A DNA stretch of 32,000 nucleotides from Methanothermus fervidus DSM 2088 (GTDB lineage: Archaea > Methanobacteriota > Methanobacteria > DSM-2088 > Methanothermaceae), in NCBI GenBank assembly GCA_000166095.1, contig CP002278.1, forward strand, positions 240,001 through 272,000, written 5' to 3'. A program made the translations under genes and the position numbers. This document shows, piece after piece, positions 1-32,000 of the stretch (the first letter of the stretch is position 1; each line of letters begins with the position of its first letter). The notes under the pieces are model-generated. The model was not told the origin of the DNA. It saw nothing but the letters and a program-made list of their open reading frames with translations, and ran no database searches.

Positions 1-1
1 A

Positions 2-367
2 ATTCAAGAAAATATACAAGATTACAAAAATAATTTTACAAGATTTATAGTGGTAGCTAAAAGGGATCATGAGTTTACAGGGGATGATAAAACATCGATA
101 GTTTTTTCACTTGAAGATAAACCAGGACGACTTTATGAAGTTTTAAAAGAATTTGCGAAAAGAAATATAAATTTAACAAAAATAGAATCCAGACCTTTAA
201 AGTTAGGGCTCGGAAGATACATTTTTTTCTTAGATTTTGAAGGTCATAGAAAAGAAAATAAAATTGTCGACGTATTAGACGCTGTATCCAAAAAAACGCA
301 TTTTATGAAAATATTAGGCTCATATCCTATTTCAAAAATTTATGAATCTAATTCTTTGAAGAAATAA
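2..367 (+). CDS. pheA: prephenate dehydratase, C-terminal part (5' end lies outside the window)
   Basis: The frame is open from nt 2 (IQENIQDYKNNFTRFIVVAK...). It carries an ACT regulatory-domain pattern: DKTSIVFSLEDKPGRLYEVLKEFAKRNINLTKIESRP...YIFFLDFEGH. Stop TAA at 365-367. Confidence 0.8.
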   Translation: MQENIQDYKNNFTRFIVVAKRDHEFTGDDKTSIVFSLEDKPGRLYEVLKEFAKRNINLTKIESRPLKLGLGRYIFFLDFEGHRKENKIVDVLDAVSKKTHFMKILGSYPISKIYESNSLKK

Positions 368-428
368 ATGTTATGCAAAATTCAAAATCGAAAAGTATAT
401 ACATAGCAACTCGTATGAATAAAATATC

Positions 429-1166
429 ATGATGAAAATAATTGAAGAGTTAATAAGGATAACCAAAAAATATCCTGTGGAAGATGTTCGAGTTGGAGTC
501 TCTTGGACTGCTGTATTGAGTAAATATTGCGGAGTTGCAAACACTTTTAGCATGTTTAATATACATGGAAATTACACAAAAGATTGGGGTAAATTAACAG
601 AAAAAGATACGAGAGAATTGGCAGAATACGTTAAATCTTGGAATTTAATTGAAGCTAGCATTGGAGTTGCAGCTATAAACTCTACTATAAAACCCAAAGG
701 TAAGAAAAACATAAACATGTTAGAGTTGTTACCAGAAATTTCAAAAAATAAAAAAGTGACTATGATTGGTAGATTTCCAAAAGTTGATGCAATTAAAGAA
801 GTTTCAAAAGAGTTTTGGATTTTAGAAATAAATCCTTTTTTAGTGAACCCTAAGCATAATATTTTTCCTGAATTTGCTGCAGAACAATTAATTCCAAAAA
901 GTGATGTACTCATTATTACATCTTCAACTATAATCAACAAAACTATTGATAGGTATTTAAAACTTGTAAATGAAGATAGCTATGTAGTACTTATGGGACC
1001 AACAACACCACTTCATAAAACATTATTTGATTATGGAATTGACATTCTTGCAGGACTTGAAGTGTTAAAACCTAAGGCAATATTAGAAAAAATAAGCCAA
1101 AGTGCTGGCATGATAAGCAGTAGAGTTTGTGAAGGTGAAGTTAGGTATAGGGTTTTGGAAAAATGA
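429..1166 (+). CDS. DUF4213/DUF364-type protein (enolase-N-like plus Rossmann-like domains, putative chelation family)
   Basis: ATG at 429. The N-terminal VEDVRVGVSWTAVLSKYCGVANTF and the C-terminal KKVTMIGRFP...DVLIITSSTIINKT...VVLMGPTTP fit the DUF364 family pattern as I remember it. A TATA-like AAGTATATA lies about 30 nt upstream and there is no SD. Confidence 0.65.
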   Translation: MMKIIEELIRITKKYPVEDVRVGVSWTAVLSKYCGVANTFSMFNIHGNYTKDWGKLTEKDTRELAEYVKSWNLIEASIGVAAINSTIKPKGKKNINMLELLPEISKNKKVTMIGRFPKVDAIKEVSKEFWILEINPFLVNPKHNIFPEFAAEQLIPKSDVLIITSSTIINKTIDRYLKLVNEDSYVVLMGPTTPLHKTLFDYGIDILAGLEVLKPKAILEKISQSAGMISSRVCEGEVRYRVLEK

Positions 1167-1870
1167 AGATAAAAGAAAAAATAAAAAAATATTTGAAAAG
1201 TTTTACTAAAGATTTGTTAGATGAAGAAATAGAGATTAAGGTTGCTAATCCTAATTTAGATACTAAAAAAATAAAAGATTATCCACTGGTTAAAGGAAAA
1301 GAAATACTTTTGAGAGCGAATTTCAAAGGAAATTTTGGTGATTGCTTTACAAATTCACCAACAGTGTTTAAAGGTAAAATAAAAGATATATTAAAACATG
1401 AAAATATATCATGTCAAATTGCATGTTTAAACGCTGTTATGAGATACTATGGAATTATAGAAAATACTAGGCATTGTACTTCAAATTATCCTGAAAAATG
1501 TGCCAAAAAATTTGTAGAATATGTAAAAGATAATTTTTCTCCTGAAAAAGTTGGCATTATAGGATTTCAACCTGCTTTTGTAAGAGAATTTTCTAATGAA
1601 TTTGATAAAATATTCGTAACTGATTTAAATCCTGAAAATGTTGGAAGTGTGAAATATGGAATAAAAGTTTTAGATGCTAAATACAACCCAGAAATTATAA
1701 AATGTTGCGATGTCGTGCTCATAACAGGGTCTACTATCGCAAATAATACATTTAACAAGATATATGAAAAATGTAAAAAATACAAAACCAATTATATATT
1801 TTATGGTACTACAATAGCAGGAATAGCACATCTATTAAAATTAGATAGATTTTGCCCATTCAGCGATTAA
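1163..1870 (+). CDS. diverged DUF364-like paralogue
   Basis: ATG 1163 overlaps the upstream stop (ATGA, 1163-1166). It shares the core KVGIIGFQP...DVVLITGSTIANNT...IFYGTT with the upstream ORF. The N-terminal half is different and Cys-rich. Confidence 0.55.
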   Translation: MKIKEKIKKYLKSFTKDLLDEEIEIKVANPNLDTKKIKDYPLVKGKEILLRANFKGNFGDCFTNSPTVFKGKIKDILKHENISCQIACLNAVMRYYGIIENTRHCTSNYPEKCAKKFVEYVKDNFSPEKVGIIGFQPAFVREFSNEFDKIFVTDLNPENVGSVKYGIKVLDAKYNPEIIKCCDVVLITGSTIANNTFNKIYEKCKKYKTNYIFYGTTIAGIAHLLKLDRFCPFSD

Positions 1871-1878
1871 TTTATATT
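1871..1878 (+). promoter_or_regulatory. TATA-box-like TTTATATT, candidate promoter of the PiT gene
   Basis: It sits immediately after the stop at 1868-1870 and 27 nt before ATG 1905. No SD lies between them, so the spacing would give a leaderless or near-leaderless mRNA. This rests on position and consensus only. Confidence 0.3.
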
Positions 1879-1904
1879 AATAGTTGGTTTTTAAAGTTAA
1901 ATGT

Positions 1905-2879
1905 ATGGAACTAATTACAATAATTGCAATATTTGTAAGTCTTTATATGGCATTTACAATTTCAGCTAATGATATCGGAAATTCGGTGGGTACGGTAGTT
2001 GGTAGTGGTGCTATCAATATTAAAAGGGCATTGGTTTTAAATTCTATTTTTGCGTTTTTAGGTGCTATATTTTTGAGTAAAGCCGTTACTGAAACCATAG
2101 GAAAAGGAATAATACCTGCTGGCATGCTTGACATTAAAGGTGCTTCTATCATTACCTTTACTACAGGACTTTGGATAACATTTACTTTGTGGAAAAAAAT
2201 TCCAATTTCAGGTTCTGAAGCAATTATTGGGGCAGTAACCGGTTTTGGCGTTGCAAGTATTGGTATAGATAAATTAAATTTACAAACATTGTGGGTAATT
2301 ATGTTAAGTTGGATTGTTTCTCCACTAATTGGCTTGGTTACTGGATACTTGACTTACAGAGCTCTTAACACTGTAATATTTACAAAAACTACAATGAAAA
2401 AAAGAAGTAGAATAGAAAAGATATTTAAATATCTTTTAATATTAACTTCTTGTGCTACAGCTCTAAGTATTGGTGCAATTGATATTTCAATTGCTACTAG
2501 TGTTTTATACATAACATTTGGACAAGCTGGATTAGAAATAAAAATAATTGGCGCCATTATGCTCATAGTAGGTATATTAATAGCAGGTAACAGAGTTAGT
2601 GACACAATTGGTAGACGAATAACAGAATTGGTACCAAGTAGATCATTTTCAGCCCAAATTTCAGCGGCTATTATATATGCACTTTTTGTGTATAATGGGA
2701 TCCCAATATCGCCTACTCAGACACTTGTAGGATCCATCATTGGTGTAGGATTAGCATATGGAGTTTCAAGTGTTAAAATCGACGTTGTTAAAGATGTAAT
2801 ACATATCTGGCTCTTAACAATTCCTTGTTGTTTTACTTTAGCCATGGTTCTTAAGACAATTTCTACTCTTCTAATGTAG
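1905..2879 (+). CDS. inorganic phosphate transporter, PiT/PHO4 family
   Basis: The N-terminal signature is TISANDIGNSVGT, with a repeated second half (SPTQTLVGSIIGVGLAYG) and about 10 hydrophobic segments. The ORF track starts at TTG 1884. ATG 1905 (MELITIIAIF...) is preferred. Confidence 0.85.
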   Translation: MELITIIAIFVSLYMAFTISANDIGNSVGTVVGSGAINIKRALVLNSIFAFLGAIFLSKAVTETIGKGIIPAGMLDIKGASIITFTTGLWITFTLWKKIPISGSEAIIGAVTGFGVASIGIDKLNLQTLWVIMLSWIVSPLIGLVTGYLTYRALNTVIFTKTTMKKRSRIEKIFKYLLILTSCATALSIGAIDISIATSVLYITFGQAGLEIKIIGAIMLIVGILIAGNRVSDTIGRRITELVPSRSFSAQISAAIIYALFVYNGIPISPTQTLVGSIIGVGLAYGVSSVKIDVVKDVIHIWLLTIPCCFTLAMVLKTISTLLM

Positions 2880-3270
2880 ATCTCAGTGCCCTTATTATGT
2901 CACCATCAGATATTATACCTTTAATTTCATCATTCTCTTTTACAACAAGTTGGTTAATTATTTCGTCCTTATCACCATGTTCATACATTTTTTTAACAAC
3001 ATCAGCTAAAGTATCGTTAGGACTTACGCAAACAACATCTTTAACCATTATTTCCTTAACTTTTGTACCTAATTTGTACTTATCTAAGATCAAATTATGG
3101 CCGAGATCTGTTGCTGTTACTATACCTAACAATTTGCCTTTTTTTACTACAGGTAAAGCACTTATTTTATTTTTCATTAATTTTTCAAAAGCAAAAACAA
3201 CGTCTTCTTCGGGATCCACAGTTATAACATTTTTTGTCATCACATCTTTAACCTTTATATTTTCCCACAT
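2863..3270 (-). CDS. CBS domain pair protein
   Basis: Two CBS repeats are visible: VMTKNVITV...ISALPVV...GIVTATDL and IMVKDVVCV...NQLVV...[11 protein letters not shown] is at 3268-3270 with GGTG upstream. It overlaps the 2PGK 3' end by 23 nt and the convergent PiT 3' end by 17 nt. Confidence 0.85.
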
Positions 3271-4162
3271 CTTTATGCACCAAATCTTCTGTTAAGGACT
3301 TGACAATCGAGTCAATAGTTGTAACTACATCAATATTTTCAATTATTGGGATATTATGTTTTCTTGCTTGCATTTCAATATAATCATGTATGCGTCTTAT
3401 AGCCCAGAAGTATTTTAAATATCTCTCTAAAGGTCTTCTTGCCCATTTTTGTCTGCAACGAGAATAAAATCTGCTTCTATGCATTTTTTCATCAGGAACT
3501 GTCAATACAAACATCGCTACATTATTTTTATTAATTAGTTCTTCCCTTATAAATCCAGGAACAAGGTGGGCACCTTCTATGACTATACTTATACCTTCGG
3601 TAAGTGCTCTTTCAATTACAGCTTCAATGCCGACGGTCACCACGTTTACATGGTCTCTAAAGCCAACTAAAACTTCATCAAACTCTACAGGTGCAGGTGT
3701 CCTTAAAGATTTATAAGCTGTAAAAGTAGATTCATGAAGAGAAGGTATTAATTCTTTAGATATCATCTTTCTCATGACTTCTCGTATCATGTCGGTGCTG
3801 ATCATGTTTCTTATTCCTAATCTATTTGCAACTTCGAATGCTATTGATGATGTTCCAACACCAGAAGCTCCTGCAATCAATAAAATTAAAGGTTCCTTAT
3901 ATTCTCTTATTTTTCTCCATCTTATATATTTTTCAGCTATTTTTTCATCTTTTTCCTTTAATTTATTGTATACAATTTTTACTAATTCATCAATAGTTAC
4001 AATTTTCTTTTTTTCTTTTTTAAGATAAGACTCTACTTCTGCTGCAAGGAGGTAAGCATCTGTAGGATCCATCCCTGATCTCGTCAGTGATCTAGCCAAT
4101 ACACCCTTTGAAAATGGTTCTCTGTATTTTTTTCCAGCTACTTTTCCTTCCACTAGAATCAT
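3248..4162 (-). CDS. pgk2: 2-phosphoglycerate kinase (ATP-cone plus P-loop kinase)
   Basis: The N-terminal ATP-cone-like segment is [34 protein letters not shown]. The Walker A motif is [23 protein letters not shown] lies 6 nt before ATG 4160-4162. The family is known from methanogens that make cyclic 2,3-diphosphoglycerate. Confidence 0.8.
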
Positions 4163-4168
4163 TATTTA

Positions 4169-4807
4169 TCACCTAATTTTGATCCATTTACAGTTTACTT
4201 CTCCATCTAAATCTATAACTGCAACCTTGCCTTCGAAAGCAGGGCCTGTGTTGATTATTGTTGTGTTTCCTAGTTGGTCAATACCTCTAGCTTCATGTAT
4301 ATGAGCACATATATTAACTTTAGGTTGGTACTCTTCTATTATTTTTCTTATAGATTTACTACCAACGTTATCACCACTTTGTATTTGATCAACTTTTGTG
4401 TTGTAAGGAGGCGCATGTGTAACAAGAATTGTCGTATCCTTTGAAATAATATTTTTTAAGCTATTGTATATTTCCTTCTCTTGAAATTCAAAAGGCGTGT
4501 CAAAAGGCGTTGGATTTGATCCTCCAAATCCACATATTTTTATACCTTTAATTTCTATAGCGTTGTTGTGAATATTGATTGTACCAGACTTTTCTATGAT
4601 ATCCACAGTTTCTGGTAAGTCACAGTTACCTGGCAATGCTAGCACAGGAACATTGTAACTTGTTAACTTGTTTAATATTTTTTCTGCTAACTCTACTGGT
4701 CCAAAATCAGTTATGTCTCCAGAAACTATTATGAGATCTATTTCTTCATTTAAATTATTTAATTCTAATAATTTTCCGTGAAGGTCACTAATTCCAAGAA
4801 TTTTCAT
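4169..4807 (-). CDS. metallophosphoesterase (calcineurin-like, YfcE/MJ0936 type)
   Basis: The motifs are ISDLHG, SGDITDFG, GNCD, VTHAPP and AHIHEARG in canonical order. GGGGA SD sits before ATG 4805-4807. Confidence 0.8.
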   Translation of the reverse strand: MKILGISDLHGKLLELNNLNEEIDLIIVSGDITDFGPVELAEKILNKLTSYNVPVLALPGNCDLPETVDIIEKSGTINIHNNAIEIKGIKICGFGGSNPTPFDTPFEFQEKEIYNSLKNIISKDTTILVTHAPPYNTKVDQIQSGDNVGSKSIRKIIEEYQPKVNICAHIHEARGIDQLGNTTIINTGPAFEGKVAVIDLDGEVNCKWIKIR

Positions 4808-4809
4808 AT

Positions 4810-5337
4810 TTATTCCCCAAAGAATGTTGCTATTTCTTTTAAACTTCTTTTAATATCTTCAGCTTCACCATATAAAACAATTATATTATCTTCTTCAAAT
4901 TCTATTATCAAACCATGGTATTCCGCAATTTCCTGTATTCTATCTTCTGATATTGCCGTGTTTAAATTTACCCTTGTAACCATCATGTCCCTAGGAGCCC
5001 CTGTTATAAATCTAGATTTAATATTAGGAGGTCTATACACCTTTTCGCCTCTTATGACTTTTTTAAATTCCTCTTTCCACTTATTGCGATATTCTTTACT
5101 TATGTCCCCTGCAAAATCTAATAAAACTTCTTGTAGATAATTTAAAGATTCATTTATATTCTTTAATTCCTTAACAATTTTTGGATCGTTAGGACTAGAT
5201 TTATATAGATTAATTAGAAATTTTGTATCTCTCATCTCCTTATTTATGGATTTTGGAAGATCTTTACCTCTTTTTTTTAAATCTGCATGTAATTTAAGAA
5301 TTGTGAACCATATTTGTTCTAATATATCAGCTTTCAT
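4810..5337 (-). CDS. conserved hypothetical protein, 175 aa (possibly the archaeal DUF2096 family, unverified)
   Basis: The ORF is clean with coding-like composition. GGAAGGA SD precedes ATG 5335-5337, which overlaps the upstream stop (ATGA). It ends 2 nt before the phosphoesterase start. Confidence 0.6.
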   Translation of the reverse strand: MKADILEQIWFTILKLHADLKKRGKDLPKSINKEMRDTKFLINLYKSSPNDPKIVKELKNINESLNYLQEVLLDFAGDISKEYRNKWKEEFKKVIRGEKVYRPPNIKSRFITGAPRDMMVTRVNLNTAISEDRIQEIAEYHGLIIEFEEDNIIVLYGEAEDIKRSLKEIATFFGE

Positions 5338-5603
5338 AGATGTCCTTCCAAAATATTTGATGAAATGTGATTCAATTTTGCACCTATTTCTTTTAACTCT
5401 TCTTTAATTTCATCTATATTGTTGTAAGATTCCAAAAACAAAACATGATAACATTTGGTGCCTGCAATATTGACTATAGCAATTTTCTCATTTTTTTTAA
5501 TTTTATTCTTTTTCTCTAAAGCTGCTTTTAACTCTACAAATTTTATATATTCATCAGGTATTTCATCATATTTAAATACTCCCAGTAAGGTGGCTGTAAA
5601 CAT
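5334..5603 (-). CDS. hypothetical small protein, 89 aa
   Basis: GGGGGA SD precedes ATG 5601-5603. It is translationally coupled to the next gene. I recognise no motif. Confidence 0.5.
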   Translation of the reverse strand: MFTATLLGVFKYDEIPDEYIKFVELKAALEKKNKIKKNEKIAIVNIAGTKCYHVLFLESYNNIDEIKEELKEIGAKLNHISSNILEGHL

Positions 5604-5744
5604 TTAATTTCCCCCAAAACATTTTTTTAATATATTTTTAAATATATCTTTTTTTTAAACAAAATTTTATGTTTCGAAAATTTTTTAGTGTAGGAATAAT
5701 TTACATAATATTTTAAAAGGAAAAATAATTGAGGGTTTAAAAAT

Positions 5745-6200
5745 ATGAAAATATTTAGCAAGGCATTTAAAAATGGTGAGAAAATCCCTAAAAAATATAC
5801 TTGTGATGGACAGGACATTTCACCACCTATCAAATGGGAAGATATACCAGAAAACACTAAAACTTTGGTTTTAATTTGTGAAGATCCAGATGCTCCAGGA
5901 AAAACTTGGGTACATTGGGTATTATTTAATATACCTCCTGAAATTGAAGAACTTCCAGAAGGCGTTGAAAATAAGGAAAAACTTGAAAATGGAGCTATAC
6001 ATGGAGTAAATGATTGGGGAAGACTTGGATATGGAGGTCCTTGCCCACCATCAGGTACACATCGATATTACTTTAGATTATATGCATTAGATACTGAACT
6101 CAAATTAGAACCAGGTGCAAAAAAAGAAGAAGTAGTAGAAGCCATGAAAGATCATATAATTGATCAGGCAGAGCTAATGGGAACCTATTCTAGGGAATAA
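5745..6200 (+). CDS. YbhB/YbcL (PEBP/Raf-kinase-inhibitor-like) family protein
   Basis: The family signature is CEDPDAPGKTWVHWVLFNIP...GYGGPCPPSGTHRYYFRLYALD. GAGGG lies upstream of the ATG. Confidence 0.85.
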   Translation: MKIFSKAFKNGEKIPKKYTCDGQDISPPIKWEDIPENTKTLVLICEDPDAPGKTWVHWVLFNIPPEIEELPEGVENKEKLENGAIHGVNDWGRLGYGGPCPPSGTHRYYFRLYALDTELKLEPGAKKEEVVEAMKDHIIDQAELMGTYSRE

Positions 6201-6212
6201 TTTTAGTATTAT

Positions 6213-7349
6213 TTAAAATACATCATCAACAAACTTCTCTAGTGAATGTTTTTTTGTAAATTCTTTTTTCTTTTCTAAACCTCTTTTTGGTTTTTCTTCA
6301 CTAAACATGTATGGAGACTTCACACCAGACACTATAATAGTAGTTCTTATTGTATTCTGTAATTCTTCCTCAATTTGTACGCCCCATATTATATTAGCCT
6401 CTGGATCTAATTCATCTGCTACTACTTGTACAATCCTTTCAGCTTCTTGTAATGATAAATCTGAGCTACCAGTAATATTAATTAATGCTCCTTTAGCGTT
6501 TGATATATCTAAATCAAGTAATGGACTGTTTAATGCTTCATGAACAGATTCTAATGCTTTATCTTCACCAGATTCAGACTCACCCATTCCAATCATTGCC
6601 ATTCCAGAACCTTGCATAACACTTTTTATATCAGCAAAATCTAAACTTATGAGACCTGGCTTAGTTATTAGTTCAGTTATTCCTTTTACAGCTCTACTTA
6701 ATATTTCATCAGCTACCATAAAGGCTTTGTTAATTGGTAAATTAGGTGCTACTTCCAATAATTTGTCGTTTGGAACCACAATAACAGTGTCAGCAGAATT
6801 TCTTAATTTTTTAAGACCTTCTTCGGCATTTTTTCTCCTGATAACTCCTTCTGCACTAAATGGCAATGTCACTACAGCAATTGTCAATGCTCCACATTTC
6901 TTTGCTATTTTGGATATTACGGGAGCTGAACCTGTTCCAGTTCCTCCACCTAACCCACAAGTCACAAATACCATATCTGCATTTTCAAGTTCTCTTGCTA
7001 TTTCATCTTCACTTTCTTCTGCACATTCTTCACCTAGTTCAGGAATTCCACCAGTTCCTAAACCTCTACAAAGATTTTTACCAATTAAAATTTTCTTGTC
7101 AGCGACACTATAATATAGATCTTGGGCATCAGTGTTAACAGCAATGGTTTTTGCACCTTCAATACCTATTTTTGTTAGTCTGGAAACAGTATTATTTCCA
7201 GCTCCACCTGTACCAACAACATATATCCTTGATCTACTCTCTTCCATTATTTTTTTAAGTTCCTCATCTATAGAATTTTCACTTCTGATGTTAGGCTTCC
7301 CAATATCTTCTTTTTTTGCATTTTTTAATGCATCTTCAATAAGTTTCAC
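6213..7349 (-). CDS. ftsZ: cell division GTPase FtsZ
   Basis: Motifs seen are [12 protein letters not shown] and the tubulin signature [13 protein letters not shown], plus NTDAQDL. There is an acidic/hydrophobic C-terminal peptide, LEKFVDDVF. The start is GTG 7347-7349, preceded by GAGGGAGA. Confidence 0.95.
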
Positions 7350-7370
7350 ATTTCTCCCTCACAAATAATA

Positions 7371-7384
7371 ATGATATATATCAT
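7371..7384. repeat. perfect 14-nt palindrome ATGATATATATCAT (TATA-like core) upstream of ftsZ
   Basis: It was read directly and is its own reverse complement. It lies 22-35 nt upstream of the ftsZ GTG start. Confidence 0.5.
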
Positions 7385-7420
7385 AAGTAAGTTGAGAGGT
7401 AATATATTTTTTACTTATCT

Positions 7421-7984
7421 TTAGGGTCTTGGCATTGCAATTATTTCATGTATCCTTAAATCAAAAACATTGTTCATGTGGGCTGGTGTCAGCACAAGAG
7501 ATGTATCTGCACCTCTCCCTGTTCCCCCAATTGCAACTATTTCTCTATCTACAGGGATTAATCCGGCGTCAGCAGCCATAATACTTATTTCCACACAAAC
7601 TTTAAATCCCTGTGAAATCATTCGAAGCGTTTCTGCCATTAATTCAACAGGAGTAATTCCACCAAATTTATTTGATATTCCTCTACCTACACCACTTAGT
7701 GCATGTGATGCTGTATATACTTTAACACCCATCTTTTTTAATTTATTTGCATATTTAGGATTTATTTCTAATTTTCCTTTTTCTGAAAATCCTGCATGAT
7801 GTGTTATACTAACTATACTTACATCTTTAATCTTTTTTGCTACCTTTAATGCAGTTTTTCCACTAATTGATGCAACTACTATATCTTTAATATTTAACTC
7901 TTCGACCCTCTTTTTTACCAAATCTATGAGCTTATCCGTGTTCTTTTCTCCAGGTTCATCGAAATAATAAATATCTTTTTTCAT
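7421..7984 (-). CDS. pyruvate kinase alpha/beta (C-terminal) domain-like protein of unknown role
   Basis: [16 protein letters not shown]...[14 protein letters not shown] resembles the stand-alone PK_C-like archaeal family. ATG 7982-7984 is preceded by AAGGTGGA, so the TTG 7999 extension in the ORF track is rejected. Confidence 0.55.
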
Positions 7985-8011
7985 TGTTTCCACCTTCAAA
8001 AAAGAAAAAAA

Positions 8012-8977
8012 CTAGTCAATTCCAAATGACTTTAAAAGCAATTCTTCGTTCACATATCCGGCTCTGAAAACTTCTCCTGTACGAAGATCATTAATAATAA
8101 CTTCTGCTGGTGCAAATATATTCTTATCAATTTTGTAAAAGTCAAACTCAGCTTCTTTGAATATCTCATAAAATGGTTTACCATATGAAGGAGAGGATGA
8201 TGAAGGCAATTCTTTTGCTAATTTCTCTAAATCATCGCCTTCATCAGAATAAATATAATAATAAGTTCTGCCACCAAACATTACAGCATCATTTGTTCTT
8301 CCCATTGCTTTCACACTATCTTTTGTTATAGGAGCTATTGGAGCTATACCTGCTGCATATTTTATTTTATTTACGTCAAAATCAAGAACTTCCAACATCT
8401 TATATGTTCCATTCTCCACCACTCTTCCTGAAATTTGAATTGACCCAACTAAAGAAGAAGTAGGAGCTACCAAAACATAAACATTTTCTGGGGATACTTT
8501 ACATTCTTTGGCAATTTCATCGACAACGTCAGTGTCAGGTAACTTATCAGATTCAAGGGCAAGTATAGCTACATCTGCATCGTCTTCATATTTAATTTTT
8601 TCATAGGTTTCTAATGGTTTTTTTGACAATGCGCGAGCGGGGCCAGACCCAAGGGCAGAGAAATCTCCAACATTTATAGACCACCCTGCCTTTTGGGAAC
8701 CTAAGGTTGATATTGCAGGGAAAGAAGTTTTAATTTTAACAGACGGTAATGCTAACTTTTTTGATAAATCGCCAGGTATTGAAATCCCAACATCTGCTAA
8801 TCCACCAAGACACACCTTAGTATATAATTCACCAGCTTTAAAACTACCTTCTGCATTAACTCCACAATCTAAAATTGTTGATCCATTATCTAATTTTTTC
8901 ACTTTTATTTTTAGTTCCTTGGATTTTTCTATCATCTCATCTACAATTTTTTTTGCCCTTAAATTAACGCTTACCAT
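8012..8977 (-). CDS. mch: methenyltetrahydromethanopterin cyclohydrolase
   Basis: It is about 320 aa with the N-terminus MVSVNLRAKKIVDEMIEKSKELKI. Overall it matches the remembered Mch pattern (ILDCGV...GGLADV...LALPSV). AGGTGAG SD is present. Confidence 0.85.
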   Translation of the reverse strand: MVSVNLRAKKIVDEMIEKSKELKIKVKKLDNGSTILDCGVNAEGSFKAGELYTKVCLGGLADVGISIPGDLSKKLALPSVKIKTSFPAISTLGSQKAGWSINVGDFSALGSGPARALSKKPLETYEKIKYEDDADVAILALESDKLPDTDVVDEIAKECKVSPENVYVLVAPTSSLVGSIQISGRVVENGTYKMLEVLDFDVNKIKYAAGIAPIAPITKDSVKAMGRTNDAVMFGGRTYYYIYSDEGDDLEKLAKELPSSSSPSYGKPFYEIFKEAEFDFYKIDKNIFAPAEVIINDLRTGEVFRAGYVNEELLLKSFGID

Positions 8978-9635
8978 TTTTTCTCACCTTTTCTGCATCA
9001 TCAAAACAATACTCATAAATGTGTGCAGAAATACTATGAATTGCTAATGGTCCAACTTTAATATTTAATTTATCAGATATATATTTCGCCAAGATAGCCA
9101 GTGCAGCGGCGTTAGGCAACCATGCTTGGTAAATATCATGACTTCTCCAGATACCTGTTGTATGTAGCTTGTTATTTCTTATTTTAAAATCAATTGAAAT
9201 CATACAAGGAACTTCCTCATTTTTAAAATCTATCTTAGGATCCCATGTCACTGCAGTAGCTCTTCTACTTTTCTTACATTTTTTCAAACGTTTTATAATA
9301 GCTTTAATTTGATCTACAGAAAAATGGTCTCTTAACCTATTACCATAAGTATAAACAAATCCTTTTTTATCTTTTTTCAAAAATTGATCTGTGTATTTTG
9401 AAAGTTTATCACCTCTCCAATAATAATCTTTAGGTATACTCAATAAAATTTCTTTGTTTGTAGATATAGGGAAAGGATAATTCTTAATTGGGTATTTAAC
9501 TATCGTTAATATATTCAATAATTCCTTTGTAATTTGTCCACGTTCATCTTTAATTTTATGTCCTTTTTCCATAACAAGGCTGACAAGTTTCTCCCATGCA
9601 TCGCTTATATTTTTTGCCTTAATTAGATATGGCAT
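8964..9635 (-). CDS. thyA: thymidylate synthase-like protein (short archaeal ThyA type)
   Basis: RRATAVTWDP...VPCMISIDFKIRNNKLHTTGIWRSHDIYQAWLPNAAALA carries the catalytic-Cys region of ThyA. It is 223 aa, like the methanogen ThyA homologues. Confidence 0.75.
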   Translation of the reverse strand: MPYLIKAKNISDAWEKLVSLVMEKGHKIKDERGQITKELLNILTIVKYPIKNYPFPISTNKEILLSIPKDYYWRGDKLSKYTDQFLKKDKKGFVYTYGNRLRDHFSVDQIKAIIKRLKKCKKSRRATAVTWDPKIDFKNEEVPCMISIDFKIRNNKLHTTGIWRSHDIYQAWLPNAAALAILAKYISDKLNIKVGPLAIHSISAHIYEYCFDDAEKVRKNGKR

Positions 9636-10542
9636 GTGCAGCTCTCACCATATTTTTTAATTTATTGAATGCAGACTCTCTTTTTAGGTTTCTTAATCCA
9701 CAATCAGGGTCAATGACCATGTTCTCTTTACCAATTAATTCTATACCTTTTAAAATTCTTTTTTTAATTTCTTCTACACTTTCGACTTTATTTGTTTTTG
9801 TATTTACACACCCAAATCCTATCTTTTTTCCTTTTAAATCTACATCTTCCAATATATTTAAATTTTCTTTTGTACCTGCAAATTCACAATCAATTATGTC
9901 CACATTAAATTCTAATAACTTCTCAAATATGTCAACAATTGATCCACAAACATGCAATGAAATCGGTATAGAAACTTCATCAGTTATTGTTTCTATAACT
10001 TTTTTTGCAGTTTTTATATTTACAATTCCTGTAGATAAAATTGGTTCATCTATTTGAATCATTGCTATATCTAACTTTTCTAAGAATTTTGCTTCTACTT
10101 TTAGAGCTTCAGCAATATCAAACATCAAATTTTCTTTTGATTTATAAAAACCTTCTATTTTTGATGAATAGGCAAGAGTACACGGGCCAGTAATTATACC
10201 TTTTACTTTAACATTTTTTTTGATTTTATTTTTAAGTTTAATAGCAAATTTTACATCCTCGACAGTTATAGGATTTTTTGGAGGCAGTATTTTTCCGTAT
10301 ACTATTGCACTACCATTTACAAAATCCATGCCAGGAATTTTTTTGGCAAATATTTCTATCATATTTCCTCTAACTTGGCCATCTGAAATTATATCAATAC
10401 CTGCTTTTATTTGATCAACAACAGCTAACTCAATAGCGGGTTTATATTTATCGTACATGCCAAAAATGTCCTGTATCTTTTCGATTAATGAAGTAGGACC
10501 CCTCGGATATGGAGGATAACTACCAACTACAGTTGTTAACAT
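9619..10542 (-). CDS. metE: core (C-terminal-domain-only) cobalamin-independent methionine synthase homologue
   Basis: MLTTVVGSYPPYPRG...ISDGQVRG...IQIDEPIL...HVCG...DPDCGL is the MetE catalytic-domain pattern including Zn ligands. GGGAGA SD is present. Confidence 0.75.
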   Translation of the reverse strand: MLTTVVGSYPPYPRGPTSLIEKIQDIFGMYDKYKPAIELAVVDQIKAGIDIISDGQVRGNMIEIFAKKIPGMDFVNGSAIVYGKILPPKNPITVEDVKFAIKLKNKIKKNVKVKGIITGPCTLAYSSKIEGFYKSKENLMFDIAEALKVEAKFLEKLDIAMIQIDEPILSTGIVNIKTAKKVIETITDEVSIPISLHVCGSIVDIFEKLLEFNVDIIDCEFAGTKENLNILEDVDLKGKKIGFGCVNTKTNKVESVEEIKKRILKGIELIGKENMVIDPDCGLRNLKRESAFNKLKNMVRAAHAISN

Positions 10543-10841
10543 TTTCTCCCAACTTTCTTAATATTTTCTAATTCTTTTCTATCAACAGGTAATTCAATAA
10601 CAAATGTACCATAACAAGGTTTTGTATAAGGTATCATTATTCTTTTATTTTTTTCATCTATGCCTATAGGAATAGGTGGTATACCTATAAGTCTTGTTCC
10701 CAAAATTTTCTCACCAGGATTGACACATAATACCTTAGCAGCTTTTTTCTTGATAAATTCAGCACAATCTTTAAATTTTGCATTTCTTAAATGTATTTCA
10801 TGTTCTACTTCTCTTAAATATAATTCTATACATGTAGACAT
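10536..10841 (-). CDS. small conserved hypothetical protein, 101 aa (possibly DUF1894, unverified)
   Basis: ATG 10839-10841 is preceded by GGATGGAG and lies 1 nt after the upstream stop. Its 3' end overlaps the metE start by 7 nt. The longer ORF-track start at 10874 lacks an SD. Confidence 0.5.
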   Translation of the reverse strand: MSTCIELYLREVEHEIHLRNAKFKDCAEFIKKKAAKVLCVNPGEKILGTRLIGIPPIPIGIDEKNKRIMIPYTKPCYGTFVIELPVDRKELENIKKVGRKC

Positions 10842-10842
10842 G

Positions 10843-11295
10843 TTACTCCATCCATTCGTCCATGAATGCATCAATTTTTTTTACTAAGGGTTTGGGGTTA
10901 TGACGGGCTCTTGCCTGAATTATTTTAGAGTTTGTATTATGTTTTATTGTTTCAACCAATTCTTTTAATTCTTTTTTATCTTCATTAAAAACAATAGACA
11001 AAGATCCAACATTTAATATTTCATTAAAAGTTATAAAATAAGTAGCAGATGCATCATTTGAAATAAAACCTATTAAATAATCCCATTTATTTTTCTCAAT
11101 TTCATGACTATCAATGTTTAACAATTTATCTATATATCTTCTCTCAGGATCTGAAATTTTTACTAAATTTAATGCTGCAGGATTTCCAGCAATGCTTACC
11201 TTACAATTTTTAATTTTTAATAAATAAGATGTATAAATTGTCAGTGGTGTTTGTATTGGATATTCAGGACATCCAAGCATAATTAATACTTTCAT
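10843..11295 (-). CDS. small conserved hypothetical protein, 150 aa (possibly DUF1890, unverified), flavodoxin-like N-terminus
   Basis: MKVLIMLGCPEYPIQTP...KVSIAGNPAAL suggests a beta-alpha nucleotide or cofactor-binding fold. ATG 11293-11295 overlaps the upstream stop (ATGA). Confidence 0.5.
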   Translation of the reverse strand: MKVLIMLGCPEYPIQTPLTIYTSYLLKIKNCKVSIAGNPAALNLVKISDPERRYIDKLLNIDSHEIEKNKWDYLIGFISNDASATYFITFNEILNVGSLSIVFNEDKKELKELVETIKHNTNSKIIQARARHNPKPLVKKIDAFMDEWME

Positions 11296-12371
11296 TTCTC
11301 ATCAACCTTTATAACTTGTCCTACTATAAGTGAACTTAAAAATATGAAAGTTAAAAGGGCTGATTCATTAATTGATCTATTTATTAAGAAAATTCCTACA
11401 AGACCTTGTGAAACAAAGGCCGTTAAAACACCTATAAGTAATATCTCTCTACCAAGATATCTTTTTATTCCACCCTCACGTTTTTTCTTATAAATTTTGA
11501 GTAGTCTTAGACCTAAGTATGTAACAGAGACAAACCATAGGAGGAAGAAAATTAATACTAAAAATCCGAAGTCATATCCCCATCCAAAGATACCTGGTAG
11601 CATATAATCTATTGTATCTTTTTCATTGACCAAAACGCCATAAAAAATTGGATAAGGTAAACCAAATTTGACTATTAATGTAATAGGTAATGTAATATAA
11701 CCATCAGCAAATCCAGAGGAAAATTCTCCCCAATAGGAAGTTGATGGATTATGACCTATTAAACCCATATTTTTAAGTACAAATTGCACACTAGGCAATG
11801 CATAATTTTCTATTCTTCCTATTCTAAGCAGAGGACTTAAAATTGGCATTTTAAATATACGTGATAACAATTCTAGGAGCATAAACATGGCTAGTGCGAT
11901 AGTTGTAAAACTTAATACTTTACGAGGAGTTATTATACTTTTTCCTCCAAATGATTTAGATATGATAAACATCCCTATAAACAATCCTAAAAACCAAAGC
12001 ACAAGAAATGATCTATGTATCATTCCACCAAAAATTGTAATACCTATTATCAATAAATAAATGAGTTCTCTAAGTTTTGAAGTTTCTATATTGAGTCTAT
12101 CCATTATTTTTAAACCAGCTAAACTTGTAATTATAACTGCAAGTGCTATAGGACCATAAGGATGTGTAAATTCATGTTGTCCAAAATATAAAATCATCAG
12201 GAGTACATCGATTCCAAACAATATTGTTAAAACTACTGCAAGAAACAGTGCTACAAGGAAGACTGTTGACAATGTTATAGGTGTTAAATTAATGAGAAAT
12301 ATTGCCCCAGCATAAAGTATGATGGCTACTTCTAAAATTAACTGAAAATGATTTTGTGCAATTAATGGCAA
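11292..12371 (-). CDS. polytopic membrane protein of unknown function (about 10 TM, no Cys)
   Basis: TTG start at 12369-12371 lies 5 nt after a perfect GGAGGT. There are ten or so hydrophobic segments and one large loop (...RIENYALPSVQFVLKNMGLIGHNPSTSYWGEFSSGFADGY...). Confidence 0.65.
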   Translation of the reverse strand: MPLIAQNHFQLILEVAIILYAGAIFLINLTPITLSTVFLVALFLAVVLTILFGIDVLLMILYFGQHEFTHPYGPIALAVIITSLAGLKIMDRLNIETSKLRELIYLLIIGITIFGGMIHRSFLVLWFLGLFIGMFIISKSFGGKSIITPRKVLSFTTIALAMFMLLELLSRIFKMPILSPLLRIGRIENYALPSVQFVLKNMGLIGHNPSTSYWGEFSSGFADGYITLPITLIVKFGLPYPIFYGVLVNEKDTIDYMLPGIFGWGYDFGFLVLIFFLLWFVSVTYLGLRLLKIYKKKREGGIKRYLGREILLIGVLTAFVSQGLVGIFLINRSINESALLTFIFLSSLIVGQVIKVDEK

Positions 12372-12437
12372 GCTTTACCTCCCTTTTTTAGTTTTTGAAT
12401 GATAAATTTTTATTTGCAAAACATTTAATTTGTGTCC

Positions 12438-12471
12438 AAATTTAAATATTTTTTGTGAAATATTTAAATTT
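12438..12471. repeat. perfect 14-bp inverted repeat AAATTTAAATATTT-N6-AAATATTTAAATTT in the divergent por / membrane-protein intergenic region
   Basis: Arms at 12438-12451 and 12458-12471 are exact reverse complements, with spacer TTTGTG. Each arm contains a TATA-like TTTAAATA. A regulatory role is inferred only. Confidence 0.5.
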
Positions 12472-12562
12472 ATAAGCAATAGTTCATTAAAAATAATGTA
12501 AAATTAAAATTTTAAAATTGTTAAATAAAATGTAATAACGAGGCTAATTTTGGAGGTGAAGG

Positions 12563-13090
12563 ATGATCGAAATTAGATTCCATGGACGAGGAGGTCAGGG
12601 GGCTGTCACTGCTGCCGAAATTTTAGCAAAGGCTGCATTTTACGATGGTAAATATTCCCAGGCATTTCCGTTTTTTGGTGTAGAGAGGAGAGGCGCACCT
12701 GTGTTGGCTTTTGTTAGAATTGATAATAAACCCATAAGAATAAGATATCAAGTTTACAAGCCTAATTATGTGATTGTTTTAGATGATAAATTAGTTGAAA
12801 GTGTAGATGTATTTAAAGGTTTACATGAACCTGCTGTTGTGGTTATAAATTCTAAAAATGAAATTAAAAAAGAAGGTGTTAAAATTTATTCTGTAGATGC
12901 TACAAATATAGCTTTAGAAACTCTTGGCAGCCCCATAGTTAATACTGCAATGTTAGGTGCATTTGTAGGTGCAACAAAAATAATAAAACTTGATTCCCTC
13001 ATAAAAGCGATTAAAAATAGTTTTAAAGATAAAATAGGAGAAAAAAATGCTAAAGCAGCTGTAAAAGGCTATGAGAGCGTTGTAGGGTGA
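12563..13090 (+). CDS. porC: pyruvate:ferredoxin oxidoreductase, gamma subunit
   Basis: [26 protein letters not shown]...[10 protein letters not shown] is seen. GGAGGTGA SD is present. This is the first gene of a gamma-delta-alpha-beta-E-F series. Confidence 0.9.
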
Positions 13091-13094
13091 TTCT

Positions 13095-13337
13095 GTGAAA
13101 TTTATAGGAGTGATAGTTGATAAACCAGGAAGCACGATAAAAAATAAAACAGGTTCTTGGAGAGTGTTTAAACCAATTTTGAATAAAAAGAAGTGTATAA
13201 AATGTAACACATGTATATTGTTCTGTCCTGAAGGTTGTATAGATGAAAATCATGAAATCAACTATGATTATTGTAAAGGATGTGGAATATGTGAAGAAGA
13301 ATGTCCTGTAAATGCTATAAAAACTGTAAAGGAGTAG
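13095..13337 (+). CDS. porD: pyruvate:ferredoxin oxidoreductase, delta subunit (2x[4Fe-4S])
   Basis: GTG start lies after AGGGTGA. There are two ferredoxin motifs, [12 protein letters not shown] and [12 protein letters not shown]. Confidence 0.9.
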
Positions 13338-13347
13338 GAGGACAAAC

Positions 13348-14484
13348 ATGGAAATAATGACAGGAAATAAAGCTGTAGCTGAAGCTGTAAAGCTAGCAAA
13401 ACCAAAAGTAATTTCTGTGTATCCAATAACACCACAAACAACAATAGCAGAACACATTGCTGAATATGTGGCAAACGGAGAATTAGATGCAGAATATGTA
13501 AAAGTTGAATCTGAACATAGTGCAATTAGTGTGTGTGTAGGGGCATCAAGCACAGGAGTTAGAACCTTTACAGCAACTTCTTCACAAGGTTTAGCATTGA
13601 TGCATGAAATCCTATTTATAGCTGCAGGTCTTCGTACACCTATTGTTTTGGCAAATGCAAATAGATCTCTTTCAGCACCTATCAACATATGGAACGATCA
13701 CCAGGATAGCATAGCAGAAAGAGATAGTGGATGGCTACAATTTTATGTGGAAAACGCTCAAGAAGCACTTGATTTTACTTTAATTGCATATAAAGTTTCA
13801 GAAAACAAAGATGTTTTACTTCCTAGTATGGTATGTCTCGATGGCTTTATTTTAACCCATACAATGGAACCAGTCGCTGTACCATCACAAAAAGATGTTG
13901 ATAATTTCTTGCCAAGTTATAAACCAGAAGTATTTTTAGATCCCGACAATCCTGTAACTATTGGTGCAGTAGCAGATCCTAATTATTATATGGAAGCTAG
14001 ATATCAGATTGAAGTTGGAATGAAAAAATCGCTTAATGTGATACACAAGGCTAATAAAGAATTTAAAAAAATTTTTGGTCGTAAATATGGTTTTGTAGAA
14101 GAATACAGATGTGACGATGCAAAAATTGTATTGGTGGCAATGGGCTCTGTGTGTGGTACAATTAAAGAAGTTGTAGATAAAATGCGTGAAAAAGGCGAGA
14201 AAGTAGGATTACTTAAAGTGATTGTTTATAGGCCATTCCCAGTGAAAGAAATAGAAAAGGTTCTGAACGATGTTGATAAGATAGGAGTAATTGATAAAAA
14301 TGTAACTTTCAGTATGGGAGGTGCTCTATACACAGATCTCAAATCTAAACTTTCTGATAAAGAAATATATGGATTTATAGCTGGACTAGGTGGTAGAGAT
14401 ATTACTCCAAATAATATTAAAGAAATAATTGAAAAAACCAAGAATCCAAGAGAAGATGTAACATGGATAGGATTAAAGAGGTGA
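13348..14484 (+). CDS. porA: pyruvate:ferredoxin oxidoreductase, alpha subunit
   Basis: [26 protein letters not shown]...ESEHSAIS...[13 protein letters not shown] is seen. GGAGGA SD is present. Confidence 0.92.
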
Positions 14485-14488
14485 AAAC

Positions 14489-15349
14489 ATGAATGAAAAA
14501 GAATTGTTGGCACCAGGACATAGAGGATGTGCAGGTTGCGGTGCCGCCATTGGTGTCAAATTAGCTTTGAGAGTATTAGGCAAAAATACCATTGCTGTTA
14601 CTCCTACAGGTTGTTTAGAAGTCATGACATCCCCATACCCTGAAACAGCATGGAGAATACCATGGATTCACGTTGCATTTGAAAATGCAGCCGCAGTAGC
14701 TGCAGGAGTTGAAAGTGCATTGAAGGCCAAAGGTAAAGATGACATTAATGTTGTAGTTTTTGCAGGAGACGGTGGGACAGTTGATATTGGAATGCAGGCA
14801 TTGTCAGGAGCAATGGAAAGAGGTCATAATATAATTTACGTTTGTTATGATAACGAAGCTTATATGAACACCGGTATACAAAGAAGTGGTGCAACGCCTT
14901 TTGGGGCATCTACTACTACAACGCCACCTGGAAAAAAAAGTTTTGGTGAAAATAAACAAAAAAAGAATATGGCATTAATAATGGCAGCACATGAGATACC
15001 TTATGTAGCTACAGCTTCTATATCTTATCCTGAAGATTATATGAGAAAAGTAAAAAAGGCTATGGAGATAGATAGGCCATCATATATTCACTTGCATCAA
15101 CCATGTACAACTGGTTGGAGATTTCCACCTTCAAAAACTATAGAAGTTGGAAGATTAGCAGTGGAAAGTGGAGCATGGTTGTTATATGAAATAGAAAATG
15201 GTGAATTTAGGATAACTTACAGACCAGTGGAAAGACGGCCGGTTAAAGAATATTTGAAGATGCAGGGAAGATTTAAACATTTAACAGATGAAGAGATACA
15301 AAAAATCCAAGATTACATCGATGAAGTTTGTTCTAAGTTAAGAATATGA
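14489..15349 (+). CDS. porB: pyruvate:ferredoxin oxidoreductase, beta subunit (TPP-binding)
   Basis: GHRGCAGCG and the TPP motif [11 protein letters not shown]...[10 protein letters not shown] are seen. GAGGTGA SD is present. Confidence 0.92.
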
Positions 15350-15371
15350 TATGAGAAGGATGTGATATAAA

Positions 15372-15866
15372 TTGAAGAGAATAGTTATTAAGCCCGAACT
15401 TTGTAAAGGTTGCAGTATGTGTATGAGAGCTTGTATGAAAGTGCAACATGCACCAAACATATCTGTTAAAAAAATTGATGGAGAATTTAGAATTGTAGTA
15501 TGTCATCATTGTAAGAATGCACCATGTGTTGAAGCTTGTCCAACAGGAGCAATGAAAATAAATTACGTAGACACAGATAAGTGTATTGGTTGTGGTTCCT
15601 GTGCATTGGAATGTCCTTTTGGTGCAATATCCATAAAGAACAATGTAGCCCACAAATGTAATTTATGTGATAATTTAGATTATCCAGCTTGTGTTCGAGC
15701 ATGTCCAACTAAAGCTTTAACATTGATAGACGTAGAAAAATTCATAAAACGTAAAAAAGAAGAATATTTAAATAAAATAAAAAAAGTAGGGAGCTATACA
15801 ATTTTGGATGTTTTAAAATTTGAAGTTAAGGCTAAGAAAAATCTTGAATCTTCGGAGGCAAAATAA
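15372..15866 (+). CDS. porE: polyferredoxin-like accessory protein of Por
   Basis: TTG start lies after GAAGGATGTGA. There are multiple CxxCxxCxxxCP clusters. Its position after porB matches the porCDABEF operon described in Methanococcus maripaludis. Confidence 0.75.
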   Translation: MKRIVIKPELCKGCSMCMRACMKVQHAPNISVKKIDGEFRIVVCHHCKNAPCVEACPTGAMKINYVDTDKCIGCGSCALECPFGAISIKNNVAHKCNLCDNLDYPACVRACPTKALTLIDVEKFIKRKKEEYLNKIKKVGSYTILDVLKFEVKAKKNLESSEAK

Positions 15867-16253
15867 TTGAAGTTGATATCAGTTCCCAAACTTTGTGTAA
15901 ATTGCAAAAAATGTGAAAGAATATGTCCCAAAAATGCAATTTGGGTTATATATAAAGTTCCTATTTTTTGTTTACATTGTGATCCTAAGAATGCTCCATG
16001 TCTAAACATTTGTCCAAGTGACGCAATAAAAAGTATTAATGATGCAATAGTAATTGATAGAGATAAATGTATAGGTTGTGGTTCCTGTGTTAATGTCTGC
16101 CCAGTTGGGGCAATATTTCTAGATGAAAGAGGCCTTGCAGAAAAATGTGATTTATGTATAGATTTTGAGGAGCCTTTATGTGTTAAAGTTTGTCCAACAG
16201 GTTGTCTTCGTGAAAATTTCAGTGATGAAGATGATATCCCAAAAAACGATTGA
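15867..16253 (+). CDS. porF: polyferredoxin-like accessory protein of Por
   Basis: TTG start immediately follows the porE stop and lies 7 nt after GGAGGC. Clusters seen include [24 protein letters not shown] and CDLC...CVKVCP. Confidence 0.75.
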
Positions 16254-17064
16254 AGAAACCGTTGTAAAATTATTTAAAAAAGCCGTAACTACATTACCGG
16301 AAGACGTGGTTTCTGCGCTAAAACGTGCATATGAAAATGAAAATAATAAAATAGCACGTTATAATCTTAAAGCAATACTTGAAAATATAGAAATAGCAAG
16401 GAAGAAAAAGATACCTATTTGTCAAGATACCGGATTACCTATAGTTTATGTCAAATTAGGTAATGTTGAAGTTGAAAATCTTTATGAAAGTATAAGAAAT
16501 GGTGTTAAAAAAGCGACAAAAGAAATTCCATTAAGGCCAAATGTAGTAAATCCTTTCACAAGGAAAAATACAGGGACTAATGTTGGATATAGAATTCCAG
16601 AGATAGAATTAGAATTAATTGATGAAGATTATTTAGAAATCACAGTTTTACCAAAAGGCTTTGGATCTGAGAATAATAGTGCATTAAAAATGCTTTCACC
16701 AAATGAACAAGATAAAATAAAGGATTTTGTTTTAGAAACTGTTATTTCTGCAAATGGAAAACCTTGTCCGCCAATTATAGTAGGAGTTGGAATAGGAGGA
16801 TCAGCAGATTATGCCATGAAACTTGCCAAAAAATCACTTTTACGAAGAATTGGTGAAAAACATGAAGATAACGTTGTTAAAAAAATGGAAGAAGAATTAT
16901 TAAATATAATAAATAAAACAGGGATCGGACCAATGGGGCTTGGAGGCAATACAACTGCATTAGATGTCAAGATAGAATATGCTGACACTCATACAGCCGG
17001 TTTACCAGTTGGTGTTTGTATCCAATGTTGGGCTGCAAGACATGCAACTGCTATTATAGATTAA
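16231..17064 (+). CDS. fumA: class I fumarate hydratase, alpha (N-terminal domain) subunit
   Basis: [16 protein letters not shown]...[13 protein letters not shown]...[11 protein letters not shown]...[10 protein letters not shown] is seen. The start is taken as ATG 16231 (GTGAT 4 nt upstream), with ATG 16225 as an alternative. Either start overlaps the porF 3' end. The ORF-track start at 16165 is rejected. Confidence 0.85.
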
Positions 17065-17753
17065 GCACTTTCTTCTCTCTCTGCTCTTTTTCCGCGCACC
17101 ATAAACACAGTTCTGTGACCTATACTTACAGCTTGATCTGCAATCCTCTCCAAATATCTTGCTATTAATATTAACCTTAACAGACAATATATTGATTCTT
17201 TATTTTTAACTTTACTTATACTCTCTGCAATATGTTCTAATGATTTATCAAATAAATCATCTACTTTGTCGTCATCTTTGTCTAATTCCTCAGCCATTTC
17301 AGAATTTTGATCTAAAAATGAGTAAATAGCTTTAGATAACATCATTTCAGTGTAATCAGCCATATGTAATATGTCTTCTCTTATTTTTTTTGGTATTTTC
17401 TTTTCCTTTCCTTTCATTTCTGCTACTGCCTCTGCAATATCTGCTGATAAATAACCCACTCTTTTTAAATGGGTTCCTATTTTTATACAAGATTCTATAA
17501 AACGTAAATCACTTGCTAACGGTTGTTCAGTAGCTATCAAATTTATACATGCTTTTTCAACACCATACAATATATCATCCATTCTTTCGCTACTTTCTAT
17601 TATTTTTTCGGCAGTTTTTTCATTTTTCCCTTGTAAAACTTTTATAGCATTTCTATATATATCTAATGTTTTTTGAGAAGCTTTTTCTACATTATTTTTT
17701 ATATCTTTTATTTTTTCACGAAAAGAAATACGCGGATACTTTTTTTCTGCCAT
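17061..17753 (-). CDS. phoU: phosphate uptake regulator PhoU
   Basis: There are two PhoU repeats with E/D..D motifs (LASDLRF..., DDKVDDLF..., [10 protein letters not shown]). GGAGGAG SD is present. It lies directly downstream of pstB. Confidence 0.85.
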
Positions 17754-17782
17754 ACTACTCCTCCAAATTTTTACAAATTAAT

Positions 17783-18535
17783 TCATCCAAATCGTCCCGT
17801 AATATATGCTTCAGTTCTTTTATCTTGAGGAGATACAAACAATTTTTCCGTTGGACCATATTCAACTAATTCTCCATTAAGAAAGAAAGCAGCATATTCT
17901 GAAACTCTTGTAGCTTGCTGTAAGTTATGTGTCACAATTATAATTGTATAATCTTTTTTTAACTTATGTATCAAATCTTCAATTTTCGTGGTTGAAATAG
18001 GATCAAGTGCTGAACATGGTTCGTCCATCATTATAACCTCTGGCTCAACAGCAAGTGTCCTCGCAATACATAACCTCTGTTGCTGACCACCTGACAAACT
18101 AAATGCAGATTGATCTAACCTATCCTTTACTTCATCCCATAATGCAGCTGCTTTTAAACTTTCCTCTACTTTTTTTCTAATAATTTCTTCATCAGTTACT
18201 CCATGAATTCTTAAGCCATATGCTACATTTTCATATATTGATTTAGGAAATGGATTTGGCTTTTGAAAAACCATGCCTATTTTTTTTCGTAATTCAACAA
18301 CGTCAACGTCAGGGTCATAAATATCTTTTCCATCAAAATAAACTTTTCCTTCATGTCTAAAATTTGGAATAACATCGTTCATTCTATTTAAAGTTCTTAT
18401 AAATGTAGATTTACCACAACCAGATGGGCCAATAATTGCAGTTACTGTGTTTGCTTTTATTTTTATATTGATATCTTTTAAAATATGATCTTCTCCAAAA
18501 TAAACATTTAGGTCCTCTGTTTCTATCCTGTACAT
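17783..18535 (-). CDS. pstB: phosphate ABC transporter ATP-binding protein
   Basis: Walker A is GPSGCGKST, the signature is [13 protein letters not shown] and Walker B is [12 protein letters not shown]. The PstB-typical C-terminus YITGRFG is present. Confidence 0.95.
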
Positions 18536-18536
18536 G

Positions 18537-19391
18537 TTATCTCCCCATCATTTTTTCTCTATGTTTTTCAATTAGAATATTCGTTGTTATAGTTATTAAT
18601 AACACAAGAATTACTAAAACCGCTGCGGTTCCATAAGCATTTTTTAATGAAATACCTTCTACTGCAAGCAAATATAAATGAAGTGGTAAGGGTCTACCAG
18701 GGTCAAAAATTGTGTATGGCATGTCTGTTGCAGATCCAACAACGAACATTACAGCAGCAGCTTCCTCTAATGCACGTGCCATTCCAAGAATAACTCCTGT
18801 AGCTATTCCTGGAGCAGCAGCTGGTAACACAACCTTGTAAATCGTTTGCCACTTTGTTGCCCCTAGAGCCAAACTAGCTTCGCGATATGATTCTGGTACA
18901 GCTTTAATAGATGATTCTGCAGTATATAATATTGTAGGAAGTGCCATCAACGCTAATACCAATCCTCCTGATAATAATGAAAATCCTAAACCACAAAAAA
19001 CGACAAAAAATGCTAAGCCAAATAAACCATAGACTATTGAAGGTATTGCAGCTAATGTTTGAGTTGTAAAACGTATGACTTTAATTAAACTTGTTTCTGC
19101 TGCATATTCTGCTAAATATATTGCTGCTCCCACACCTAAGGGCGTTGCAACTATGATTGCAGTCAGTGTTACATATATACTGGACACTATCATTGGAGCA
19201 ATGCCGCCAGCTCTTCCAGCCTCAATAGGACTTTCCGTTAAAAATTGTAAATTTATAACTGGTAATCCATTAATGAGTATGTAACCTATTATTATTATTA
19301 AAATAATTATTGTAAGGATTCCTGAAGCCCATAAAATGGAATTCATGATTTTCTGGACAATTTGTGGGGATACAAATCTTCTTTTGATCAT
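18537..19391 (-). CDS. pstA: phosphate ABC transporter permease PstA
   Basis: It carries the EAA-type loop [30 protein letters not shown] and 6 TM segments. Confidence 0.9.
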
Positions 19392-20267
19392 TTATAGATA
19401 CCCTCCTCCAATTCTCACTCTGGTTTTGTGTTGGAAATAATTGGCTATAAGTAGTAAAATCAATGTAAAGATAAATAAAACAACTGCTGTACCAAATAAT
19501 GCACTGTAATGTAGTCCTGTTGCATATCCCATCTCAAGAGCTATATTTGATGTTAAAGCTCTTATTGGATCTAAGATTGAATGAGGTATTTGTGGTACAT
19601 TACCAGCTACCATTATGACAGCTAATGTTTCTCCAATAGCTCGTGCCATTCCTAATATTATTCCGACCACTATTCCAGGAAATGCGGCAGGTAATATCAC
19701 ATTTTTTATAGTTTGCCAATGTGTTGCACCTAAAGCCAATGATGCTTCTTTATATTCTAATGGTACAGAACGTATTGCATCATGAGAAATACTGATAATT
19801 GTAGGCATGATCATTATTGTCAAAATCAGAGAAGCTGTGAATAATCCAAATCCTGTTCCACCCAAATGTGTTCTAATAAATGGAACTAACAATATTAATC
19901 CAAAGAAACCATATACAACTGAAGGAATGCCTGCTAAAGTTTCAATCACTGGTTTTAAAATTTTTCTCATTGTTGAGGGAGCTAATTCTGCAATAAAAAT
20001 TGCACATAATACTGAAAAAGGTGTAGCTATGAGAAGTGTTAAGAGTGTTAAAGCTAGAGAACCAACTATAAGTGGAATCATTCCAAATTGAGGAGGAGTC
20101 CCTGTTGGATTCCATTTAGTACCTAAAATAAAATTAATTACACCATATTCTGTAAATACAGGTATACTTTCCTTAAAAATGAAAATTATGACTAAAAAAA
20201 GTATTATTATTGTGGAAAGAGCTGTGAGAAGTAATATTCTTTTAACAAATAATTCTTCATCTTTCAT
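19392..20267 (-). CDS. pstC: phosphate ABC transporter permease PstC
   Basis: [30 protein letters not shown] is seen. It abuts pstA with no gap. GGAGGA SD is present. Confidence 0.9.
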
Positions 20268-20337
20268 GGATATCCTCCAATTAAGTTTTTTTGATATTTA
20301 TTTACTTCCCATTTTTACTATTAATAATTTATGGCTT

Positions 20338-20352
20338 AAAAAAAGAAAAAAA
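20338..20352 (-). terminator. oligo-T tract (T7-C-T7 on the minus strand) just downstream of pstS, candidate archaeal intrinsic (partial) terminator
   Basis: The plus strand reads AAAAAAAGAAAAAAA. It lies 17-31 nt after the pstS stop, inside the only sizeable spacer (101 nt) of the pst operon. Archaeal RNA polymerase terminates at oligo-T runs. Confidence 0.35.
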
Positions 20353-20368
20353 TAGTACTTAAAAATGA

Positions 20369-21220
20369 TTATCTAAGTTTAGAGTTGTCATATTTCTGTA
20401 CAATAGTTGGAGGACATTGATTTACTGGAACAACTTTCTCTGATTTGATTATTGCTTGTCCTTCGGGACTTAGAACAAATTTTAGGAAATCTTTCACAAT
20501 GTCTTTTGGTTCTCCTTTCACTAACATTAAGAATGGTCTAGCTATTGGATAACTTCCATCAGCTACAGTTTTTTCACTGGGGGGTACTCCATCAACACTT
20601 ATACCTTTGACACTTTCATCAAGGTGTGCAAGAGATATATATCCTATTGCATTTGGATCATTTTTAACAGCTTGTTTTACAGCCTCTGTTGAACTTTGTA
20701 CTATTGCATCTCCTCTTATTTTTTCGTTTTTCATCACTACTTCTTCAAATGATTTTCTGGTTCCAGAACCTGCTTCTCTTGTAATAACATTGATTTTTGC
20801 ATCTGGTCCTCCTACTTCTTTCCAATTTCGTATTTTACCACTGAATATATCTCTTATCTGACTTTTACTTAAATCATTGATAGGGTTGTTTTTATTGACA
20901 ATAATCGCAATTCCATCCCTACCAATCAGGTATACACTCAAACCTTGCCTCTCATCAGGTTTTAAATCCTTTGAGCTAGTTCCAATATCTATAGTCCCCT
21001 GCTTTGCCTGTGTTATTCCAACACTTGATCCTCCTCCTTGCACATTGATCTTAACGTTTGGATGTTTTTTTGTATATGCTTGGGCTAATTTTTCTGCTAC
21101 TGGTTGTACAGATGTTGAACCTGCTATTTGTATTCTGCTCTTTTTTTGCCCTGTTGCTAAGAATATAGCGCCAATTATTATTATTGCTGCTATTATTCCA
21201 ATTACAACTTTTTTGCTCAT
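20369..21220 (-). CDS. pstS: phosphate-binding protein PstS
   Basis: It has an N-terminal signal anchor, then [15 protein letters not shown]...GGGSSVGI...[11 protein letters not shown] 21218-21220 is preceded by GAGGTGA. The 21-codon ORF-track extension is rejected. Confidence 0.9.
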
Positions 21221-21341
21221 TTTTTTCACCTCACATAATTTTCGTTGGCAAATGAAATATATAACTTTTATTATTTTTAGCACTTTAATTCCTAAAATAG
21301 GAACAATAGGTATTTACAATTTCTCTGAGTAAGAAAAAAAT

Positions 21342-22415
21342 ATGAAAATTCAGGAATTAACAGCCAAAATTAGGGAAAATTATATGAAAAATAGAAAAGA
21401 AATACCAATGGAAAAATTATGTAGGTTTTGGATACAGGAAGACTTGCTTTATTCAGGAAAGGGGAAAGCAATGTCAATAGTATTTCCAACGAGAGGATGT
21501 AGTTGGTCACTTTCAAAATATGGTGGATGCACAATGTGTGGTTATGTTAAAGACACATTATTAAAAACTCCGAATCAAGAAAAATTAAAAAAATTATTTG
21601 ATGGTGTTATTTCTTCTTGTCCAAAAGAAGAAAATATTGCAATAAAAATATTTACTTCTGGAAGCTTTTTTAATTCTAAAGAATTACCAGAGAGTGTTAG
21701 ATACTATATATTACATAAATTATCAAAGTTAGAGAATGTTAGTGAAATATCTGTTGAATCTAGACCAGAATATATTAAAAAAGAAATTCTTAAAGAATGT
21801 TGTGAAATACTTCAAGACAAAATTTTTGAAGTTAGCATTGGGTTGGAAAGCTCCAATGATGAAACAAGAATTTATAAAATAAACAAGGGATTTACATTAA
21901 AGGACTTTGAGAATGCACTAAGAAAAATAAAAAGTTTAAAGAAAGAATTTAACATAAAAACAAAATCATATATTCTAGTTAAACCAATTTTAATGACAGA
22001 AGAAGATTCAATAAAAGATTCTATAAATTCTGCCATTTATGCTGAAAAAGTTGGAATTGATAGGATATCTTTTTGTCCAGCTACTGTTCATGCAGGTACA
22101 TTGATGGAAAATTTATGGAAATGGGGAGCATATAGACCTCCTTGGATTTGGAGTCTTGTAGAAATTATAAATAAAGTACGTGAAACAATTGAAATACCTG
22201 CAATAATGGATACTGCAGGTATGGGATCAAAAAGAGGTCCACATAATTGTGGAAGGTGTGATTCAAAATTAAAAAAATTAATAATACAATCAAATTTAGA
22301 TCAATCTCCAGTTCCAGAAATAAAATGTAAATGTAAAAAACGTTGGAAAGCAGAAAAATATGGAGAAAGAATTACAGCATCGTCCGGCATAATAAAATAC
22401 ATTCATTTAAGGTGA
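21342..22415 (+). CDS. radical SAM protein, probably the archaeosine-biosynthesis RaSEA (TIGR01210-like) family
   Basis: The cluster is C53-x9-C63-x2-C66 (TRGCSWSLSKYGGCTMCGY). TIM-barrel-like repeats follow (FTSGSFF, ESRPEY, IGLES). The C-terminus carries CGRC...KCKC. The specific family call is from memory. Confidence 0.6.
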   Translation: MKIQELTAKIRENYMKNRKEIPMEKLCRFWIQEDLLYSGKGKAMSIVFPTRGCSWSLSKYGGCTMCGYVKDTLLKTPNQEKLKKLFDGVISSCPKEENIAIKIFTSGSFFNSKELPESVRYYILHKLSKLENVSEISVESRPEYIKKEILKECCEILQDKIFEVSIGLESSNDETRIYKINKGFTLKDFENALRKIKSLKKEFNIKTKSYILVKPILMTEEDSIKDSINSAIYAEKVGIDRISFCPATVHAGTLMENLWKWGAYRPPWIWSLVEIINKVRETIEIPAIMDTAGMGSKRGPHNCGRCDSKLKKLIIQSNLDQSPVPEIKCKCKKRWKAEKYGERITASSGIIKYIHLR

Positions 22416-22421
22416 TACAAG

Positions 22422-24169
<1,748 letters not shown>

Positions 24170-24229
24170 CTAGAGGAAGTAATACTAGTTTTAGTAACTT
24201 TTCTTTAGAATGTTATTATTGGTGGAACT

Positions 24230-26227
24230 ATGCACAAAAAATTAAATACCATAACCCTCACCATCATAATTTTTCTTTTAGCCTTTTCAATTAGAATTGC
24301 AAATTACAATTTAACAGTCCATAACCCTACAAAAATTTATTTTCAGGAAAGTGATTCATATTACAATTATCGGTTGGTAAATAATATTCTTAACCATGGA
24401 TATCCTGGAGATAAAATAATAAATGGAAAAGAGTGGGATATTCATTCTTACTATCCTCCAGGAGTACCTAGAGATTATCCACCGCTTCTACACTACATTA
24501 CGGCAGTACTCTATTCTTTATTCTCTGAAGTTTGTAAAATTTCATTAAAGCAATTTTGTATTTGGCTTCCACCATTTTTTGGATCAGTGACAAGTGTTGC
24601 TGGATTTCTATTTTCACGTAAAATAAGTGGGGATTTTGGTGGATTTATAACTGGCATGTTAATTGCGACATATCCGACATATTGTTATAGAACGTGTCTT
24701 GGTTTTTTCAATGTAAATCTTTTATATACTTTACTTCCAATTATTTTGTATTGGATATTTTTTGAAATTGAAAATTGTGTATCATTACAAAAAAAATTAA
24801 TTTATTCAATATTTGCAGGTTTTTTAATGTTTTTAATCTCATTATCTTGGAATGGTTGGATATATTTCTTTTATTTGGTTGTTTTGTCAATGACAATATA
24901 CTTAGTATCTAGTAGTGATAAGAAAGAGAAAATAAAAGAAATAGTTTTTCCATTTTTTGTAACTTTCTTTTTATTTTTATTAGCTTTCAATAAACTTGCA
25001 TTCTATGAAATATTTGCAACGCCAATTACTTATGTACATTTCTTTTCAAACTCAAATATATGGTATCCATGGCCCAATAGCTACAAAGATGTTATGGAAT
25101 TGCGTCCAGCAACAATGCAAGAAATTATTATTTTAATTTTTTTATTAGTATTTATTTTTGGGATTATTTACACCAAAGCTTTAAACGATCTTTTTCCAAA
25201 ATTTACAAGAATAATGTTATATTCTTGGATAATTTCCTCTATTTTATTAACAATGAAACATGTCAAATTTTTTTTACTACTTTTTGGACCTTCATTCATT
25301 TTTGTAGGTGCTGCATGGAAAAAATATGAAAATATCCTAAATCATCTTAAAATCCAATCAAAAAGAAAAATTATTGTAATTTTTAAAATTGCTATTTTGT
25401 TCATTTTAGTTTTAGTATTTTATTTCTCTATTAATTATGCAAAAGGATATAAACCGATGTATGATGATTATTTTGAAAATGCGGCCTTATGGATAAAAAA
25501 TAATACTAATAATGATACTGTTGTGATAACTTCTTGGAGTTATGGCCATTTTTTTGCCAGTGAATCAGATAGACCTGTTTCGTTTGATGGAAGAATAGGT
25601 TATATTGAAACATTGCCAATAAGGAAAATTTTGTATTCTAATACTAATTTAAGTCCTGATGTCCCAACTACTGCTCGTGATTACTGGATAAATGTTGCAA
25701 TTACGACAAACAATACTCTTTTATCAAAAAATATATTAAAAATGTTGGCTACAAGTGGAGATAATGGATATTTATTATTAAATAATTATACCCACAACAA
25801 AACTCGTTCATTTACTATACTTAACAAAATATTAACGTTAAATAGAAGTTCAGCATATGTAACTTTAAAAAAGGAAGGAATACCTGATGAAAAAGCTAAA
25901 AAAATTTTGAATTGTACACACCCTACTACTCCACGAAATTTTGTTTTAGTTATGACTGATGAAATGTTGTTGTCACTTCCATTTGTTAATATCACATCCA
26001 AAAATAAATTGGATTTAAAAAATGTATATTCCATAATTAAAAATGGATCTGAGAAAATAATAAACAAAAATGGCAAATATTCGCTTGTAATTTTAGATGA
26101 TAAAGCATTGATTGTAAATAAAAATTACAGATATTCTATATGTGTAAGAGCTTTTTCACAAATGAAAATCGAAGGTTTTACAAAAGTTTTTGAAAATAAA
26201 AGAATAAAAATATATGAAGTAATCTAA
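24230..26227 (+). CDS. STT3/AglB-like GT-C membrane glycosyltransferase with a divergent catalytic motif
   Basis: GGTGGA SD is present. The first-loop motif QESDSYYNYR resembles the STT3 DPYFNYR-type motif. About 13 hydrophobic segments are followed by S-W436-S-Y-G-H where WWDYG is expected, then a soluble C-terminal domain of about 220 aa. Confidence 0.55.
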   Translation: MHKKLNTITLTIIIFLLAFSIRIANYNLTVHNPTKIYFQESDSYYNYRLVNNILNHGYPGDKIINGKEWDIHSYYPPGVPRDYPPLLHYITAVLYSLFSEVCKISLKQFCIWLPPFFGSVTSVAGFLFSRKISGDFGGFITGMLIATYPTYCYRTCLGFFNVNLLYTLLPIILYWIFFEIENCVSLQKKLIYSIFAGFLMFLISLSWNGWIYFFYLVVLSMTIYLVSSSDKKEKIKEIVFPFFVTFFLFLLAFNKLAFYEIFATPITYVHFFSNSNIWYPWPNSYKDVMELRPATMQEIIILIFLLVFIFGIIYTKALNDLFPKFTRIMLYSWIISSILLTMKHVKFFLLLFGPSFIFVGAAWKKYENILNHLKIQSKRKIIVIFKIAILFILVLVFYFSINYAKGYKPMYDDYFENAALWIKNNTNNDTVVITSWSYGHFFASESDRPVSFDGRIGYIETLPIRKILYSNTNLSPDVPTTARDYWINVAITTNNTLLSKNILKMLATSGDNGYLLLNNYTHNKTRSFTILNKILTLNRSSAYVTLKKEGIPDEKAKKILNCTHPTTPRNFVLVMTDEMLLSLPFVNITSKNKLDLKNVYSIIKNGSEKIINKNGKYSLVILDDKALIVNKNYRYSICVRAFSQMKIEGFTKVFENKRIKIYEVI

Positions 26228-26327
26228 CCTAAAAATTAAATATTAAGGACAAAATTTTTAAATTCAGGTTCATAAAAAATTAATTACACATCTTAAAAAT
26301 AAAAAATTTATTTTTTGGAGGAATGCT

Positions 26328-27341
26328 ATGAAAGCTGTAGCTATTAATGGGTATGGAACTGTAGGTAAAAGAGTTGCAGATGCAATTGCACAACAAGATG
26401 ATATGAAAGTTATCGGAGTAAGTAAGACAAGACCAGATTTTGAAGCTAGGATGGCACTAAAAAAGGGTTATGATTTATATGTTGCTATTCCTGAAAGGGT
26501 AAAATTATTTGAAAAGGCAGGAATTGAAGTTGCAGGAACAGTGGATGACATGCTAGATGAAGCAGATATAGTTATTGATTGTACTCCAGAAGGAATTGGT
26601 GCCAAAAATTTAAAAATGTATAAAGAAAAAGGAATAAAAGCTATATTTCAAGGTGGAGAAAAACATGAAGATATAGGTTTATCATTCAATTCATTGAGCA
26701 ATTATGAAGAATCTTATGGCAAAGACTACACACGAGTTGTTTCCTGTAATACCACTGGTTTATGCAGAACTTTAAAACCATTACATGATTCTTTTGGTAT
26801 AAAAAAAGTTAGAGCCGTAATAGTAAGGAGAGGTGCAGACCCTGCACAAGTATCTAAAGGACCTATAAACGCTATAATACCCAATCCACCTAAATTACCA
26901 TCTCACCATGGTCCAGATGTTAAAACAGTCCTGGACATAAATATAGATACAATGGCTGTTATAGTACCAACTACTTTAATGCATCAACATAACGTTATGG
27001 TAGAGGTGGAAGAAACTCCTACTGTGGATGATATAATAGATGTATTTGAAGATACGCCTAGAGTTATACTTATAAGTGCTGAGGATGGTTTGACATCAAC
27101 TGCAGAGATAATGGAATATGCAAAGGAATTAGGTAGATCCAGAAACGATTTATTTGAAATTCCTGTTTGGAGAGAATCAATAACTGTCGTAGACAATGAA
27201 ATTTATTACATGCAAGCAGTTCATCAAGAATCAGATATAGTACCTGAAAATGTAGATGCTGTAAGAGCAATATTAGAGATGGAAGAGGATAAATACAAAT
27301 CTATAAATAAAACTAACAAAGCAATGAACATACTTCAATAA
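26328..27341 (+). CDS. gap: glyceraldehyde-3-phosphate dehydrogenase, archaeal type II
   Basis: [20 protein letters not shown]...[10 protein letters not shown]...PSHHGPDV is seen. It is 337 aa. GGAGGA SD is present. It appears to match the Methanothermus fervidus enzyme as I recall it. Confidence 0.95.
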
Positions 27342-27350
27342 TAAGGAACC

Positions 27351-28187
27351 ATGATTCGAGTTGGACCAGCTGGCAACCCTATAGGTTATAAAGGAAAGAC
27401 TGTTGACGTATTTGATTATTTAAAAAAATTAGGGCTTGATGCATATGAATATCAAGCTACATATGGTGTAAGAATTGGAAAAAAATCTTCTTTGTTAATT
27501 GGAAAAAATGCCAAAAAGAATGATGTCCTTGTATCTATACATGCTCCCTACTATATAAATTTATCTTCTGCAGATAAAGGAGTAATACAGAGGTCCATAA
27601 ATAGGTTATTCATTACAAGTAAAGTTGCTGAATGGATGAATGCATATAGGATAGTATTTCATCCAGGATATTATGGAAAGTTTTCGAAATCTGAAGCTAT
27701 GGAGTTATGTAAAAATTCTATAAAAAAGTTATTAAGTAAAGTAAAAGAAAAAAATATAAAAAATTATTGTTTTGCACCGGAAACGACTGGAAAGAAATCA
27801 CAGTTGGGGAGTTTGAATGAAATAATAGAAATATGTCAGTCTTTTGAAAATTTTCAGCCCACAATAGATTTTGCACATATACATGCAAGAGAAGGAGGTT
27901 CATTAAAGGATGAAAACGATTATTACCATATTTTAAATTTTGTGGAAAATGAGTTAGGAGTTAAACATTTCCATTGTCATTTCACAAAAGTGGAATTTAG
28001 TGAGAAAGGTGAAGTGAAACATCATTCTTTAAATGAAGAGAAATACGGACCTCCACTAGAACCTTTAATCAAAGTTCTTGTTGAAAATGGATTTAATGCT
28101 ACAATAATATGTGAAACTCCAAAATTAGATCAAGATGCCATTAAAATAAAAGAGAAGATAGGAAGGTTTAATAAAGGTGAAAACTAA
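27351..28187 (+). CDS. endonuclease IV-like / xylose-isomerase-like TIM barrel protein
   Basis: The metal-ligand series is in Nfo order: [37 protein letters not shown]. It lies 9 nt after gap, with AGGAA SD. Confidence 0.6.
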
Positions 28188-28221
28188 TAAATAATTTTAG
28201 AAAAAAGCTCGTGGTGATGGA

Positions 28222-29346
28222 GTGAAAATGAATACAACTTTATCTGATAATTATTCTTTAGATAAGAAATCCGTACAAAAAACTATGCTTACTAACAAAG
28301 AAGCAAAATTAGTAGTATTGAAGCCGGCAGGATATCCTTTCATTTGTAATTTAATAGAAACGCCAAAAGTAGAAGTTAAAGATAAAAAATTATTTGAATT
28401 GTATGCAAAAGAACAATGGGAGGGCTTCATTGTAAAAGAAGGTTCTTATCTTTTTGATCAAAAACTATTACCTGATTATGCATTTAAAGTATTGAAGGTG
28501 CATCCAAACAATTCAAAAATTGGTAAAAATACAACAATAATATTAGTAAATACTGAAGAACATTCCGTAGTTTTTAGAGAAGTTGAAAGTAATTTAAAAA
28601 TTGCTGATGTAGTTGGACAAGAACGTGCTAAAATGAAATGTAAAGTAATAATGAAATATCTAGAAAATCCTGAAAAATTTAGTGGATGGGCACCAAGGAA
28701 CATATTGTTTTATGGGGCTCCTGGAACTGGTAAAACTATGCTTGCAAAATCTCTATCAAATGAAGTTAATGTACCTCTTTACCTTGTTAAAGCTACAAGT
28801 TTAATTGGAGAACATGTGGGCGATGGTGCACGACAAATTCACGAACTTTATGATTTAGCATGTGAAACTTCACCTTCAATAGTATTTATTGATGAAATCG
28901 ATGCCATAGGATTAAGTCGTAAATATCAATCACTAAGAGGAGATGTTTCTGAGGTTGTAAGCGCATTATTGACAGAGATGGATGGAATAAAAGAAAATGA
29001 AGGTGTAGTAACAATAGCAGCAACAAATAACCCAAGCTTATTAGATCCCGCAATAAGAAGCAGATTTGAAGAAGAAATAGAATTTACATTACCATCAAAA
29101 GAAGAAAGAAAAGAAATGATCAAAAGACATATAAAAACCATGCCTTTACCAGTTACAGTATCACCAAATAAGTTAGCAGAATTATCTAAAGGAATGTCTG
29201 GAAGGGATATCAAAGAAAAACTTCTCAAAACAGCATTGCATAAAGCTATTGTAGACAACGACAAGAAAATTGAAAATAAACATATTAAATATGCATTAGA
29301 ACATTACAAAAAGAAAAATAAAGAACCTAAACGCATGTTTGCATAA
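28222..29346 (+). CDS. single-domain AAA ATPase with a distinct N-domain of about 130 aa (possibly the AMA clade of Archaeoglobus/methanogens)
   Basis: Walker A is GAPGTGKT, Walker B is IVFIDEIDA, and the second region of homology is [16 protein letters not shown]. The start is GTG 28222 or ATG 28228, both behind GGTGATGGAG. Confidence 0.85.
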
Positions 29347-29371
29347 AATTTCTTTTTGTGGAGGAAATTTA

Positions 29372-29887
29372 ATGCATGTTCTTAAGGCAATAAAAGAAAG
29401 GAGAAGTATAAGAAGTTTTAAAGATAAAGACATTCCCCAAGAGTATATAAAAAAAATAATGGAAGCTGCAATTTGGGCACCATCTGCAGGAAATCTCCAA
29501 AGTAGGAAGTTTATAATAGTGAAGGATTCAAAATTAAAGTATGAACTTACAAAAGCTGCTTATATGCAAGAATTTGTAATGGAAGCCCCAATTGTAATAG
29601 TGGCATGTGCAGATTTAATTAAGTCTGCTTCAAGATATGGAGAAAGAGGAAGAGAACTTTACTGTCTCATGGACACTGCTGCATCAATACAAAACATGTT
29701 ACTTGAAATACATGAATTAGGTCTTGGAGCTTGTTGGATAGGTGCTTTTGACGAAGAATATGTTAAAAAATTGCTTAAGCTACCAGATTCATTGAGACCT
29801 ATAGCACTCATACCAGTTGGTTACCCTGATGAATCTCCAACTCCACCCCCTAGAGTTAGTATAGATGATGCATTTACAATCATTTAA
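29372..29887 (+). CDS. nitroreductase-family flavoprotein
   Basis: MHVLKAIKERRSIRSF...APSAGNLQ...ACWIGAF is seen. ATG 29372 lies behind GGAGGA. The ORF-track start at 29339 overlaps the AAA gene and is rejected. Confidence 0.8.
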   Translation: MHVLKAIKERRSIRSFKDKDIPQEYIKKIMEAAIWAPSAGNLQSRKFIIVKDSKLKYELTKAAYMQEFVMEAPIVIVACADLIKSASRYGERGRELYCLMDTAASIQNMLLEIHELGLGACWIGAFDEEYVKKLLKLPDSLRPIALIPVGYPDESPTPPPRVSIDDAFTII

Positions 29888-31887
29888 TCTAAATTTAATC
29901 TTTTTCCATACCATTTTTTATAATATTCCATATATTCTCCTGTTTTTATTCGTTTCCACCATTCCTTGTTTTCTATATACCATTTTATAGTTTTTTCAAG
30001 GCCTTCTTCAAATGAATATTCGGGCTTCCATCCTAATTCATTTTTAATTTTGCTAGAATCTAATGCATATCTATAATCATGGGCTGGCCTATCTTTAACA
30101 AACTTTATTAGTGATTGTGGTTTATTTAATTTTTTTAATATTAATTTTACTACCTCTATATTCCTCTTTTCATTGTTAGCACTCACGTTGTAAATTTCAC
30201 CATTTTTACCTTTATGTAAAATTAGATCAATAGCTTTACATGTATCTTTAACATATAACCAATCTCTGATATTTGATCCATCACCATAGATAGGTAATGG
30301 TTTATTTTCAAGGGCATTGGTAATCATTAACGGTATAAATTTTTCTGGGAACTGATAAGGACCATAATTGTTTGAAGGTCTAACAATGTTAACAGGTAAA
30401 CCATAAGTTTTGTGATAAGATCTAACAAGTAAGTCAGCTCCTGCCTTACTAGCTGCATATGGACTGTTTGGTTTTAATGGCGAATCTTCTGTGAAATATC
30501 CTTCATCGCCTAGAGTTCCATATACTTCATCTGTTGAAATTTGTATAAATTTTTCAATACCATATTTGCGGGCAGATTCTAGTAGTACTTGAGTACCTAA
30601 TACATTTGTTTTAACAAATCTACCTGGTTCCATTATGCTTCTGTCAACGTGTGTGTTATGAACTACTATGTTTCCTACGCCAGCAACAAAATTATGAGAT
30701 CCTTCAACTTCTAAGTCATATACAAATCCTTCATATTTTTTTTCCGTAATTTTTTTACTTTTAAATTTACAATTTCCTACTTTGATATTATATGCATTCA
30801 TTTTATAGTCCACATAAAACTCTTTACCTATTAATAAAAGCAATAAACAAACTTCAGCTGCTAATCTTCTTGAGCTTGTCAAAAATTCTTCTTTTCCATT
30901 GTTAATTCCTTTCACTAAACTTTTCCAAAATATTTCTTGATACTCTTTTCCAATGTTAAATACAAAATTAGGAATTTTTTTACTATCACCATCATTACAA
31001 AATTTTGTACAGATTTTATAAAAATCTTTATTTTTCAACTTAAGTTGTAGAGTACCATTGTTTTCTGTTATTAAGCTGTTTCCATCAAAAATATTTTTAA
31101 AATCGTCAGATAAAATTTCTAACCAGCTTTTGTCATTGTCATTGATAATGACATAATTTTGTTTGAGATAACCACTTGAAATATAAGCAGCAAGTAATCT
31201 ACATAGAAACTTTAATTTTTTATCATTAAACATTCCTAATATTTTTGGATGTTTTATCTTTTTATCTCTGCATGAGAAATTCATGTCTCTTACATATAAT
31301 AGAGAGGGATTGGATTTCGCTGCTACAACCTTTCCATGTGTATTGTATACAGAGTGATTTGGTGTTACAAGAACTTCTCCTTGTTTTTGTTTTAATTTTA
31401 GAATCTTTCCTCTATATGGATGTCGAATAATTTTCCGAAGAGGTAGGAAAGTCCCAGAATTATTATAAAAAGATAATACCTTTATTTTTTCATTTGATGT
31501 ATCAATGATTTCATGTTTTCCATCCCAAATTACTTTGTTGCTTTCTTTCAATCTTTCGAATAATTTTTTCATGCTAAGTACTTGTATTTCACCATTCCAA
31601 TGAACAGTCACAAATTCTTCTTCAGCAACACTTTCAGCTGCAAAATTTACAATATAATCACATTCATACTTTTCAATTAATTTTTGAATTAGCTTTCCAT
31701 CAGTTATGCAACCTTTAACAAAGCTATAATTAGGAGCATCTTCAACATCTTTAAGATTTTCTAAATTACCTGAATATGTTAATTTATCTAGATTTATTAT
31801 TTTATATTGTGGATATTTATTCACCATATAACGTACAAAATTACTTCCAATAAACCCAGCTCCTCCAGTAACTAATATAACACTCAT
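29884..31887 (-). CDS. rfbB: dTDP-glucose 4,6-dehydratase interrupted by an in-frame intein (341-aa extein plus 326-aa intein)
   Basis: The N-extein is VTGGAGFIGSNF...NFAAE. The C-extein is THVDRSI...ISTDEVYG...SPYAASKAG...DGSNIRDWLYV. GGTGGTGAG SD is present. The ORF is about twice the usual length. Confidence 0.9.
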   Translation of the reverse strand: MSVILVTGGAGFIGSNFVRYMVNKYPQYKIINLDKLTYSGNLENLKDVEDAPNYSFVKGCITDGKLIQKLIEKYECDYIVNFAAESVAEEEFVTVHWNGEIQVLSMKKLFERLKESNKVIWDGKHEIIDTSNEKIKVLSFYNNSGTFLPLRKIIRHPYRGKILKLKQKQGEVLVTPNHSVYNTHGKVVAAKSNPSLLYVRDMNFSCRDKKIKHPKILGMFNDKKLKFLCRLLAAYISSGYLKQNYVIINDNDKSWLEILSDDFKNIFDGNSLITENNGTLQLKLKNKDFYKICTKFCNDGDSKKIPNFVFNIGKEYQEIFWKSLVKGINNGKEEFLTSSRRLAAEVCLLLLLIGKEFYVDYKMNAYNIKVGNCKFKSKKITEKKYEGFVYDLEVEGSHNFVAGVGNIVVHNTHVDRSIMEPGRFVKTNVLGTQVLLESARKYGIEKFIQISTDEVYGTLGDEGYFTEDSPLKPNSPYAASKAGADLLVRSYHKTYGLPVNIVRPSNNYGPYQFPEKFIPLMITNALENKPLPIYGDGSNIRDWLYVKDTCKAIDLILHKGKNGEIYNVSANNEKRNIEVVKLILKKLNKPQSLIKFVKDRPAHDYRYALDSSKIKNELGWKPEYSFEEGLEKTIKWYIENKEWWKRIKTGEYMEYYKKWYGKRLNLD
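30655..31632 (-). mobile_element. intein (Hint splicing domain plus degenerate LAGLIDADG endonuclease domain), protein residues 86-411
   Basis: Block A is S86-VAEEEFVTV (AGT at 31630-31632). Block B is LVTPNHSV (T at 31363-31365). Blocks C, D, E and H are LLAAYISSG, KKIPNFVF, LVKGINNGK and RRLAAEVCLLLLLIG. Block F is FVYDLEVEGSHNFVA. Block G is GNIVVHN (N411 at 30655-30657), followed by +1 Thr412 (30652-30654). Confidence 0.85.
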
Positions 31888-32000
31888 CTACTCACCACCA
31901 AAAAATCTTTAGATTTAGAATGTATAATTTTTTTGGAAGAAATTTTATAATTAAAAATATGTTATTAAAAATTTTTTAGATTTTTTGAGGTGAGATTATG

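Follow-up and report, generated by a model that had tools for sequence, protein, structure and literature searches.

The gene block around 2-phosphoglycerate kinase in Methanothermus fervidus is probably the compacted tail of an ancestral gene string and not a dedicated cyclic 2,3-diphosphoglycerate module

Five closely packed genes surround and include that for 2-phosphoglycerate kinase (2PGK) in Methanothermus fervidus DSM 2088, which raises the question of whether all five serve the turnover and regulation of the solute cyclic 2,3-diphosphoglycerate (cDPG), as had been predicted from the DNA. The block lies in a window of 32,000 nucleotides (CP002278.1:240001-272000; the whole stretch of DNA that was analysed). 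The five minus-strand ORFs were located exactly at the coordinates and in the order originally claimed. In window positions, the features are:

5604..5744, divergent intergenic region, holding the likely block promoter, AT-rich and TATA-like at ~5629-5650, with GGGGG at 5611-5615
5334..5603, minus strand, DUF749 gene, 89 aa
4810..5337, minus strand, DUF2096 gene, 175 aa
4169..4807, minus strand, soluble di-metal metallophosphoesterase (MPE) gene, 212 aa
3248..4162, minus strand, 2PGK gene, 304 aa
2863..3270, minus strand, stand-alone CBS-pair gene, 135 aa
1884..2879, plus strand, PiT-family anion permease gene, 331 aa

From DUF749 to the CBS gene, coordinates and sequence confirm the predicted junctions: an ATGA overlap (5334-5337, -4 nt), a 2-nt gap (4808-4809), a 6-nt gap (4163-4168) and a 23-nt overlap (3248-3270). 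The plus-strand PiT gene converges on the CBS gene with a 17-nt overlap, also as predicted. The CBS start at 3270 is backed by its homologs, all of which open with M-L/W-E-x-x-K-V-K-D-V-M-T. A Shine-Dalgarno (SD) sequence had been claimed at each start; SD-like purine runs do precede all five, but are uneven in strength, with a strong AGGTGAT before 2PGK, GGGGG before DUF749, GGGGA before MPE, GGTG before CBS and a broken GGAAGGA before DUF2096. No T runs of six or more were found on the coding strand from 5750 to 2701, and so none inside the block, which has the pattern of a single operon: one strand, gaps of at most 6 nt or overlaps, and no terminator-like T runs. Judged by this spacing and the AT-rich boxes, M. 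fervidus very probably transcribes all five genes as a single compact unit that starts in the AT-rich stretch ahead of DUF749, and to this extent the predicted operon holds.

The 2PGK scores 429.4 bits on NF003259 (PRK04220), whose cut-off is 343, and comprises an ATP-cone (PF03477, residues 11-87, 4.5e-13) followed by a P-loop kinase domain; the Walker A motif reads GASGVGTS in translation. PMC10690619 cites Lehmacher et al. 1990 and Lehmacher & Hensel 1994 for the characterisation of the M. fervidus enzyme and gene, and gives the reaction shown for this enzyme as the phosphorylation of 2-PG to 2,3-DPG with ATP. The product 2,3-DPG is the substrate of cDPG synthetase (cDPGS), and the predicted role of 2PGK as the first step towards cDPG stands as established knowledge. 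The M. fervidus cDPGS (Mfer_0077) is identical to PDB 8ORK; its gene lies 165 kb from that of 2PGK, and adjacency of the two was never seen in the complete genomes checked.

Among the neighbours, the DUF749 product matches PF05370 (130.5 bits, 2.4e-38, above the cut-off). A profile of 16 DUF749 orthologs matches PDB 1IQO/1IQS (MTH1880) at 1.6e-41, identifying the gene product as a homolog of this small alpha+beta protein with an NMR structure, for which PMC4713090 reports Ca binding and a novel fold. The DUF2096 product matches both PF23100 (116.3 bits, 8e-34) and PF09869 (92.7 bits, 1e-26) above cut-off. Its AlphaFold model (pLDDT 83) has five helices followed by a beta-alpha-beta-beta-alpha arrangement, suggesting an N-terminal helical bundle and a C-terminal KH-like domain, with KH-domain fold matches that are weak. 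The CBS protein contains PF00571 twice in tandem (112.9 bits, 8.7e-33). The PiT protein matches PHO4 (PF01384, 242 bits, 8e-72) and falls below the cut-offs of both the NCBIfam CysP sulfate permease and PitA families.

The MPE had been labelled YfcE/MJ0936-type. It is indeed a metallophosphoesterase, matching PF00149 at 77.3 bits (cut-off 21.5) and PF14582 (Metallophos_3) at 58.3 bits (cut-off 28.2), but the label proved too specific: the match to the YfcE family TIGR00040 reaches 32.1 bits, below the cut-off of 56.25, and the MPE profile aligns with YfcE (1SU1) over the first 68 residues only (6.7e-6). By profile, the nearest PDB relative is 2YVT (aq_1956, 3.6e-13). Across 17 orthologs the metal motifs D8, H10, GD31, GNCD60-63, H131 and CxHxHE167-172 are invariant, so that the set is complete with metal-binding residues D8, H10, D31, N61, H131, H169 and H171; a family-specific motif, GGSNPTPFxTPxE, is likewise invariant. 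The protein is a calcineurin-like di-metal phosphoesterase of the aq_1956/Metallophos_3 kind. No membrane segment was detected (highest 19-residue Kyte-Doolittle mean 1.09, compared with 2.32 for PiT). Hydropathy therefore points to a soluble protein, for which peripheral membrane binding is possible.

Gene order was surveyed in loci from the class Methanobacteria. Of 40 loci from other genera, 35 show the order DUF749-DUF2096-MPE-2PGK-CBS, as do 47 of the 56 named loci that could be classified. PiT is the only one of the further M. fervidus flanking genes queried that stays near 2PGK in those 40 loci, and the recurrence of the block order in other genera is more than chance. In about half of the loci a convergent PiT gene lies 0.1-6 kb from CBS; these loci are from Methanothermobacter and Methanobacterium, with none from Methanobrevibacter. 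The proposed check in other cDPG accumulators came out in favour of linkage between pgk2 and the genes for MPE and CBS, with all five genes in order in Methanothermobacter (L008, L009, L037).

The junctions themselves differ from those of M. fervidus. Measured over 37-44 loci, the median spacer is -4 nt for DUF749/DUF2096 (the 4-nt overlap recurs in 39 of 44 loci), 116 nt for DUF2096/MPE (2 nt in M. fervidus) and 175 nt for MPE/2PGK (minimum 52 nt; 6 nt in M. fervidus), and 2PGK and CBS overlap by 4-41 nt in 38/38 loci. Only the DUF749/DUF2096 and 2PGK/CBS junctions are always tight, and DUF749 and DUF2096 are an obligate pair. Inserts of more than 1 kb occur between MPE and 2PGK in 10 of 49 loci and carry unrelated genes (MFS transporters, a CDF exporter, an adhesin-like gene); 2PGK and CBS remain joined where such inserts part them from MPE. 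Methanosphaera, L119 and G101 each have the DUF749-DUF2096-MPE trio separated from 2PGK, in G101 on a different contig, and the DUF pair is followed by none of MPE, 2PGK or CBS in the termite Methanovirga loci. The M. fervidus block is the compacted extreme of a class-wide arrangement.

This arrangement extends further upstream. Of the 112 loci with room for them, 108 have the hdrC-hdrB genes immediately upstream of DUF749 and on its strand; HdrB reaches 527-542 bits on TIGR03288, HdrC reaches 229-255 bits on TIGR03290, and each exceeds its cut-off. The window does not contain these genes; M. fervidus carries hdrCB by itself at 718 kb, 473 kb from the block, and the link has been lost. The five-gene unit of the original prediction is real, but it forms the end of a longer conserved string, which opens with hdrCB and was outside the view of that prediction. 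It is the presence of hdrCB upstream of the block in nearly all relatives that is new here, 2PGK and its cDPG step being already known. A functional link of DUF749, DUF2096 or MPE to Hdr is putative and comes from gene neighbourhood, which is broken in M. fervidus itself. A literature search for DUF749 or DUF2096 found no paper mentioning either. The DUF2096 family comprises 236 clusters at 50% identity and includes Asgard archaea, Bathyarchaeia and Hydrothermarchaeales. In non-methanogens 2PGK, MPE and DUF749 do not adjoin it, and HdrA was near DUF2096 in one of eight contexts inspected outside the class. M. jannaschii also has matches to both DUF749 and DUF2096.

The dependence of the neighbours on cDPG can be judged where the pathway has gone. 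Of 201 Methanobacteria genomes 2PGK is present in 197 and cDPGS in 185, and neither was found in six Methanobrevibacter genomes (G090, G108, G118, G201, G202 and G203). All six retain DUF749-DUF2096-MPE and an intact CBS ortholog. In four loci (L058, L098, L125, L126) the CBS gene directly follows that of MPE, 2PGK having gone; the CBS ortholog is also retained without 2PGK in G108 and G118, and the MPE of L057 and L058 is intact and lacks none of its catalytic residues. On a three-protein tree the 2PGK-less genomes branch at four or more positions, indicating at least four separate losses of 2PGK. Pairwise dN/dS of the neighbour genes in these genomes is 0.03-0.18 where computable, with dS of 0.4 to >1 in most pairs; the six genomes belong to one rumen Methanobrevibacter group, are mostly MAGs and may include recent losses, and purifying selection after pathway loss is shown only in part. 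Elsewhere, one genus (g14) has 9 genomes out of 12 in which no cDPGS was detected, and the trio is kept in all five of these that were examined. Methanosphaera retains both 2PGK and cDPGS, with 2PGK alone, the trio elsewhere and the CBS ortholog absent. Because these genes persist where the pathway is gone, the functions of DUF749, DUF2096, MPE and the CBS protein appear to be independent of cDPG, and a block dedicated to cDPG turnover is improbable.

Such a module, in which MPE would break down cDPG by hydrolysis or remove phosphate from 2,3-DPG and the CBS protein would respond to adenine nucleotides and regulate 2PGK, with help from the DUF proteins, is in our judgement very unlikely. It would account for the linkage of the five genes in M. 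fervidus, in Methanothermobacter and across a class in which cDPGS is nearly universal, as well as for the PiT permease often found nearby. However, all four neighbours have outlived 2PGK and cDPGS, the trio is kept without cDPGS in g14 and separates from 2PGK elsewhere, Methanovirga has the DUF pair without the rest, and the occurrence of both DUF families in M. jannaschii, and of DUF2096 in Asgard archaea and Bathyarchaeia, also speaks against it. The predicted role of the CBS protein as the regulator is not supported, given its retention where 2PGK is lost and its absence from Methanosphaera, which has both pathway genes. A narrower alternative is that only 2PGK and CBS form a functional unit, with CBS as the regulatory partner and the upstream genes as unrelated passengers. 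CBS pairs are known nucleotide sensors, and the invariable overlap of the two genes, together with their cohesion when inserts split off MPE, makes this a possibility, albeit a doubtful one: the CBS ortholog survives at least four separate 2PGK deletions, is lost in Methanosphaera despite retention of 2PGK and cDPGS, and would serve a kinase that already has its own ATP-cone sensor domain. It is also rather unlikely that the string from hdrCB to CBS is simply inherited order, its units functionally unconnected and the M. fervidus packing a product of streamlining in a 1.24-Mb genome. The units do part independently in several lineages without gene loss, spacers elsewhere appear everywhere big enough for separate promoters, and unrelated genes have been inserted at junctions; but background synteny is low, as the other queried neighbours of 2PGK save PiT were not kept, and both the string (47/56) and the hdrB-DUF749 link have survived.

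The role of MPE deserves separate consideration. Some metallophosphoesterases, for example LpxH and ApaH, cleave phosphoanhydride bonds, and a membrane-bound cDPG hydrolase of Methanothermobacter thermautotrophicus was reportedly described by van Alebeek and co-workers in 1994 and by Sastry and co-workers in 1992. The original prediction held that the gene for cDPG hydrolysis is unassigned; our literature search likewise found no paper assigning one, which favours a candidate within the block. The M. thermautotrophicus enzyme, the only cDPG hydrolase known to have been described, resides in the membrane, K+ and Pi inhibit it, and the M. fervidus cDPGS is itself reversible (PMC1224877); these points count against MPE in this role. 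As a candidate for this hydrolase, MPE has no hydrophobic segment for membrane association, and it persists without the pathway, intact and under purifying selection where 2PGK and cDPGS were not found. With a spacer of at least 52 nt from 2PGK outside M. fervidus in addition, its proposed role as the cDPG-catabolic enzyme is not borne out. Two counterpoints concern this protein: the class-wide retention of MPE beside 2PGK is what one would usually expect of functionally linked genes, and a broad-specificity phosphatase also acting on 2,3-DPG or cDPG would survive pathway loss.

We consider it probable that the M. fervidus block descends, in compacted form, from the tail end of a string already present in the ancestor of the Methanobacteria, in which only 2PGK is tied to cDPG and the other four genes are independent of it. 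The ancestral string would have consisted of hdrC-hdrB, DUF749-DUF2096, MPE and 2PGK-CBS as separable units with different fates. The DUF749-DUF2096 pair accompanies hdrCB in nearly every case other than M. fervidus and may work with heterodisulfide reductase, for example in HdrBC assembly, regulation or docking. MPE, which has spacers of its own, forms a third unit and would act on a phosphoester not specific to the cDPG cycle. In the last unit, whose two genes always overlap, 2PGK feeds 2,3-DPG to cDPGS, and the CBS protein could sense nucleotides as a partner co-produced with 2PGK in genomes that have both, with at least one other role. More speculatively, and with considerable reservation, DUF749 and DUF2096, possibly with MPE, might be undescribed HdrBC accessory factors for assembly, regulation or docking, and the placement of 2PGK-CBS might couple cDPG synthesis to energy state. 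If so, the accessory factors would serve the central energy-conserving enzyme of methanogens, and 2PGK-CBS at the string end would couple a phosphate-rich solute to the energy state of the cell.

Compared with known systems, the window's 2PGK belongs with cDPGS to the cDPG biosynthesis genes of M. fervidus, whereas its four neighbours outlive that pathway in six genomes. The hdrCB operon of the Methanobacteria, encoding CoB-CoM heterodisulfide reductase subunits C and B, is adjoined downstream by DUF749-DUF2096 in 108/112 loci, but stands apart from the block in M. fervidus. MPE shares the calcineurin-like di-metal fold and motifs, including GNCD, with aq_1956 (PDB 2YVT)/Metallophos_3, YfcE (1SU1) and MJ0936; it falls below the YfcE family cut-off and carries its own invariant GGSNPTPFxTPxE. 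With respect to the cDPG hydrolase activity of M. thermautotrophicus, a metal-dependent phosphohydrolase beside 2PGK is a chemically reasonable candidate, but that hydrolase is membrane-bound, whereas MPE is soluble by hydropathy and conserved in genomes without cDPGS. Uber-operons, reportedly defined by Lathe and colleagues in 2000 as conserved neighbourhoods of separable transcription units, are a pattern and not a mechanism, and a common higher-order function of the present string is putative. The likeness lies in that pattern: as in uber-operons, the units of the string stay together over long evolutionary distance while their junctions break and re-form.

M. fervidus is a classic producer of cyclic 2,3-diphosphoglycerate (cDPG), and the 2,3-DPG for cDPG synthetase (cDPGS) is supplied by 2-phosphoglycerate kinase (2PGK). 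An ORF check of the M. fervidus sequence (one contig, 1,243,342 bp, 31.6% G+C) confirmed the five minus-strand ORFs predicted around the 2PGK gene, the four junctions between them (-4, +2, +6 and -23 nt) and the convergent PiT phosphate permease gene, which overlaps the block by 17 nt. The block reads, from 5' to 3':

Window 2863-5603, minus strand, five genes in this order
DUF749: PF05370
DUF2096: PF23100 and the KH-like PF09869
MPE: calcineurin-like metallophosphoesterase
2PGK (pgk2): NF003259, 429 bits vs a cut-off of 343, with an N-terminal ATP-cone
CBS: CBS pair

Going by the citations in PMC10690619, the kinase corresponds to the 2PGK whose purification and cloning date from the 1990s. 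A Shine-Dalgarno sequence had been proposed before each start; a purine run does precede all of them, but a strong match is present only at 2PGK (AGGTGAT). No run of six or more T was found on the coding strand from 5750 to 2701, and a TATA-like AT-rich stretch could be read 25-45 nt upstream of the DUF749 start. Because of these features, together with the junctions and purine runs, a single transcript would be the natural reading for the five M. fervidus genes. Two co-oriented genes at window positions 429-1870, encoding a 245-aa protein and a 235-aa DUF364 protein ('putative heavy-metal chelation'), immediately precede the PiT gene, the junctions being an overlap of 4 nt and a gap of 13 nt, and the three may form a transport operon converging on the CBS gene.

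A genome-set search at phylum level, comprising the class Methanobacteria (201 genomes), found 2PGK in 197 and cDPGS in 185 genomes, across all 29 genera including mesophiles; cDPGS has no Pfam or NCBIfam accession. This wide spread agrees with the detection of cDPG by 31P-NMR in Methanobrevibacter smithii (PMC1224877) and with the description of 2PGK as a signature of all Class I methanogens (PMC2686161). Homologs listed by protein for 2PGK and DUF2096 came from Methanobacteria only. We inspected 2PGK with approximately 9 kb of flanking sequence on each side in 40 genomes, drawn from many genera, and the order DUF749-DUF2096-MPE-2PGK-CBS was found on a single strand in 35. Of the M. fervidus neighbours queried besides the block genes (FtsZ, PEBP, DUF364, PiT and others), PiT alone recurred in these 40 loci. 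As PiT is linked to the block in approximately half of the loci only, and not in Methanobrevibacter, its overlap was rejected as the signal of a phosphate module. A second sample consisted of 80 named Methanobacteria loci obtained by a contig scan with DUF749; all five genes in order were present in 47 of the 56 long enough to be classified. The expected linkage of MPE and CBS to pgk2 in other cDPG accumulators thus holds, for example in Methanothermobacter marburgensis and strain CaT2 (loci L008 and L037).

ORF-based spacers, measured over 37-44 loci, divide the block into separable units.

Spacers between adjacent block genes
DUF749/DUF2096: median -4 nt, overlap in 39 of 44
DUF2096/MPE: median 116 nt
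MPE/2PGK: median 175 nt, minimum 52 nt, none of 50 nt or less
2PGK/CBS: overlap in 38 of 38

As expected for a genome of 1.24 Mb, M. fervidus lies at the extreme of these distances with its gaps of 2 and 6 nt. TATA-like boxes occur in many MPE/2PGK spacers, 35-80 nt ahead of a conserved GAGGTGA, and 10 of 49 loci have an insert of more than 1 kb at this junction. None of the inserted genes is related to the block; they comprise MFS transporters, a CDF cation exporter, an adhesin-like giant and a BPL_N-like gene. MFS inserts were seen in several termite-gut or related genera (L030:10166-16024, L029, L034, L035 and L078), one genome having four tandem MFS genes at this position. For annotation, the lesson is that close 'translational coupling' in a genome streamlined to 1.24 Mb can reflect compacted separable units, and is not proof of a shared pathway.

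In Methanosphaera, DUF749 is immediately preceded, on its own strand, by genes for HdrC (TIGR03290, 255 bits) and HdrB (TIGR03288, 529 bits), each scoring above cut-off. A search for this arrangement covered 130 loci, of which 112 had enough upstream sequence; in 108 of these the hdrC-hdrB pair immediately preceded DUF749 in the same orientation, with a median gap of 321 nt. The link was seen in Methanothermobacter, Methanobacterium, Methanobrevibacter and Methanosphaera, and also in most loci of termite-gut Methanovirga, in which the DUF pair is not followed by MPE, 2PGK or CBS. The exception is M. fervidus, with its only hdrCB pair located at 718 kb and followed by a convergent gene. The hdrCB place upstream of DUF749 is occupied there by a divergent PEBP/YbhB-type gene (window 5745-6200, plus) and ftsZ (6213-7349, minus), which were near the block in no other sampled genome. 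Because hdrCB adjoins DUF749 in 108 of 112 loci, the ancestral string is hdrC-hdrB / DUF749-DUF2096 / MPE / 2PGK-CBS. The hdrCB genes of M. thermautotrophicus are MTH1878 and MTH1879, which agrees with this order, MTH1880 being its DUF749 protein. Our literature search returned no paper describing a class-wide string with an hdrCB head.

Independence of the block from cDPG could be assessed in genomes that have lost the pathway. Among 12 genomes of a rumen-type Methanobrevibacter genus (g14), cDPGS was not found in nine (G041, G055, G090, G108, G112, G118, G153, G187 and G190) and 2PGK was not found in three. The G090 locus (L058) reads CBS-MPE-DUF2096-DUF749, with 2PGK cleanly gone. Three further rumen/gut Methanobrevibacter genomes (L098, L125, L126) have the same arrangement, and whole-genome searches of these found neither 2PGK nor cDPGS. 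G108 and G118, also without 2PGK and cDPGS, keep either the DUF749-DUF2096-MPE trio or DUF749, alongside a CBS ortholog with 59% identity. Every ORF is intact in the 2PGK-less genomes, the MPE catalytic residues are unchanged in L057 and L058, and pairwise dN/dS, where computable, is 0.03-0.18, with dS from 0.4 to above 1 in most pairs. An approximate tree of three concatenated proteins places the 2PGK-less genomes at a minimum of four separate positions among 2PGK-bearing ones. This looks like stepwise decay (loci L056-L059, L098, L125 and L126), with the pathway lost repeatedly in rumen Methanobrevibacter, cDPGS first and 2PGK after. In genomes with 2PGK but no cDPGS, the conserved 2PGK N-terminus MIMVEGEVSGKK is altered to MILVRRELKGKV. 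The order of loss fits cDPG synthesis as the main job of 2PGK.

Methanosphaera presents the converse case: 2PGK and cDPGS are present, 2PGK is solitary, the trio lies elsewhere, and the best CBS match is a paralog (28-36%). It follows from the loss genomes and Methanosphaera that MPE, CBS and both DUF proteins are independent of cDPG, as the pathway is of CBS. In the Methanosphaera-type loci (L061:6621-8392, L062, L063 and L064), MPE is followed at approximately 10 nt by a PaaK-like AMP-forming ligase (AMP-binding_C_2) and an ACT-pair protein, which occupy the 2PGK-CBS place in 4/4 of these genomes.

The original prediction assigned MPE to the YfcE/MJ0936 type, a label that proved too specific (TIGR00040, 32 bits vs a cut-off of 56). 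YfcE matches the MPE profile over its first 68 residues only; the nearest solved relative, using a 17-ortholog profile, is the uncharacterised aq_1956 (2YVT, 3.6e-13). The sole described cDPG hydrolase, from M. thermautotrophicus, is bound to the membrane, and K+ and Pi inhibit it (PMC1224877), whereas MPE has no hydrophobic segment (peak 19-residue Kyte-Doolittle mean of 1.09 vs 2.32 for PiT). The cDPGS of M. fervidus is itself reversible (PMC1224877). Its gene, Mfer_0077 (PMC12136491), lies outside the window (C1:77414-79372 of the M. fervidus genome, equal to L005:7435-9373, minus) and overlaps by 23 nt a downstream 192-aa PF05618 gene ('putative ATP-dependent zinc protease'). A PF05618 gene adjoins cpgS in 5 of 12 other genomes checked, and a thermosome gene is within approximately 2 kb of cpgS in 6 of the 12 as well as in M. 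fervidus. Linkage of cpgS to the block was rejected, the two being 165 kb apart. M. fervidus also encodes a second 2PGK-like P-loop kinase (C1:901458-902084, L002; 328-codon open frame), which has no ATP-cone and scores 205 bits with NF003259, below cut-off. This paralog is present in most Methanobacteria and was not found at E <= 1e-10 in the 2PGK-less genomes G201-G203.

MTH1880, a small protein of solved NMR structure described as calcium-binding with a novel fold (PMC4713090), belongs to the DUF749 family. A literature search for DUF749, DUF2096 or MTH1877-1883 gave no hits. Both families match in the Methanocaldococcus jannaschii control genome, and a DUF2096 profile search gave 236 clusters, including proteins named from Asgard archaea, Bathyarchaeia and Hydrothermarchaeales. 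The contexts read in these outside lineages have no DUF749, MPE or 2PGK beside DUF2096. One of eight contexts outside the class (L071) has HdrA2 and FlpD (MvhD-like) genes within approximately 1-3 kb on the opposite strand. A very large gene lies approximately 120-145 nt downstream of DUF2096 in some uncultured archaea (L068:7001-9901 and the contigs of proteins P0146 and P0337); that of L068 is SMC (TIGR02169, 414 bits, cut by the contig end). Second, more divergent DUF749 copies occur away from hdrCB (G108:C17:175653-175913, or L060; G015:C119; G032:C7), the L060 copy having no adjoining DUF2096. Complex prediction for DUF2096 with DUF749 scored 0.00 vs a mark of 0.32, a 'no answer' that is evidence neither way. 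A fold search with the DUF2096 model gave weak KH-domain matches only, and scores from a protein atlas search with DUF749 were at noise level. Fused DUF2096 forms were set aside as longer proteins without an informative partner domain, probably gene-call artefacts.

We consider probable an overall picture that joins the observed gene order and its conservation, the cDPG independence of four genes and the hdrCB link to a set of putative roles. The DUF749-DUF2096 pair would act with heterodisulfide reductase, MPE would act on a phosphoester not specific to cDPG, and co-transcription of the five genes in M. fervidus may be due to genome compaction. The CBS protein, presumably made with 2PGK, may modulate the kinase and would have another role besides. 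A narrower reading, in which CBS and 2PGK form a regulatory pair, is compatible with this overall picture and is a tentative possibility; as a dedicated regulator of 2PGK or cDPG, as originally predicted, CBS is not supported, since the ortholog outlives 2PGK and is missing in Methanosphaera, which has the pathway.

That the whole block serves cDPG turnover we regard as improbable. The five-gene linkage does hold in other cDPG accumulators such as Methanothermobacter, but the MPE, CBS and DUF genes outlive 2PGK and cDPGS under dN/dS of 0.03-0.18. MPE as the catabolic enzyme is likewise not supported, being kept intact where 2PGK and cDPGS are gone and lacking the membrane association of the known hydrolase; in addition, DUF749 and DUF2096 extend to M. 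jannaschii, and DUF2096 to the Asgard, Bathyarchaeia and Hydrothermarchaeales proteins. MPE is thereby removed as a candidate, attractive but probably wrong, for the missing cDPG hydrolase. The overall picture ties two orphan families to hdrCB through a conserved, apparently undescribed string, which provides a testable lead for both, one of them with a solved structure. 2PGK is already known and the other block families are catalogued orphans. The result constitutes a useful correction and a moderate new lead, as opposed to a new kind of system.

Follow-up and report, generated by a model that had tools for sequence, protein, structure and literature searches.

An intein with lost endonuclease residues at the NAD pocket of dTDP-glucose 4,6-dehydratase (RmlB) in Methanothermus fervidus

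The intein survey of Novikova et al., in the portion cited here, stresses ATPases and replisome proteins as intein hosts, and its Table 2 includes 10 inteins of UDP-glucose dehydrogenase (UDP-GlcDH) (PMC4760082). No intein in dTDP-glucose 4,6-dehydratase (rmlB/rfbB) was found in the searchable literature, and searches for inteins tied to rhamnose or GDP-mannose enzymes returned only unrelated matches, save UDP-GlcDH (PMC4760082). For inteins in sugar epimerases, the same literature yielded a single paper, which concerns prasinovirus genomes. Among solved structures, the best relative of the intein family described below is PI-PkoII (PDB 2cw7), the second intein of the Thermococcus kodakarensis KOD1 DNA polymerase (DNA polymerase B), which is 537 aa long with extra DNA-binding parts and was deposited as 'Endonuclease PI-PkoII'. 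The InBase registry reportedly holds a record of 'Ter Ndse' inteins from a Trichodesmium erythraeum nucleoside-diphosphate-sugar epimerase, which belongs to the same enzyme superfamily as RmlB; no paper on an 'Ndse' intein was found in the searchable literature, and there was no Trichodesmium locus among our genome-scan loci.

The window, i.e., the whole 32,000-nucleotide stretch of M. fervidus DNA analysed, contains an ORF (29884-31887) that stays open over 2 kb in a genome of 31% GC. Its product is 100% identical to ADP77083.1 / WP_013413361.1 of Methanothermus fervidus DSM 2088, and the same protein was present on 8 contigs, including assemblies from independent sequencing runs. The public names of ADP77083.1 ('NAD-dependent epimerase/dehydratase' and 'dTDP-glucose 4,6-dehydratase') do not mention an intein and thus hide that half of the ORF is one, the mature enzyme being predicted at 341 aa, not 667 aa. 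No other features were found in the window by an Rfam scan, a tandem-repeat scan and a tRNA gene search. The parts of the ORF are as follows.

29884..31887, minus strand: precursor ORF, intein-containing dTDP-glucose 4,6-dehydratase (RmlB), 667 aa plus stop codon
31633..31887, minus strand: N-extein, residues 1-85, by TIGR01181 and solved-structure alignment
31837-31866, minus strand: GGAGFIG NAD-binding motif, in the N-extein
31633-31659, minus strand: beta4 motif DYIVNFAAE, in the N-extein
30655..31632, minus strand: intein, 326 aa, residues 86-411; LAGLIDADG-type domain set into a Hint splicing domain
31594..31632, minus strand: block A, SVAEEEFVTVHWN; Ser1 is the N-terminal nucleophile (82/82 relatives)
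31345..31380, minus strand: block B, GEVLVTPNHSVY, T90-x-x-H93 (intein numbering); Thr and His in 82/82, invariant columns in family profile A1
31168..31197, minus strand: block C, first LAGLIDADG helix, LLAAYISSGY; helix 137-153 in the model
30964..30981, minus strand: block D, KKIPNF; K218 and P221 invariant in family profile A1
30892..30918, minus strand: block E, second LAGLIDADG helix, LVKGINNGK; helix 229-244 in the model
30826..30864, minus strand: block H, LAAEVCLLLLLIG; aligned with the family, helix 255-268 in the model
30682..30723, minus strand: block F, VYDLEVEGSHNFVA, conserved Asp (82/82) and His (65/82)
30655..30675, minus strand: block G, GNIVVHN, penultimate His and terminal Asn411; His-Asn in 82/82, TIGR01443
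29884..30654, minus strand: C-extein, residues 412-667 plus stop codon, starting at Thr+1
30637-30654, minus strand: THVDRS, first residues of the C-extein
30517-30540, minus strand: catalytic motif ISTDEVYG, in the C-extein
30445-30459, minus strand: catalytic motif YAASK, in the C-extein

The dTDP-glucose 4,6-dehydratase model TIGR01181 matched the precursor with 489.1 bits (cutoff 365.1) in two stretches, one on either side of the intein. When spliced in silico, the 341-aa protein showed no gap at the junction in its alignment with the solved RmlB 6bi4 (E 1.5e-133), in agreement with the sequence-only reading that residues 1-85 and 412-667 make up one colinear dehydratase. It was colinear over its full length with the intein-free structures 6bi4, 2hun, 1g1a and 1kep, which carry the same motifs and no insert; the GxxGxxG (GGAGFIG), Thr-Asp-Glu (ISTDEVYG) and YxxxK (YAASK) motifs were all kept in the exteins and aligned with those of solved RmlB. 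The 28 intein-free relatives, like the solved structures, read FAAE-(S/T)HVDRS with nothing between, the residue equivalent to +1 being Ser in 26 and Thr in two. The junction tryptic peptide of the spliced form is, in silico, YECDYIVNFAAETHVDR. As an intein-free rmlB insertion site, the sequence reads TTTGCAGCTGAA to the left and ACACACGTTGAC to the right of the junction, and a second version of the left flank gives GCAGCTGAA followed by ACACACGTTGAC.

The Hint-domain models matched: Pfam Intein_splicing (PF14890) scored 48.2 bits (cutoff 35.8, E 1.3e-12), TIGR01445 (intein N-terminal) 28.2 (cutoff 24.5) and TIGR01443 (intein C-terminal) 30.4 (cutoff 15.6), a signal far above chance level. The residues for splicing comprise Ser86, T175-P-N-H178 (TPNH) in block B and a C-terminal ...VVHN411 followed by T412. 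The AlphaFold model of the intein (pLDDT 90.7, pTM 0.91) had a Hint (horseshoe) fold, and its best Foldseek matches in the PDB were the PhoVMA, TliVMA, PI-PkoII and PI-PfuI inteins (TM 0.71-0.76, E down to 6.5e-20). Family profile A1, run against solved structures, matched PI-PkoII with E 5.6e-41, the match taking in its endonuclease domain as well as its splicing domain. Residues 86-411 are thus confirmed as a genuine class-1 intein. The codons of Ser86 (31630-31632) and Asn411 (30655-30657) make the earlier coordinates 30655-31632 exact, and the calculated masses of the precursor (77.1 kDa), spliced enzyme (39.4 kDa) and intein (37.7 kDa) agree with the first estimates of ~77, ~39 and ~38 kDa. 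The alternative junction FAAES/V...HNT/HVDRS was rejected, because Val at position 1 could not act as the nucleophile and Asn is required as the last intein residue. The nucleophiles are Ser and Thr, yet the intein has six internal cysteines.

Most RmlB proteins are intein-free. A search for inteins at this exact site (FAAE/S...HN/THVDRS) nevertheless found homologous ones in at least 82 other protein clusters of archaea and bacteria, counted at 90% identity. These 82 inteins showed no variation at Ser1, at Thr and His of block B, at Asp of block F or at the His-Asn end, and the +1 residue was Thr in 81 and Ser in one. The Ser1 / His-Asn / Thr+1 junction, described at the outset as using no cysteine, is canonical. 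The same-site intein occurred in about two dozen GTDB species in the genome scan (a lower bound, as the scan returned no locus from M. fervidus, Methanotorris igneus or Thermococcus prieurii), in four cultured archaea and on some viral contigs. A query with the intein only gave one weak match in a word-indexed protein database, which reflects the limits of the index and not rarity; a full-length query and an exhaustive profile search found the family. The RmlB site, suspected earlier to be rare or unlisted, is rare, with no instance found in the searchable literature, but it is not unique. The M. fervidus element is an ordinary kind of intein in an unusual host gene.

In the endonuclease domain, the catalytic Glu of block C was replaced by Ser (YISSG versus YISEG in the family) and the catalytic Asp of block E by Ile (KGINN versus GDG). 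Glu was present in 78 and Asp in 76 of the 82 relatives, and Ser and Ile at these positions were seen only in M. fervidus. All eight motifs quoted in the sequence-only reading were found once each and in the order given, but its 'every intein block' has to be qualified, since blocks C and E have lost their catalytic acids. The LAGLIDADG Pfam model (PF14528) gave no match in the M. fervidus intein even at E <= 1. Several segments were deleted relative to the family alignment, and with 326 aa the intein is among the shortest (relatives mostly 331-382 aa, two at 312 aa). In the predicted structure, the two LAGLIDADG helices (137-153 and 229-244) lie in an alpha/beta core, and the central domain superposed on I-DmoI at ~2.7 A over ~175 alignment columns; the acidic residue that ends each LAGLIDADG motif was absent from the M. 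fervidus copy. The nuclease is thus probably inactive, judging by the two residues and the alignment, and because both catalytic acids and several segments are lost the intein is very probably immobile. A fully functional mobile intein, spreading through cleavage of intein-free rmlB alleles by a homing endonuclease that is still active, would fit the LAGLIDADG fold predicted with high confidence and the relatives, most of which retain both acids and match Pfam LAGLIDADG_3; past horizontal movement is also suggested, as the proteins that hold the nearest inteins are not those with the nearest exteins. PI-SceI, I-CreI and I-DmoI no longer cleave once the LAGLIDADG catalytic acids are replaced, however, and with the Ser and Ile replacements, the missing Pfam match and the deletions this explanation is extremely improbable for the M. 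fervidus copy.

We favour, at a probability of about 0.88, a class-1 beta4-site intein that splices post-translationally to yield RmlB, with a LAGLIDADG domain that is folded but dead and an element that has become a fixed resident. The intein family resides at a single site of extended-SDR sugar-nucleotide enzymes, which lies at the NAD pocket and immediately follows the beta4 strand motif hhHxAA-E. After translation, along the canonical four-step route, the Hint domain would fold and Ser86 would attack the Glu85 carbonyl (N-O acyl shift), whereupon the N-extein would be transferred to Thr412 by transesterification. Cyclisation of Asn411 would then release the 37.7-kDa intein, and an O-N shift would leave a normal peptide bond in a 39.4-kDa RmlB reading ...NFAAE-THVDRS.... 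The central LAGLIDADG domain would still fold, although several segments and the two acids that bind metal are gone. Before splicing, the insert separates beta4 from alpha4 in the Rossmann fold, so that the precursor should have no activity and dTDP-rhamnose synthesis would depend on splicing.

From its residues, the M. fervidus RmlB precursor is predicted to splice. Conserved catalytic residues are no guarantee of splicing, and an insert that no longer splices, leaving rmlB disrupted and non-functional or persisting as a permanent extra domain, has to be weighed: splicing is a prediction, the endonuclease part is decaying, and in one public assembly a frameshift within the intein splits the gene (P0271/P0272), for which an assembly error is the likeliest cause. 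All residues known to be needed for splicing are nevertheless intact and invariant in the 82 relatives, the ORF is open, and the exteins keep every catalytic and cofactor motif of RmlB and score above the equivalog cutoff. No orthologue with the insert as an integral domain and altered junctions was found among the sequences aligned. On longer M. fervidus contigs, rmlC (PF00908) adjoins rmlB divergently, and rmlD (PF04321) and rmlA (PF00483) lie 3-4.5 kb upstream of rmlB, just outside the window; all three are intact, so a working RmlB is to be expected. A loss of splicing is, on this evidence, very unlikely. At low temperature, splicing of Ser1/Thr+1 inteins from hyperthermophiles is often poor, and a negative outcome in E. 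coli could therefore be false. If a second, intein-free rmlB exists in M. fervidus, the intein-bearing copy could be dispensable.

As a resident that splices, the immobile intein would be retained only because its imprecise loss would destroy RmlB. The GC content of the intein (27.4%) was close to that of the N-extein (26.3%) and C-extein (30.5%), and its GC3 (18%) to that of the host gene (16%), which points to long residence. A compositional signature of recent acquisition was looked for and not found, both GC and GC3 matching the exteins. Persistence despite the loss of the nuclease could also suggest that the intein was co-opted as a post-translational switch, compatible with our favoured reading, through which temperature or some other signal gates the synthesis of dTDP-rhamnose and glycan precursors. 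With its NAD-binding region split by the intein, the precursor should be inactive, and conditional protein splicing was demonstrated for the RadA intein of another hyperthermophile, Pyrococcus horikoshii, in the part of the study cited (PMC4513877). The sequence data require no regulation, however, most RmlB proteins do without the intein, and the difficulty of precise deletion explains its persistence equally well; such a switch appears unlikely.

Homologous inteins were also present in the paralogous Gmd and RmlD at the same NAD-site position, as well as on viral contigs; these, together with the endonuclease decay in M. fervidus, are new in this analysis. They may form part of an intein lineage, as yet undescribed, that has specialised on the beta4 site at the NAD pocket of extended-SDR sugar-nucleotide enzymes (hhHxAA-x/S...HN/S or T), with RmlB, GDP-mannose 4,6-dehydratase, RmlD-like and LegB-like hosts. 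This lineage would have jumped from one paralogous gene to another and among archaea, bacteria and large viruses, probably by ectopic homing at the motif that the genes share, with viruses carrying it, a proposal to which we give an even chance. If true, the beta4-site lineage would be a natural system for how inteins gain new host genes; the homologues in paralogous enzymes and on viral contigs make a testable case of such a step. With nuclease motifs that are intact in M. igneus and Thermococcus and dead in M. fervidus, the same-site inteins form a natural series along the homing cycle. A thermophilic intein with Ser and Thr nucleophiles, not Cys, could also interest protein engineers. RmlB is a metabolic, non-replicative host with the insertion inside the NAD-binding motif, and it extends the tendency of inteins towards cofactor and substrate motifs beyond the ATPase and replisome hosts stressed in the cited portion of the survey (PMC4760082).

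Compared with known systems, the archaeal UDP-GlcDH (COG1004) inteins are likewise hosted in cell-envelope sugar-nucleotide metabolism; the enzyme family and insertion site are unrelated to those of RmlB. The RmlB inteins of Methanotorris igneus Kol 5 (AEF95734.1), Thermococcus prieurii, T. henrietii and many uncultured archaea and bacteria share the insertion point, block order and splicing residues, with 32-50% identity to the M. fervidus intein. The nuclease motifs YISEG and GDG survive in most of them, whereas the M. fervidus intein has lost both. PI-PkoII shares with it Ser1, the C-terminal His-Asn and the Hint and LAGLIDADG domains (TM 0.75 normalised to the query, structure-based identity ~16%). 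In contrast to PI-PkoII, the M. fervidus intein resides in a sugar-nucleotide enzyme, is 326 aa long and is without both catalytic acids.

The final 2 kb of the window, which has a GC content of approximately 31%, are filled by the intein-containing rmlB gene. The sequence-only reading had placed the intein at 30655-31632, and these coordinates were exact to the codon:

29884-31887, minus strand: intein-containing rmlB ORF, 667 aa
31630-31632, minus strand: codon of Ser86, the first intein residue
30655-30657, minus strand: codon of Asn411, the last intein residue

The ORF product is 100% identical to ADP77083.1 / WP_013413361.1 / UniProt E3GXQ1 of Methanothermus fervidus DSM 2088. The database names of this protein are 'NAD-dependent epimerase/dehydratase' and 'dTDP-glucose 4,6-dehydratase', and the intein is absent from every one of them. 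Since the identical 667-aa protein is carried by eight contigs, independent sequencing-run assemblies among them, the intein-bearing ORF is not an assembly artefact. In a Logan assembly, the M. fervidus gene is broken into 296-aa and 343-aa ORFs (P0271/P0272) by a frameshift within the intein, and an NCBI gene call for Methanotorris igneus (P0048, 598 aa) starts at a Met within the intein, the older record being full length (694 aa). Both cases look like assembly or annotation problems due to the insert.

All computational tests agreed that residues 86-411 are an intein. The Pfam Intein_splicing model and the TIGR models of intein N- and C-termini scored above their curated cutoffs. The RmlB equivalog model TIGR01181 (489 bits versus a cutoff of 365) matched in two stretches, stopping and restarting at the insert. 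The proposal that excision restores a colinear dehydratase was borne out when residues 1-85 and 412-667 were joined in silico: the resulting 341-aa protein aligned without a gap at the junction to solved RmlB structures (6bi4, 2hun, 1g1a and others; E 1.5e-133), with ivnfaaeThvdrsi of the spliced protein facing IVNFAAESHVDRSI of solved RmlB. Likewise, the FAAE[S/T]HVDRS motif was uninterrupted in the 28 intein-free relatives aligned. A profile of 16 related inteins matched both the splicing and the endonuclease parts of PI-PkoII (2cw7; E 5.6e-41). Modelled with AlphaFold at high confidence (pLDDT 90.7, pTM 0.91), the M. fervidus intein had as its top PDB matches PhoVMA, TliVMA, PI-PkoII and PI-PfuI (TM 0.71-0.76), all of them inteins with an endonuclease, and its central domain superposed on the LAGLIDADG enzyme I-DmoI.

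The full-length search revealed at least 82 clusters of RmlB proteins (645-738 aa; clustered at 90% identity, carrier counts being lower bounds), all with an insert at the identical site, FAAE|S...HN|THVDRS. The 82 inserts are homologous end to end, share 32-50% identity with the M. fervidus intein, and invariably retain Ser1, the Thr and His of block B, the Asp of block F and the terminal His-Asn. At +1, 81 carriers have Thr and one has Ser; the same position in intein-free relatives is mainly Ser (26 Ser, 2 Thr). Among cultured organisms, the insert is carried by Methanotorris igneus Kol 5, Thermococcus prieurii and T. henrietii. When one genome of each GTDB species was scanned by pattern, about two dozen more carriers emerged, a lower bound because the known cultured carriers were missed; among them are a Nitrososphaeria archaeon, Saccharibacteria and other candidate-phyla bacteria, Omnitrophota, Chloroflexota, Rokubacteria, Planctomycetota and Armatimonadota. 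The site is thus rarely occupied among many thousands of RmlB proteins, yet widely scattered and not confined to M. fervidus. A second intein insertion site in RmlB was observed in P0090, a 705-aa protein with an intact FAAESHVDRS and a different, Cys1 intein in the catalytic motif (FLQIS|CYDDKS...).

The splicing apparatus of the M. fervidus copy appears intact from its residues, whereas the endonuclease does not. Every intein block had been reported as present; this held for the splicing blocks, while the endonuclease blocks C and E persist as helices that have lost their catalytic acids. The LAGLIDADG helices of relatives end in YISEG and GDG, with the Glu kept in 78 and the Asp in 76 of the 82 clusters. 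In M. fervidus, they end in YISSG and KGINN, leaving neither metal-binding acid, a state shared with just one further lineage (P0034/P0035) among the 82. No LAGLIDADG Pfam match was obtained for this intein even at E <= 1, while most relatives match. At 326 aa it is among the shortest members and lacks several segments found in relatives. Loss of the LAGLIDADG acids abolishes cleavage in PI-SceI, I-CreI and I-DmoI, and with both acids gone the M. fervidus intein is therefore probably immobile. The intein and the exteins have the same base composition, which fits a long residence. The six nearest inteins (47-50% identity), from Thermococcus and uncultured archaea, belong to proteins that, when ordered by the identity of their exteins, come only 30th to 81st among 81. 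This mismatch suggests past horizontal movement of the intein, and differences in evolutionary rate could account for part of it.

A profile search run exhaustively against 1.84 billion representative proteins returned 300 matches at E <= 1e-30. The best 30 or so of these were mostly extended SDRs of 600-735 aa, in which the intein, located at residue ~80-92, invariably followed directly on hhHxAA-x. Hosts at this beta4 site (hhHxAA-x|S...HN|S/T) include RmlB, GDP-mannose 4,6-dehydratase (Gmd; TIGR01472; junction HN|SHV.VSF), an RmlD-like reductase, a LegB-like dehydratase and a GalE/RmlB-like enzyme. The inteins hosted by paralogues (P0126, P0132, P0134-P0136, P0141, P0149 and P0125) are homologous to the RmlB intein. 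One Gmd carries two inteins:

L023:5548-8814: Gmd with two inteins, uncultured Saccharibacteria contig CAYTBY010000001.1

The first of these, at a site homologous to that in RmlB (site a, GAQ|SVTG...VVHN|SHVKVSF), shares 38-40% identity with RmlB inteins, a value inside the spread among the RmlB inteins themselves; the second, of the Cys1 type, lies elsewhere in the protein (NHE|C...IHN|SPRRG). The same intein family occurs in an RmlB-like SDR gene (HGAAE|S...HN|THVDNS) and in Gmd genes (HN|SHVRVSF) of the IMG/VR viral contigs L075, L072 and L074 (113.6, 62.7 and 33.0 kb). Inteins in DNA polymerase B motif C (YGD|S...HN|TDS; many on giant-virus contigs), in phage portal proteins, in a DNA ligase and in PrkA kinases are the next-closest relatives. 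In about 35 bacterial species, the PrkA serine protein kinase has in its AAA domain a Ser1/Thr+1 intein of distant relationship (20-25% identity; DIDEVIIGH|SVAG...VCHN|TNEPEY):

L026-L066: PrkA intein loci, e.g., Oscillochloris trichoides DG6 (L048:4918-8226) and Thermus tenuipuniceus (L028)

These distributions suggest movement of the lineage from one paralogous gene to another and from domain to domain, perhaps by way of viruses.

Judged by its conserved residues, the M. fervidus intein would splice along the canonical class-1 route, using oxygen nucleophiles: an N-O shift at Ser86, transesterification onto Thr412, cyclisation of Asn411 and an O-N shift yielding NFAAE-THVDRS. In extended SDRs the beta4 motif [DE]xhhHxAA, directly after which the intein is inserted, lines the NAD pocket according to SDR motif surveys and RmlB/GalE structures; the unspliced precursor is therefore expected to lack activity. 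Longer contigs of the same organism place rmlC next to rmlB in divergent orientation; rmlD and rmlA are found 3-4.5 kb upstream of rmlB, beyond genes for a GGGP-synthase-like protein (PcrB), a DUF498 protein and a Gate-domain protein. The surrounding features are as follows:

L068:1860-6269: rmlC, rmlD and rmlA region, same organism, upstream of rmlB, just beyond the window
24230-26227, plus strand: AglB/STT3 oligosaccharyltransferase-domain ORF, 665 aa, ~4 kb from rmlB
21342-22415, plus strand: ORF of 357 aa, no Pfam match at E <= 1e-5

The AglB/STT3 ORF plausibly represents a consumer pathway for the nucleotide sugar. With it and the rml genes nearby, a functional RmlB is to be expected, and splicing is presumably needed for dTDP-rhamnose supply.

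The M. fervidus RmlB intein is well supported and of use for annotation; the spread among paralogues is the part that could merit attention. In the library searched, no paper joined 'intein' with dTDP-glucose, and none of the rmlB/rfbB papers listed did so. The InBase registry reportedly contains 'Ter Ndse' inteins, whose host is an NDP-sugar epimerase of Trichodesmium. Sugar-nucleotide metabolism is already known to host inteins: Table 2 of PMC4760082, from which RmlB is missing, includes 10 inteins in UDP-glucose dehydrogenase. In mechanism and architecture, the M. fervidus intein is the same as a standard LAGLIDADG-type class-1 intein, and PI-PkoII is its closest characterised relative.
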